Virus record (IMG/VR): IMGVR_UViG_3300010262_000007
Strand: one strand, 5' to 3'
Length of the DNA: 37,945 bases
From: a virus
Shown here: one piece after another, positions 1 to 37,945 of the stretch
How the letters are laid out: every line of letters starts with the position of its first letter
Numbering within the stretch: position 1 is the stretch's first letter
Position numbers and translations under genes: made by a program
The notes under the pieces: generated by a model
The model's input: the letters and a program-made list of their open reading frames with translations, nothing else
The model's database searches: none
What the model was told of the DNA's origin: nothing

Positions 1-123
1 GCGTGACCATCGAGGGGCCTGACGGCACCCAGACCTATCAGGACATGAAGCTGGTCCAGATCAGCAAGGTCGGCAAGAGTTACTGGTTTATCCTGGCCGA
101 GAAGACGGCTGAGGAAAAGCAGA
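1..123. repeat. Direct terminal repeat, left copy (123 bp, identical to 37823..37945)
   Basis: Compared base by base: gcgtgaccatcgaggggcct...gaggaaaagcaga occurs at both window ends. Confidence 0.95.
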
Positions 124-224
124 AGGAGCTCGCCGCAGCTGCTCTGGCCACCAACGCCAACAGCGTCACCGACCTTCAGCTCGCTCTGGCTGAGGTCTAT
201 GAAATGATTATCGGAGGTAAATAA
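3..224 (+). CDS. Hypothetical phage protein, C-terminal part of the wrap-around gene that starts at 37696
   Basis: Reading frame is continuous with 37696..37945 through the terminal repeat. The full product is 116 aa (MEKRTWKITLADG...EVYEMIIGGK). Stop is TAA at 222..224. Confidence 0.6.
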   Translation: MTIEGPDGTQTYQDMKLVQISKVGKSYWFILAEKTAEEKQKELAAAALATNANSVTDLQLALAEVYEMIIGGK

Positions 225-226
225 CT

Positions 227-328
227 ATGGCTAAAGTTTACGCAGCCCTCATCAAGAAGGGGCTCAAAACCATCAACGACGTGCCCGAAAATCTGCGCGA
301 CGAAGTCCGCGCGCTCCTGGAGGAGTAA
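227..328 (+). CDS. Small conserved phage protein (33 aa, MAKVYAALIKKGLKTINDVPENLRDEVRALLEE)
   Basis: ATG at 227 is preceded by GGAGGT (213..218). It is a paralogue of the next small ORF (shared MAxxYxALIxKGxxTxxxVPxxL pattern). Below the ORF-track size cut-off. Confidence 0.5.
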   Translation: MAKVYAALIKKGLKTINDVPENLRDEVRALLEE

Positions 329-374
329 GATGATCCGGCGCTTCAGATCCTGGCTCAGAAAGGAGGTGAACAAC

Positions 375-503
375 ATGGCAGTCATCTACGTCGCCCTGAT
401 CGTCAAGGGCAAGCGTACCTACGACAGCGTCCCTGACCTGATCAAGCCCCAGGTCAAGGAGATGCTGATCGACCTGGAACTGGCAGAGCTCGTCACTGAG
501 TAA
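375..503 (+). CDS. Small conserved phage protein (42 aa), paralogue of 227..328
   Basis: ATG at 375 is preceded by AGGAGGTG (361..368). Translates to MAVIYVALIVKGKRTYDSVPDLIKPQVKEMLIDLELAELVTE. Stop is TAA at 501..503. Confidence 0.5.
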   Translation: MAVIYVALIVKGKRTYDSVPDLIKPQVKEMLIDLELAELVTE

Positions 504-511
504 AGCCCACA

Positions 512-541
512 ATGCCCCCACGGAGATATTCGTGGGGGCAT
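512..541 (+). terminator. Stem-loop (11-bp stem ATGCCCCCACG/CGTGGGGGCAT, 8-nt loop) after the small ORFs
   Basis: Perfect inverted repeat 512..522 / 531..541. The downstream T-tract is weak (taattct), so it may be a weak terminator or an RNA-stability element. Confidence 0.45.
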
Positions 542-577
542 AATTCTAAGTAAATAAAAAGAAGGAAGGTACACAAC

Positions 578-1018
578 ATGAAAACTGGAATTTGCACAGC
601 AGTGGGAGTCGCGGGCGGCTTCATCGCCAGCCTTTTCGGAGGCTGGGACGCAGCTCTGACCACGCTCCTGATCTTCATGGGCGTGGACTACGCTACCGGT
701 CTCATCGTTGCCGGCGTGTTTCACAGATCCCAGAAGTCCACAGACGGCGCCCTGGAGAGTCGCGCCGGATGGAAGGGTCTCTGCCGTAAGGGCACGACTC
801 TCCTGGTGGTACTGGTAGCCTGCCGCCTCGATCTGGTCACGGGCTCCACATTCATCAGAGACGCGGCGATCATCGCCTTCATCGCCAACGAGACACTTAG
901 CATCATTGAAAACGCCGGCCTGATGGGCGTGCCTATCCCTGCCATCGTGGTGAAAGCCGTTGACATCCTGAAGCAGAAGGCAGAGAACGACGCCAACACC
1001 AGCCCCGGCAAGGAGTAA
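578..1018 (+). CDS. Phage holin (LL-H / holin_4_1 type)
   Basis: 146 aa with several hydrophobic helices and the motif IANETLSIIENAGLMGVPIP. Lies immediately upstream of the endolysin. Confidence 0.85.
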   Translation: MKTGICTAVGVAGGFIASLFGGWDAALTTLLIFMGVDYATGLIVAGVFHRSQKSTDGALESRAGWKGLCRKGTTLLVVLVACRLDLVTGSTFIRDAAIIAFIANETLSIIENAGLMGVPIPAIVVKAVDILKQKAENDANTSPGKE

Positions 1019-1021
1019 GCC

Positions 1022-2473
1022 ATGAAGGCGACCGGATCCTCCGCCGAGAGGACCATTTGGAACTACTTCTGCTGCAAAGGTTTCAGCCCGGCCGGTGTGG
1101 CCGGGCTGATGGGCAACCTCTACGCCGAGAGCGGGCTCAATCCGATAAACCTCCAGAACACCTACGAAAAGCGCCTGGGCCTCACGGACGCCGAGTACAC
1201 GGCCGCCGTGGACTCCGGGAGCTACTCCAACTTCGTCCGCGACAGCGCCGGCTACGGCCTCGCGCAGTGGACATACTGGAGCCGCAAGGAGGCCATGCTC
1301 AACTATGCCCGGAAGACCGGCGCGTCCATCGGCGACCTGATGATGCAGCTCGACTTCATGTTCCAGGAGCTGAAGGGCCACGTGGCCGTCTTCCAGGTAC
1401 TCCGGACAGCCCGGACCGTGAAGGAGGCGTCCGACATCGTGCTGACCAAGTACGAGCGCCCGGCCGACATGAGCAACGCCGTCAAGGTAAAGCGGGCCGG
1501 CTTCGGCCAGGCATACTACGACGCCTACGCAAACACTACAACAACCCCAGAGAAGGAGGAGATCACCGTGAGCAACAGCCCTCTGGTAACGTACACCAAC
1601 ATCACCAAGAACAAGACCAGCCCCCGCAACCACGCCATCGACACCATTACGATCCACTGCATCGTGGGCCAGTGGACGGCGAAGCGAGGCTGCGATTTTT
1701 TTGCCACCACTGACCGCGAGTGCAGCGCCAACTACATCGTCGGCAAGGATGGCTCCATCGGCCTGTCCGTCGATGAGGCGGATCGCTCCTGGTGCACTTC
1801 CAGCCGTGAGAACGACAACCGCGCCATCACCATCGAAGTCGCCAGCGACACCGAGCACCCCTACGCCGTGACCGATGCAGCCTACGCCGCACTGATCAAG
1901 CTGATAGCCGACATTTGCAAGCGCAACGGCATCAAGAAGCTGATCTGGTCCACCAACAAGGCCGACCGCGTCAACCACTCCAACGGCTGCAACATGACCG
2001 TGCACCGCGACTATGCCAACAAGGCCTGCCCGGGCCAGTACCTCTACGACCGCCACGGCGCCATCGCTGCGGCCGTCAATGAGCTCCTGGGCTCTGGCAC
2101 TACCCAGCCATCCGAGGCGGCTCCGGGGGCCGTCCAGGGCTTCCCTGCGACGCCCTTCACTGTCCGCGTCATTATCCCGGATCTGAACTACCGCAAGGGC
2201 CCCGGCATGAGCTACGCGGTCAGAGGCCAGACCGGCAAGGGCGTCTTTACCATCACCGAGGTGCAGGACGGCTGGGGCAAGCTGAAAAGCGGCGCCGGCT
2301 GGATCTACCTCGAAAACCCTGACTACTGCACCATCCAGGGCGTTGCAGCGAAGCCGGCCGAGCCGGATCCTGCTGACGTGCTGGCGCAGGAGATCGCCGG
2401 CAAGGTGAAGGGCTCCGGACTGGATCCTGCTGACGTTCTGAACAGGACCAAGAAGATCCTGGGCGTGGCATGA
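1022..2473 (+). CDS. Three-domain endolysin: N-terminal phage tail-type lysozyme, central N-acetylmuramoyl-L-alanine amidase, C-terminal SH3
   Basis: Lysozyme-type N-terminus: GFSPAGVAGLMGNLYAESGLNPINLQN...GYGLAQWT. Amidase_2-like: ITIHCIVGQW...NDNRAITIEVAS...HRDYANKACPG. SH3b-like: YRKGPGMSYAVRGQTGKGVFTITEVQDGWGKLKSGAGWIYLE. Confidence 0.9.
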   Translation: MKATGSSAERTIWNYFCCKGFSPAGVAGLMGNLYAESGLNPINLQNTYEKRLGLTDAEYTAAVDSGSYSNFVRDSAGYGLAQWTYWSRKEAMLNYARKTGASIGDLMMQLDFMFQELKGHVAVFQVLRTARTVKEASDIVLTKYERPADMSNAVKVKRAGFGQAYYDAYANTTTTPEKEEITVSNSPLVTYTNITKNKTSPRNHAIDTITIHCIVGQWTAKRGCDFFATTDRECSANYIVGKDGSIGLSVDEADRSWCTSSRENDNRAITIEVASDTEHPYAVTDAAYAALIKLIADICKRNGIKKLIWSTNKADRVNHSNGCNMTVHRDYANKACPGQYLYDRHGAIAAAVNELLGSGTTQPSEAAPGAVQGFPATPFTVRVIIPDLNYRKGPGMSYAVRGQTGKGVFTITEVQDGWGKLKSGAGWIYLENPDYCTIQGVAAKPAEPDPADVLAQEIAGKVKGSGLDPADVLNRTKKILGVA

Positions 2474-2556
2474 TCGCCCTGATCAGCGTGGCGGCTCTCG
2501 TATTCCCGGGAGCTTGCTGCGCGGTCACAACAGCCAGCAAATACATGATAGACTAA
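2470..2556 (+). CDS. Possible 28-aa hydrophobic peptide (MIALISVAALVFPGACCAVTTASKYMID), ATGA-coupled to the endolysin stop
   Basis: The ATG overlaps the endolysin TGA. One hydrophobic segment. No recognisable homology from sequence alone. Confidence 0.2.
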   Translation: MIALISVAALVFPGACCAVTTASKYMID

Positions 2557-2558
2557 GA

Positions 2559-2590
2559 GAGCCCCGGCACCCGCCGGGGCTCTTTTGCTT
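2559..2590. terminator. Bidirectional rho-independent terminator between endolysin (+) and recombinase (-)
   Basis: 10-bp GC stem GAGCCCCGGC / GCCGGGGCTC (2559..2568 / 2573..2582), ACCC loop, then TTTTGCTTT. Confidence 0.75.
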
Positions 2591-4098
2591 TATACGGCAA
2601 TTCTGAGGACGACATAGTCCCGCAGCACGATGATCTTCGGGGTTCGAGTACCGTCGCGCGGGCTCCACCATTCGGGCCGTACTCGAACACGTGAGTGCGG
2701 GCCCTTTTCTCGGATATTGTAAAATATCAGCGCCTCATCGTTGCGGAGCTCGACTCGGGCGATGAACGTGTCAACCAACCGAGCGCGGAAGTCGTCATCC
2801 GTGACGTCTCCGACGCGGAAGGAGCGCAGCCAGGCCTCGACCACCTCATGGGTGAGTCGGGGCCTTTTTATTTCTGCCCGCTGGATCTCCAGCACCAGCT
2901 GCTCCTCCTCTTCCTCCAGGGCAGCCAAACGAGAGACCAGGCCACGGGCCCCGCCTTCTTCTATCGCGTCCAGCAAGTTCCGCTGGCGCTTTTTATTTGA
3001 GTCAAGACGCCGACGCAATCCCACCACGGGATCGTCGGCGTTTTCCTGTTCCTGGACTTCCAGGATCCGGACGGTCAGCTTCTCGATCATCTCATCGGTC
3101 AGCATATCGTTCACCGTGGCCAGGATGATCGCATCCTCCAGGTGGTCCTTCGGGAACGGCTTCAGCTCGCACTTCTTCCCGCGCTTTTTGTCCCCGCACT
3201 TGTAATATCGGTACACTTTCCCCAGCTTCCCGGTGCCAGCCTCTGCGCTGATCATCGAGCCGCAATACCCACAGAACATTTTACAGCTCAGCAAATAGTT
3301 CACCTTCGCCCTCCCTGCCGCATTGTTGCGGCTTGTCTTAAAGTGCTGGGCAGCTTCCAGGAAGGCCGCCTGGTCGATGATCGGCTCCACGTTCAGCTTC
3401 ACGTCCTGGATGTAGAACTCGCCCAGGTACTTCTCATTCCGCAGCATACGATAGACGACCGCATTGGAGACCGGCTTCCCGCGCCGGCCCATGATCCCAC
3501 GGTCAGCGAACAGCTGGACGATGTCCCGGAGCTGGGCGCCTGCTATGTGCATTTTGAACGCCTCCCGGACAACTGCCGCCTCGCGCTCATCCACGACGAT
3601 GTGACGCTCGGCGTCTACTTTATACCCTATCGGCAGAGGCTGGCCGCAATACTGACCCTTCTTCGCGGTCTCCTTCATGCCTCTGATGACCTTCTGCCGC
3701 AGGTCGGCGGAGTAATACTCGGCCAGGCCCTCCAGCACGCTCTCCAGGATGATCCCCTCCGGGCCCTCCGGAACGCTCTCCCGAGCGTACATCAGCTTGA
3801 CACCTGCCCGCTTCAAGGTCATTTTTCCCATAGCAATGTCCTGGCGATCCCGACCGAAGCGGTCGATCTTCCACACCAGGACGCAGTCGAAGCGGCCCTT
3901 CTCCGCGTCTCGCAGCATCCGCTGGAACTCGTCACGGCCGACGACGCTCTTGCCGGAGACGTGCCGGTCTGCATATATTTCTATGATGTCAATGCCGTGC
4001 TCCTCAGCATACTGCTGGCAGTCGGCAACCTGGCCCTCAATGGACTGCTCCGTCTGGTGCGGGCCTGGTGAATATCTCGCGTAAATGACGCCGCGCAT
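2590..4098 (-). CDS. Large serine recombinase (phage integrase)
   Basis: N-terminal resolvase domain (GVIYARYSPGPHQTEQSIEGQ...VWKIDRFGRD), recombinase domain, zinc ribbon (CGYCGS...YYKCGDKKRGKKC) and a coiled-coil C-terminus. RBS GGGAGGA. Confidence 0.9.
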   Translation of the reverse strand: MRGVIYARYSPGPHQTEQSIEGQVADCQQYAEEHGIDIIEIYADRHVSGKSVVGRDEFQRMLRDAEKGRFDCVLVWKIDRFGRDRQDIAMGKMTLKRAGVKLMYARESVPEGPEGIILESVLEGLAEYYSADLRQKVIRGMKETAKKGQYCGQPLPIGYKVDAERHIVVDEREAAVVREAFKMHIAGAQLRDIVQLFADRGIMGRRGKPVSNAVVYRMLRNEKYLGEFYIQDVKLNVEPIIDQAAFLEAAQHFKTSRNNAAGRAKVNYLLSCKMFCGYCGSMISAEAGTGKLGKVYRYYKCGDKKRGKKCELKPFPKDHLEDAIILATVNDMLTDEMIEKLTVRILEVQEQENADDPVVGLRRRLDSNKKRQRNLLDAIEEGGARGLVSRLAALEEEEEQLVLEIQRAEIKRPRLTHEVVEAWLRSFRVGDVTDDDFRARLVDTFIARVELRNDEALIFYNIREKGPHSRVRVRPEWWSPRDGTRTPKIIVLRDYVVLRIAV

Positions 4099-4129
4099 GG
4101 CACCGTCCTCCCTTCCCGGGGTCCTCCCG

Positions 4130-4477
4130 TTAAATGTGCAGGATCGCTCTGATCGCTGCCTGGGTCTCAGCTCCGGCGTGCCGGAAAGCCTTCAGCAGCT
4201 CCAGCTCCGCAGCAGTAACTTCAACACAGGGGCCGGATGTGGGGTCGGTGTGATCCCCGGACAGCCGCGTGATTTTATCAGAATACCCCAGCAAATAGTT
4301 CATATCTACATTGAAAAAATCCGCGATCACTTCCGCCGTCTCGAAATCGGGGCGGCGGTCTCCGCGTTCATACATATTGACAGCGCTCTTTGATATGCCA
4401 AGCTGGTCGGCCAGTCTGCTCTGAGACAGCTCCCGCTCCAGTCGTAATTTCTTAAAGATTTTTGCAAATTCAGCCAT
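4130..4477 (-). CDS. XRE-family HTH repressor (CI-like)
   Basis: HTH_3 signature LRLERELSQSRLADQLGISKSAVNMYERGDRRPD. Divergent from the early genes and co-oriented with the recombinase. Confidence 0.85.
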   Translation of the reverse strand: MAEFAKIFKKLRLERELSQSRLADQLGISKSAVNMYERGDRRPDFETAEVIADFFNVDMNYLLGYSDKITRLSGDHTDPTSGPCVEVTAAELELLKAFRHAGAETQAAIRAILHI

Positions 4478-4507
4478 AAGAATGACCTCCCTTATTTAGA
4501 TACTTTG

Positions 4508-4536
4508 ATTATACACATAACGTGCAAAAATTTCAA
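4508..4536 (-). promoter_or_regulatory. Leftward promoter for the repressor/integrase operon
   Basis: On the - strand: TTGAAA (4531..4536), 17-nt spacer, TATAAT (4508..4513). Confidence 0.65.
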
Positions 4537-4557
4537 TTAAATTTTCACGAAATGTGC

Positions 4558-4586
4558 TTGACAGAGCACGATGCGTGTGCTATATT
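4558..4586 (+). promoter_or_regulatory. Rightward early promoter
   Basis: TTGACA (4558..4563), 17-nt spacer, TATATT (4581..4586). Confidence 0.7.
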
Positions 4587-4592
4587 GTGAAT

Positions 4593-4609
4593 GTGCACGA
4601 AACGTGCAC
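4593..4609. promoter_or_regulatory. Operator: perfect palindrome GTGCACG-AAA-CGTGCAC at the predicted early transcription start
   Basis: 7-3-7 inverted repeat. Degenerate copies lie at 4511..4527, 4543..4559 and 4564..4580 and overlap the -10/-35 boxes of both promoters. Confidence 0.6.
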
Positions 4610-4642
4610 GCAAGAGACCCCACAACGACAGGAGGGCACACG

Positions 4643-5254
4643 ATGAACACCTACAAGATTATTTTTACCCGCGAAAACGGGACCCAGGGCACCGACCACT
4701 TCACCGCCATCAACGAGCGCCAGGCCCGCAAAGACTTCGGCGAGTGCTACAGTCACAGCACGGCCACCATCATCAGCATAGAGCTGGCCAGCACCAATAC
4801 CCCGGCCACCAAACAACAGGAGCGCGACACCCTGGAGAAGATCCGGAAGATGGTCGAGCAGCTGGGCTCGGACTCCTACCTGGCCGCCGCCTTCGAGGGC
4901 TGCTTCGACCTGGCCGCTGAGAACATCGACAACGACTGGGCCTGCTCCATGGCTGGCCGCGCCCGCAACGCTGAGAAGCGCGTCGCAGATCTGGAGGACA
5001 AGCTGTCCGAGGCCGTGAAGGACTACGAGGCCGCCCATGCTGCCGCCCATGCGGTCGCCGAGGAAAGGGACGCCGAGATTGCAAAGCTGAAGGATCAGCT
5101 GAAGCAGATCCAGGAGACCGCCCGCTGGAATGGCCAGAGATGTGATGAGGAAGCGACCGCCGCTGGAGAGGCCCAGCGTCGTGCTGAGGCCGCCGAGGCC
5201 GAAGTCATCCAACTGAAAGCTAAGCTCTACGACCTGCTGGTCGCCGGGAAGTAA
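4643..5254 (+). CDS. Hypothetical early protein with coiled-coil C-terminus
   Basis: ATG at 4643 is preceded by GGAGGG (4631..4636). The longer track ORF (from 4571) would start inside the promoter. Confidence 0.6.
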   Translation: MNTYKIIFTRENGTQGTDHFTAINERQARKDFGECYSHSTATIISIELASTNTPATKQQERDTLEKIRKMVEQLGSDSYLAAAFEGCFDLAAENIDNDWACSMAGRARNAEKRVADLEDKLSEAVKDYEAAHAAAHAVAEERDAEIAKLKDQLKQIQETARWNGQRCDEEATAAGEAQRRAEAAEAEVIQLKAKLYDLLVAGK

Positions 5255-5268
5255 GGGAGGACGGACTG

Positions 5269-5694
5269 ATGGCTGCATATATGAGAAAGACGGGGATCCT
5301 CCCCGTCTGCACCAATAACGAGGCCCGGGCCTACTTCGCCGGCAAGGGCCTCACCTATGCCGACGTGACCGAGGGCGACATCCTCGCCCTGGTCATGCTG
5401 CTGAACAAGCACATCAAGAAGGCGAACAAGGACTGCGAGACCTCGATGGGCTCCATGTACCTGAGCCGCCGAATCGACCTCAAACGGAAGACCAACGGCG
5501 CCCTGATCAGCTGCTTCCTCTACGTCAACAGCCACTACTTCGAGCGCCGGGAGTGCATCAGTTTCAATGCTAACGGCTGGATCGGCTTCGCCGGCTGGGC
5601 TGACCAGGGCAACACCAACCCCATTTTACGAGCATTTATCGAGTGGTGCGACGCGCTCGCTGCCACCAAAGAAAAGGAGGACACACAACAATGA
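5269..5694 (+). CDS. Hypothetical protein
   Basis: 141-aa ORF in the + strand gene series, with RBS GGGAGGA upstream. Confidence 0.55.
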   Translation: MAAYMRKTGILPVCTNNEARAYFAGKGLTYADVTEGDILALVMLLNKHIKKANKDCETSMGSMYLSRRIDLKRKTNGALISCFLYVNSHYFERRECISFNANGWIGFAGWADQGNTNPILRAFIEWCDALAATKEKEDTQQ

Positions 5695-5903
5695 CCCGCT
5701 TCAAGTATTATTCCAATTATCTCGCCCGCCTGCTGGGCACTTTGATCGCCTTCGAGCTCTGCTGGATCGGCGCCAAGTACGTCATCGAGGGCGAGGTGGT
5801 CCACACCTGCCTCGACCACTTCATCGCCGTGTGCGGATCGTTTTATATCACCCGTGACACCATGAAGATCTGGCTGAAGCTCCAGAAGAAGGTTCAGAAA
5901 TAA
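5691..5903 (+). CDS. Hypothetical small protein (70 aa, one hydrophobic segment)
   Basis: ATG at 5691 (ATGA overlap with the previous stop), preceded by AAGGAGGA. Confidence 0.5.
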   Translation: MTRFKYYSNYLARLLGTLIAFELCWIGAKYVIEGEVVHTCLDHFIAVCGSFYITRDTMKIWLKLQKKVQK

Positions 5904-5918
5904 GGAAGGAGGACAAGC

Positions 5919-6119
5919 ATGAACAACAAAGTCATGGCTGAAAAGCTCAGAAAACTGAGAGGTAACAGGAGCCGCCAGGAAGTGGCCGAGGCCTGCGGCA
6001 TCAGCGTCTCCGCTCTGGCTATGTACGAGGCCGGTGAGCGAGTCCCTCGCGACGAGATCAAGATCAAGCTGGCTAAATTCTACAACCGCAGCGTGAGCTA
6101 TATTTTTTTTACGAATTAA
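5919..6119 (+). CDS. Cro-like XRE-family HTH regulator
   Basis: 66 aa with RSRQEVAEACGISVSALAMYEAGERVPRDE (HTH_3). RBS GGAAGGAGGA. Confidence 0.8.
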   Translation: MNNKVMAEKLRKLRGNRSRQEVAEACGISVSALAMYEAGERVPRDEIKIKLAKFYNRSVSYIFFTN

Positions 6120-6136
6120 GTGCACGTATCGTGCTC
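6120..6136. promoter_or_regulatory. Fifth operator-like site GTGCACG-TAT-CGTGCTC
   Basis: Matches the 4593..4609 palindrome at 13 of its 14 half-site positions. Lies directly after the Cro-like gene stop. Confidence 0.4.
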
Positions 6137-6155
6137 GATTTGAAGGAGGACACAC

Positions 6156-6359
6156 ATGGGAAGAAAGAACAGACAACGCAAGCCGGAGCCCTTCAAGTGC
6201 TGCGAGACCTGCGCCAATATGCAACCGATAGGCGAAGGCGATCACATCTGTGACGCCTGCTGCAGCCACGATGGCAGCCCGACCGCTCTCGTCCTGGAGA
6301 GTTACATCCCGGCCGACGACTACTTCATCTGCGAAGGAAGCAGGTGGACACCACAATGA
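6156..6359 (+). CDS. Small Cys-rich (probably zinc-binding) hypothetical protein
   Basis: 67 aa with CCETC...ICDACC...C. RBS GAAGGAGGA. Confidence 0.5.
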   Translation: MGRKNRQRKPEPFKCCETCANMQPIGEGDHICDACCSHDGSPTALVLESYIPADDYFICEGSRWTPQ

Positions 6360-6961
6360 GCGCCACAAACCGAGGCTGCGAGCGCAAGGCCTATGACTTC
6401 TATGCCACCCCGCCGGAAACCGTCCGGGCCTTCCTGGCCAACTTCGACGGCATCAGCTCCGGCGACCGCATCCTGGAGCCTTCTGCCGGCAACGGCCAGA
6501 TCGTCAAAGTGCTGAGGGAAGGCGGATATGACAACCGGATCGACGCCGTGGAGCTGCGACCGGAGGAGCGGGGCACCCTGGAAGCTCTGGCTGACAACGT
6601 CACAATCGGCAGCTTCTTCGACTACGAGCCCGACTGCGGCTACGATGTCGTCATAGGCAACCCGCCCTACAGTCTGGCCCTGGACTTCATCAATAAGAGC
6701 CTGGAGCTGCTGCACCCTGGCGGCCTGCTGATCTTCCTGCTCCGGACGAACTTCCTGGAGAGCGAGAAGCGCTTCAAGTGGTGGCAGGAGCACCCGCTCA
6801 GCGGTCTCTACACCCTGCACAAGCGCCCCAGCTTCACCGGCCGAGGCACCGACGCCACCAGCTACTCCTGGTTTGTGTGGGAGCGGGGGGACCGGCTGCA
6901 TAGGTCATCAGACCATCAAAACCATCTAAGGAGGACAAGCGCATGGAAGACATTGACCTGA
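6356..6961 (+). CDS. N6-adenine-type DNA methyltransferase (NPPY class); C-terminus possibly frameshifted
   Basis: Motif I ILEPSAGNG and motif IV VIGNPPYS. The last ~25 aa (RLHRSSDHQNHLRRTSAWKTLT) look out of frame after a G6 run at 6885..6890. Confidence 0.8.
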   Translation: MSATNRGCERKAYDFYATPPETVRAFLANFDGISSGDRILEPSAGNGQIVKVLREGGYDNRIDAVELRPEERGTLEALADNVTIGSFFDYEPDCGYDVVIGNPPYSLALDFINKSLELLHPGGLLIFLLRTNFLESEKRFKWWQEHPLSGLYTLHKRPSFTGRGTDATSYSWFVWERGDRLHRSSDHQNHLRRTSAWKTLT

Positions 6962-7074
6962 CAATGCTGGCCCGCTCGGCCTACCGGGCGATCCTGAGAA
7001 GCGTGGAAACCGCAGAGGCTGAGGAGCCTGAGACTGTGAAGGAGGTGGTGCCTATGGCTGCACAAAAAGATTGA
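6943..7074 (+). CDS. Hypothetical small acidic protein (43 aa)
   Basis: ATG at 6943 is preceded by TAAGGAGGA (6927..6935). Below the track size cut-off. Confidence 0.4.
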   Translation: MEDIDLTMLARSAYRAILRSVETAEAEEPETVKEVVPMAAQKD

Positions 7075-7147
7075 GCCCCGGAGCTAATGCCTCGGAGCCC
7101 AATAGAACACAGTCCCAGTATAACACAAACAAGGAGGAAATAAAAGC

Positions 7148-7588
7148 ATGAAGATCACCGTCGAATTTGCAAACCTGAACGAGTTCAAGCAGTACATGGG
7201 CGTCGAGTCCCCGAACCTGCTCGCCCAGGCATCCAAGGAAACAGAGGACGCTCCTGCACCCGCTGAGGCCGTCCAGGAGCCCCAGAAAGCACCGGAGGAC
7301 CCTGCCCCTAAGAAGAACACCAAGAAGGTCGAAAAGACCGCCCCTGCGGAAGCTGAGCCCTCTCCTGAGTCTGCTGACGAGGCTGCACCCGCTGCGCCCG
7401 CAGAAGTGACCGAGGACTTCCGCATCACCGTCCGCAAGCAGCTCGCGGCCCTCAACAAGAAGCGCGGCTACAACCGTGCGGCGGAACTCATCAACGAGCA
7501 GACCGGCAAGGGCAAGCTCACCGAAGTCGCACTTGCCGACCTGCCGAAGCTCATGGAAGCAGCAAAGGAGGAAACCAATGCCGACTAA
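7148..7588 (+). CDS. Hypothetical protein with Pro/Ala/Glu-rich low-complexity centre
   Basis: 146-aa ORF. RBS AAGGAGGA upstream. Confidence 0.55.
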   Translation: MKITVEFANLNEFKQYMGVESPNLLAQASKETEDAPAPAEAVQEPQKAPEDPAPKKNTKKVEKTAPAEAEPSPESADEAAPAAPAEVTEDFRITVRKQLAALNKKRGYNRAAELINEQTGKGKLTEVALADLPKLMEAAKEETNAD

Positions 7589-8756
7589 GCACGCCCGCTG
7601 CTCCGCATCGGCCGCATACCGCTGGATCAACTGCCCCGGATCCGTCGCCCTGTCTGATCAGTGTCCGGATCCCGGCTCCAGCAGCTACGCCGACGAGGGA
7701 ACAGTCGCCCACAGCCTGGCCGAGCTGAAGCTCCGCCACGTCCTGCATGAGATCACCGACGCCCAGTACAAGAAGCGCCTGGCCAAGATCCAGCAGGACG
7801 ACTACTACAACGGCGAGATGGACGAGGCCACCGACTTCTATGTCGAGACCGTCCTGGAGGAGTTCGCCGCAGCCGGCGAAGGCGCCGAGCTGATGATCGA
7901 GCAGCGCCTCGATCTTTCCCAATGGATCCCGGAAGGCTTCGGCACTTCCGACGCCGTGATCATCGGCGGCAGCATGATCCAGGTCATCGACCTGAAGTAC
8001 GGCAAAGGTATCAAGGTCGAGGCCAAGAACAACCCCCAGTTCCGCCTCTACGGCCTGGGCGCCGTCTCTCTGTTCGGCGATCTCTACGACTTCGACACCG
8101 TGAAGACCACCGTCGTCCAGCCCCGCCTCGATCACGTTGACAGCGAGGTCGTCATCCTGAAGGAGCTGCTGCTCTGGGGCGAGGAGGAAGTCGCGCCCCG
8201 CGCCATCATGGCCATGGAAGGCTCCGACTACTTTGTGGCCGGCGACTGGTGCCGCTTCTGCCCGGCGAAGGCTCGCTGCCGCAAGCGAGCCGAGTTCAAC
8301 CTGGATCTGGCCCGGATGGAGTTCCAGAAGCCCCCACTGCTCTCCAGCGAGGAGATCGGCGAAGTGCTGGCCAAGGCCGAGCACCTGAAGAAGTGGGCCG
8401 AGGAGGTCAGTGCCTACGCTCTGGAGCAGGCCCTGGCCGGTGAGCACTACGACGGCTGGAAGCTGGTCGAAGGCCGCAGCAACCGCAAGTACGCAGACGA
8501 GATCCAGGTGGCCGACAAGCTGAAGGCTGCCGGCTTCGACGAGGCAATGCTCTACCAGCGCAAGCTCTACGGCATCACCGAGATGGAGAAGCTCGTCGGC
8601 AAGAAGAAGCTGGCCGCCACTCTGGGCGACCTGCTGATCAAACCCGCAGGCAAGCCGGTCCTCGTGCCGGAGTCTGATAAACGCGAAGCCATCAACACAA
8701 CCGAAGCGGCTCAGGCCGACTTCACCACCGGCGACGACGAGGTCGCGCCGTTCTAA
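7578..8756 (+). CDS. PD-(D/E)XK nuclease, DUF2800 family (Cas4-like Cys cluster)
   Basis: Starts MPTKHARCSASAAYRWINCPGS (typical DUF2800 N-terminus). Contains IDLKYGKG and C-terminal CRFCPAKARC. ATG at 7578 follows AAAGGAGGA. Confidence 0.8.
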   Translation: MPTKHARCSASAAYRWINCPGSVALSDQCPDPGSSSYADEGTVAHSLAELKLRHVLHEITDAQYKKRLAKIQQDDYYNGEMDEATDFYVETVLEEFAAAGEGAELMIEQRLDLSQWIPEGFGTSDAVIIGGSMIQVIDLKYGKGIKVEAKNNPQFRLYGLGAVSLFGDLYDFDTVKTTVVQPRLDHVDSEVVILKELLLWGEEEVAPRAIMAMEGSDYFVAGDWCRFCPAKARCRKRAEFNLDLARMEFQKPPLLSSEEIGEVLAKAEHLKKWAEEVSAYALEQALAGEHYDGWKLVEGRSNRKYADEIQVADKLKAAGFDEAMLYQRKLYGITEMEKLVGKKKLAATLGDLLIKPAGKPVLVPESDKREAINTTEAAQADFTTGDDEVAPF

Positions 8757-8774
8757 ATTAAGGAGGATTATAAA

Positions 8775-9323
8775 ATGTCTACTACCAAAGTTATCACCGG
8801 AAAAGTTCGTTTCAGCTATGTGAACATCTTCAAGAGCCGTGCCTTCCAGGCTGGCCAGGACGCCAAGTACAGCGTGTGCCTGCTGATCCCTAAAGAGGAC
8901 AAGGCCACCATCAAGAAGATCAAGGCAGCCATCGACGCAGCTGTCCAGGACGGCATCAGCTCCAAGTGGGGCGGCAAGAAGCCCGCCAACCTGAAGCAGC
9001 CTCTGCGCGACGGCGACGCCGAGCGTGCCGATGAGGCTCCTGAGTACGAGGGTATGTACTTCCTCAACTGCAACAGCACCCAGAAGCCCGGCATCGTGGA
9101 CAAAGATCTGAACGAGATCCTGGATCTCGACGAGGTCTACTCCGGCTGCTGGGGCCGCGCCTCCATCAACTTCTTCCCCTTCAACACCAACGGCAACAAG
9201 GGTGTCGGCGTCGGCCTGAATAACATCCAGAAGCTGAAGGACGACGACCGCCTGGGCGCTGCCCGTGCTTCTGCCAAGTCCGACTTCGGCGGCGACGACT
9301 TCGAGGACGACGAGGACTTCTAA
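8775..9323 (+). CDS. DUF2815-family single-stranded DNA-binding-like protein
   Basis: Starts TGKVRFSYVNIF. Acidic tail DDFEDDEDF. Sits in the conserved DUF2800-DUF2815-PolA gene order. Confidence 0.75.
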   Translation: MSTTKVITGKVRFSYVNIFKSRAFQAGQDAKYSVCLLIPKEDKATIKKIKAAIDAAVQDGISSKWGGKKPANLKQPLRDGDAERADEAPEYEGMYFLNCNSTQKPGIVDKDLNEILDLDEVYSGCWGRASINFFPFNTNGNKGVGVGLNNIQKLKDDDRLGAARASAKSDFGGDDFEDDEDF

Positions 9324-9336
9324 GGAGGACATACAG

Positions 9337-11310
9337 ATGCACCGAGTTATGGGCGTGGATATAGAAACCTATAGCTCCGTGGACCTGGCCGAGGCGGGCG
9401 TCTACGCCTACGTGGAGGCGCCCGACTTCGACATCCTGCTCATCTCGTACATCTTCGACGACTGGGGCGAGGACGACGTCAAGACCATCGACTGCTTCGA
9501 TGCTGATCCTGACATGATGGCCGAGTTCTGCGAGGCCCTCCTCGATCCCCAGATCGTCAAGACCGCCTTCAACGCGAACTTCGAGCGCACCTGTCTGGCC
9601 AAGTGGCTCCAGAAGCCCATGCCGCCGGAGGAGTGGCGCTGCACGATGGTCAAGGCGCTGACGCTGGGCCTGCCGGGCAATCTGGCAGGCGCCGGCGAGG
9701 CGCTGGGCCTTCCTCCCGAGAAGCTGAAGGACCCCCAGGGCAAGGCTCTGATCCAGTTCTTCTCGAAGCCGTGCAAGCCGACCCGGACCAACGGCCAGAG
9801 GACGCGCAACCTCCCACAGCATGACCCGGCCAAGTGGCAACTCTACAAGAGCTACAACCGGCAGGACGTTGTGACCGAGCAGGAGATCCTACGGAAGCTA
9901 TCCATCTACAAGACACCGGAGTCAGAGCAGGAGCTCTGGGCTCTGGACCAACACATGAACGACAACGGCGTGGCGCTCGACATCCCCATGGTCGAGAAAA
10001 TCGTCGAATATGACACCCGGCGCCGGCAGGAGCTCCAGGAAGAAGCCCAGGAGCTCACCGGGCTGAAAAACCCAAACAGCCTGGCCCAGCTGAAGCGCTG
10101 GCTCGCAGAGCAGGGCGTGGAGATGACCAGCGTCACCAAGGACACCATCACCGAAGCGCTGCGAGATCCGGATCTCCCGGACGTCGTCCGGAGAGTGCTG
10201 GAGATCCGCACCGCCCTGGGCAAGACCAGCGTGGCCAAGTACAGCACGATGCTGGTGGCGCACTGCCAGGATCACCGGCTGCGAGGCATCCTTCAGTTCT
10301 ACGGCGCCAACCGCTCCGGACGCTGGGCCGGCCGTCTGGTGCAGACGCACAACCTGGCCAAGAACACGCTGCCGGATCTGGCCCTGGCCCGCGAGCTGGC
10401 AGCCGAGGGAGACTTCGAGACCATGGGCACGCTGTTCGGAGAGACGGCCTTCGTCTTCTCTGAGCTGATCCGGACGGCCTTCATCCCATCAGAGGGCTGC
10501 CGCTTCGTCGTCTCTGACTTCTCGGCCATCGAGGCCCGCGTGCTGGCGTGGATCGCCGGCGAGGAATGGACCCTGGAAGCTTTCCGGCAGGGCAAGGACA
10601 TCTATTGCGAGACCGCCTCCATGATGTACCACGTGCCCGTGGAAAAGCACGGAGCCAACAGCCACCTCCGCCAAAAAGGAAAGGTCGCAGTTCTGGCCTG
10701 CGGCTACCAAGGCGGCGTCGGCGCCATGAAGCGCATGGACAAGGGCGGCACCATCCCGGAGGACGAGCTCCAGAGCGTCGTGGACCAGTGGCGGGGGGCC
10801 AACCCCAGCGTGGTGAAGCTCTGGCGCAACTGCGAGATGGCAGCCAGGACAGTCATCGAAGAACACCGCACCGTCCGGCTGAAGAACGGCATCGCCTTCG
10901 GCTACGTCAACGGCAACCTGTTCATCAAGCTGCCCAGCGGCCGGAAGCTCTGCTACTGGAACACCCACCTGAAGATGGACCCGAGGGACGGCCGCGAGCA
11001 CATCGTCTACATGGGAGTCAATCAGGAAACCAAGCAATGGGGAGAGACTGAGACCTACGGCGGCAAGCTGGTCGAGAACATCACCCAAGCCATCGCCAGA
11101 GACTGCCTGGCCATATCCATGCAGAGGGTCGCAGCTCTGGGCTATAACATCGTGATGCACGTCCATGACGAGATGATCGTTGACGTGCCAATCGAAGACA
11201 CCGACGCGCTGGAGCGGATCAACGCCTGCATGGGCGAGGCGATCCCCTGGGCGCCCGGTTTACCACTACGGGGCGACGGCTACGAGACCCCGTTCTACAT
11301 GAAAGACTAA
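9337..11310 (+). CDS. Family A DNA polymerase with N-terminal 3'-5' exonuclease
   Basis: Exo motif GVDIETYS. Polymerase motifs DFSAIEARVLAW, RQKGKVAVLACGYQGG and HVHDE. ATG at 9337 follows AAGGAGGA. Confidence 0.85.
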   Translation: MHRVMGVDIETYSSVDLAEAGVYAYVEAPDFDILLISYIFDDWGEDDVKTIDCFDADPDMMAEFCEALLDPQIVKTAFNANFERTCLAKWLQKPMPPEEWRCTMVKALTLGLPGNLAGAGEALGLPPEKLKDPQGKALIQFFSKPCKPTRTNGQRTRNLPQHDPAKWQLYKSYNRQDVVTEQEILRKLSIYKTPESEQELWALDQHMNDNGVALDIPMVEKIVEYDTRRRQELQEEAQELTGLKNPNSLAQLKRWLAEQGVEMTSVTKDTITEALRDPDLPDVVRRVLEIRTALGKTSVAKYSTMLVAHCQDHRLRGILQFYGANRSGRWAGRLVQTHNLAKNTLPDLALARELAAEGDFETMGTLFGETAFVFSELIRTAFIPSEGCRFVVSDFSAIEARVLAWIAGEEWTLEAFRQGKDIYCETASMMYHVPVEKHGANSHLRQKGKVAVLACGYQGGVGAMKRMDKGGTIPEDELQSVVDQWRGANPSVVKLWRNCEMAARTVIEEHRTVRLKNGIAFGYVNGNLFIKLPSGRKLCYWNTHLKMDPRDGREHIVYMGVNQETKQWGETETYGGKLVENITQAIARDCLAISMQRVAALGYNIVMHVHDEMIVDVPIEDTDALERINACMGEAIPWAPGLPLRGDGYETPFYMKD

Positions 11311-11323
11311 GGAGGACACACAA

Positions 11324-11881
11324 ATGAAAATTAACCGCACCATGACCATCGAAACCAACGAGATCCAGATCGGCGACCGCATCCAGGTCGGCCACTATAC
11401 CGCCACCTGCCAGGCTCTGCCTGGCGAAGGCCTGGCTCTTTTCCTTCTGGACCAGTATCTCGACAAGGCCATGCAGATGAACGAGAAGAACACCAACAAG
11501 GGCGGCTACCAGGAGAGCGATCTCCGCGAGGAGCTCAACAGCGAGAAGATTCTGAAGGACTTCACTGGTCTGGAGCTGGCGCCCTTCGACAACGGCGATC
11601 TGCTCCGTCTGCCGTTCTACGGCGAGATGTTCGGGCACGATGACTGGTACAACTCCGGCGCCGTGGAGCCTGACGACTGCGAGCAGTGGCCTCTGATGAA
11701 GGAACGCGCCAATCGCGTCGCCGAACGCAAGGGCGAAAGCTACGAGTGGGGATGGCTCCAGAACAAGTACGTCCAGTCGGCGACGGATTTCTGCGGTGTC
11801 GGCGACGACGGTTATGCCTACGCCTGGAACGCCTCGAACTCCATCGGCGTCCGCCCGGCTTTCCTGATCAAATTATCGTAA
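11324..11881 (+). CDS. DGR target protein 1: small non-structural protein with C-terminal CLec-type variable region
   Basis: C-terminus ...WLQNKYVQSATDFCGVGDDGYAYAWNASNSIGVRPAFLIKLS parallels the fibre target. Its last ~94 nt are a near-copy of 35576..35669 and 36292..36390. Confidence 0.8.
   Translation: MKINRTMTIETNEIQIGDRIQVGHYTATCQALPGEGLALFLLDQYLDKAMQMNEKNTNKGGYQESDLREELNSEKILKDFTGLELAPFDNGDLLRLPFYGEMFGHDDWYNSGAVEPDDCEQWPLMKERANRVAERKGESYEWGWLQNKYVQSATDFCGVGDDGYAYAWNASNSIGVRPAFLIKLS
11770..11863 (+). repeat. DGR variable region VR1
   Basis: In the 89-nt core (of 94 nt) it differs from VR2 at 15 positions, all at codon position 1 or 2. Shares the GC-rich 3' block TCGGCGTCCGCCCGG. Confidence 0.8.
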
Positions 11882-11885
11882 ATCC

Positions 11886-11904
11886 CGGGGGCCTCGTGCC
11901 CCCG
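11886..11904 (+). promoter_or_regulatory. GC hairpin downstream of VR1 (DGR target-recognition hairpin/cruciform candidate)
   Basis: Stem CGGGGGC / GCCCCCG with loop CTCGT, about 22 nt after the VR homology ends. Same loop and spacing as 35690..35710. Confidence 0.65.
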
Positions 11905-11936
11905 ACATAAACCATCTACAAGCAAGGAGGACAGCG

Positions 11937-12425
11937 ATGGAGCCTATCACTATACGCTGGGAGACCGGCTACATGACCATCAACCCGGACGCCTTTTTCC
12001 CAACAAGCACAGCCAGGATCCGGAAGCTCCTCCGGGTGGTCGCCCTGGACTTTGAGCATCAGGACGTCATCCGGATGCAGCTGGCCGGGGCCTGCGAGAG
12101 CCGAGCCCAGGAGATTCTGGATGGCCGCAAGAGCCTCGCCAACGAGGCAGTAAACCACCACCAAAAGGCAGCGGACCTGGAGCCGCAGATCGAGACGGCC
12201 AAGCGCCGGATCACCACCCTCCGGGCCTGCATCAAAGAGCAGCCAAAGAGGGCCCGCCAGCTGGGATACCCTGAACGGCTGCACGAGGAACGGGAACAGC
12301 TGAAGAAGCTGACCGCCGAGCGCTCCGGAGCCCTCTCAGCCTTCCGGAAGAAAAAGCGCGAGTTCGAGGCCGCTGAGGCCACGGCTGAAAAATTAAGACA
12401 GAACGCGGAGGTGCTGAGACCATGA
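11937..12425 (+). CDS. Hypothetical coiled-coil protein
   Basis: 162-aa ORF. RBS AAGGAGGA. Stop overlaps the primase start. Confidence 0.55.
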   Translation: MEPITIRWETGYMTINPDAFFPTSTARIRKLLRVVALDFEHQDVIRMQLAGACESRAQEILDGRKSLANEAVNHHQKAADLEPQIETAKRRITTLRACIKEQPKRARQLGYPERLHEEREQLKKLTAERSGALSAFRKKKREFEAAEATAEKLRQNAEVLRP

Positions 12426-14872
12426 CCAACACAGCGGAAAAACTCACCCTGCCCCTGTTCATGGTCAAGTACAACGGCGACCTCCTGATCTCGACCGGCC
12501 GCAGCCGCTTCGAGACCTCCTGGAAGAATAAGACCATGAGCTGGGCGGCTCTCCTGAATAAGCTCTCCCGCTCCATGGAGACCACAGAGACCCACGCCGA
12601 GTACATGAAGATGAGTAAGGAGCAGCAGGACAAGATCAAGGACATCGGCGGCTTCGTCGGCGGTCATCTGAGGGATGGCCGCCGCAAGACCGGCTACGTC
12701 ACAGCCCGCCAGCTGCTCACCCTCGACCTGGACTTCCCTCCGGCCGAGTTCTGGGACAATATCATCGACAACCTGGAGATCGACAACGCCCTGGCGGTCT
12801 ACTCCACACATAAGCACACCAAGGCGAAGCCCCGCTACCGTCTGATCATGCCCCTCGACAGAGAGGTCACGCCGGACGAGTACGAGGCCATCGCCCGCAA
12901 GATCGCCGAGAAGATCGGCATCGACTACTTCGACGACTCTACCTTCCAGCCGACCCGTCTGATGTACTGGCCGAGCCATAGCGTGGACGTCGAGCCCTTC
13001 TTCCAATACTACGACGCCCCCTTCCTGGCGGCTGACTCCATCCTGGCAGAGTACCCGGACTGGACCGACACCAGCTACTGGCCGGAGTCGTCCCGTATGG
13101 TGGGCATCAGAAAGAGGGACGCCGACCGGCAGGGCGATCCGCTGGAGAAGAAGGGCCCCCTGGGTGCCTTCTGCCGCACCTACAGCATCACCGAGGCCAT
13201 CGCCAAGTTCCTGCCGGACGTCTACACTCCGACGGCCAAAGAGGACCGCTACACCTACGCAGCCGGCTCAACTGCTGCCGGCCTCGTGATCTATGACGGC
13301 GACGTGTTCGCCTACTCCAACCACAGCACTGACCCGGCCGGAGGCCGCCTCTGCAACGCCTTCGACCTGGTCCGCATCCACAAGTTCGGCCACCTGGACG
13401 AAGGCAAGGAAGACAAAGCAGTCAATCAGCTCCCGAGCCAGAAGGCCATGTATGCGTTCGCGAACGAAGACCCGGGCGTCAGCCTGACGCTCGCGAACGA
13501 CCGAAAGAGCCAGCAGGTTCTGGAATTCGAGGGCGTGCCGCTCCCGGATGACATCGACAACAGCTGGAAGACGAAACTGGTCCGAGGCGAAAATGGCGAC
13601 GTCAAGCCGCTGATCACCAACGCCGTGCTGATCCTGGAGAACGAGCCCGCCCTTCAGGGGATCCGCTACAACGAGCTGAGCAACGGCATCGAGGTCAAGG
13701 GCAAACTGCCCTGGCCGCGCCCCAACAAATACTGGAGAGACGTGGATGACGCCCATCTCTACACCTGGGTGGCGGACACCTACGGCGTCCAGTTCCCGGA
13801 GAGCCGCTTCAGCAAGGCGCTCTCCACGGTCGCAGACAAGCGACGCTTCAACCCTCTGCGGGAATACCTCCAGCAGCTCCCCGAGTGGGACAACGTGCCG
13901 AGAGTGGACACGCTGCTGGTCGATTACCTGGGCGCCAAGGACTCAGCCTACACCCGGGCCGTCACCCGCAAGACTCTGATCGGAGCCGTCCAGCGCGTGC
14001 TGCAGCCTGGATGCAAGTTCGACACCGTCCTCGTCCTGGACGGCAAGCCCGGCATCGGCAAGAGCACCCTGCTCCGGAAGCTGGGCGGGAAATGGTTCAG
14101 CGACTCCCTCAGCCTGGCCGACACCAGGGACAAGACCGCAGCCGAGAAGCTCCAGGGCGTCTGGATCATGGAAATCGGCGAGATGCAGGGCACCCGCAAG
14201 GCCGACGTCGATGTGATGAAGGGCTTCATCAGCCGCCAGGTGGACGAGTACCGCGCAGCTTATGGCCGCGTCGTGGAGCGCCATCCGAGGACGGCCATCA
14301 TCTGCGGCACCACCAACAGCACCGGCGGCTTCTTGAGAGACACCACCGGCAACCGGCGCTTCTGGCCCGTCACCGTCAACGGAGGCGGCCACCTCAGCGT
14401 CTGGGAGATGACCGAGGAGACCCGCGCCCAGATCTGGGCTGAGGCCATGGTCTACGTGGCCGAGGGCGAGACGTCCTACCTGGACGCCGCGATGGAGCTG
14501 GAAGCGACCAAGGCCCAGCAGGCAGCGCTCATGTACGACGAGCGCGAGGGCGACGTCATCGACTACCTGGAGACCCTGCTGCCGGCAGACTGGGAGGACT
14601 GGGATCTGATGCAGCGCGTGGACTACTTCCAGCAGCGTGACGTCCTGGACGCCACAAAGCAGACGGGCACCGTGCAGAGGACCAAGGTCAGCGTGATGGA
14701 GATCTTCTGCGAGTGCTTCGGAAGGGCCAAGCACTACTGGACCCGCAAGGACGGCGACGAGATCGTGGCCATCATGGCGAGGATCCCGGGCTGGGAAAGG
14801 CCCGCAAATGCCACCATGCGAAGCAAAGCATACGGCAAGCAGCGCGTGTTCGTCCGGAGTGGTAACGAGTAA
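12422..14872 (+). CDS. Primase/helicase-like replication protein (prim-pol N-terminus plus VirE-type P-loop domain)
   Basis: 816 aa. P-loop VLDGKPGIGKSTLLRKLGG, followed by Walker B-like VWIMEIGEM and a VirE-family-like C-terminal half. Confidence 0.8.
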   Translation: MTNTAEKLTLPLFMVKYNGDLLISTGRSRFETSWKNKTMSWAALLNKLSRSMETTETHAEYMKMSKEQQDKIKDIGGFVGGHLRDGRRKTGYVTARQLLTLDLDFPPAEFWDNIIDNLEIDNALAVYSTHKHTKAKPRYRLIMPLDREVTPDEYEAIARKIAEKIGIDYFDDSTFQPTRLMYWPSHSVDVEPFFQYYDAPFLAADSILAEYPDWTDTSYWPESSRMVGIRKRDADRQGDPLEKKGPLGAFCRTYSITEAIAKFLPDVYTPTAKEDRYTYAAGSTAAGLVIYDGDVFAYSNHSTDPAGGRLCNAFDLVRIHKFGHLDEGKEDKAVNQLPSQKAMYAFANEDPGVSLTLANDRKSQQVLEFEGVPLPDDIDNSWKTKLVRGENGDVKPLITNAVLILENEPALQGIRYNELSNGIEVKGKLPWPRPNKYWRDVDDAHLYTWVADTYGVQFPESRFSKALSTVADKRRFNPLREYLQQLPEWDNVPRVDTLLVDYLGAKDSAYTRAVTRKTLIGAVQRVLQPGCKFDTVLVLDGKPGIGKSTLLRKLGGKWFSDSLSLADTRDKTAAEKLQGVWIMEIGEMQGTRKADVDVMKGFISRQVDEYRAAYGRVVERHPRTAIICGTTNSTGGFLRDTTGNRRFWPVTVNGGGHLSVWEMTEETRAQIWAEAMVYVAEGETSYLDAAMELEATKAQQAALMYDEREGDVIDYLETLLPADWEDWDLMQRVDYFQQRDVLDATKQTGTVQRTKVSVMEIFCECFGRAKHYWTRKDGDEIVAIMARIPGWERPANATMRSKAYGKQRVFVRSGNE

Positions 14873-15055
14873 CGAAGGCCCCTGGCAGCTGTTGTTCCTC
14901 GTTACCACCACCGACGACGGGCAGAGGGTAACGGGCGGACGTTGTTCCGCCGTCTGTTCCCTCAATCGTTACCACCTAAAATCCAGCAACCGCAAGGGAG
15001 AACGGGCAAAGGGTAACGAGGTAACGAGCTTTTTATATAGATTATTAAAAATAAC
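14861..15055. repeat. Iteron cluster plus AT-rich tract: candidate replication origin
   Basis: GGTAACG/CGTTACC at 14861, 14900(-), 14937, 14977(-), 15012 and 15020, plus AGTAACG at 14868. The 9-mer GGTAACGAG occurs 4 times. GTTGTTCC occurs twice. Followed by CTTTTTATATAGATTATTAAAAATAA (15029..15055). Confidence 0.55.
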
Positions 15056-15143
15056 CCCTACACACACGAAAACGGGCCCCTGCGAGGGCGCATACGCGCC
15101 TTATAGGAAAAATTCGGGGCCTCGTTCCAATAGGAGGACCCTC

Positions 15144-15428
15144 ATGGAAAAACGAGAACGAGATATTGAAAGCGGCCTGCGGAGGCAGGTCGAGAAAATG
15201 GGCGGCAAGTTTATGAAGTTCACAAGCCCCGGGAACGACGGCGTGCCTGACCGGATCGCTGTTTTACCGGGTGGCCGGGTATGGTTTGTAGAACTGAAGC
15301 GCGAGGGCGAAAAACCCACGGGCATCCAGAAGTGGCAGATGGAGCAGCTGCGGAAGATGGGCTGCAACGTGGCACTGATCACCGGCAAGCAGGAGGCGCG
15401 GGCCTGGATCCGGGAGGTGATCGGATAA
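15144..15428 (+). CDS. VRR-NUC domain nuclease
   Basis: 94 aa with GGKFMKFTSPGNDGVPDRIAVLPGGRVWFVELKREGEKPTGIQKWQ. ATG at 15144 follows TAGGAGGA. Confidence 0.8.
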   Translation: MEKRERDIESGLRRQVEKMGGKFMKFTSPGNDGVPDRIAVLPGGRVWFVELKREGEKPTGIQKWQMEQLRKMGCNVALITGKQEARAWIREVIG

Positions 15429-15883
15429 TGCCGGTATATGGAAATTGCGACCACTGCGGCGCTCCCATAAGTATGCCGCCGAGCCAATGGGCCAGATCCC
15501 AGGAGCACTTCTGCAGTCGCCAGTGCCACATGGCAAAGATGAACGCAGAACTCAACCCGACCCGGATGACCAAAGAGGTCCGGCAGAAGCTGGCGCTGAG
15601 CCGTCTGAACACCGGCCAGACCGACAGCCACCGGAAAACCAACGGCAGGCACACGCACCGGATCGTGGCCGAGCAGATCCTGGGCCGCCCGCTGCTCCCC
15701 GGTGAAGTCGTCCACCACATCAACGGCGACAAAAGAGACAACAGACCTGAAAACCTTCGCGTGTTCAGCAGCCAAGCCGATCACGCCAGGTGGCACAAAG
15801 AAAACGACAAGGAGGTGGTGCCCGATGAAGTTCATCCCACACGAATATCAGCAGAAGGCGATAGACAGGATCGTCAACAATAA
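15428..15883 (+). CDS. HNH endonuclease
   Basis: N-terminal Cys4 (CDHCG...CSRQCH) and HNH core HHINGDKRDNRPENLRVFSSQADHARWH. TAATG start overlap. Confidence 0.8.
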   Translation: MPVYGNCDHCGAPISMPPSQWARSQEHFCSRQCHMAKMNAELNPTRMTKEVRQKLALSRLNTGQTDSHRKTNGRHTHRIVAEQILGRPLLPGEVVHHINGDKRDNRPENLRVFSSQADHARWHKENDKEVVPDEVHPTRISAEGDRQDRQQ

Positions 15884-15920
15884 GCGCTTCGGCCTGTTCC
15901 TGGAGATGGGCCTCGGTTAG
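15825..15920 (+). pseudogene. SNF2 helicase N-terminal fragment, terminated by TAG inside the Walker A motif
   Basis: MKFIPHEYQQKAIDRIVNNKRFGLFLEMGLG then TAG (15918..15920). RBS AAGGAGGTG. The expected GKT continues in the next frame (..SKTVITMTAIDIL). Confidence 0.7.
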
Positions 15921-15936
15921 CAAGACCGTCATCACC

Positions 15937-17184
15937 ATGACCGCCATCGACATCCTGATCAACGAGATGTTCGAGGTGGATCGCGTCCTGGTCATCGCGC
16001 CGAAGCGAGTGGCCGAGGATACCTGGACACGAGAGCACGCCAAGTGGGACCACCTCCGCCACCTTCGCGTCAGCAAGGTGCTGGGACCACCAGAGCAGCG
16101 GCGCCGGGCGCTGGTCACGGACGCCGACATCTACGTCATCGGCCGCGACAATGTGGTCTGGCTGGTGGATCTCTACCAGAAGCTGAAGACCGGCTGGCCC
16201 TTCGACATGATTGTGATCGACGAGCTCTCCAGCTTCAAAAACCCCCAGGCCAAACGCTTCCGGGCTCTCCGGAAGGTCATGCCGAAGGTGAGCAGGGTCG
16301 TCGGTCTGACCGGCACTCCTTCGGCCAACGGTCTCATGGACCTCTGGGCTGAGATCTACCTGCTGGACCGTGGCGAACGCCTGGGCCAGACGCTGGGCGC
16401 CTACCGCGAGAAATACTTCCGGCCGGGAGCCCGGAACGGTTACATCGTCTTCAAGTGGGAGCCCCTTCGGGGAGCCAGGGAGAAGATCGAGGCCGCCATC
16501 AGCGACATCTGCATCAGCATGAGCGCGGCCGACTATCTGAAGCTGCCGAAGCGGATCGACAACCGGATCCCGGTCAAGCTGAGCCCCCAGGAGATGAAGC
16601 AGTACAAGACCATGGAGGCCGAGCAGCTGCTTCACATCGACGACGAGGACGTGGTCGCCCTGAACGCGGCCGCCGTGATGACCAAGCTCCTACAGATTGC
16701 CAACGGCAGCGTCTACTCCCACGAGGGCAATGTCGTCCGGCTGCATAATGCAAAGCTGGAGGCGCTGCTGGAGATTATCGACACCACCGACAGCCCTGTC
16801 CTGGTATTTTACAGCTACAAGCACGACCTGGATGCTATCCGGGCAGCGATCCCCGAGGCCCGGACTTTGGACGGCCCGGAGGACATCGCAGAGTGGAACG
16901 CTGGCGAGGTCCAGGTGCTCCTGGCGCATCCGGCCAGTGTGGGCTACGGCCTCAATCTCCAGGAGGGCGGCCATGTGATCGTGTGGTACGGCCTCACCTG
17001 GAGCCTGGAACTCTACCAGCAGGCCAACGCCCGCCTCTATCGGCAGGGCCAGGAGAAGCCGGTGATCATCCACCACCTGATCGCAGAGGGCACCGTGGAC
17101 GAGCAGGTCATGGATGCCCTGGAGGCAAAGGACACCAGTCAGGCGGCCTTGATGGCAGCACTGAAAGAAAGGAGAAATAAATGA
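15937..17184 (+). CDS. SNF2-family helicase, main body (lacks its own Walker A as sequenced)
   Basis: VLVIAPKRVAEDTW, DEXH-like VIDELSSF, LTGTPSANG, and a helicase C-terminal domain with QANARLYRQGQ. Confidence 0.8.
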   Translation: MTAIDILINEMFEVDRVLVIAPKRVAEDTWTREHAKWDHLRHLRVSKVLGPPEQRRRALVTDADIYVIGRDNVVWLVDLYQKLKTGWPFDMIVIDELSSFKNPQAKRFRALRKVMPKVSRVVGLTGTPSANGLMDLWAEIYLLDRGERLGQTLGAYREKYFRPGARNGYIVFKWEPLRGAREKIEAAISDICISMSAADYLKLPKRIDNRIPVKLSPQEMKQYKTMEAEQLLHIDDEDVVALNAAAVMTKLLQIANGSVYSHEGNVVRLHNAKLEALLEIIDTTDSPVLVFYSYKHDLDAIRAAIPEARTLDGPEDIAEWNAGEVQVLLAHPASVGYGLNLQEGGHVIVWYGLTWSLELYQQANARLYRQGQEKPVIIHHLIAEGTVDEQVMDALEAKDTSQAALMAALKERRNK

Positions 17185-17387
17185 GCGACCCGAAGAGAAA
17201 CGCGGAGGGCTATCTCGATGTGACAGCCTATCTCGGCACCAAAAACGTCATACAAGAAGAAAACGAGGCCGAGCGAAAGAACAAGGACCTGATCCACACC
17301 TTCCGCCTTTTGGCTGACATGGCTGGCTTTGAAATAGTCGGCCGCATCACGATAAAACACAAAAAGACAGGGAGGATTTTCAGATGA
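17181..17387 (+). CDS. Hypothetical small protein
   Basis: 68-aa ORF, translationally coupled on both sides. Confidence 0.5.
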   Translation: MSDPKRNAEGYLDVTAYLGTKNVIQEENEAERKNKDLIHTFRLLADMAGFEIVGRITIKHKKTGRIFR

Positions 17388-17707
17388 TCGGATATTTAAG
17401 CGGTCCCATTACGGGCCATAAAGACTACCGGCGTCAGTTTGCGAAGGCTGCCGCCGCGCTGAAGGAGATGGGCTACAATGTCATTAACCCTGCGGCGATT
17501 GATGACGCCATTCCCGTCGAGTGCATGAGCTACGAGGAAATCATGCGGTTCGACCTGGAGCTCCCGTCCACTGCTGACTACCTGGTGCAGCTTCCCGGCT
17601 GGGAGCGATCCATCGGCGCCAGCCGCGAGCTGGGCTTCGCCCTGGGCGCCGACAAGATCATCGTCAGCCTGGAGCAGCTTCTCACGAAGGAGGTGATGCT
17701 GTCATGA
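17384..17707 (+). CDS. DUF4406 / nucleoside deoxyribosyltransferase-like protein
   Basis: Starts MIGYLSGPITGHKDYRRQF. Contains LPGWERSIGASRELGFA, a typical DUF4406 pattern. Confidence 0.65.
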   Translation: MIGYLSGPITGHKDYRRQFAKAAAALKEMGYNVINPAAIDDAIPVECMSYEEIMRFDLELPSTADYLVQLPGWERSIGASRELGFALGADKIIVSLEQLLTKEVMLS

Positions 17708-18120
17708 CTTTAGATGAGACCTATGACTTCCTGATGCAGATCCGCCGCAAGGAGATCATCATCAGACGGAAAGAGACCCAGCGGGACGAGCTGAGGGCCT
17801 GCCTGCTGCCTGGCGCCATCCGCTATGACCGCGACAGGGTCCAGAGCACTCCGACCGATAAGATGGCCGACGTCATCGTCAGAGTGGACGAGCTGGACCG
17901 AGAGATCGAGCAGCTCCGGCGTGAGAAGGCCTCCCTGGTCATCGAGATCAGCGACGCCATTGAGACGCTGAAGGACGACTACGAGAGAACCGTGCTGACC
18001 GAGTTCTACATAGCACGGGCGCCGATGACCGAGGTGGCTGACGCCATCAACTACAGCGTCCGCAGGGCGTATCATTTCAGGAAGAAGGGCGTCACCCATC
18101 TGGGGGAGGTTTTAGGATGA
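17704..18120 (+). CDS. Sigma-70 region-4-like late transcriptional activator (DUF1492/RinA-like)
   Basis: C-terminal HTH: ERTVLTEFYIARAPMTEVADAINYSVRRAYHFRKKG. Located upstream of the packaging module. Confidence 0.55.
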   Translation: MTLDETYDFLMQIRRKEIIIRRKETQRDELRACLLPGAIRYDRDRVQSTPTDKMADVIVRVDELDREIEQLRREKASLVIEISDAIETLKDDYERTVLTEFYIARAPMTEVADAINYSVRRAYHFRKKGVTHLGEVLG

Positions 18121-18868
18121 TCAAACTGTTAAAAGGCAACTGTCTCGACCTTCTGCGGCAGCTGGAGCCCGGCTGCGCGGATCTCGTTCTGATAGATCCG
18201 CCATATTCCAGCGGCGGCCTGTTTGCCGGCGACCGCAAACAGGACACTCGCGTCAAGTACACCGATGCCGACTTCAACGGCGCGGCACGCTTCCCCAGCT
18301 TCTCCGGTGACAACATGGACCAGCACAGCTTCATCCAGTTTATGACCCATGTCAGCATGGAGCTCAGAGAGTTGACCAAGGAAGGCGGCACCATCGCCGC
18401 CTTCATCGACTGGCGAAACCTTCCGGCCATGACGGACGCGATCCAGATGGCCGGCTGGGTATGGCGTGGGGTCATTGTCTGGGACAAGGGCATCAGCCGA
18501 AACATCCCCGGCCGCTTTCGTAACGACTGCGAGTACATCGTCTGGGGCACCAACGGCCGGAAAGAGGTGGACTGGAAGGCAGCCAAGGGCGCCAAGGCCA
18601 TGCCAGGCATCTACCACATCAACGGCGTCAACACCAAGCAGAAGCACCACCAGACGGAGAAGCCCGTGGAACTCCTGAAGGCCCTGATCCAGATCTGTCC
18701 AAGGGGGGGGGGGCCGTGGTGGACTGCTTCATGGGATCCGGCAGCACGGGCGTCGCTTGCGTCCAGGAGGGCCGGAACTTCATCGGCATCGAGCTGGGCG
18801 ACCAATACTTCGACACGGCCACCAAGCGCATCCAGGAGGCCGAGGACGAACTACTGAACGACTTTTAG
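18117..18868 (+). CDS. Beta-class N4/N6 DNA methyltransferase, frameshifted at a G11 tract
   Basis: Motif IV LIDPPYSSGG is in the ATG frame. Motif I VVDCFMGSGSTG and the rest (..GIELGDQYFDTATKRIQEAEDELLNDF, TAG at 18866..18868) are only in the other frame, from 18716. 9 or 12 G would restore the frame. Confidence 0.8.
18703..18713 (+). repeat. Homopolymeric G11 tract inside the methyltransferase gene
   Basis: Counted directly: aa-ggggggggggg-ccgtgg. Confidence 0.95.
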
Positions 18869-18923
18869 AAAGTCGGCGAACATTGCAAACCAGAACGTGT
18901 TATACTGGTAAAGTGGACGAATG

Positions 18924-18956
18924 AGAGCAGGACCGGAAGGGCCTGCTCTTTTCCGT
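18924..18956 (+). terminator. Rho-independent terminator after the early/methylase operon
   Basis: Stem AGAGCAGG / CCTGCTCT (18924..18931 / 18942..18949), followed by TTTTCCGTTT. Confidence 0.7.
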
Positions 18957-18989
18957 TTATCGAAACGATGAATAGGAGGCGGCGAGACC

Positions 18990-19691
18990 ATGCCAAAAGC
19001 AAGGAACTCGAAAGTGGACGAGGCCCTTGCATTGTATCGGCAGGGCCTTAAACTCATAGAAATCTCCCGGAAGCTGGACATCCCGGAGGGGACTGTCCGC
19101 CGATGGAAATGCACCTACAAATGGGACGCCCCCGAGGAAACCGAGCGCTCGCAACCTAAAAAACCGAACGCTCGCAAACGAGGAGGGCAGCCTGGTAACA
19201 AGAACGCCACCGGGCCACCCGGTAACAAGAACGCCGAGAAGTTCGGCTTCCTGTCCAAGTATCTCCCAGAGGAGACACTGGAACTGCTGCACCTGACAGC
19301 GGGCTCCTCCCCTCTGGATCTTCTCTGGACCCAGATCCAGCTGGCCTACGCTGCCATCATCCGGGCCCAGAAGATCGCCTACGTCAAAGACGCCGAAGAC
19401 AAGACCATCGAGAAGATCGAGGACCGCAGCGGCGCCGAGTCATGGGGCGAGAAATGGGAAGTCCAGCAGGCCTGGGACAAGCAGGCCAACTTTATGAAAG
19501 CACAGGCACGCGCTCAGAGTGAGCTCCGTGGTCTGATTAAGCAATACGACAAGATGCTGCACAAGGACTGGGACGCAGCCACAGAGGAGCAGAAAGCTCG
19601 CCTTCATCTGCTGAAGGCTAAGCTGAACGACGGCTCCGATGACGCCGGGAAGGTGGTGATCATCAATGACACGCACGACCCGCATCAGTGA
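18990..19691 (+). CDS. terS: Terminase small subunit
   Basis: N-terminal HTH (KLIEISRKLDIPEGTVRRWK) and GGQPGNKNATGPPGNKNAEKFG repeats typical of Firmicutes-phage TerS. Precedes TerL. Confidence 0.8.
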   Translation: MPKARNSKVDEALALYRQGLKLIEISRKLDIPEGTVRRWKCTYKWDAPEETERSQPKKPNARKRGGQPGNKNATGPPGNKNAEKFGFLSKYLPEETLELLHLTAGSSPLDLLWTQIQLAYAAIIRAQKIAYVKDAEDKTIEKIEDRSGAESWGEKWEVQQAWDKQANFMKAQARAQSELRGLIKQYDKMLHKDWDAATEEQKARLHLLKAKLNDGSDDAGKVVIINDTHDPHQ

Positions 19692-21021
19692 CCTGATCAT
19701 CCCGAAGTTCTGGCCGGCCTTCAATGATCGAGAGCACACGCACAAGATCCTGACCTCTGGGCGAGCCGGCACCAAGTCCTCAGAGGCTGCCATCGAGGTC
19801 GTGTATAAGATCGTCAGCGAGGAAGACTGCTCCGCCGTGGTCATCCGGAAGCGCCATAACAAGCTCCGGAAAACGGTCTACAAAGAAATCAAGCGAGCCA
19901 TCAAGCGCCTGGGGCTGCCGGAGAGCCTGTTCAAGATCACGGTCAGCCCCATGGAAATCACATACAAGCCAAACGGCAACACCATCTACTTCACCGGATC
20001 CGACAGCATTGACGACACCAAGGGCATCATCGACGAGAGCAAGCCCATCAAGATCGTGCTGCTGGATGAGGTCAGCGAGTTCTTCACAGACGGCGAAGGC
20101 GAGGACGAGCTCCAGAACATCGAGGCGACCTTCATCAGAGGCAACGCCGAAGGCTTCCAGATGCTCTACCTCTACAACCCGCCGAAGAACCCCAACGCCC
20201 CTGTGGTGGTCTGGTGCCGGAAGATGGAGAAGCGCCCGGACTGCATCCACGTCCATGTGGACTACCGGGACGTGCCTCCTGAGTGGCTGGGCGCCAAGCT
20301 GATCGAGGCGGCTGAGATCCTCCACGAAGTGGATGAGCGCCAGTGGAGATGGCTCTGGCTCGGTCTCAGCATCGGCGTGGACGAGCTTATTTACTACATG
20401 TTCGGCGATGCTGCCATCCAGCGCCCGAGCCGCGACCACTACCGGATCATCGGCATCGGCGTGGACTATGGCCAGCAGAACGCCACAACATACCAGGCGG
20501 CCGGCCTGAATGAGTACGAGCACAAGCTGGACGGCCTGGCGGAATACTACCACAGCGGCCGGGAGACCGGAACGCAGAAAAGCCCCAGCGAGTACGCCGG
20601 GGACTTCGTCAAGTTTTTGAGCCTGCTGCATGAAACCTACTCATGCAGCTATTTTTATACCTTCATCGACCCCTCGGCCCGTGGCCTGATGGAGGAGATC
20701 AAGCGGGCCACCAGGGGCATCGGTTACAACGTGTTGATCCGCGACGCCGAGAACGACGTGGCGCTGGGAATCTCCCGAGTGCAAAAGCTCCTGACCTTCA
20801 AGATGATGACCGTGTCGCCAGACCAGGAGAACGCCGTCCGGGAGTTCGGTCTCTATGAGTACGACAAGAAAAGCATCGAGAGGGGCCGCGAGGAGCCCGT
20901 GAAGCAGGACGACCATGGTATGGACGCCATCCGCTACCTGGTCATGGGAATGTGGTCGAAAATTAAGAACTACCTGCCCGTTAGGGACAAAGAGGAGGAG
21001 CCGGAAGGAGCCATAAAATGA
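19666..21021 (+). CDS. terL: Terminase large subunit (PBSX/Terminase_3-like)
   Basis: Walker A-like SGRAGTKSS, Walker B VLLDEVSEF, C-terminal nuclease DDHGMDAIRY. Confidence 0.9.
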   Translation: MTRTTRISDLIIPKFWPAFNDREHTHKILTSGRAGTKSSEAAIEVVYKIVSEEDCSAVVIRKRHNKLRKTVYKEIKRAIKRLGLPESLFKITVSPMEITYKPNGNTIYFTGSDSIDDTKGIIDESKPIKIVLLDEVSEFFTDGEGEDELQNIEATFIRGNAEGFQMLYLYNPPKNPNAPVVVWCRKMEKRPDCIHVHVDYRDVPPEWLGAKLIEAAEILHEVDERQWRWLWLGLSIGVDELIYYMFGDAAIQRPSRDHYRIIGIGVDYGQQNATTYQAAGLNEYEHKLDGLAEYYHSGRETGTQKSPSEYAGDFVKFLSLLHETYSCSYFYTFIDPSARGLMEEIKRATRGIGYNVLIRDAENDVALGISRVQKLLTFKMMTVSPDQENAVREFGLYEYDKKSIERGREEPVKQDDHGMDAIRYLVMGMWSKIKNYLPVRDKEEEPEGAIK

Positions 21022-22466
21022 ACATTTTCGAGTATTTCAAAAAGAAGGGCATCGACACCATCGACAGCTCCTTCTACAGCAAGATCGCCATGTGGGACAG
21101 CTGGTACAGGGCGAACGTCAAGCGCTTCCACCAGTACCGTGTCTACCACGGCACCGGGCAGTATGAGCGCTGCCATCGCAAGAGCCTGGGCATGGCGAAG
21201 AAGATCTGCGAGGACATCAGCGACCTGCTGCTGAACGAGCGCGTCACCATCACCATCAAGGACGAGACCACGGCCAAGTTCGTCCGCAGCGTTCTCGATG
21301 CTGCGAACTTCACCGTGCAGGGCAACGAGTACCAGGAGCGCAAGGCTGCCTGTGGCACCGTGGCCTATGTCCCGTATCTGACCAACATGGAAGTGGCCGA
21401 AGACGGCAGCGTCCTGAGTGCTGACATCAAGCTGGACTATGTGGTGGCCAAGAACATCTACCCCACAGCCTGGGAGAACTCCAGGATCACCGAGGTCATC
21501 TTCGCATTTCCGAAGACCTACAAGCGCAAGAAGTACGTCCAGCTCCAACACCATAAGCTGGAGCCCTGGCAGGACAAGGATGGCAACGATCTCGGCTATC
21601 AGTACGTCATCGAGAACAGCGTCGTGGAGTGTTCCTCCGGCGCTGGTCGAGATCTGACGCCTGCCGAGTGGAACGCGATCCCGTACTTCGAGGGCCTGGC
21701 TGCCAGAGTCGAGACCGGCTCCAATCAGCCCCAGTTCATCATCGACAAGCTGAACATCGCGAACAATGTGGACGAGGACGACACCAACCCGATGGGCGTG
21801 GCGCTTTTCGCCAACAGCATCGACGTCCTGGCCAAGATCGACCTGGAGTACGACAGCTACGCCAACGAGTTCACCCTCGGTCGCAAGCGCATTTTCGTGG
21901 CGCCTGAGTTGCTGACCGACGCCAACGGCTCCCAGGTATTCGATCCCGACGACAGTGTATTCTATACGCTGCCGGAGGACTACTTCAAGAACACCAAGGA
22001 GGCGCTGCACGAGGTCAATATGGAGCTGAGGACCGAGCAGCACGAGCAGGCCATCAACAACGATCTGAATCTGCTCTCCTTCAAGTGCGGCTTCGGCACC
22101 CAATACTACCGCTTCGAGCGTGGCACGGTCGCGACGGCCACCCAGGTCATCAGCGAAAACTCCGATATGTACCGCACGATCCGCAAGCATGAGATCATCC
22201 TCCAGGACGTTCTCACCGACCTGATCCACACGATCATCCGCCTGGGTAAGACTGCCAACGTGTCCGGCCTGGCGGAGAACACCGACATCGTGATCGACTT
22301 CGACGACTCCATCATCGAAGACAAGCAGACGGAAAGAGCCGAGGACCGCAAGGACGTCGCCATGGGCGCCATGGGCCTGCCGGAGTACCGCGCGAAATGG
22401 TACGGCGAGACGGAGGAAGTCGCAGCCAGTAAGCTGCCTGACCAGTCCGCCGGCGTTCTGATGTAA
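21018..22466 (+). CDS. Portal protein (SPP1 gp6-like)
   Basis: 482 aa directly after TerL with an ATGA overlap. N-terminus FYSKIAMWDSWYRANVKRFHQYRVY is typical of gp6-like portals. Confidence 0.85.
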   Translation: MNIFEYFKKKGIDTIDSSFYSKIAMWDSWYRANVKRFHQYRVYHGTGQYERCHRKSLGMAKKICEDISDLLLNERVTITIKDETTAKFVRSVLDAANFTVQGNEYQERKAACGTVAYVPYLTNMEVAEDGSVLSADIKLDYVVAKNIYPTAWENSRITEVIFAFPKTYKRKKYVQLQHHKLEPWQDKDGNDLGYQYVIENSVVECSSGAGRDLTPAEWNAIPYFEGLAARVETGSNQPQFIIDKLNIANNVDEDDTNPMGVALFANSIDVLAKIDLEYDSYANEFTLGRKRIFVAPELLTDANGSQVFDPDDSVFYTLPEDYFKNTKEALHEVNMELRTEQHEQAINNDLNLLSFKCGFGTQYYRFERGTVATATQVISENSDMYRTIRKHEIILQDVLTDLIHTIIRLGKTANVSGLAENTDIVIDFDDSIIEDKQTERAEDRKDVAMGAMGLPEYRAKWYGETEEVAASKLPDQSAGVLM

Positions 22467-23791
22467 TGGATCAGAGCTACCACGACCTACTGGCTGCCGG
22501 CGTCGAGAAGCGCTTCCGGGACCTGGAGATGGCGATCATGGACGACATCATCCGCCGGATCCGGAAGGCCGGCACAATAACCGACTCGGCCGACTGGCAG
22601 ATCCAGCGCCTCATCATCCTGGGCAACAGCACCCAGGCCATCGAGGACCTGATCCGGAAGGCCGTGGACGGAAACGAGGAGGAAGTCCGCCGGCTCTACG
22701 CTGAGGTCATCGAGCGGGAATATACCCGCGACCGCAGCCTCTACGAGCAGATCGGCAAGGAGTTCATCCCCTACGAGCAAAACCCCGAGCTCCAGCAGCT
22801 GACCGACGCCCTGGTGCATCAGTCCAGTGAGGAGCTCTACAACATCACCAGGAGCACCGGCTTCATGCTGGACAACGGCCACGGCGGGAAAGTCTTCACG
22901 CCCCTGGCTGACGTCTACAATGGCTACCTGGACGACGCCATCACCGGCATGACCAACGGCGCCTACGACTACAACACGCTGGTCCGCCGCATGGTCAGCC
23001 AGATGACAGCCTCCGGGCTCCGGACCGACCACCCCTTCAGCGATGGCGGCAGCGACTACGGCGTGGACTACGCCAGCGGCTGGCACAATCGCGTGGACGT
23101 AGCCGCCCGTCGTGCTCTGCTCACTGGCTTCGGCCAGCTCACCGGTCACGTTACGGATCTGAACGCCCAGAGGCTGGGGACTGACTACTTCGAGGTCACG
23201 TGGCACGCCGGAGCTCGTCCGGATCACGCTGCATGGCAGGGCAAGGTCTACACCAAGGAGCAGCTGACGACCAAGTGCGGCCTGGGCACCGGCCCGGGCC
23301 TGCTGGGCTGGAACTGCCGCCACACCTACTATCCCTTCATCCCCGGAGTGAGCGAGCGGCTCTACACCGACGAATGGCTGGAGGAGCAGAACGCCAGGGA
23401 AAACACTCCGCGCCGCTTCCGTGGCAAGGAGTACACCACCTACGAGGCCACCCAGAAGCAGAGGCAGATGGAAACAGCTATGCGGGCCCGGCGTGAGCAG
23501 GTGCAGCTCCTTCGTGCTGGAGGGGCTGACAAGGAAGACATCACCATCGCCCGGTGCAAGTACCAGGCCCAGCTGGAGCAGTACCGCAGCTTCTCGAAGG
23601 CGATGGGCCTGGAGGAGCAGACGGAGCGCATCTACACGGGACGCACCCCGGGCAGGATTTCACCGAGCCCGCAGGTCTACGCGCAATGGCAGGCCGAGCA
23701 GGCAGCCAAAGCGGCCAACCGTGCGAAAGAACGCGCCGAGAAGCAACGCAGAGCGGCCCAGGACGCAGCTCAGAAGGGAGCAAGCACATGA
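22466..23791 (+). CDS. Head morphogenesis protein (SPP1 gp7 / Mu F-like minor capsid protein)
   Basis: Follows the portal. Contains ...GLLGWNCRHTYYPFIPGVSE (the conserved NCRH block of the family). Confidence 0.8.
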   Translation: MDQSYHDLLAAGVEKRFRDLEMAIMDDIIRRIRKAGTITDSADWQIQRLIILGNSTQAIEDLIRKAVDGNEEEVRRLYAEVIEREYTRDRSLYEQIGKEFIPYEQNPELQQLTDALVHQSSEELYNITRSTGFMLDNGHGGKVFTPLADVYNGYLDDAITGMTNGAYDYNTLVRRMVSQMTASGLRTDHPFSDGGSDYGVDYASGWHNRVDVAARRALLTGFGQLTGHVTDLNAQRLGTDYFEVTWHAGARPDHAAWQGKVYTKEQLTTKCGLGTGPGLLGWNCRHTYYPFIPGVSERLYTDEWLEEQNARENTPRRFRGKEYTTYEATQKQRQMETAMRARREQVQLLRAGGADKEDITIARCKYQAQLEQYRSFSKAMGLEEQTERIYTGRTPGRISPSPQVYAQWQAEQAAKAANRAKERAEKQRRAAQDAAQKGAST

Positions 23792-24081
23792 TCCGAATAA
23801 ACGTCAAGGACACCGGGATCACCGTCTCAGGGCACGCACAGCGGCTCCCTGGGGCGTCTCCCGGGCACAACATTATTTGCGCCGGCGTCTCGGCGCTGAC
23901 CCTTACACTGATCGAGGGGCTGCGCGAGGTGGCGGGCATCGAGATCCAGGAGAGCGTCAGACCGGGCAGCACTATCATCAGCTGGCCGGATCTGAATGAG
24001 ATCGGCCGGGCGCTGGTTCGCACTTATGTCCTGGGCCTGGAAGGCATCCGGGACAGCTATGGAGAAATAACGATAATTTGA
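23788..24081 (+). CDS. prp: Prp-type cysteine protease (ribosomal-processing protease homologue, DUF464)
   Basis: 97 aa. The SGHAQ...NIICAGVSALTLTL pattern carries the His/Cys dyad. ATGA overlap with the upstream gene. Confidence 0.8.
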   Translation: MIRINVKDTGITVSGHAQRLPGASPGHNIICAGVSALTLTLIEGLREVAGIEIQESVRPGSTIISWPDLNEIGRALVRTYVLGLEGIRDSYGEITII

Positions 24082-24172
24082 GCGCCGCGAGACGCTTTTA
24101 TTATGAGCAGACGCCGGGCTCTGAGCCGGCGGGAATGTTCACGACACATTACAAAAACGGAGGAATGACCCA

Positions 24173-24793
24173 ATGAAAAAGTATTTTAACCTTCAGCTCT
24201 TTGACAACGGCGGCGAGGGCGGCTCTGGCGGAGGCCAGGGTGGAAACGCTGGGGACGGCAACGGCAGCCAGGGAAATGCCGGGAATAATGGAGGCACCGG
24301 AGGCTACAGCTTCCAGCAGGCCGAGGAGATCGCCCAGGCTCGTGCAGAACGCGCCGAGAAGGCCGCTCTCAGCTCCTACTTCAAGCAGCAGGGCATGAGC
24401 GAGGAGGAAATCAACCAGGCGATCAAGGACTTCAAGGCCAACCGAGAGAAGCAGCGCCCCAATGTGGACGCCATCACGAGAGAGCGCGATGACGCGCTCG
24501 CAGAACTGGCTCAGATAAAGAACAGCCAGACTCTCGCCCAGAAGGGCGTCCGCGCCGAGGACACTGACTACGTCATGTTCAAGATCGCGGCCCTGATGAA
24601 AGAGGACAGCAAGCTCGACTTCGAGAAGGCCGCCACCAAGTTCCTGAAAGAAAACCCCCGCTTTGCTACCAGCGGCAGCGGGTCATACCGCGTGAAGACC
24701 GGCACGGAAAGTTCCGGTGTGGGCAGCTCTGGAAACCAGAACAGCAACGACTTCATCAACGCCGCCATCCGCAGAAAAGCGGGCCGCAACTAA
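24173..24793 (+). CDS. Scaffolding protein with Prp-cleavable leader
   Basis: Leader MKKYFNLQLF, a Gly/Asn-rich linker, then helical EEIAQARAERAEKAALSSYFKQQG. Located before the capsid gene. Confidence 0.75.
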   Translation: MKKYFNLQLFDNGGEGGSGGGQGGNAGDGNGSQGNAGNNGGTGGYSFQQAEEIAQARAERAEKAALSSYFKQQGMSEEEINQAIKDFKANREKQRPNVDAITRERDDALAELAQIKNSQTLAQKGVRAEDTDYVMFKIAALMKEDSKLDFEKAATKFLKENPRFATSGSGSYRVKTGTESSGVGSSGNQNSNDFINAAIRRKAGRN

Positions 24794-24816
24794 CAAAATT
24801 ATGGAGGAATAACCAC

Positions 24817-25788
24817 ATGAAAAAGTATTTTAATCTTCAGCTTTTTGAGATCGACGCCCAGATCATTGACAGATCTGGCGCCGAGTCTCTGATCCCCGAG
24901 GACCGTGCTGCGGAAATCATCCAGGGCGCCATCGCTCAGTCCGCTGTCCTCTCCATGGGCCGCCGTCTGGCCAATATGACTGCAGCCCAGACCCGTCTCC
25001 CTGTTCTGGATGCTCTGCCTATCGCCTACTTCGTGAACGGCGACACCGGTCAGAAGAAGACCACCAGACAGGCATGGGACAAGAAGACCATCATCGCCGA
25101 GGAGATCGCGGTCATCGTTCCCATCCCCGAGGCAGTTCTGGACGACGCTGACTACGACATCTGGGGCGAGGTCCGTCCTCGTATCCAGGAGGCTTTTGGC
25201 CAGGTCATCGACGCCGCCATCCTGTTCGGCACTGACAAGCCTGCAACCTGGCGTGAGGGTCTGGTGCCTTCCGCTACTACTGCCGGCGCGGTGAAGCAGA
25301 TCTCTGCTGATCTTTACACTGACCTGCTCGGCGAGGGCGGCATCATCTCCAAGGTGGAGGAGTCCGGCTACTTCGTGTCCGGCCATGTGGCCGACATCGG
25401 TATGCGTGCTAAGCTGCGCGGCCTGAAGGATGGCAACGAGCGTCCTCTGTTCCTGAACTCCATGCAGCAGGCTGGCAACTATACCCTGGACGGCTCCGCC
25501 ATCCAGTTCCCTCGCAATGGCGCCTTCGACAAGACCAAGGCCCACATGATCTCCGGCGACTTCTCTCAGCTGGTGTACTCCATCCGCCAGGACATCACCT
25601 TCAAGCTGTTCACTGAGGGCGTCGTACAGAACACTGACGGCACCATCGCCTACAACCTGATGCAGAACGACATGGTGGCCCTTCGCGCTGTCATGCGTCT
25701 GGGCTGGGAGATCCCGAACCCTGTCAACGCCATGGCCAAGGAAAAGGCGAAGCGCTTCCCGTTCGCTGTGCTGACCCCTGCCGGCTAA
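24817..25788 (+). CDS. Major capsid protein with Prp-cleavable leader
   Basis: 323 aa. Leader MKKYFNLQLFE. Position after the scaffold gene, strong RBS GGAGGAA. Confidence 0.8.
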   Translation: MKKYFNLQLFEIDAQIIDRSGAESLIPEDRAAEIIQGAIAQSAVLSMGRRLANMTAAQTRLPVLDALPIAYFVNGDTGQKKTTRQAWDKKTIIAEEIAVIVPIPEAVLDDADYDIWGEVRPRIQEAFGQVIDAAILFGTDKPATWREGLVPSATTAGAVKQISADLYTDLLGEGGIISKVEESGYFVSGHVADIGMRAKLRGLKDGNERPLFLNSMQQAGNYTLDGSAIQFPRNGAFDKTKAHMISGDFSQLVYSIRQDITFKLFTEGVVQNTDGTIAYNLMQNDMVALRAVMRLGWEIPNPVNAMAKEKAKRFPFAVLTPAG

Positions 25789-25807
25789 GTAAAGGAGGTG
25801 CAGCCTG

Positions 25808-26233
25808 ATGTACGTCTCCTATGATTTTTACAAGCAGACCTTCGGGGGCACGATCCCCGAGGATGACTTCTCCAAAGTCGAGGCCAAAGCGGAGGCGGTC
25901 ATCGGCTACCTAACCTATATCAACGGGGACATCTTCGCCAAAGAGGACAACCGCGTGAAGCTCGCGGTCTGCGCTGCGGCGGAGGTCGTCCATTATCACA
26001 ACAACCAGGCCAGCGCAAACGGCAACCAGGCTGCAGGTGTGAAAAGCGAGACCAACGACGGCTACTCCGTGACCTACATCACAGAGGGCCAGGACGGCCA
26101 GACCGCTGAGGAGCTGCTCCGCAAGAAGATCCTCGAAGCGGCCCGCGTCTACCTGCTGCCGACCGGATGGCTGAGCCGATCCCTGAAGGGAGGCTGCCGC
26201 CATGTATGTGCAGACTGCGATAACAGTCTTTAA
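25808..26233 (+). CDS. Head-tail connector (gp6-like adaptor)
   Basis: Starts MYVSYDFYKQTFGGTIPEDDFSKVEAKAEAVI, typical of connector/DNA-packaging adaptor proteins. Consistent gene position. Confidence 0.6.
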   Translation: MYVSYDFYKQTFGGTIPEDDFSKVEAKAEAVIGYLTYINGDIFAKEDNRVKLAVCAAAEVVHYHNNQASANGNQAAGVKSETNDGYSVTYITEGQDGQTAEELLRKKILEAARVYLLPTGWLSRSLKGGCRHVCADCDNSL

Positions 26234-26627
26234 TAAACGCCTGGGCGCTGATCGGCGCGAGGTCTACTTCCCGACCTGCATCCGCAGCGCGTCCTTCCTG
26301 GAGAACAAGAGCTCCGGCCACTCTACGGACGGAGCTCACTCCCAGAGCCTCGCCTACAAGTTGAGGATCCCGCTGGGAGCGAAGATTCAGGACGGCCGGA
26401 GCTATGTCCCGGCGGATAAGTTCCGCCAGCTGGACGAGGATGCAGCTGCCAAGGCGTGGACGCTCCAGACCGGCGACTATGTGCTGCCTATGGCGACCGA
26501 GCTGACGGCTCCGGTCGATCAGAAGCAGATGGAGGCGCTCGGCCATCTGATTTACGTCAAGGAGTACGCGGACAACACCATCAGAGGCTCGGCCGCCGTG
26601 AAGCACTGGCGGATCGGAGGCGAATAA
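26202..26627 (+). CDS. Head closure / head-tail joining protein (putative)
   Basis: 141-aa ORF in the connector block. Assignment is by position only. Confidence 0.45.
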   Translation: MYVQTAITVFNKRLGADRREVYFPTCIRSASFLENKSSGHSTDGAHSQSLAYKLRIPLGAKIQDGRSYVPADKFRQLDEDAAAKAWTLQTGDYVLPMATELTAPVDQKQMEALGHLIYVKEYADNTIRGSAAVKHWRIGGE

Positions 26628-27001
26628 TGGCGTTTAAACCCATCACTAACCCCAGAGGTGCCATCATCCGGGGAAAGAACGGCAAGGCCGAGCTGATCTG
26701 GAACGCCGGCTGCGCCCCGAGAATGAACGAAATGCTCAGCAAGAAGCAGGAGATCATCGACAGTGAAGTGCTCAGGCTCTGCGCTCCGATGGTTCCTAAA
26801 CGCACCGGCGCCCTGGAACGATCCGGCACGCTGGGCACCGTCATCGGCTCCGGCGAGGTGCAGTACATCGCACCATACGCCCGCCGGCAGTATTACAACA
26901 CCAGCCCGACCCGCAGCTACGACTCCAGGCGTGGCGGCATGTGGTTTGAGCGAATGAAAACCGCACACAGGACGCAGATCCTGAAGCTGGTCAACAAGTA
27001 A
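26627..27001 (+). CDS. HK97 gp10-like neck/tail-component protein
   Basis: TAATG-coupled start at 26627. Contains ...VPKRTGALERSGTLGTV..GEVQYIAPYARRQYY, a typical gp10-family block. Confidence 0.6.
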   Translation: MAFKPITNPRGAIIRGKNGKAELIWNAGCAPRMNEMLSKKQEIIDSEVLRLCAPMVPKRTGALERSGTLGTVIGSGEVQYIAPYARRQYYNTSPTRSYDSRRGGMWFERMKTAHRTQILKLVNK

Positions 27002-27013
27002 AGGAGGTCCGAC

Positions 27014-27439
27014 ATGGTCAAGTCAATCATCGAGGGCGTCGCTGACTTCTTCAAGGACTGCCCTCTCCTCAATGCCGGAGTGTTCCGCGTGGACGCCCTG
27101 GGAGACGAGCCGCAGGAGTACACCATTGAGACGGGGATCTTCAACCCGATCATCGAGACATACATCGACGGCAGCTCTGACCGGCGCTACCAGTTCAACT
27201 TCGGCAGCCGGGAGTATTACAGCATGGACCGGCTCCAGAACATCGCCAACAGCACCTTCTACGAGGACTTCGCCAACTGGGTCGAAGCTCAGGAAGCTGC
27301 CGGCAATTTTCCGGAGCTGCCGGAAGGTATGCACCCGGAACAGCTCAGCGTGCTCTCGTCTGGCTATATGTTCGACGAGTCCATGAGGAATGCACGCTAC
27401 CAGATCCAGTTAGAACTCATCTATCATAAGGAGGCATAA
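27014..27439 (+). CDS. Tail completion / tail terminator protein (putative)
   Basis: 141-aa ORF immediately upstream of the major tail protein. RBS AAGGAGG. Confidence 0.45.
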   Translation: MVKSIIEGVADFFKDCPLLNAGVFRVDALGDEPQEYTIETGIFNPIIETYIDGSSDRRYQFNFGSREYYSMDRLQNIANSTFYEDFANWVEAQEAAGNFPELPEGMHPEQLSVLSSGYMFDESMRNARYQIQLELIYHKEA

Positions 27440-27443
27440 GCAC

Positions 27444-27995
27444 ATGAAAAAGATCAACCTTCAGCTCTTTGACGAGAGCCGTGCTGCCCTGCTCCGCAAT
27501 GCCATCGCGGACTATGCCGAGATCGACGGCACCTACGAGCTCATGGGCACCGGCTTCACCACTCTGGACGAGAGCCCCAACGCACAGACCGACAGCGAGA
27601 CCTACATCAACGAGAGTACCGCGTCCACCGACATCACCGGCTACGAGACGGAGTTCTCCTATGAGTCCCGTCTGATCCCTTCCCAGAAGGCGATCTACAA
27701 GCTCTGGAAGATGGGCCGCGACCATGCGACCGGCACTGACGCCCAGCTGAAGTACGTCCGCGTCGAACTGTTTAACCCCATCGGCGAAGCCACTGAGGCC
27801 GCTGCCGAGTTCACCGCCCGCCTGTTCACTGTGGCCAATGAGGTCAGCGACAACTCCGGCGCCGGCGGCGAAAAGATCAGCGTCTCCGGCACGCTTCACG
27901 CGGTCGGCGATCCTATCCAGGGCAAGTTTGACACCGTGAGCAAGAAGTTCACGGCGGGCACTTTCGCCGGTAAGTACGACACCCCCGTCGCGTAA
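27444..27995 (+). CDS. Major tail protein with Prp-cleavable leader
   Basis: 183 aa. Leader MKKINLQLFD. Followed by a strong terminator, the chaperones and the tape measure gene. Confidence 0.75.
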   Translation: MKKINLQLFDESRAALLRNAIADYAEIDGTYELMGTGFTTLDESPNAQTDSETYINESTASTDITGYETEFSYESRLIPSQKAIYKLWKMGRDHATGTDAQLKYVRVELFNPIGEATEAAAEFTARLFTVANEVSDNSGAGGEKISVSGTLHAVGDPIQGKFDTVSKKFTAGTFAGKYDTPVA

Positions 27996-28049
27996 ACAAG
28001 TAAACACTGGCTCCGTACTACTGGCCCAGCGAGGGCAGTGAGCGACCAG

Positions 28050-28091
28050 GCACCAGCGGGCGCAACGGTGCAGCCTGCTGGTGCTCTTTTT
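28050..28091 (+). terminator. Rho-independent terminator/attenuator after the major tail gene
   Basis: Stem GCACCAGC / GCTGGTGC (28050..28057 / 28077..28084), followed by TCTTTTT. Confidence 0.65.
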
Positions 28092-28122
28092 ATAGCACCG
28101 ACCAGAGGAGGACAACAGAATA

Positions 28123-28533
28123 ATGGAATTGATTATTAACGACGTGAAACTCGAAGGCGATCTGATGGACGCGGACTTCATGGAGAAGTTCGAGCAGTCC
28201 ATGATCAAAATGCGCGACACGGCTCAGGCTAAAAAGCGCGAGAACTTCCCGACCGCTGCGGCCAACTACCGCGCCCAGTGTGAGGTGGTCAATGTGTGCT
28301 TTGACGAGATTTTCGGCGCCGGGACGGCCGACAGGCTCTTCCACGGCAAGATGAACGTCATGGAGCACCTGAAGGCCATCGAGAAGGTCAGCGAGTGGGC
28401 TGCCAGTGAGCGGAAGACGCTCAACGACTTCACCAACCGCTACACCCAGCGCCAGCAGGCTGCCACCCGGCAGATGCAGACCGCGCAGTTCGTCTCCCAG
28501 CAGCACGGTCACGGCAAGGGTAAAAGACACTGA
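28123..28533 (+). CDS. Tail assembly chaperone (gpG-like)
   Basis: 136-aa ORF between the major tail and tape measure genes. RBS GAGGAGGA. Confidence 0.6.
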   Translation: MELIINDVKLEGDLMDADFMEKFEQSMIKMRDTAQAKKRENFPTAAANYRAQCEVVNVCFDEIFGAGTADRLFHGKMNVMEHLKAIEKVSEWAASERKTLNDFTNRYTQRQQAATRQMQTAQFVSQQHGHGKGKRH

Positions 28534-29180
28534 ACCTTCTGATCGACGGCCTGCCTGAGGAGGTCGAGATCGCGGGCCAGCTGGTCCCGATCACCACGGA
28601 CTTCCGCACGGGGATCCTGTTCGAGGAAGTCCTGCAAGACGGCCAGCTCGATGACCTGGAGAAACTCAGGACCGCGCTGGATCTCTACTTCCCGGGCGTC
28701 GTCTTCGATGGCGACGTGCTCGACGAGGCGATCAGCAAAATGATCTGGTTTTATCGCTGCGGCACGGATCCCGCTGAGACGACGGAAGAAGACGCCACGG
28801 ACAGCAGCGACAAGGATCCGCCTTTTTCCTACGAGTACGACGCCGACTATATTTACTCCGCGTTTATGCAGGCCTACGGCCTGGATCTGGCGCGGCATCC
28901 CCTCCACTGGTGGCAGTTTCGAGCGCTTTTTCGATCGCTCCCTGAAGAGACTCAGCTGGTCAAAATCATCGGCTACCGCACGATGAAGATCCCGGCCAAG
29001 GCGTCCAAGGAGCAACGGCAGCATTATGAGCACCTGAAGCGCGTCTATGCGCTCCCTCAGTCGGCTGACCGGCAGCAGCTTGAAAGTGACCTGAACTCTC
29101 TACTCATGAACGGCGGCAACCCCGCCGTCCTTTTGACAGGAGGAGAAGGTCATGGCATCAGACGGGACTCTGAAATTTGA
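28530..29180 (+). CDS. Gp15-like tail assembly protein (gpT-like); start uncertain (CTG start or -1 frameshift fusion)
   Basis: The frame is open from 28524. It encodes a conserved-looking N-terminus, NLLIDGLPEEVEIAGQLVPITTDFRTGILFEEVL, with no ATG/GTG/TTG before 28716. The frame is -1 relative to 28123..28533. Confidence 0.55.
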   Translation: MNLLIDGLPEEVEIAGQLVPITTDFRTGILFEEVLQDGQLDDLEKLRTALDLYFPGVVFDGDVLDEAISKMIWFYRCGTDPAETTEEDATDSSDKDPPFSYEYDADYIYSAFMQAYGLDLARHPLHWWQFRALFRSLPEETQLVKIIGYRTMKIPAKASKEQRQHYEHLKRVYALPQSADRQQLESDLNSLLMNGGNPAVLLTGGEGHGIRRDSEI

Positions 29181-31689
29181 TACAAGCCTGGACACTGGCG
29201 GCCTACAGTCCGGCATGGGCAAGGTCGCGAGCGTCGCTCAGCAGGCGCTGGGCGTATTCACCGGCCAGATGATGACCAGAGCAGTTGATGCTCTGGCCAA
29301 TCTCGGCAAGTCAGCTCTCGACAGTGTGGGGCAACTGGAGCAGAACGTCGGAGGCGTGGAGACGCTCTTCGGCGATGCAGCTGACGCGGTCATCGCGTCG
29401 GCAGATCGGGCCTACCAGACGGCGGGCATGTCTGCCAATGACTACATGAGCACGGTCACGAGCTTCTCGGCGTCCCTGCTCCAGTCCCTCGGCGGAAATA
29501 CCGAGGAAGCGGCCAAAGTGGCCGACATGGCCATCATCGACATGGCCGACAACGCGAACAAGATGGGGACGTCCATGGACATGATCCAGAACGCCTACCA
29601 GGGCTTCGCGAAACAAAATTACACGATGCTGGACAACCTGAAGCTCGGCTACGGCGGCACCAAGACCGAGATGGAGCGCCTCCTGGCTGATGCTGAAAAG
29701 CTGACCGGCGTCAAGTATGACATTAACAATTTGAACGACGTCTACCAGGCGATCCACGCGGTCCAGGAGGAAATGGGGATCACCGGCACCACGGCCAAAG
29801 AGGCCGCGAGTACGCTGGAGGGCTCCATGGCTTCGGCCAAGGCCGCCTGGGACAACTTCATGAACGGCTCCGGCGACGCGGACCAGCTGGCGGACGCCTT
29901 CGCCACGGCAGCGGACAATATCGTCAAGAACCTCGCCGAGATCATTCCGCGCTTCGCTGAGACGCTTCCAGCGCTCGGCAGCGCCATTATTGTGCAGATC
30001 CCGGGTCTGGTGGCTGCCATCGTTCCGGCCGTGCTCTCAGCAGGCCAGAGCGTTCTGAAGCAGCTCCAGGACGCGGTCCTGAACTTCGACTTCGCCGGAA
30101 CAGCTGACAAGGTCGTCCAGATGATCACGGGCTTCATCGAAGGCGACGGACTGGGCTCTCTCCTGGACACTCTTGCCACAATTTTCACCGGCATCGTGAA
30201 TGGCATCAGCTCCATGCTGCCGTCGCTTCTGCCTGCGCTGATCGAGCTGATCAGCTACGTTGTGACCTCACTCCTGGACCAGCTGCCCGCAATCCTCGAC
30301 TGCGCGCTGGAGCTGATCCTCGGTCTGGCTCAGGGCATCCTTGCGGCGCTTCCTGTACTGATCGAAGCACTGCCGGAGGTCATCAGCTCCATCGTGGAGT
30401 TCCTGATCTCGGCCATCCCGCAAATCATTGACGCCGGCATCGAGCTCCTGATGGCACTGGTGGACGCCCTGCCTGTCATCATCGACGCGCTGGTGGACGC
30501 CCTGCCTCAGATCATCAAGGCCACCGTGACGGCTCTGATCGCCGCAGCACCCCAGATCGCGAAGGCTGGCATCAAGCTCCTGGGGGCCCTGATCGAAGCC
30601 ATCCCAGTCATCGTGGTCGAGCTGGCGAAGGCCGTGCCGGACATCGTCGCGGCCATCATCGACGTGCTGGCCGAGCTTCCCGGTCTGATCGGCGAAGTCT
30701 TCGCCGAGATCGTGACGGACCTCGTCGAGTGGGGCCAGCAGATGCTCAGCAATGCCTCCACGGCCATGAGCAATATGCTCAGCCAGGTCAACAGCATCAT
30801 CCAGGAACTCCCTGGCAAGATCTGGACGCACCTGGTCAATGCGGTGAACAAGGTCATCGCCTGGGGCCAGCAGATGCTCAGCAATGCTTCGACCGCCATG
30901 AGCAATATGCTCAGCAAGGTCAGCGGCATCATCCAGGAGCTACCCGGAAAGATCTGGACGCACCTGGTCAACACCGTCAATAAAGTGGTGGCCTGGGGCC
31001 AGCAGATGGTCTCCAACGCTTCGACCGCAGCGAGCAATATGCTCAGCAAGGTCTCCAGCACGCTCCAGCAGCTCCCGGGCAAGGTCTGGGACTATCTGAG
31101 CCAGGCGGCCCAGAAGGTCGTCACCTGGGGCACACAGCTGGCCCAGAAGGGCGCCGCAGCGGCGACCCAGCTGTTCAACTCCATCGTCAACGGGCTCAGC
31201 AGCCTGCCGAGCAAGATGGCGGAGATCGGCAGCAACATCGTCAGCGGCATCTGGAACGGCATCAGCTCTGGCTGGAACTGGCTGACGAACAAGGTCAGCA
31301 ACCTGGCCAACAGGCTGCTGAACGCCGCGAAAGACGCCCTCGGCATCAACTCCCCGTCCAAAGAGTTCGCGGACGAGGTCGGCCGCTGGATCATGCCCGG
31401 CGTGGGCAAGGGCCTGGACAAGTCCATGCCTGCAACGCTGAAGGACATGAGGGCCAAGGCCGGCGAGCTCGTCAGTGCCATGCGGGCCGAGATGTCGGCA
31501 AGCGCCGGGCAGCTAACCGTCGGAGCTTCGCACGCTGCGGGGCTGAGAATGGCGGGCGCCGGCACTACCGTCTACAATGATAATCGCATGGAGCAGAGCA
31601 ACACCTACAACGTGCCTGTGGCTACTCCTTCCGAGGTGGCCAAGAAGCAGCGCGAGGCTCTGCGGAACATGGTCGGAGGTGTGAAATGA
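29152..31689 (+). CDS. Tape measure protein
   Basis: 845 aa, helical Ala/Leu/Ile-rich, with internal 44-aa tandem repeats. Located after the chaperones. Confidence 0.9.
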   Translation: MASDGTLKFDTSLDTGGLQSGMGKVASVAQQALGVFTGQMMTRAVDALANLGKSALDSVGQLEQNVGGVETLFGDAADAVIASADRAYQTAGMSANDYMSTVTSFSASLLQSLGGNTEEAAKVADMAIIDMADNANKMGTSMDMIQNAYQGFAKQNYTMLDNLKLGYGGTKTEMERLLADAEKLTGVKYDINNLNDVYQAIHAVQEEMGITGTTAKEAASTLEGSMASAKAAWDNFMNGSGDADQLADAFATAADNIVKNLAEIIPRFAETLPALGSAIIVQIPGLVAAIVPAVLSAGQSVLKQLQDAVLNFDFAGTADKVVQMITGFIEGDGLGSLLDTLATIFTGIVNGISSMLPSLLPALIELISYVVTSLLDQLPAILDCALELILGLAQGILAALPVLIEALPEVISSIVEFLISAIPQIIDAGIELLMALVDALPVIIDALVDALPQIIKATVTALIAAAPQIAKAGIKLLGALIEAIPVIVVELAKAVPDIVAAIIDVLAELPGLIGEVFAEIVTDLVEWGQQMLSNASTAMSNMLSQVNSIIQELPGKIWTHLVNAVNKVIAWGQQMLSNASTAMSNMLSKVSGIIQELPGKIWTHLVNTVNKVVAWGQQMVSNASTAASNMLSKVSSTLQQLPGKVWDYLSQAAQKVVTWGTQLAQKGAAAATQLFNSIVNGLSSLPSKMAEIGSNIVSGIWNGISSGWNWLTNKVSNLANRLLNAAKDALGINSPSKEFADEVGRWIMPGVGKGLDKSMPATLKDMRAKAGELVSAMRAEMSASAGQLTVGASHAAGLRMAGAGTTVYNDNRMEQSNTYNVPVATPSEVAKKQREALRNMVGGVK
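30730..31257 (+). repeat. 132-bp (44-aa) tandem repeats in the tape measure gene: three close copies plus a degenerate fourth
   Basis: TGGGGCCAGCAGATG recurs at 30730, 30862 and 30994. A divergent unit (TGGGGCACACAGCTG) starts at 31126. Confidence 0.85.
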
Positions 31690-32606
31690 CAGTAAACACA
31701 TTAACCATCGAGCTGACCTGCAACGGCAAGACCCTCAAAATGGGACCGGGCCAGGACATTGACATCACTGCCGTGTCCGGCCTGGAGGCCTCTGAGGTGG
31801 AGATCAGCACATCAGACAACGCCCTGGTGGACGGGGCGTCTGTCGATGGCAAGAAGATCAAACCAAGGCCGATCCACATCGAGGCCAGCTTCAGAAGCAG
31901 CAAGAACAACCCGGAAAACCGGGCCAAAGTAATCAAGTTTTTCAACCCGAAGTACACCGGCAAGGCGCTCATCACCAACATGGGCGTCAGCCGCAACATC
32001 GAGTACGAGCTGGAGGGCTGGACCTTCGCAGCATCGAAGAACATGGACAGCAAGCTGAAGATCCTGGTGGATCTGATCTGTCCGGACCCGTATATGCTCA
32101 ATGTGGACAACTTCGGCAAGAACATGGCGAACATCACGCCGCTGTTCTCTTTCCCCTGGATCTCCCTCCGCAAGAGGATGGAGACGGGCAAGCTGGACTA
32201 CAAGCCGGAAGCCCGTGGCCTTCTCCTGGGTGGCAACACTGCCGGCTACAGAACGCTGAAGAAGGAGGTCGTGCTGAGCAACGACGGAGACGTCCCGACC
32301 GGTGTCCAGATCCAGTTCATCGCGACCAGGGGCACCGTGGTCAACCCTAAGATCACGAACACCGGCACGGGCCAGTTCATGCGCGTGAGTGTCACGATGC
32401 AGACCGGCGACGTGCTTCTCATCGACACCAACGACCGGCACCAGGTCATCACTCTGAACGGCGTCAACTACTACCAGCGCATCGACCGCCGGAGTGAGCC
32501 CTTCAAGCTGGAAGTGGGCGACAACTATCTGGAGTACGACGCGGATGGGAACTACACCAACCTGGACGTCAATCTGTTCTACACTCCGAAGTATCTGGGG
32601 GTGTAG
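31686..32606 (+). CDS. Distal tail protein (Dit, siphovirus tail family)
   Basis: 306 aa, ATGA-coupled to the tape measure gene. Ends with TAG. Confidence 0.7.
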   Translation: MTVNTLTIELTCNGKTLKMGPGQDIDITAVSGLEASEVEISTSDNALVDGASVDGKKIKPRPIHIEASFRSSKNNPENRAKVIKFFNPKYTGKALITNMGVSRNIEYELEGWTFAASKNMDSKLKILVDLICPDPYMLNVDNFGKNMANITPLFSFPWISLRKRMETGKLDYKPEARGLLLGGNTAGYRTLKKEVVLSNDGDVPTGVQIQFIATRGTVVNPKITNTGTGQFMRVSVTMQTGDVLLIDTNDRHQVITLNGVNYYQRIDRRSEPFKLEVGDNYLEYDADGNYTNLDVNLFYTPKYLGV

Positions 32607-32609
32607 CGC

Positions 32610-33719
32610 ATGAATTTGATCATCCTCGACCAGAACTTCGACACGCTGGGCGTCGTCAGCGTGTTCAATACGCTCATCTGGGACCGGCGGTACTACGCCT
32701 CCGGTCTGTTCGAGCTGCACACTCCCGCCGAGTTTTTCACGCTGATGAACACCGGCCGCTACCTCTACCGGAACGACCGGGACGAGCTGGGCGTGATCCG
32801 CGAGGTCAACTTCGCGAGAGACGCCAAAGGCGCCCGGACAGCCTGCTGCAAGGGCTACTTCTCTGAGGAGCTCCTGAACGGCCGCGTGCTCAACACGCAG
32901 ATCAGCCTCACCGGCACGCCGGAGGTCATCGGCCGGAAGATGGTGGACCGCTACGTGATCAACCCGACCGACGCCGACCGGAAGATCTCCCAAGTCAAGC
33001 TGGGCGAGCTGAAGGGCATCGGCACGAGCGTCACGGTTACGGCTACCGGCGACAACCTGGGCGACAAGCTCTATGAGATCGAGAAGACCCAGGAGCTCAG
33101 CCACCGGCTGCGCTACGACTACCTGAACAACGACCTCATCTTCGAGGTGTGGAAAGGCAAGGACAGAACGGACGACCAGACTGAGAACAGCTGGGCCATC
33201 TTCTCGGATAGCTTCTACAACGTCAAGAACGCCGTCTACGACCGGGACGAGTCCGAGTATAAGAACTTCGCCTACGTCGCCGGCGAGGGAGAAGGCTCCG
33301 CCCGTGTCATCGTGGGGGTGGATCTCCGCAGCAGTGCGGACGAGGAGCGCCGTGAGCTCTACGTGGACGCCCGGGATCTCCAGAGCACCTACCAGGACGA
33401 CGCCGGCGACGAGCACACGTACACGGCTGACCAGTATAGGGCGCTGCTTCGTCAGCGTGGCCTGGAGAAGCTGGCCGAGTACCAGAAGATCGAGACCGTC
33501 AACAGCGACGTGGATCCCAACGCCAACCTGACCTACGGCGTGGACTTCGACCTGGGCGACCTCTGCACCTACCGCTACGCAGACGTCGGCATCGAGACCA
33601 CCAAGCGGATCACCGAGATCCAGGAGGTCTACGAAGGCAGCAAGCAGACCATCTCCGTCGTCTTCGGCAATGACCAGATGACCAGCATCACGAAAATCAT
33701 CCAAAGGGAGGTATTTTAA
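32610..33719 (+). CDS. Gp37-like tail/baseplate protein (Tal position)
   Basis: N-terminus MNLIILDQNFDTLGVVSVFNTLIWDRRYYASGLFELHTPA matches the siphovirus Gp37-like family pattern as I recall it. Confidence 0.6.
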   Translation: MNLIILDQNFDTLGVVSVFNTLIWDRRYYASGLFELHTPAEFFTLMNTGRYLYRNDRDELGVIREVNFARDAKGARTACCKGYFSEELLNGRVLNTQISLTGTPEVIGRKMVDRYVINPTDADRKISQVKLGELKGIGTSVTVTATGDNLGDKLYEIEKTQELSHRLRYDYLNNDLIFEVWKGKDRTDDQTENSWAIFSDSFYNVKNAVYDRDESEYKNFAYVAGEGEGSARVIVGVDLRSSADEERRELYVDARDLQSTYQDDAGDEHTYTADQYRALLRQRGLEKLAEYQKIETVNSDVDPNANLTYGVDFDLGDLCTYRYADVGIETTKRITEIQEVYEGSKQTISVVFGNDQMTSITKIIQREVF

Positions 33720-33720
33720 C

Positions 33721-34698
33721 ATGGCCATGAGATACGGCTATTTTGACTCGGAGATCACCGGCGTGGACTCCGAGGGTATGCCTATTTTTGACAGAGCAGA
33801 GACGTCGGAACTGTTCCGCCTGCTCTTTTCCAAACTGCTGACCAATGGCGTGCTGGCCAAGCCTGCCGACTGCTTCAAAGTGCTGGCAGGCGACACTGGC
33901 CTGAGCGTCACGGTCCGCCCTGGCTTCGGCCTGATCAACGGCGCCTTCGCCTATGATCCCGCCCCTGCCACTTTCCAGCTGGCCGCAGCTCCAACGAGCT
34001 ACAGCCGCATCGACCGCGTCGTGCTGCGCTGCAACTACCTGGAGCGCCTCTGCGAGATCATCGTGAAGACCGGCACGGCAGCGACAACGCCCCAGGCTCC
34101 GGAGCTCATCCAGCCCGTCAGCGGTGACTACTACGAGCTGGGCCTGGCAAATGTAACGGTCAGCGCCAACCAGACCGTCATCACTCAGAGCTCCATCAAC
34201 GACACCCGCCCCAACAGCGCAGTCTGCGGCTACATCACCCAGTTCATTGACAGCATCGACACCGAGGCCTTCTATGACCAGTTCAATGCCTTCTATGCCG
34301 AGTTTGTGGCCAAGTCCAACGCCAGCTACTCCCAGTTCGAGCAGATGGCCAGAGCAGCCTATGACGGCTTCACGGCTGCCATCGACGAATACATCGAGGC
34401 GCTGGAGACCAAGGGCAACACAGATCTGACCGCCGTCACGGAGGCCATGAAAGAGTTCCAGCGCACCAGCCAGAACGCTTTCAACGAGTGGTTTGCCACC
34501 GTGCGGGGCCTTCTGGACGAGGACGTCGCCGGCAGGCTCATCAACAAGACGAACGATCTGGACGAGCGCCTGACCGCTCTGGAATACATGATCATCCACA
34601 ACGATCTGTTCACTCACGTCGTTGACGATGACGGCAACCCGATCCTGGACGACGATGGCAACGCGATCATCGGCGACTGGAAATATAAAACCGCATAA
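33721..34698 (+). CDS. Tail fibre / baseplate structural protein with coiled-coil C-terminal half
   Basis: 325 aa, between the Gp37-like protein and the DGR-diversified fibre. Confidence 0.5.
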   Translation: MAMRYGYFDSEITGVDSEGMPIFDRAETSELFRLLFSKLLTNGVLAKPADCFKVLAGDTGLSVTVRPGFGLINGAFAYDPAPATFQLAAAPTSYSRIDRVVLRCNYLERLCEIIVKTGTAATTPQAPELIQPVSGDYYELGLANVTVSANQTVITQSSINDTRPNSAVCGYITQFIDSIDTEAFYDQFNAFYAEFVAKSNASYSQFEQMARAAYDGFTAAIDEYIEALETKGNTDLTAVTEAMKEFQRTSQNAFNEWFATVRGLLDEDVAGRLINKTNDLDERLTALEYMIIHNDLFTHVVDDDGNPILDDDGNAIIGDWKYKTA

Positions 34699-34709
34699 GG
34701 AGGAACATT

Positions 34710-35681
34710 ATGCAGATTGACGTAACAAACGGCAAACGCTTCACAGAGTACGACGCGCTGGCTGCCGTAGCCAGCGAGGAGGACGTTCTCCTGGTACGAC
34801 TCGCAGACGGCGCAGGCGTCAAGAGGATCCCTATCAGCGCCATCAAGGCCTTCATCAATGGAGACCTGGACACGCTGGAGACTGAGGACAAGACCAGCCT
34901 GATCGCCGCCATCAACGAAGTCTTCGGCCTGGTAGGCACCAATGCCCAAGACATCAAAGCCCTGAAGGAGCTGACCACAATGCTCGGCCAGACTGGGGCA
35001 TCCAGGGCCAACTCCTTCATCTATGAGCACGACCTCGGCACCAGCTTCACCGCTGAGCAGTCCGCCGACATCCGTGCCGGCAAGTTTGAGAAGGTCCGCA
35101 CTGGCGGCTACTGGACCATCAACGGCCACAAATACTGGGCCGCCCATGCTAACTACCGTCTGCACTGCGGCGACACCGAGCTGACCACCCACCATATGCT
35201 GGTCATCCCCGACAAGCCCTTCTATAACGGCGTGATGAATGACACTAACGTCACGACCGGCTCCTACTACGGCAGCAAGATGAAGACCTCCGGCCTGGCC
35301 AACGCTCTGGCCACTGTCAAGGCTGACTTCGGCGCAGACCACATCCTGACTCACAGGATCCTCCTGGCCAACGCTGTCAGCAATGGCGCCAGCTCCGGCT
35401 GGGCATGGTACGACAGCCAGATCGACCTGATGAACGAGCACATGGTCTACGGCTCCTACGCATGGGGCGGCGGAGCGCAGAACGGCTACGACGTCGGGGC
35501 AGACAAGAGCCAGCTGGCTCTGTTCCAGGCACGCCCGGATCTGATCACGAACAGAGAGAACTGGTGGCTGAGAGACGTCCGGTCGGCGTCGCATTTCTGC
35601 AGTGTCAGCGGCAGCGGTGGTGCCAACGACGGGAACGCCTCGTACTCCTTCGGCGTCCGCCCGGCTTTCCTGATCTATTGA
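34710..35681 (+). CDS. DGR target protein 2: receptor-binding tail fibre with C-terminal CLec-type variable region (Mtd analogue)
   Basis: C-terminus ...NRENWWLRDVRSASHFCSVSGSGGANDGNASYSFGVRPAFLIY. Its last ~94 nt are repeated in the TR-like segment and in VR1. Confidence 0.85.
   Translation: MQIDVTNGKRFTEYDALAAVASEEDVLLVRLADGAGVKRIPISAIKAFINGDLDTLETEDKTSLIAAINEVFGLVGTNAQDIKALKELTTMLGQTGASRANSFIYEHDLGTSFTAEQSADIRAGKFEKVRTGGYWTINGHKYWAAHANYRLHCGDTELTTHHMLVIPDKPFYNGVMNDTNVTTGSYYGSKMKTSGLANALATVKADFGADHILTHRILLANAVSNGASSGWAWYDSQIDLMNEHMVYGSYAWGGGAQNGYDVGADKSQLALFQARPDLITNRENWWLRDVRSASHFCSVSGSGGANDGNASYSFGVRPAFLIY
35576..35669 (+). repeat. DGR variable region VR2
   Basis: 94 nt, aligned to VR1 and to 36292..36390. 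Ends in the GC-rich block TCGGCGTCCGCCCGG (IMH-like). Confidence 0.8.
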
Positions 35682-35689
35682 TCAAAAAT

Positions 35690-35710
35690 CCCGGCCCCTC
35701 GTGGGCCGGG
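35690..35710 (+). promoter_or_regulatory. GC hairpin downstream of VR2 (DGR target-recognition hairpin candidate)
   Basis: Stem CCCGGCCC / GGGCCGGG with loop CTCGT, about 20 nt after the VR homology ends. Confidence 0.65.
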
Positions 35711-35737
35711 TAAATCTAATCAAGGAGATAAGATAGC

Positions 35738-36265
35738 GTGTCAGACATCCCCAAAAGTAAAAGAGCATATTCCAACCTGGAAGCGCACCACAAGGCGCTG
35801 GAGATCCGCAGGAAGATCGCGGTGGAGCTCCTGGCCGGCTTCGCCTACAGCGAGAAAAAGCTGGAGGAAGCCGTCCGGAAGCAGACGCAACACATCCAGG
35901 ACCCTGAGCATAGGGCGGAGGCCGCCCAGGCCATCCGCAACCTGGAGGAAGACTTCGCCTGCTGGTTTATCAAGCGCCACCGCGACCGGGTGGACGACCT
36001 CTGCTGCGACATCGCGCAGCATCTCAGAGGCGCCAATACCATCTGGCCGACCTACCACTTCGAGTATAAGGACAGGCGCGGTGAGCTAAACCAGGCGCTG
36101 AAGTGCTGCAACAAGCTCCAGGACGAGCTCCAGTACATCGCCGAGTCGCTGCCGGCAGACAAGAACAAGTATATGGACATCGTGCTGGAAGTCGAGGCCC
36201 TGTTCAACATGATCAAGGCACTGCGGCAGTCTGACAACCGTCTCCTGAAGCATCTGAAAGACTAA
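35738..36265 (+). CDS. avd: Accessory variability determinant (Avd-like helical-bundle protein)
   Basis: GTG start after AAGGAG. 175 aa, all-helical and basic. Occupies the canonical slot between VR and TR. Longer than typical Avd proteins. Confidence 0.6.
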   Translation: MSDIPKSKRAYSNLEAHHKALEIRRKIAVELLAGFAYSEKKLEEAVRKQTQHIQDPEHRAEAAQAIRNLEEDFACWFIKRHRDRVDDLCCDIAQHLRGANTIWPTYHFEYKDRRGELNQALKCCNKLQDELQYIAESLPADKNKYMDIVLEVEALFNMIKALRQSDNRLLKHLKD

Positions 36266-36291
36266 GAATATAGGGTGTCCTCTGTACGGGC

Positions 36292-36390
36292 CGTCCGGTC
36301 GGCGGCGGGTTTCTGCGGGGTCGTCTGCGCCGGGGGGGGGGGCCGGCGCCTGGGCCGGCCTCGCCCTCCCTCGGCGTCCGCCCGGATTTC
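36292..36390 (+). repeat. DGR template-repeat-like segment (non-coding, adenine-free, 5 nt longer than the VRs)
   Basis: Shares CGTCCGGTCGGCG...TTTCTGC...TCGGCGTCCGCCCGG with both VRs. No A between 36287 and 36385. Lies between avd and the RT gene. Confidence 0.7.
36332..36342 (+). repeat. Homopolymeric G11 tract inside the TR-like segment
   Basis: Counted directly: gcgcc-ggggggggggg-ccggcg. Confidence 0.95.
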
Positions 36391-36502
36391 ACAACTGCAC
36401 AAAGTCATCGGGCAAGTTCCCGCGTGCAGCAATGGGAAAGGAGAGGCCATCCTTCCAGCGGAAGCTGGTAAATGCTAACCAGGACGCTCCCGGTCACGAC
36501 CG

Positions 36503-37828
36503 ATGGGGCTATCGCGTGGTTTTTATATGACTGTATATTTTGATGCTAATAACATTTATGACGCCGGGACCAAGGCGATGCAAAGCAGCAAGTTCAAACA
36601 CGGCACCCAGCTGTTCGAGATGAACCACCTGCTGACCACTGCCCACATCCGGCAGGACTTTATCACCGGCGACTACAAGCCGGATCCGGGCAACAAGTTC
36701 CCGATCAATGAGCGCGGGCATCCGCGCTACATAACCAGTAACACGATGGTGGACAAGACGGTCAACCATCTGCTCTGCGACGAGGTGCTGACGCCGTCCA
36801 TCAGCAAGTACCTGATCTATGACAACGGCGCCTCACAGAAGGGCAAGGGTGTGGCTTTCCATCGTCGCCGCTTCGAGGCTCGACTGCATCAGTATTTCAT
36901 GCAAAACGGCACCAACGAGGGATACATCCTCCTGGTGGACTTCTCCGGCTATTATGCCAACATCCCGCACGACAAGTGCCTGGAGGTGCTCCAGACGTTC
37001 CTGGAGCGCGAAGTCGAAGATCCGGAGACGCTGGCCATCACTGAGATGCTGCTGCCGCTCATCTTCAAGACCTTCGAGCAGGACGTCTCTCGTTTCACTG
37101 ACAAGGAGATCGAGGCGATGATGGCCGGAAAAATCGACCCGATGCTGAACTACGGCGTGGATCCAGCGCTCCTGACCGGCGAGAAAATGCTCCGGAAGGG
37201 TGTGGACATCGGCTCCCAGCCTTCGCAGAACATCGGCATCGTCTACCCCTACCGGCTGGACAATTATGCCAAGATCGTCAAGGCGGTCAAAGGATACGGC
37301 CGTTATACCGATGACTCCTACGCAATCGCCCGGACCCGGGAGGAGCTGCTGGAACTTCTGGACGGTCTGGAGAAGGAGGCGAAAGAGTATGGGCTGATAA
37401 TTAACCGCAAGAAAACCAGGATCGTGAAATTGTCCTCAGAGTTCCGGCACCTGCAGGTGTGCTACTCCTTAACAGAGACCGGCAGAATTATCCGGAAGAT
37501 CAACCCGAAGAACATCACAAGGGAGCGGCGCAAGCTGAAGGCCTACAAGCGCCTGCTCGATAGCGGCCGCATCGACTACGCGACGGTCGAGAACGCCTTC
37601 AAGTCCTGGCTGGGAAGTCACTGGAAGTATATGTCGCATGATCAAGTTTATAACATGAGCAGCCTCTACTATGAGCTGTTCGGAAGGAGACCAAAATGGA
37701 AAAAAGGACATGGAAGATTACACTGGCTGATGGCACATCCCTCGACGGCCTCGACCTCAACGGGAACAACTACATCAGCTCCGCCGCCGTCGCCGAGGCC
37801 ACCTTCGCCGGTAAGCTCTCCAGCGTGA
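36503..37828 (+). CDS. DGR-type reverse transcriptase
   Basis: LLVDFSGYYANIPH, IGSQPSQ (the [LIV]GxxxSQ DGR signature), GRYTDDSYAIA (YxDD) and NRKKTRIV. The start is uncertain (ATG at 36503 or 36527, neither with a clear RBS). The last ~44 codons overlap the next gene. Confidence 0.85.
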   Translation: MGLSRGFYMTVYFDANNIYDAGTKAMQSSKFKHGTQLFEMNHLLTTAHIRQDFITGDYKPDPGNKFPINERGHPRYITSNTMVDKTVNHLLCDEVLTPSISKYLIYDNGASQKGKGVAFHRRRFEARLHQYFMQNGTNEGYILLVDFSGYYANIPHDKCLEVLQTFLEREVEDPETLAITEMLLPLIFKTFEQDVSRFTDKEIEAMMAGKIDPMLNYGVDPALLTGEKMLRKGVDIGSQPSQNIGIVYPYRLDNYAKIVKAVKGYGRYTDDSYAIARTREELLELLDGLEKEAKEYGLIINRKKTRIVKLSSEFRHLQVCYSLTETGRIIRKINPKNITRERRKLKAYKRLLDSGRIDYATVENAFKSWLGSHWKYMSHDQVYNMSSLYYELFGRRPKWKKGHGRLHWLMAHPSTASTSTGTTTSAPPPSPRPPSPVSSPA

Positions 37829-37945
37829 CCATCGAGGGGCCTGACGGCACCCAGACCTATCAGGACATGAAGCTGGTCCAGATCAGCAAGGTCGGCAAGA
37901 GTTACTGGTTTATCCTGGCCGAGAAGACGGCTGAGGAAAAGCAGA
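37696..37945 (+). CDS. Hypothetical phage protein, N-terminal part of the wrap-around gene (continues at 124..224)
   Basis: ATG at 37696 is preceded by GGAAGGAGA (37682..37690). The frame is open to the window end and identical to 3..123 across the repeat. Confidence 0.6.
   Translation, partial: MEKRTWKITLADGTSLDGLDLNGNNYISSAAVAEATFAGKLSSVTIEGPDGTQTYQDMKLVQISKVGKSYWFILAEKTAEEKQ
37823..37945. repeat. Direct terminal repeat, right copy
   Basis: Identical to 1..123. Confidence 0.95.

Follow-up and report, generated by a model that had tools for sequence, protein, structure and literature searches.

The window analysed here is the whole 37,945-nt stretch of DNA, the circularly assembled genome of a temperate gut siphovirus that encodes a serine recombinase and an HTH repressor. 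Its sequence is a MEGAHIT short-read metagenome contig (ENA ERZ27241761, k141_105821) and is collinear with that of Acutalibacter phage Fontainebleau (ON453893); from polymerase to helicase, the two are 76.6% identical at the nucleotide level. Positions 1-123 are repeated exactly at 37823-37945, and this 123-nt terminal direct repeat marks the window as a circular or terminally redundant assembly. The 845-aa ORF at 29152-31689, presumably the tape measure gene, contains three tandem 132-nt (44-codon) repeats (30722-31117) with 72-86% identity, and similar 132-nt repeats are present in the tape measure gene of Fontainebleau.

A DGR cassette occupies the right end of the window and is composed of a tail-fibre-like target (target gene 2), a 175-aa accessory ORF, a template repeat (TR) and a reverse transcriptase (RT). 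The coordinates of these elements, and of the additional target discussed below (target gene 1), are given in Table 1. The RT is identified by matches to RVT_1 (E = 2e-11) and phrog_1423 (E = 4e-45) and by a sequence motif that can be read directly; against the PDB it shows a weak match to reverse transcriptase 8ub7. The accessory ORF is 56% identical to its Fontainebleau counterpart. A further ORF starts with an ATG at 37696, preceded by GGAAGGAG, in a different frame from the RT. It overlaps the last ~130 nt of the RT ORF, whose stop codon lies at 37826-37828, and crosses the circular junction into positions 3-224.

Table 1. Elements of the DGR and of its two target genes in the window.
Feature	Position	Strand	Basis or remark
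Target gene 1, 185-aa stand-alone DUF6273 protein	11324-11881	+	phrog_21980 family; model matches DUF6273 proteins in BFVD
VR1, whole	11771-11863	+	Homology to VR2 and TR
VR1, mutagenised part	11771-11845	+	12 of the 23 template-adenine positions of the repeat body substituted, between 11775 and 11824
IMH-like 3' block, GGCGTCCGCCCGGCTTTCCTGATC	11846-11869	+	Same in VR1 and VR2
GC-rich hairpin after VR1	11886-11904	+	5 nt past the stop codon; 7-bp stem, CTCGT loop
Target gene 2, 323-aa tail-fibre-like protein with C-terminal DUF6273 domain	34710-35681	+	
VR2	35577-35669	+	Inside target gene 2
Hairpin downstream of VR2	35690-35710	+	8-bp stem, CTCGT loop
175-aa ORF in accessory (Avd-like) position	35738-36265	+	Position; no Pfam, PHROG or PDB match
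Template repeat, degenerate in this genome	36288-36390	+	IMH* and both flanks intact
Reverse transcriptase	36503-37828	+	RVT_1, phrog_1423, motif IGSQPSQ

Target gene 1 begins with an ATG codon that has a strong Shine-Dalgarno sequence (AGGAGG) 8 nt upstream, and is preceded at a distance of 13 nt by the end of a family-A DNA polymerase ORF (9265-11310). On its 3' side follow a 162-aa ORF (11937-12425) and a VapE-type primase-helicase (12422-14872). The original prediction had placed the gene in the replication module, between polymerase and primase, and this location is correct, with the 162-aa ORF as one extra gene before the primase-helicase. The predicted distance of about 24 kb between VR1 and the TR is likewise correct along the window (24.4 kb), and is reduced to ~13 kb across the circular junction. 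The gene lies outside the late module, the tail genes being found at ~29-35.7 kb.

A scan for promoters and terminators between 7 and 16 kb revealed no promoter-like site on the + strand and no terminator after target gene 1, and the hairpin at 11886-11904 is not followed by a T-run. Together with the short gaps on both sides of the gene (13 nt and 55 nt), this would be compatible with co-transcription of target gene 1 and its neighbours.

The 3' end of target gene 1 is homologous to VR2 and to the TR, as had been predicted. The segments 11769-11888 and 35575-35694 share 83% identity over 120 nt, and both match 36292-36390. All 15 differences between VR1 and VR2 are located at codon position 1 or 2, in agreement with the original prediction; the probability of this distribution by chance is (2/3)^15 = 0.002. 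Furthermore, 14 of these differences fall on adenines of the TR found in close relatives of the phage (P = 2e-9).

The repeats also share the GC-rich 3' block that the prediction had described for both targets. GGCGTCCGCCCGGCTTTCCTGATC is identical in VR1 and VR2, and its counterpart in the TR is GGCGTCCGCCCGGATTTCACAAC (IMH*). At the 3' end of the repeats, the GC-rich IMH reads GGCGTCCGCCCGGCTTTC in both VRs versus GGCGTCCGCCCGGATTTC in the TR, and IMH and IMH* of the window differ by one base in the first 18.

Each target also has the same hairpin downstream, located 5-9 nt past the stop codon and formed by a 7-8-bp GC stem. The two hairpins share the CTCGT loop, and their stems differ by compensatory changes. 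Folding energies are -9.5 kcal/mol (z = -3.4) after VR1 and -11.5 kcal/mol (z = -4.4) after VR2. A stem-loop such as the one at 11886-11904 is what would be expected on the 3' side of a DGR target.

Upstream of the VRs, the absence of obvious similarity between the two target genes that had been noted holds at the nucleotide level, and with it the view that the pair did not arise by simple gene duplication. It does not extend to the protein level, where weak homology reaches ~45 residues upstream of the VR. The two proteins show 41% identity over 79 aa and an hhalign probability of 97%, with the homology limited to the last 66-79 residues.

In the window, the repeat body of the TR contains no adenines, so that an adenine pattern can be read only against the TR of relatives. 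When VR1 is compared with the window's own TR, the mismatches fall on G, C or T and the adenine-only pattern is not found. We therefore used as reference the TR that relatives carry in a cassette 97.8% identical to that of the window (34600-37945); this TR reads GTCCAGTCGGCGACGAATTTCTGCAATGTCAACAACAACGGTAATGCCAACAACTGGAACGCCTCGAACTCCATC and is followed by IMH*. Against this intact TR, all 12 mismatches of VR1 are located on adenines (P = 6e-9), with eight changes to G, two to T and two to C, and every one of them is at codon position 1 or 2. For VR2, 14 of 15 mismatches are on adenines.

The same pattern is observed among related sequences. Across 18 distinct related sequences, 22 of the 23 TR-adenine columns are variable versus 5 of the 61 other columns. 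This is the site-restricted variation in relatives that the original prediction had called for, and it is strong. In 20 IMG/VR contigs carrying target gene 1, the per-site entropy rises abruptly only in the VR, and there only at codon positions 1 and 2. In 30 proteins from two clusters at ≥90% identity, each of the 13 codons that contain a template adenine is variable, and such a site takes 8 different residues on average. Target gene 1 is 80-96% identical among relatives, versus 95-100% for the flanking genes, and up to 4810 distinct sequences are found within single 90% clusters. Fontainebleau has the same two-VR layout, an adenine-rich TR and the same pattern of adenine mismatches.

VR1 qualifies as a genuine DGR target because all of its differences are on TR adenines and because variation in relatives is concentrated in the TR-adenine columns; the IMH and the hairpin complete the picture of a real remote target, as proposed. 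Judged by these sequence signatures, the single DGR of this phage does have a second target at a distance, namely the ORF at 11324-11881.

The TR of this genome is abnormal. Besides the lack of adenines, its repeat is 5 nt longer than the VRs, and it shows 32 differences from the TR of relatives within ~85 nt. The changes comprise 24 replaced adenines (16 to G, 6 to C and 2 to T), three T-to-G substitutions inside the new G runs, and five inserted G that create a run of 11 G. Relatives that are otherwise ~99% identical to the window keep the adenine-rich TR, and in the same comparison the 1.3-kb RT shows 13 substitutions and no indel, leaving it intact. No adenine has been replaced in IMH* or in either flank of the TR, and the tract of substitutions stops at the GC block. 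As in the VRs, the spectrum of substitutions is biased towards G.

A scan with the IMH* sequence retrieved 91 TR loci of this phage group, 45 of them from IMG/VR and 46 from metagenomes; 89 are intact. One locus (OLRV01014129.1) has A-to-N changes together with a TGG-to-GGG change in the 3' half of the TR only, and may represent an intermediate of TR self-mutagenesis. In another (OLPB01002597.1, here L157), the upstream flank of VR2 is joined to the downstream flank of the TR, either by a VR2-TR recombination that deleted the accessory gene or in an assembly chimera.

In the simplest reading, the adenine-free TR would have arisen by a rare retrohoming event in which mutagenised cDNA was inserted into the TR itself. 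Such an event is plausible because only that single base separates IMH from IMH* in the first 18, and a TR with zero adenines would be the absorbing end state of self-homing. Raw cDNA or sequencing error was considered as the source and rejected: the flank adenines are intact and the tract is bounded by the GC block of IMH*, as in homing products. An assembly artefact is unlikely.

Provided that the assembly is right, the DGR of this genome has probably lost the ability to change VR1 and VR2 through adenine mutagenesis, since no adenines are left in the TR, and both VRs would be frozen records of earlier diversification. Further homing from the 5-nt-longer TR would shift the reading frame of both targets; as both VRs are still in frame, no homing would have occurred since the TR changed. 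The adenine-free TR would then be a natural example of a DGR that destroyed its own template, a 'burnt-out' DGR.

By analogy with the Bordetella system, whose mutagenic retrohoming is summarised in PMC12875486, the RT would copy the TR RNA and insert wrong nucleotides opposite its adenines, and the mutated cDNA would replace the 3' end of target gene 1. Homing to VR1 would be directed by the IMH block and the hairpin that follows it (Table 1), the same two elements that flank VR2. The pattern of substitutions establishes the mechanism of diversification as such, while its individual steps would follow the Bordetella paradigm. In this lineage, one template feeds two VRs that diversify independently. 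A VR1 and a VR2 taken from the same genome are about as similar as a pair taken from different genomes: on average 8.0 versus 7.8 of 22 sites are alike (permutation p = 0.43, n = 8). A shared ligand of the two VRs, or their co-conversion, was also considered, and this comparison gives no signal of either.

The target gene 1 protein is acidic (pI 4.6) and has a mass of ~21 kDa. The original prediction had pointed to the lack of a signal peptide; none is present, nor is there a transmembrane or other hydrophobic segment. The protein matches phrog_21980 of the PHROGs over its full length (E = 7e-35). Its match to Pfam DUF6273 (PF19789) scores 29.2 bits, versus a cut-off of 23.5, with only residues 123-183 aligned. 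VR1 encodes residues 150-180 of 185, that is, the C-terminal end of the DUF6273 domain.

An earlier AF2 run with a shallow alignment gave pLDDT values below 50 for residues 104-174. With a diverse alignment, the model reached a pLDDT of 74.5 and a pTM of 0.78, with low confidence at residues 150-172, within the VR. Foldseek searches of BFVD with this model retrieved four stand-alone proteins of 163-206 aa, three of them annotated as DUF6273 (E = 1e-6 to 2e-5), with TM scores of 0.52-0.62 over the full length. Against the PDB, Foldseek gave no match at E ≤ 0.001 for the model, which is of low confidence in the VR, and a profile search of PDB sequences with the protein gave none at E ≤ 1. The assignment of a C-type-lectin fold is taken from the literature on DUF6273. 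The whole of the 185 residues forms one domain and no N-terminal virion-attachment or shaft domain is observed; the protein is a stand-alone single DUF6273 domain.

Profile searches collected 2481 clusters of the family at 90% identity; at 50% identity the numbers are 133, 561 and 1410 clusters for E ≤ 1e-30, 1e-10 and 1e-3, respectively. The best 150 representatives have a median length of 192 aa and a maximum of 379 aa. Homologues are found in prophages of Oscillospiraceae, Lachnospiraceae, Ruminococcus and relatives. This is a large family of proteins of ~180-200 aa from temperate phages of Clostridia. A strict GC hairpin with a five-base loop is located a few bases past the stop codon in 28 of 36 prophage copies, and a weaker one in most of the others; the loop is CTTGT in most, with variants such as CTCGT elsewhere. 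The retention of these hairpins in most prophage copies implies that being a DGR target is a property of the entire family.

Wherever the neighbours could be read, the genes of this family sit in early or replication regions. Acutalibacter-type phages have the order PolA-target-orf162-VapE. In larger Lachnospiraceae phages, the target is located among small early genes together with methylases, DUF6353 and a nucleoside deoxyribosyltransferase-like gene. We did not find the consistent early or replication placement of the phrog_21980-type subfamily across backbones stated in the literature compared.

Several variants of the architecture were observed in the family. One locus (L035) contains two paralogous stand-alone targets ~2 kb apart (7788-8366 and 9977-10522), and a 389-aa protein (P0163/P0164) is a tandem two-domain fusion of the target. 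In two further loci (L026, 10001-10834; L032, 10001-10759), a C-terminal extension of ~70-95 aa with a repeated helical motif, 'FNEKQR..LYY', places the VR inside the protein. Pfam searches gave nothing significant in the extensions of L026, L032 and P0165.

Two explanations would deny VR1 its status as a DGR target. The likeness of VR1 and VR2 could reflect duplication or gene conversion of paralogous C-termini followed by point mutation, with no retroelement involved, and the two proteins are indeed distant paralogues over their last ~79 residues. This origin is effectively refuted by the confinement of variation to template-adenine columns and to codon positions 1 and 2, by a substitution spectrum of G-biased A-to-N changes, and by the IMH and hairpin elements, which are non-coding and yet kept in both targets and across the family; in addition, a homologue in Roseburia phage Shimadzu has been seen mutating in culture and in mice (10.1101/575076). 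VR1 might also be a copy of VR2 or the TR misplaced by the metagenome assembler, as repeats can mislead assemblers, the source is a short-read MEGAHIT contig, and one VR2/TR chimeric contig (L157) is known among the loci. However, VR1 is in frame within an ORF that has conserved unique flanks, and more than 20 independent contigs, 36 bacterial genomes and the cultured phage Fontainebleau all carry the gene together with a VR of its own, which makes a misassembly of VR1 vanishingly improbable.

The function of the protein allows for a more serious alternative, namely that it is an ordinary structural receptor-binding component, such as an adhesin docked non-covalently on the tail tip or a decoration protein, encoded outside the late module, with VR1 as a standard host-range target. 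The DUF6273 domain is common to target 1 and to the tip of the tail-fibre-like target 2, both VRs are fed from the same template sequence space, and published work takes small DUF6273 targets as receptor-binding proteins. On the other hand, the single domain makes up the whole protein and leaves no attachment module, and even the longest of the best 150 family representatives remain within the length limit given above. The gene lies in early or replication regions of several backbones, whose structural genes form tight late operons, and VR1 resembles the VR2 of its own genome no more than the VR2 of another. We regard a structural role as less likely than not. Three features make us lean towards a protein that is not an integral component of the tail or virion: its early context in several unrelated backbones, the missing attachment domain, and a VR that does not correlate with that of the tail protein. 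We propose that it would act as a soluble, variable ligand binder made together with early genes.

As a whole, the explanation that we hold with good confidence is that of a second, non-adjacent DGR target that would encode a soluble variable binder and whose VR, like that of the tail-fibre-like target, would now be frozen. A broader proposal is more speculative and would have to be called doubtful at present: phrog_21980-type proteins in general may be early-expressed, non-virion hypervariable binders, so that one DGR both retargets the tail and diversifies a soluble protein, an arrangement conserved across unrelated backbones. If this were true, the soluble DUF6273 protein would act inside the infected cell or after its release by lysis. 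It might counter variable factors of host defence or of the host surface, or serve as a lectin that masks receptors or works as a decoy, and would constitute a second, non-structural arm of DGR-driven adaptation in unrelated phage backbones.

Large DGR surveys mostly see RT-adjacent targets, and phage DGRs are read as host-range tools. The window offers a clean, well-replicated case of one template feeding two unlike proteins. Moreover, a cultured and inducible representative is available in Fontainebleau, carried by a strain of the OMM12 mouse consortium, Acutalibacter muris KB18, so that the role of a non-tail phage DGR target can be tested directly. The DGR of Fontainebleau has two VRs and an intact TR (9801-9917, 34391-34507 and 35106-35222). 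In the GenBank record the cassette is annotated only as 'reverse transcriptase' and hypothetical proteins, and the text of the paper on this phage contains neither 'DGR' nor 'retroelement'.

The DGR described here resembles that of Bordetella phage BPP-1 in its adenine-specific mutagenic retrohoming, in the C-terminal position of the VR and in the location of the TR between the accessory gene, a putative one in the window, and the RT (PMC12875486). Both systems also have a GC-rich IMH with an inverted repeat behind it on the 3' side of the VR, and an IMH* in the TR. In contrast, the BPP-1 target Mtd is a single, adjacent, structural tail-fibre protein. Furthermore, neither sequence comparison nor Foldseek detects a similarity of target 1 to solved structures. 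A further difference from BPP-1 is that IMH and IMH* of the window are separated by only one base in the first 18.

A second remote target is already known in kind, and both homologous and analogous cases have been published. The original prediction had considered such a target unusual for phage DGRs. This view has to be given up: non-adjacent second targets in prophages are documented (PMC5758913), and orf43 of Shimadzu and the targets of Toutatis, Lelie, CP11 and nd4/nd12 are similar. Wu et al. 2018 (PMC5758913) reported many phage DGRs with one adjacent and one non-adjacent target less than 50 kb away in the same prophage; their survey did not characterise the family of target gene 1 or its steady placement in early regions. 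The approach of another DGR survey (PMC8144416) would not detect remote targets.

Small DUF6273 proteins as second targets have been described in several phages. The target 2 proteins of nd4/nd12 (Baykov et al. 2023, PMC10743442), counted here among the analogous small DUF6273 targets, were interpreted by the authors as receptor-binding proteins of the Mtd-like type. Faecalibacterium phage Toutatis encodes gp24, a small DUF6273 second target located ~17.5 kb from the TR. It is part of the core genome, with early genes as neighbours and the replication initiator further downstream; Lelie and CP11 have analogous second targets, likewise small DUF6273 proteins (10.1101/2024.10.15.618418; PMC11792537). 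The relationship of gp24 to target 1 is remote, as hhalign aligns only 29 residues around the VR with a probability of 31%. The partner targets also differ, being a Hoc-like or Ig-domain 'tentaclin' in Toutatis and a tail-fibre-like protein in the window.

The published homologue is orf43 of Roseburia phage Shimadzu (LR596903), which tblastn aligns at 30% identity over 81% of the query (E = 3e-7). It aligns with the target gene 1 protein through conserved motifs and gives a full DUF6273 hit. Like target gene 1, orf43 is a small gene of the early region, located between a methyltransferase gene and the Erf, SSB and replication initiation genes. It lies ~13 kb from the TR and is the second target beside a tail-gene target that adjoins Avd-TR-RT. 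Cornuault et al. (bioRxiv 10.1101/575076) described it as VR2, 'of unknown function'; it carried 10-15 DGR-type mismatches in ~2% of virion reads and was mutated both in vitro and in mice. Shimadzu differs in being a myovirus of a Lachnospiraceae host with another replication module, and orf43, with 209 aa, has an insertion near the N-terminus. Finally, the TR of Shimadzu is intact and active, whereas that of the window has been emptied of adenines.

Follow-up and report, generated by a model that had tools for sequence, protein, structure and literature searches.

The DNA analysed here, a stretch of 37,945 nucleotides referred to below as the window, carries a bona fide diversity-generating retroelement (DGR) of BPP-1 architecture in the genome of a widespread temperate gut siphophage with about 71% DNA identity to Acutalibacter phage Fontainebleau. 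The DGR itself is of an already known kind, and the notable part is its burnt-out template repeat (TR). We consider it probable that in this genome the TR of a canonical DGR was overwritten by the element's own adenine-mutagenised cDNA, which burnt the copy out. A wider reading, that a natural DGR destroyed its own template in a wild gut phage until the adenines were gone and that a relative preserves a partly eroded intermediate, seems to us evenly poised.

Architecture of a DGR with two targets

The components lie in the order target gene with its variable repeat (VR), IMH, hairpin, helical accessory gene, TR, structured spacer and reverse transcriptase (RT) gene (Table 1), and the one DGR serves two DUF6273 proteins, of which one is encoded next to it and the other remotely. 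An earlier note, made from the sequence alone, had proposed a phage-borne DGR in canonical order beside the distal tail genes, and all the features it listed were found in their places.

Table 1. Features of the DGR and associated genes in the window
Feature	Position	Strand	Basis
Gp2.5-like ssDNA-annealing protein and exonuclease, phage-encoded	7476..9323		
DGR target gene 1, 185 aa, DUF6273	11324..11881	+	ORF, Pfam, PHROG
VR1, 3' end of target 1	11770..11858	+	third repeat copy
Target-site hairpin 1, 7-bp stem CGGGGGC/GCCCCCG, loop CTCGT	11886..11904	.	DNA fold
DGR target gene 2, 323 aa	34710..35681	+	C-terminal DUF6273 segment
VR2, 3' end of target 2	35576..35664	+	repeat detection
IMH, G+C-rich 13-mer GGCGTCCGCCCGG then CTTTCCTGATC	35652..35675	+	identical copy at 11846..11869
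Target-site hairpin 2, 8-bp stem CCCGGCCC/GGGCCGGG, loop CTCGT	35690..35710	.	DNA fold
Accessory gene, 175 aa, predicted helical bundle, pI 7.8	35738..36265	+	ORF, AF2
Eroded tract, 81 nt	36290..36370	+	comparison with consensus of 38 relatives
TR, eroded adenine-free state, 94 nt (relatives 89 nt)	36292..36385	+	repeat and comparison with relatives
IMH* (ATTTCACAAC) and structured spacer of DGR RNA, between TR and RT gene	36386..36502	+	matches relatives' consensus exactly
DGR reverse transcriptase, 441 aa	36503..37828	+	ORF, Pfam RVT_1, PHROG 1423, motifs

Profile HMM searches bore out the RT assignment, with matches to Pfam RVT_1 (E = 2.4e-11) and to PHROG 1423 'reverse transcriptase' (E = 4e-45). 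Both motifs reported earlier, IGSQPSQ (residues 236-242, 37208..37228) and the catalytic box YTDD (residues 268-271, 37304..37315), are present and invariant across five divergent relatives; (I/V/L)GxxxSQ in RT domain 4 is the DGR motif as defined in PMC3521204. A PDB search with the single RT sequence returned the RT of the Bordetella phage (bRT, 8ub7) as its sole match (E = 4.6e-4), and in a PDB profile search bRT again came first (1.6e-7), with a group II maturase RT close behind (2.8e-7). A group II intron RT/maturase was rejected, as TIGR04416 scored 46 bits against a cut-off of 300 and the motif is IGxxxSQ and not QGxxxSP; the Rfam search of 35500..36700 found no intron RNA. Retron, DRT and Abi defence RTs were likewise rejected, the models Drt4, Drt2, Drt3a and retron St85 giving 15-25 bits against cut-offs of 200-450. 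In the assembly collection, 927 blocks list this exact RT protein.

Target 2 comes after Dit-like and Sipho_Gp37-like tail genes, and its residues 265-322 match Pfam DUF6273 above the Pfam threshold (E = 2e-6). The earlier note had called it a fibre gene; its place among the tail genes holds, and the name has as its basis this position and one marginal PHROG match. The repetition of the gene's 3' end in the non-coding segment 36292..36390, also described there, was confirmed by BLASTN: 35576..35669 and that segment align over 99 columns, with 72.7% identity and 2 gaps (E = 5e-10 for a search within the window). Target 1 sits between DNA polymerase and primase/helicase genes and matches Pfam DUF6273 (E = 1e-6, threshold passed) and PHROG 21980 (E = 7e-35); its VR1, which is 83% identical to VR2, had been missed together with the gene itself. 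Databases hold 5122 homologues of target 2 and 1126 of target 1. As for the CLec-type scaffold ascribed to the target C-terminus, Foldseek with an AF2 model of target 1 (pLDDT 67, below 50 across the VR) found no PDB match and, in BFVD, DUF6273 proteins only. The CLec fold was thus not recovered by this route, whereas published DUF6273 models are described as C-lectin-like (PMC10743442; bioRxiv 10.1101/2024.10.15.618418).

All three repeat copies contain the 13-mer GGCGTCCGCCCGG, which is followed by CTTTCCTGATC at both VRs, where the 24-nt IMH is identical, and by ATTTCACAAC at the TR. The GC hairpin noticed earlier downstream of target 2 was recovered at -14.3 kcal/mol (z -5.7 against shuffles), beginning 26 nt past the 13-mer, and its counterpart at target 1 (-9.5 kcal/mol, z -3.2) begins 28 nt past it. 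The two hairpins have the loop in common and differ in their stems; folding of the DNA downstream of the TR gave no comparable hairpin. For the spacer, RNAalifold over seven divergent relatives yielded 46 pairs, of which 14 show compensatory changes.

The helical ORF proposed for the Avd position has the expected location and an all-helical AF2 prediction (pLDDT 79), but it lacks a sequence match to Avd: the protein found no match in Pfam, NCBIfam or PHROG, and 0 of 41 members of its family matched the Avd model PF05635 at E <= 1. Foldseek linked its AF2 model to 2rld and 2gsc, which we take to be members of Avd's Pfam family, at a probability of 0.87-1.0 and a target-normalised TM of 0.64-0.75 but with E-values of 0.17-2.3, and neither Avd structure was among the top 50; the modelled fold would bear a weak resemblance to the Avd family. 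The accessory family comprises 194 clusters with a mean pI of 8.2, against an average of 9.5 for avd homologues (PMC5758913).

The element resembles the DGR of Bordetella phage BPP-1 (mtd-avd-TR-brt) in its gene order, in the VR at the 3' end of the target gene, in the G+C-rich IMH followed by a hairpin whose loop is kept and whose stem is free to vary, in the IMH* at the TR, the structured spacer before the RT and the SQ motif in the RT, as well as in adenine-specific variation, which is seen here in the lineage. Unlike BPP-1, it has two targets, one of them 24 kb away, and these are DUF6273 proteins and not Mtd; the accessory protein is larger than the 128-aa Avd of BPP-1 and does not match the Avd model; A>G is dominant, whereas the most frequent event of BPP-1 in vitro is dATP misincorporation (A>T); and the TR of this genome is adenine-free.

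Gut-phage DGRs with two DUF6273 targets have been reported in the Faecalibacterium prophages Lelie and CP11 (PMC11792537), in phages nd4 and nd12 (PMC10743442) and in Toutatisvirus (bioRxiv 10.1101/2024.10.15.618418). Compared by description, they are like the present element in that a single DGR acts on two DUF6273 proteins, a large one and a small one, with the VR at the C-terminal end of the DUF6273 domain, that one of the two targets is encoded away from the cassette, at a distance of 17 kb in Toutatisvirus, and that the hosts are gut Clostridia; unlike here, these three reports contain no adenine-less template. The closest annotated genome is that of Fontainebleau (ON453893.1), syntenic and 70.8% identical in nucleotide sequence over 34000..37945, in which the corresponding place is occupied by a canonical 94-nt TR/VR pair and, unlike here, the TR is A-rich. 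Its RT is 60% identical and annotated at 341 aa, against 441 aa in the window, and its record annotates a 'reverse transcriptase' and hypothetical proteins only.

Adenine-specific diversification in the lineage

The TR/VR relationship was followed in relatives with an RT 96-100% identical to that of the window. Nearly all of the about 60 TR copies from relatives are A-rich and essentially invariant, with the canonical 89-nt sequence CGTCCAGTCGGCGACGAATTTCTGCAATGTCAACAACAACGGTAATGCCAACAACTGGAACGCCTCGAACTCCATCGGCGTCCGCCCGG. The distinct VR alleles number 46 (9 of VR1 and 37 of VR2, all from relatives). Every one of the 23 TR adenines is polymorphic in both VRs across relatives, and none of the 66 non-A positions varies in VR1; non-A changes in VR2 are mostly singletons, with one site recurring in 4 of 27 alleles. 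Because the TR adenines all vary and the non-A positions of VR1 do not, the lineage is, judged from these alignments, one with canonical adenine-specific diversification of both target C-termini. The window's own VRs fit the canonical TR except for one T>G: the differences of VR1 from it lie at adenines in 10 of 10 cases, and those of VR2 are 11 adenines and this T>G, 12 altogether.

Protein hypervariability in natural populations is restricted to the VR codons, residues 295-314 of target 2. Among the top matches of this protein, 113 of 114 VR peptides are distinct, and entropy reaches 2.1-3.6 bits at 11 positions between these residues, compared with at most 1.6 bits elsewhere in the protein. 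The programmed diversification of the adjacent protein that the earlier note had deduced is consequently well founded for the lineage but finds no support in this genome with its adenine-free TR.

The adenine-free template repeat

The non-coding copy 36292..36390 holds one A in 99 nt (G44 C37 T17); this single A belongs to IMH*, beyond the transferred part. This feature had been overlooked in the earlier note. Between 36200 and 36560 the window departs from the consensus of 38 relatives 33 times, and 32 of these departures fall inside the eroded tract; flanks, IMH* and spacer equal the consensus exactly. All 24 adenines of the tract are replaced (by G in 16 cases, by C in 6 and by T in 2), compared with 0 of 71 in the flanks (adjoining 280 nt; Fisher p = 5e-23). 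Three of the 17 T have become G (36319, 36338 and 36341), no C or G is substituted, and G insertions at 36332-36335 and 36357 have produced a G11 run at 36332..36342. The substitution spectrum does not differ from that at the adenine sites of the VRs (chi-square p = 0.26). The tract ends on its 3' side just upstream of the G+C-rich 13-mer, the site at which bRT cDNA starts in BPP-1 (PMC6182149), and on the other side about 25 nt downstream of the accessory gene.

These data bear on the view that the DGR is canonical and currently active, with 36292..36390 as a template in use, its adenines being randomised into the VR of the adjacent gene. The components are complete and in canonical order, the RT is intact and the lineage is clearly active, but the transferred part offers no adenine, the TR/VR mismatches of this genome fall at G, C or T of the TR and not at A, and the TR exceeds both VRs by 4-5 nt, so homing from it would copy a fixed sequence and frameshift (+4/+5 nt) both targets. 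Moreover, both VRs keep adenines where the present TR has G or C; they were therefore written from an ancestral A-rich TR and not from the present one. Unless the assembled TR is wrong, the sequence would already refute current activity in this genome, and the working template proposed in the earlier note falls with it; we give this view hardly any credence.

An assembled TR could be wrong if the true TR were A-rich and the tract a base-calling, consensus or graph-traversal error in a G+C-rich repeat. The tract is also found in a MEGAHIT contig from ENA (L061) and in a Logan contig (L062); the window and these two assemblies are identical elsewhere and apparently come from one sample or read set, so that their agreement is one at assembly level. 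This common origin speaks for an artefact, as do the G10 of L061 against the G11 of the window, the break of the Logan contig inside the G run and a second G run (18703..18713) that also departs from the relatives by A>G plus extra G; the three T>G, the insertions and any other bases within or beside G runs may be miscalls. Nevertheless, three different assemblers produced the 81-nt tract with unique flanks joined on both sides, the changes strike all A, few T and neither C nor G and leave the adenines of the adjoining DNA intact, and a VR/TR chimera cannot yield the tract since no VR allele is adenine-free. We know of no sequencing-platform error that is base-specific and confined to a functional element, and regard an artefact as unlikely.

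Gene conversion or homologous recombination might instead have copied a VR, the phage's own or that of a co-infecting relative, into the TR without self-directed reverse transcription. The identical stretches of 13-30 nt that TR, VR1 and VR2 have in common could support recombination, and the relative L049, the one other partly eroded TR among the about 60 copies fetched, has 5 A>N and 1 T>G in its TR, of which 5 of 6 are also found in its VR2. However, these common changes are patchy and do not form a contiguous conversion tract, VR alleles keep on average 41% of the adenines and 0 of 46 are adenine-free, and many positions distinguish the window's VRs from the tract, whose insertions they do not have. 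In addition, one of the changed adenines, the A>G at 36290, is located 2 nt beyond the VR homology; the donor was therefore TR-derived and not a VR. Such conversion is very improbable.

No more credible is RT-independent adenine hypermutation, for example by an adenosine/adenine deaminase acting on a highly transcribed or single-stranded TR, for which we see only the slightest chance. The 16 of 24 changes that are A>G carry the signature of a deaminase, but the other 8 are A>C or A>T, which are not products of deamination, the spectrum is that of the element's own VRs, and the boundaries are those of the expected cDNA, with no change to the adenines of the co-transcribed spacer or of the accessory gene's 3' end.

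Probable erosion of the template by its own cDNA

The steps of the normal DGR cycle are established DGR biology, and what is seen here is their sequence footprint. The RT would reverse-transcribe the avd-like/TR/spacer transcript from the G+C-rich 3' end of the TR, adenines of the template would be miscopied, and the VR would be replaced by the cDNA, with IMH and downstream hairpin marking it as the recipient. In the erosion that we favour, TR-derived, adenine-mutagenised cDNA would have returned to the TR locus and been integrated there, an event termed self-homing or template erosion. We infer this because the adenines of the tract are replaced without exception, in the G>C>T spectrum of the VRs, and because the tract fits the expected cDNA. 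The partly eroded TR of L049, which comes from another sample, speaks for erosion as well, and its being the sole such case among the about 60 copies speaks against it.

The adenines may have been lost over several successive rounds of self-homing, or in one pass with every adenine miscopied, e.g., under dTTP limitation; extra G would then have been added by slippage of the run. At a rate of about 59% substituted adenines per pass, the probability that one ordinary pass clears 24 of 24 is about 3e-6; bRT-Avd can make cDNA without TTP, misincorporating at every adenine (PMC6182149). Sequential self-homing is hard to reconcile with the VRs, since these were never rewritten from intermediate templates. 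Comparison with the relatives' consensus revealed no change in cis, such as a conversion of IMH* to IMH or the gain of a hairpin, that would explain the TR as recipient. Speculatively, the Gp2.5-like ssDNA-annealing protein and exonuclease could give the cDNA a homology-only route into the TR.

Self-mutagenesis of the TR with preferential loss of dA is known from RecT-coupled synthetic DGRs, namely DGRec (bioRxiv 10.1101/2025.03.24.644984) and a continuous-evolution DGR (bioRxiv 10.64898/2026.07.21.739853), in which, as proposed here, the template locus receives mutagenised cDNA and dA is progressively lost. The ssDNA-annealing protein is RecT in these systems and Gp2.5-like in the window, where its involvement is putative. 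The synthetic DGRs operate in engineered E. coli with homing replaced by recombineering, whereas the present case concerns a wild phage genome in which erosion is complete. Template erosion is so far reported in synthetic DGRs only, and their authors contrast the instability of the template with natural DGRs (bioRxiv 10.1101/2025.03.24.644984; bioRxiv 10.64898/2026.07.21.739853).

In its present state, this DGR copy can no longer generate diversity. If self-erosion is the true cause, the IMH*/hairpin discrimination that shields the template would be leaky in nature, the life of a DGR would be finite unless selection keeps purging eroded templates, and cDNA may gain a homology-only route by way of an ssDNA-annealing protein that the phage encodes. 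The accessory protein of this genome is a private allele with S34G and F169L, and the exact protein was found only in this sample. F169L, at an otherwise invariant residue, could have caused the erosion through relaxed target discrimination, but it could just as well mark the onset of decay once the element had died.

The retroelement cassette and its phage

The earlier note had called a diversity-generating retroelement (DGR) from RT motifs, a repeat, a hairpin and a helical ORF, and all of these features are present as it described them. The call itself is right in view of the RT motifs, the TR/VR repeats, the IMH and IMH* signals, the hairpins and the adenine-specific variation seen in the lineage. 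Against the curated models for group II, retron and Drt RTs, the RT scores far below the cut-offs. In the PDB it matches the Bordetella phage bRT best, with a group II RT almost level in the profile ranking. Its C-terminus is a Pro/Ser/Thr-rich tail, HPSTASTSTGTTTSAPPPSPRPPSPVSSPA, kept in close relatives. The RT of Acutalibacter phage Fontainebleau, as annotated (contig L001, 5513..6538), ends approximately 85 residues short of the aligned window RT.

Features of the window (nucleotide positions)
Feature	Position	Remarks
Exonuclease	7476..8756	PHROG 69
Gp2.5-like ssDNA-binding/annealing protein	8775..9323	PHROG 112
Target 1 ORF	11324..11881	185 aa
VR1	11770..11858	3' end of target 1 ORF
DNA methyltransferase ORF	18117..18857	
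Second G11 run	18703..18713	inside methyltransferase ORF
Target 2 ORF	34710..35681	
VR2	35576..35664	
Hairpin 3' of target 2 ORF	35690..35710	8-bp G+C stem, z -5.7
Accessory gene (Avd position)	35738..36265	175 aa
Adenine-free tract	36290..36370	
TR	36292..36385	non-coding
TR-RT spacer	36386..36502	117 nt
RT gene	36503..37828	441 aa; Pfam RVT_1 E 2.4e-11; PHROG 1423 E 4e-45
RT motif IGSQPSQ	37208..37228	
RT motif YTDD	37304..37315	
RT Pro/Ser/Thr-rich tail	37700..37828	

The final ~94 nt of the target 2 ORF are repeated in the non-coding segment 36292..36390 (72.7% identity, two gaps, E 5e-10 within the window), and a third copy lies at the 3' end of the target 1 ORF. Of the 99 nt of the non-coding copy only one is A, and this copy exceeds each coding one by 5 nt; no third VR resembling this adenine-free TR was found in the window. 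Both VR1 and VR2 terminate in a shared 24-nt IMH (GGCGTCCGCCCGG followed by CTTTCCTGATC), and 26–28 nt past its 13-mer each is followed by a hairpin with a common CTCGT loop and a different stem. At the TR the 13-mer runs on into ATTTCACAAC (IMH*), and a comparable hairpin is absent. The same layout of signals defines the recipient in BPP-1, where what counts is structure for the stem and sequence for the loop (PMC3240598). Structure is conserved in the RNA of the TR-RT spacer: 46 pairs are predicted, of which 14 show compensatory changes among 7 divergent relatives, and a predicted local helix between TR GAACTCC and GGATTTC has two pairs fewer with the eroded TR. An Rfam scan of 35500..36700 gave no meaningful match. 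In contigs L003 (IMGVR_UViG_3300029767_000275) and L004 (IMGVR_UViG_3300029414_000249), from two samples, window position ~6902, at the end of a methyltransferase gene and by a G run, is fused at ~3936 to ~36438 within this spacer; the junction is either a deletion/rearrangement variant or a recurrent chimera.

DUF6273 was detected above the Pfam threshold in both targets. Target 1, with 1126 database homologues, is encoded outside the structural genes, between those for DNA polymerase and primase/helicase; Foldseek with its AF2 model, which is of low confidence across the VR, returned no CLec match. Two-target DUF6273 DGRs of gut Clostridia phages have already been described, so the architecture is known and the DGR itself is ordinary.

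The window ends overlap by 123 nt (1..123 = 37823..37945), which shows a complete circular or permuted phage genome, and the gene past the RT spans them. The genome carries genes for lysis, methyltransferase, exonuclease, Gp2.5-like annealing protein, DNA polymerase, primase/helicase, terminase, portal, head and tail functions, the DGR cassette lying 3' of Dit-like and Sipho_Gp37-like tail genes. The closest annotated genome, Fontainebleau, is syntenic and 70.8% identical over 34000..37945, and at the equivalent position it has a TR/VR pair of 94 nt in textbook form, its TR being A-rich with many AAC codons. Dozens of closer relatives in IMG/VR and metagenome contigs have genomes ~98% identical and RTs 96–100% identical to those of the window. 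In the assembly collection the identical RT protein is listed in 927 blocks, and contigs with the exact RT reach 608 kb, which indicates a temperate and very common phage. None of the ORFs scanned, a subset of those in the window, matched an integrase PHROG, and the search for a host in GTDB genomes yielded as its sole match one fragment, 61% identical, in a MAG bin.

Adenines in the lineage and in the window template

The canonical TR is invariant in close relatives (CGTCCAGTCGGCGACGAATTTCTGCAATGTCAACAACAACGGTAATGCCAACAACTGGAACGCCTCGAACTCCATCGGCGTCCGCCCGG), and the TRs of related lineages show few non-A differences, mostly T/C, while keeping every adenine. The VR alleles collected from relatives' contigs (9 of VR1 and 37 of VR2) are each distinct. 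Each of the 23 TR adenines is polymorphic in VR1 as well as in VR2, and none of the 66 non-A positions varies in VR1. Non-A changes in VR2 are mostly singletons; the only recurrent one, T>G at TR position 55 (window 35631, TGG>GGG), is found in 4 of 27 VR2 alleles, including that of the window, and in the TR of L049, a relative's contig, and represents either a non-A mutagenesis hot spot or a segregating TR polymorphism. VR peptides are distinct in 113 of 114 cases among target 2 and its top 113 homologues, which are 83–95% identical, and high entropy (2.1–3.6 bits) occurs in target 2 only at 11 positions, all between residues 295 and 314. By these allele patterns the DGR of the phage lineage is active and canonical. 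The programmed diversification proposed in the earlier note is borne out for the lineage; it fails for the window genome itself, whose TR is without adenines.

Over 36200..36560 the window has 33 differences from a consensus built on 38 relatives, and 32 of these lie within the adenine-free tract. All 24 adenines of the tract are replaced (16 by G, 6 by C, 2 by T), and none of the 71 flanking adenines is changed (Fisher p = 5e-23). The tract also contains three T>G changes (36319, 36338, 36341) and insertions of four G (36332–36335) and one G (36357), resulting in a G11 run. Its spectrum agrees with that of VR alleles at TR-adenine sites, where 41% of A is retained and G>C>T replace the rest (chi-square p = 0.26). 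No cis change making the TR a recipient was found, the whole of 36371..36560, with the 13-mer, IMH* and spacer in it, being identical to the consensus. Subject to confirmation at read level, the template of this genome is, judging by its sequence, burnt out.

VR1 and VR2 of the window still agree with the canonical TR, and at sites that now read G or C in the TR they retain adenines, from which it follows that they were written prior to the loss of the template. If the present TR were copied into either VR, the added 5 (or 4) nt would abolish the conserved ...GVRPAFLI C-terminus. No eroded TR turned up in IMG/VR, metagenome and GTDB contigs scanned with exact and degenerate patterns; the adenine-free TR was encountered elsewhere only in two assemblies, reached via a look-up of the exact target 2 protein.

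Origin of the adenine-free template

These two assemblies, a MEGAHIT contig (ENA ERZ27241761; 37,962 bp) with G10 in place of G11 and a Logan contig (run SRR5190358) that breaks off within the G run, both carry the tract and match the window except for the length or end of the G run. As the tract is present in three assemblies, it was not invented by an assembler, although all three probably derive from one read set. Two-colour chemistry or another generic loss of signal is rejected by the composition of the changes: no C>G occurred in the tract, and only 3 of 17 T were changed as against every A. The second G11 run frameshifts the methyltransferase gene in the window, and at this place relatives have either G9A or G8A, the latter being in frame, with the ...AVVDCFMGSGSTG motif restored. 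This run reflects either a phase-variable gene or a homopolymer miscall. The change resembles the eroded TR in combining A>G with an extra G by a G run, and calls for caution on bases in or next to G runs.

The tract is most simply explained by mutagenised cDNA of the element itself having been inserted at the TR locus. In such self-homing, adenine-mutagenised cDNA would be made from the TR and then inserted back at the same locus. The 3' edge of the tract is the A at 36370, immediately 5' of the 13-mer, and the 5' edge is the A at 36290, ~25 nt past the accessory stop codon and 2 nt beyond VR homology. In BPP-1, cDNA starts in the G+C-rich 3' end of the TR (at G117, primed by spacer A56) and reaches ~90 or ~120 nt (PMC6182149), and a motif at the avd mRNA 3' end stops its synthesis (PMC12875486). 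By position, the tract boundaries fit a DGR cDNA. VR-to-TR gene conversion, like deaminase editing, is rejected on spectrum, boundaries and adenine content; the changed A at 36290 lies outside VR homology, so the donor was derived from the TR and not from a VR.

Integration of self-made cDNA could have cleared the template by either of two routes, four or five rounds in succession or one pass under dTTP limitation. One ordinary pass at 59% substitution per adenine would clear all 24 with p ~3e-6, and the window VRs bear no traces of intermediate templates. For the single-pass alternative, bRT-Avd is able to make cDNA without TTP, misincorporating at each adenine (PMC6182149).

The precedent for TR self-mutagenesis comes from engineered systems only: in E. 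coli, DGRs coupled to RecT introduce mutations into the TR itself, with progressive loss of dA (bioRxiv 10.1101/2025.03.24.644984; 10.64898/2026.07.21.739853), and the authors of both preprints contrast them with natural DGRs. The phage exonuclease and Gp2.5-like protein form a recombineering-type module that could anneal DGR cDNA to homologous loci, the TR included, and by analogy with RecT may offer a homology-only route for the cDNA. BPP-1 also has low-efficiency homing independent of the hairpin (PMC3240598). The TR of L049 (OLRV01014129.1), ending at 2380, is partly eroded, with five A>N and one T>G, and an A>C lies in its spacer 16 nt 3' of the G+C-rich 13-mer. Its own VR2 (ending at 1664) has 5 of the 6 TR changes in a patchy, not contiguous, arrangement. 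This is the pattern expected if a partly eroded TR was later used as template, and L049 supports a natural process.

What stands out, provided that the reads confirm it, is the burnt-out state of the template. Protection of the template from self-mutagenesis is understood from engineered BPP-1 constructs only, and in the synthetic-DGR preprint its erosion counts as a fault of synthetic DGRs, one that their natural counterparts avoid. A wild genome with every tract adenine lost, an intact RT and cDNA-like boundaries, together with L049, provides a concrete natural system in which to ask how often templates are hit, whether by IMH-dependent homing or by phage-recombinase annealing, and how fast selection acts against burnt-out elements. 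DGR finders that require A-to-N substitutions will overlook or misclassify such TR copies.

The Avd-position accessory protein

The earlier note had also placed a helical ORF in the Avd position; helicity (in the AF2 model) and placement stand, while identity as Avd is unsupported by profile and sequence searches, none of 41 family members matching PF05635. The family comprises 194 clusters and has no Pfam annotation. The AF2 model is a helical bundle resembling the four-helix bundles 2rld and 2gsc, which we take to be members of Avd's Pfam family, with target-normalised TM of 0.73–0.75 and non-significant E values. With a pI of 7.8 the protein differs both from Avd homologues, which average pI 9.5 (BPP-1 Avd has 128 aa), and from the acidic CH1 class (PMC5758913). 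Owing to the lack of a PF05635 match, the pI and the non-significant fold matches, it is named here only by its place, as an accessory protein in the Avd position, of unassigned family.

The window encodes a private allele of this protein, S34G and F169L (the latter by T>C at 36242). F169 is invariant among the 45 family members of equal length and present in every relative checked; an apparent L169 in other relatives was an indexing artefact of length variants, which carry F. The private allele could have caused the template loss, could have followed from it as selection relaxed once the element was burnt out, or could coincide with it by chance. The exact accessory protein occurs in this sample only, whereas the exact RT is ubiquitous.

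Follow-up and report, generated by a model that had tools for sequence, protein, structure and literature searches.

An adenine-free template repeat in the DGR of a gut phage, probably rewritten by its own mutagenised cDNA

The template repeat (TR) in the DGR of a siphovirus-like gut phage contains not one adenine in 99 nt (36287-36385, + strand), and it is orthologous to the A-rich TR of its relatives. This segment is probably the genuine TR of a canonical phage DGR that has been rewritten by its own adenine-mutagenised cDNA. The case starts from direct observations, which are the orthology of the segment, its ancestral state, the A-specificity and the spectrum of its changes, the agreement between assemblies and the unchanged flanks. 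The DNA analysed, referred to below as the window, is the whole 37,945-nt stretch of the IMG/VR record IMGVR_UViG_3300010262_000007.

The adenine-free template repeat

The absence of A from 36287 to 36385 had been the central claim of a first-pass annotation made from the letters alone, and it was borne out over the whole 99 nt. At the window A frequency of 23.5%, the probability that a given 99-nt stretch has no A is 3e-12, and the next longest A-free run in the window measures 29 nt. The nearest outward A's, at 36286 and 36386, are untouched. The block that the TR has in common with the VRs corresponds to 36292-36385 and the converted tract to 36290-36370; an A at 36290, 2 nt upstream of the VR-homologous block, was likewise replaced. 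Measured between their shared ends, the TR has 94 nt versus 89 nt in the VRs, the extra bases being four G in a homopolymer of 11 G (36332-36342, + strand) and one near 36357. According to the alignment with relatives, this homopolymer stands where the ancestral letters were GGTAATG, and it contains four of the five inserted bases as well as two of the three T>G changes of the TR, which are located at 36319, 36334 and 36337.

The counts of the first-pass annotation were reproduced exactly. The two VRs, VR1 and VR2, are unlike at 15 of their 89 positions; each of these differences falls on a first or second codon position, and at 12 of the 15 one VR of the pair has A. The statement that the TR has G or C at these variable sites holds for 14 of them and fails for the 15th, where the TR of the window and those of the relatives alike have T. 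Every codon comparison that had been offered holds (GAT/CAT against GGT, AAC in both VRs against GCC, AAC/TAC against CCC), and the 3′ block said to be identical in TR and VRs, TCGGCGTCCGCCCGG, is found at exactly three places, in VR1, VR2 and the TR.

Organization of the phage genome and its DGR

The end of the window (37823-37945) has the same letters as positions 1-123, a terminal overlap of the assembly, and the genome unit is a circle of 37,822 bp (~37.8 kb) that encodes a serine integrase, lysis genes, a replication module and tail genes. Such a circular assembly suggests that the phage was replicating in the sample. The core of the DGR lies at the end of the tail module, in the order target gene 2 with VR2, an ORF in the avd position, TR, spacer and RT. 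Target gene 2 (34710-35681, + strand; 323 aa) adjoins the tail genes and shows, from Pfam and its translation, a DUF6273 C-terminus; its VR2 (35576-35664, + strand) is followed on the 3′ side by a GC-rich hairpin with a perfect 8-bp stem (35690-35710, + strand). The second target, 24 kb away from the core, is target gene 1 (11324-11881, + strand; 185 aa, DUF6273 in Pfam), which sits within the replication module and carries VR1 (11770-11858, + strand). On the 3′ side of VR1 there is an imperfect inverted repeat with arms of 18 nt (11875-11892 and 11898-11915) that are 72% complementary, and its GC-rich core (CCCGGGGGC / GCCCCCG) can be placed at 11884-11906 (+ strand), these core limits being a reading of the reported repeat. 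Both VRs end DUF6273-containing ORFs, and the ancestral TR encodes an N-rich ...NFCNVNNNGNANNWNASNS... stretch.

The ORF in the avd position (35738-36265, + strand; 175 aa, GTG start) is assigned by its place and is conserved among relatives, with a single window-private non-synonymous change, F169L at 36242. It gave no Pfam, NCBIfam or PDB sequence match, and an AF2 single-sequence model of low confidence (pLDDT 54) predicts an all-helical protein. The spacer between TR and RT (36386-36526, + strand; 141 nt), regarded as the Sp-like part of the DGR RNA, has zero window-private differences, and in the TR-region alignment its portion up to 36432 is the same in nearly all relatives; a search of Rfam returned nothing relevant and no match for the spacer. 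The DGR-type RT (36527-37828, + strand; 441 aa, Pfam RVT_1) is intact. Its sole PDB match, a weak one (E = 4e-4), is 8ub7_A, a 328-aa 'Reverse transcriptase' which we take to be the Bordetella phage bRT, and the alignment brings together IGSQPSQ with IGSLTSQ and RYTDD with RYMDD, corresponding to the IGSxxSQ and YxDD motifs.

The TR and the VRs share a 15-nt GC block, after which the VRs continue with CTTTCCTGATC and the TR with ATTTCACAAC. An inverted-repeat search 3′ of the TR found no GC-rich hairpin or inverted repeat, unlike the situation at both VRs. As judged from these letters, a putative IMH/IMH* asymmetry is present together with the hairpin that would mark the VRs as recipients.

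The phage also encodes an exonuclease (7476-8756, + strand; phrog_69, E 1e-137, with faint to weak PDDEXK_1/DUF2800 matches in Pfam) and a Gp2.5-like ssDNA-binding and annealing protein (8775-9323, + strand; phrog_112, E 6e-73; PF10991 Enc34_ssDNA-bd). Both genes, whose roles come from annotation, provide a context for the recombination route proposed below.

Ancestral state of the template repeat

Related contigs offer a direct view of what the TR was like before the loss of its adenines. About 50 of them were examined, and all but one have the same A-rich TR, made of AAC/AAT codons and reading GGACCGTCCAGTCGGCGACGAATTTCTGCAATGTCAACAACAACGGTAATGCCAACAACTGGAACGCCTCGAACTCCATCGGCG... at the orthologous place, just as the first-pass annotation had deduced from the footprint left in the VRs. 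At the 15 columns that vary between VR1 and VR2, where A in orthologues had been put forward as a check, the TR of the relatives has A at 14. The nearest named genome, Acutalibacter phage Fontainebleau, a phage of Acutalibacter muris, shows the same gene order and an A-rich TR in the same place, which means that the TR adenines are conserved down to 69% nucleotide identity. IMG/VR holds 25 relatives by RT, 13 of them with 96-100% protein identity, and wherever their avd-RT interval is readable, the TR is canonical (GGACCGTCCAGTCGGCGACGAATTTCTGCAATGTCAACAACAACGGTAATGCCAACAACTGGAACGCCTCGAACTCCATCGGCGTCCGCCCGG) or departs from it by a single base. Among the 22 readable relatives from IMG/VR and the phage database, the canonical TR is present in 19 IMG/VR contigs and in Fontainebleau, and a single-base variant in L002, L006 and L014. 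Metagenome contigs that share the 24 nt directly upstream of the TR have exactly the canonical TR in 17 of 18 cases. Moreover, the 441-aa RT of the window is 100% identical to the RTs of relatives having canonical TR/VR pairs, and the identical protein occurs in 927 blocks of an assembly collection; among the matches listed, the canonical TR was present in 10 of 10 contigs with the identical RT. These identical-RT contigs reach 608 kb and are therefore prophages in bacterial chromosomes. A DGR that mutagenises G or C was also considered, as it would account for TR/VR mismatches located at TR G and C, and was rejected, given that A stands at those columns in relatives whose RT is identical.

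In the flanks of the TR (target gene, ORF in the avd position, spacer and RT), the closest relatives reach 99.5-99.7% identity with the window, and both the 24 nt upstream and the downstream Sp are the same as in the relatives with a canonical TR. When the ancestral TR is taken as the reference, VR1 has 11 mismatches, all 11 at A, and 13 of the 14 mismatches in VR2 likewise fall at A. Compared with the present TR of the window, VR1 shows 19 mismatches and VR2 21, none of them at a TR A. Mismatches at TR adenines, the operational sign of a DGR, are thus found with the ancestral TR and missing with the present one, and the locus is a DGR by descent but no longer by that criterion. Since the ancestral TR seen in relatives fits both VR1 and VR2, the AAY-rich ancestor proposed by the first-pass annotation is correct, and the A-free state is, from sequence comparison, a recent derivative of an orthologous TR, private to the lineage of the window. 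In this regard, an exact 25-nt pattern of the A-free allele had 0 matches in IMG/VR and 0 in GTDB genomes, and the allele is limited to one sample. When the host genome was sought with the upstream anchor, a genome contig collection gave 0 matches.

Mutation pattern in the converted tract

The changes accumulated in the converted tract (36290-36370) follow a strict base preference. All 24 ancestral A's have been replaced, 16 by G, 6 by C and 2 by T, and 3 of 13 ancestral T's have changed, always to G and beside A's that turned into G; the 24 ancestral C's and the 15 ancestral G's are all intact. In addition, the tract has gained 4-5 G, four of which lie in the run now standing in place of GGTAATG. 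With A set against non-A, Fisher's test on the changed bases gives 8e-17. A 27-sequence alignment of 3.68 kb contains 41 window-private differences, 25 of which are concentrated within 36290-36365, and the remaining 16 consist of 15 ordinary transitions and one A>T inside VR2.

The VRs of the relatives provide a reference for the outcome of DGR mutagenesis. In 40 distinct VRs, which vary at the TR-A columns and reveal that diversification is ongoing in the phage family, A is kept at 41% of these columns, and the non-A bases are 54% G, 27% C and 19% T. The replacements in the TR do not differ from this spectrum (chi-square p = 0.34). Between 9 and 20 of 23 A's are changed per event in these VRs, the most changed one reaching 20 of 23, and a T>G beside AA>GG (AAT>GGG) also occurs in one of them, the VR of L035. 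Such a one-strand bias, with A affected more than T, is a hallmark of DGR mutagenesis, and the pattern of the tract is unlike sequencing error, ordinary drift or the action of a deaminase, which gives A>G only; adenosine deamination was in fact rejected, since 6 of the A's became C and 2 became T. The view of the TR as a recipient of A-mutagenesis, advanced by the first-pass annotation, is well supported by the change of 24/24 A's and 0/39 G's or C's with a VR-like spectrum, and what is observed are A-specific substitutions within the TR context, as TR self-mutagenesis would produce. The donor of the new letters can also be narrowed down: the A at 36290 lies outside the homology with the VRs and was nevertheless replaced, which indicates that the donor carried TR-specific sequence, as a TR cDNA does and a VR does not. 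A repeat-induced chimera of TR and VR was discarded for the same reason, together with the fact that the replaced bases are found in neither VR.

A self-mutagenesis ratchet

From these data, we infer a cDNA donor, several rounds of replacement and a contribution of an annealing protein, in a mechanism that would proceed as follows. The TR RNA would be reverse-transcribed with misincorporation opposite A, and the resulting cDNA would occasionally anneal or recombine with the DNA of the TR rather than with a VR, the TR being its best-matching partner. This step would take a homology-dependent route, not the one based on IMH and hairpin, and the phage exonuclease and the Gp2.5-like annealing protein may help in it. 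About 60% of the remaining A's would be removed per event, and a lost A could never be mutagenised again, so that a few rounds (about 3-6) would leave no A in what is a one-way ratchet. The new G runs would then favour the T>G changes and the insertions of G. With 41% retention, the probability that all 24 A's are lost is 3e-6 in one round and rises to 0.17, 0.49 and 0.75 for 3, 4 and 5 rounds; the notion of an A-free TR as an absorbing state, contained in the first-pass annotation, is consistent with several such rounds, four of which give a probability of about one half.

The first-pass annotation had presented this self-homing as one of three explanations and had linked it to a 3′ end of the TR resembling an IMH. 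The part concerning a recipient TR and an absorbing state fits the data, but not the proposed cause. The identity of the 3′ blocks of TR and VR cannot have turned the TR into a target, as the same GC block exists in all relatives with an intact TR, and beyond this block the sequences ATTTCACAAC of the TR and CTTTCCTGATC of the VRs differ exactly as they do in the relatives. Something similar is known for BPP-1, where a (GC)14 element is present in both TR and VR and the next 21 bp (the IMH) set the direction of transfer (PMC3240598; PMC5758913). Identity of the 3′ block is then the normal state of both the DGR of the window and that of BPP-1, and not a cause of self-targeting. Swaps of IMH* to IMH in BPP-1 reportedly make the TR a recipient. 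A derived IMH-like change in the TR 3′ flank of the window was considered and rejected, because this flank is identical to that of the relatives and the TR is without the hairpin of the VRs. With an unchanged flank and no VR hairpin, canonical IMH-dependent homing is not indicated, and a homology-driven route is favoured.

Some observations weigh against the ratchet. One of them is that all relatives share the recombination genes and yet keep their TR; no cis or trans change accounting for self-targeting was found in the lineage of the window, where F169L of the avd-position ORF stands as the sole candidate. Another is that several TR-directed events are required without any rewriting of VR1 and VR2 between them. 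The VRs of the window match the A-free TR at only 6-7 of 23 ancestral-A sites (6 in VR2), within the background range of 2-11 obtained with unrelated VRs, and they were therefore not rewritten while the TR eroded. For the VRs to have stayed as they were, the TR must have been strongly preferred, or homing into the VRs must have been selected against once the TR was out of frame. With a TR longer by 4 or 5 nt, homing would wreck the ...GVRPAF C-terminus that is conserved in the target, and selection would remove the product; for the time before the loss of register, an unexplained preference for the TR is needed, the alternative being a single extreme event.

Such an event would have consisted of one hypermutagenised cDNA in which every template A was misread, for instance during a dTTP shortage or an error-prone pass, and which replaced the TR only once. 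It spares the several TR-directed events without VR rewriting, it is in line with individual VRs that reach 20 of 23 changed A's in one event, and the assemblies of the sample contain no intermediate state. We consider it unlikely, although the best placed of the alternatives, on account of the value of ~3e-6 for 24/24 in one pass at the mean A retention of 0.41. Moreover, the T>G changes and the G insertions sit in G runs that exist only after A>G, which is easier to reach with successive passes, even though L035 shows AAT>GGG to be possible in one pass.

Authenticity of the sequence

The first-pass annotation had raised a consensus or assembly artefact as a further explanation, under which the genome would really have a canonical TR. 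Outside the window, just two contig sets carry its VR2-bearing protein, and the same two are the only ones with its holin and with its endolysin: ENA ERZ27241761 (MEGAHIT k141, a 37,962-bp circle) and Logan SRR5190358 (k = 31). The three assemblies all come from one sample, with SRR5190358 as the only run identified, and the comparison is made at the level of assemblies. In the MEGAHIT contig the A-free TR is the same except for the run, which is G10 and not G11. In Logan, the genome is split at the G run: one contig ends in ...GCGCCGGGGGGGGGG and the other begins with TCTGCGGGGTCGTCTGCGCCGGGGGGGGGGCCGGCGCC... and carries the A-free 3′ half, the two overlapping by 30 nt (k-1) in a graph that branches at the G run. 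Accordingly, the same 24 replacements stand on both sides of the G run, in their genomic context, in all three assemblies, and only the length of the homopolymer is unstable (G11 in the window versus G10 in the ENA and Logan assemblies), which makes the number of indels, and hence the frameshift, uncertain; the reading frame would be preserved by G9 or G12 and lost with G10 or G11.

That the whole evidence comes from one sample, that the length of the G run varies between assemblies with a Logan contig ending in it, and that this locus is a frequent site of breaks or mis-joins in the contigs of relatives (L003, L004 and L005) would all suit an artefact. The agreement of three assemblers renders it improbable at the assembly level, the same 24 replacements having been recovered with k = 31, with k = 141 and with a third assembler that left the 123-nt terminal overlap, each time joined to unique flanks. 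Errors at the level of reads would have to show strand and base specificity within 81 nt, striking all A's while sparing G and C, on a single strand and with a DGR-like spectrum, in surroundings of 3.6 kb where only ordinary transition differences are seen. A repeat-induced chimera offers no way out either, the replaced bases being absent from VR1, VR2 and the canonical TR. Overall, we regard an artefact as quite improbable, somewhat more so than a single extreme event.

Slightly less probable still is an inert relic, either with a canonical TR (and RT) supplied in trans by a co-resident prophage or with its A's removed by something other than the DGR (a deaminase, or gene conversion from a VR): it could be argued from the frequency of the identical RT (the 927 blocks of a very common phage family, by which a second copy is conceivable) and from the intact VR ends and hairpins, but the circular genome has no second TR, deamination does not give the A>C and A>T changes, 0 of 40 VRs are A-free, the VRs of the window do not match the states of the TR, and the A at 36290 falls outside the VR homology. 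For the related suggestion that this copy is a decayed target whose real TR has been lost, the data are equally adverse, as the copy is orthologous with identical flanks and the 37.8-kb circle holds no second TR. The search for another A-rich copy in the genome returned only three copies of the repeat ends, the canonical core was unmatched at up to 3 mismatches, and no further repeat family was found.

A second, partial case

Erosion of a TR by its own cDNA is hinted at in one more contig, L033 (OLRV01014129.1), the TR of which has five A>N changes and one T>G (TGG>GGG), with one A>C in the spacer. At 5 of the 6 positions altered in this TR, the non-A one included, the VR2 of the contig agrees with it, and the 39 other VRs share at most 3. 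This coincidence means that information moved between the altered TR and its own VR. L033 may represent a partly eroded TR that still serves as a donor, a reading that is suggestive only in a short contig with many private transversions.

Consequences for the DGR and its host phage

The DGR of the window is best described as burnt out: the RT and the ORF in the avd position are intact, as are the two VRs that the old template wrote, but the TR is left with no mutable position, and in a TR without A there is nothing left to mutagenise, so that the system cannot diversify. The first-pass annotation had considered a frozen or dead DGR, which is a fair description. The tropism of the phage is best described as frozen at the current VR1 and VR2. 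Homing from the present TR would probably frameshift the targets, given that the TR is 4-5 nt out of register with the VRs; read in the VR register it gives AVRSAAGFCGVVCAGGGGRRLGRPRPP..., out of frame after the G run. The RNA made of TR plus spacer is predicted to fold with -124 kcal/mol versus -77 for the canonical one, in a model where the G run pairs with CCCUCCCUC; this stable G:C hairpin may hinder cDNA synthesis.

The function of DGRs needs a one-way flow of information in which the template is untouched, and the direction is thought to be enforced by the IMH, the IMH* and the hairpin of the target. If a natural template was erased specifically at its adenines while its flanks stayed the same, nature itself would provide evidence of a leak in this protection, and it would suggest that a homology-driven route operates in the wild, like the one that engineered combinations of DGR and recombineering exploit and suffer from. 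As a tentative generalization, to which we give slightly less than even confidence, natural DGR templates are exposed to their own mutagenic cDNA, and the invariance of the TR adenines is kept by purifying selection against the ratchet, not by a mechanistic immunity, with the genome of the window as the end state and L033 as an intermediate still donating to its VR. The conservation of TR adenines across highly diverged relatives is the pattern expected under selection. If true, burn-out would be a way in which phage DGRs fail in nature, or are switched off, and a class of silent DGRs missed by current detection pipelines is predicted. This very prevalent family of gut phages could then be used for measuring the rate of TR erosion.

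Comparison with known DGR systems

Canonical phage DGRs of the BPP-1 type and of the Fontainebleau group have the same layout as the window, with a target gene carrying a C-terminal VR, an accessory ORF, TR, spacer, RT and a remote second target. They likewise show a GC-rich block at the end of TR and VRs and a hairpin after each VR, and their VRs differ from the TR at A, as happens here when the ancestral TR is considered (11/11 in VR1 and 13/14 in VR2). Unlike in these systems, the TR of the window is A-free, is 4-5 nt longer than the VRs and has its mismatches at TR G, C and T, and as a consequence standard A-biased DGR finders would not call the locus. Natural DGRs with non-A substitutions and indels between TR and VRs have been described (Wu et al. 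2018, PMC5758913), but those cases are VR differences from an A-containing TR and not the loss of all A's from the TR. A literature search turned up no description of a TR that had lost, or was losing, its adenines in nature, and the run SRR5190358 gave no match there.

The closest parallels come from engineered systems. When a DGR was combined with recombineering, the TR itself became mutated, 'continuously erasing adenine from TR' (bioRxiv 10.64898/2026.07.21.739853), and the TR was also hit where DGR cDNA was integrated by a single-strand annealing protein (also 10.64898/2026.06.12.731847). In DGRec-type systems, built with bRT-Avd, CspRecT and a dominant-negative MutL in E. coli, the TR receives its own cDNA and progressively loses its adenines. 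Engineered self-mutagenesis of a TR placed 85.5% of the mutations at A and 10.9% at T (bioRxiv 10.1101/2025.03.24.644984), to be compared with 24 A and 3 T substitutions out of 27 in the window, that is, 11% at T. Integration in the recombineering systems relies on homology and not on an IMH, as proposed here for the phage of the window. In contrast to the engineered systems, this is a natural gut phage in which the flanks of the TR are unengineered, erosion is complete and the recombination functions are presumed to be the phage's own. By descent, the DGR of the window is an ordinary member of a very common family of gut-phage DGRs, and by analogy, in the one sample where it occurs and through the mechanism inferred above, it would have failed in the same way as TRs that mutagenise themselves in engineered systems.

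Template and variable repeats in related phages

The template repeat (TR) of the diversity-generating retroelement (DGR) is invariant among the related phages apart from rare variants. One of these is found in the contig L033 (OLRV01014129.1; 2266-2420), where the TR carries five A>N changes together with a TGG>GGG change and the adjoining spacer a single A>C. Five of the six changed TR states are also present in the second variable repeat (VR2) of the same contig, and at most three in any of the 39 other VRs. Erosion of the TR may have been caught here at an intermediate stage; L033 also has numerous private transversions and a 10-nt deletion. The remaining variants are single-base ones, the first (...CCATCAGCGTCC...) shared by the related contigs L002 and L006 and the second, AAC>AAT, occurring in L014; in one case the substitution adds an A directly ahead of the GC block.

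Among the VRs, non-A changes fall repeatedly at the same fixed spots, as seen at position 35631 of the window and in the VRs of L033 and of two other relatives (L001 and L035). TGG>GGG was observed in three of 40 VRs, and AAT>GGG, T>G included, in one (L035). Such recurrent changes suggest that the reverse transcriptase (RT) also makes errors at T residues adjoining mutated adenines.

Joins that skip the template repeat

In two samples, represented by the related contigs L003 (2880-2900) and L005 (IMG/VR 3300029767_000275 and 3300029414_000249), the end of the phage methyltransferase gene is fused directly to the spacer that precedes the RT, without any TR, which in window coordinates joins ~6863-6910 to ~36440. 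The methyltransferase side of the join is a G6-8 run, and another related contig, L004, starts within the spacer. The join could be genuine, as a deletion or mini-circle variant, or could instead come from a mis-assembly that recurs.

Second target gene and other coding regions

The second DGR target (11324-11881; 185 aa, DUF6273), which contains VR1, is part of the replication module, with the DNA polymerase on one side and the primase-helicase on the other. A distance of 24 kb separates it from the DGR core, and it is not one of the tail genes. An 845-aa tape-measure-like ORF includes three tandem 132-nt repeats (30722-31117), of which the second is 86% and the third 72% identical to the first. 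Two adjacent genes of the head/tail module start with a 59-nt stretch of 83% identity (24159-24217 and 24803-24861), comprising the ribosome-binding site and MKKYFNLQLF..., a similarity suggestive of tandem gene duplication.

The 3′ end of the RT ORF overlaps by ~130 nt (37697-37828) the next gene, whose start at 37697 is preceded by GGAAGGAG, and gene calls on the relatives' contigs give the same 441-aa RT product. The only non-synonymous change private to the window in the avd-position ORF is F169L (TTC>CTC, 36242), 45 nt upstream of the TR, at a phenylalanine kept as far as the Acutalibacter phage Fontainebleau.
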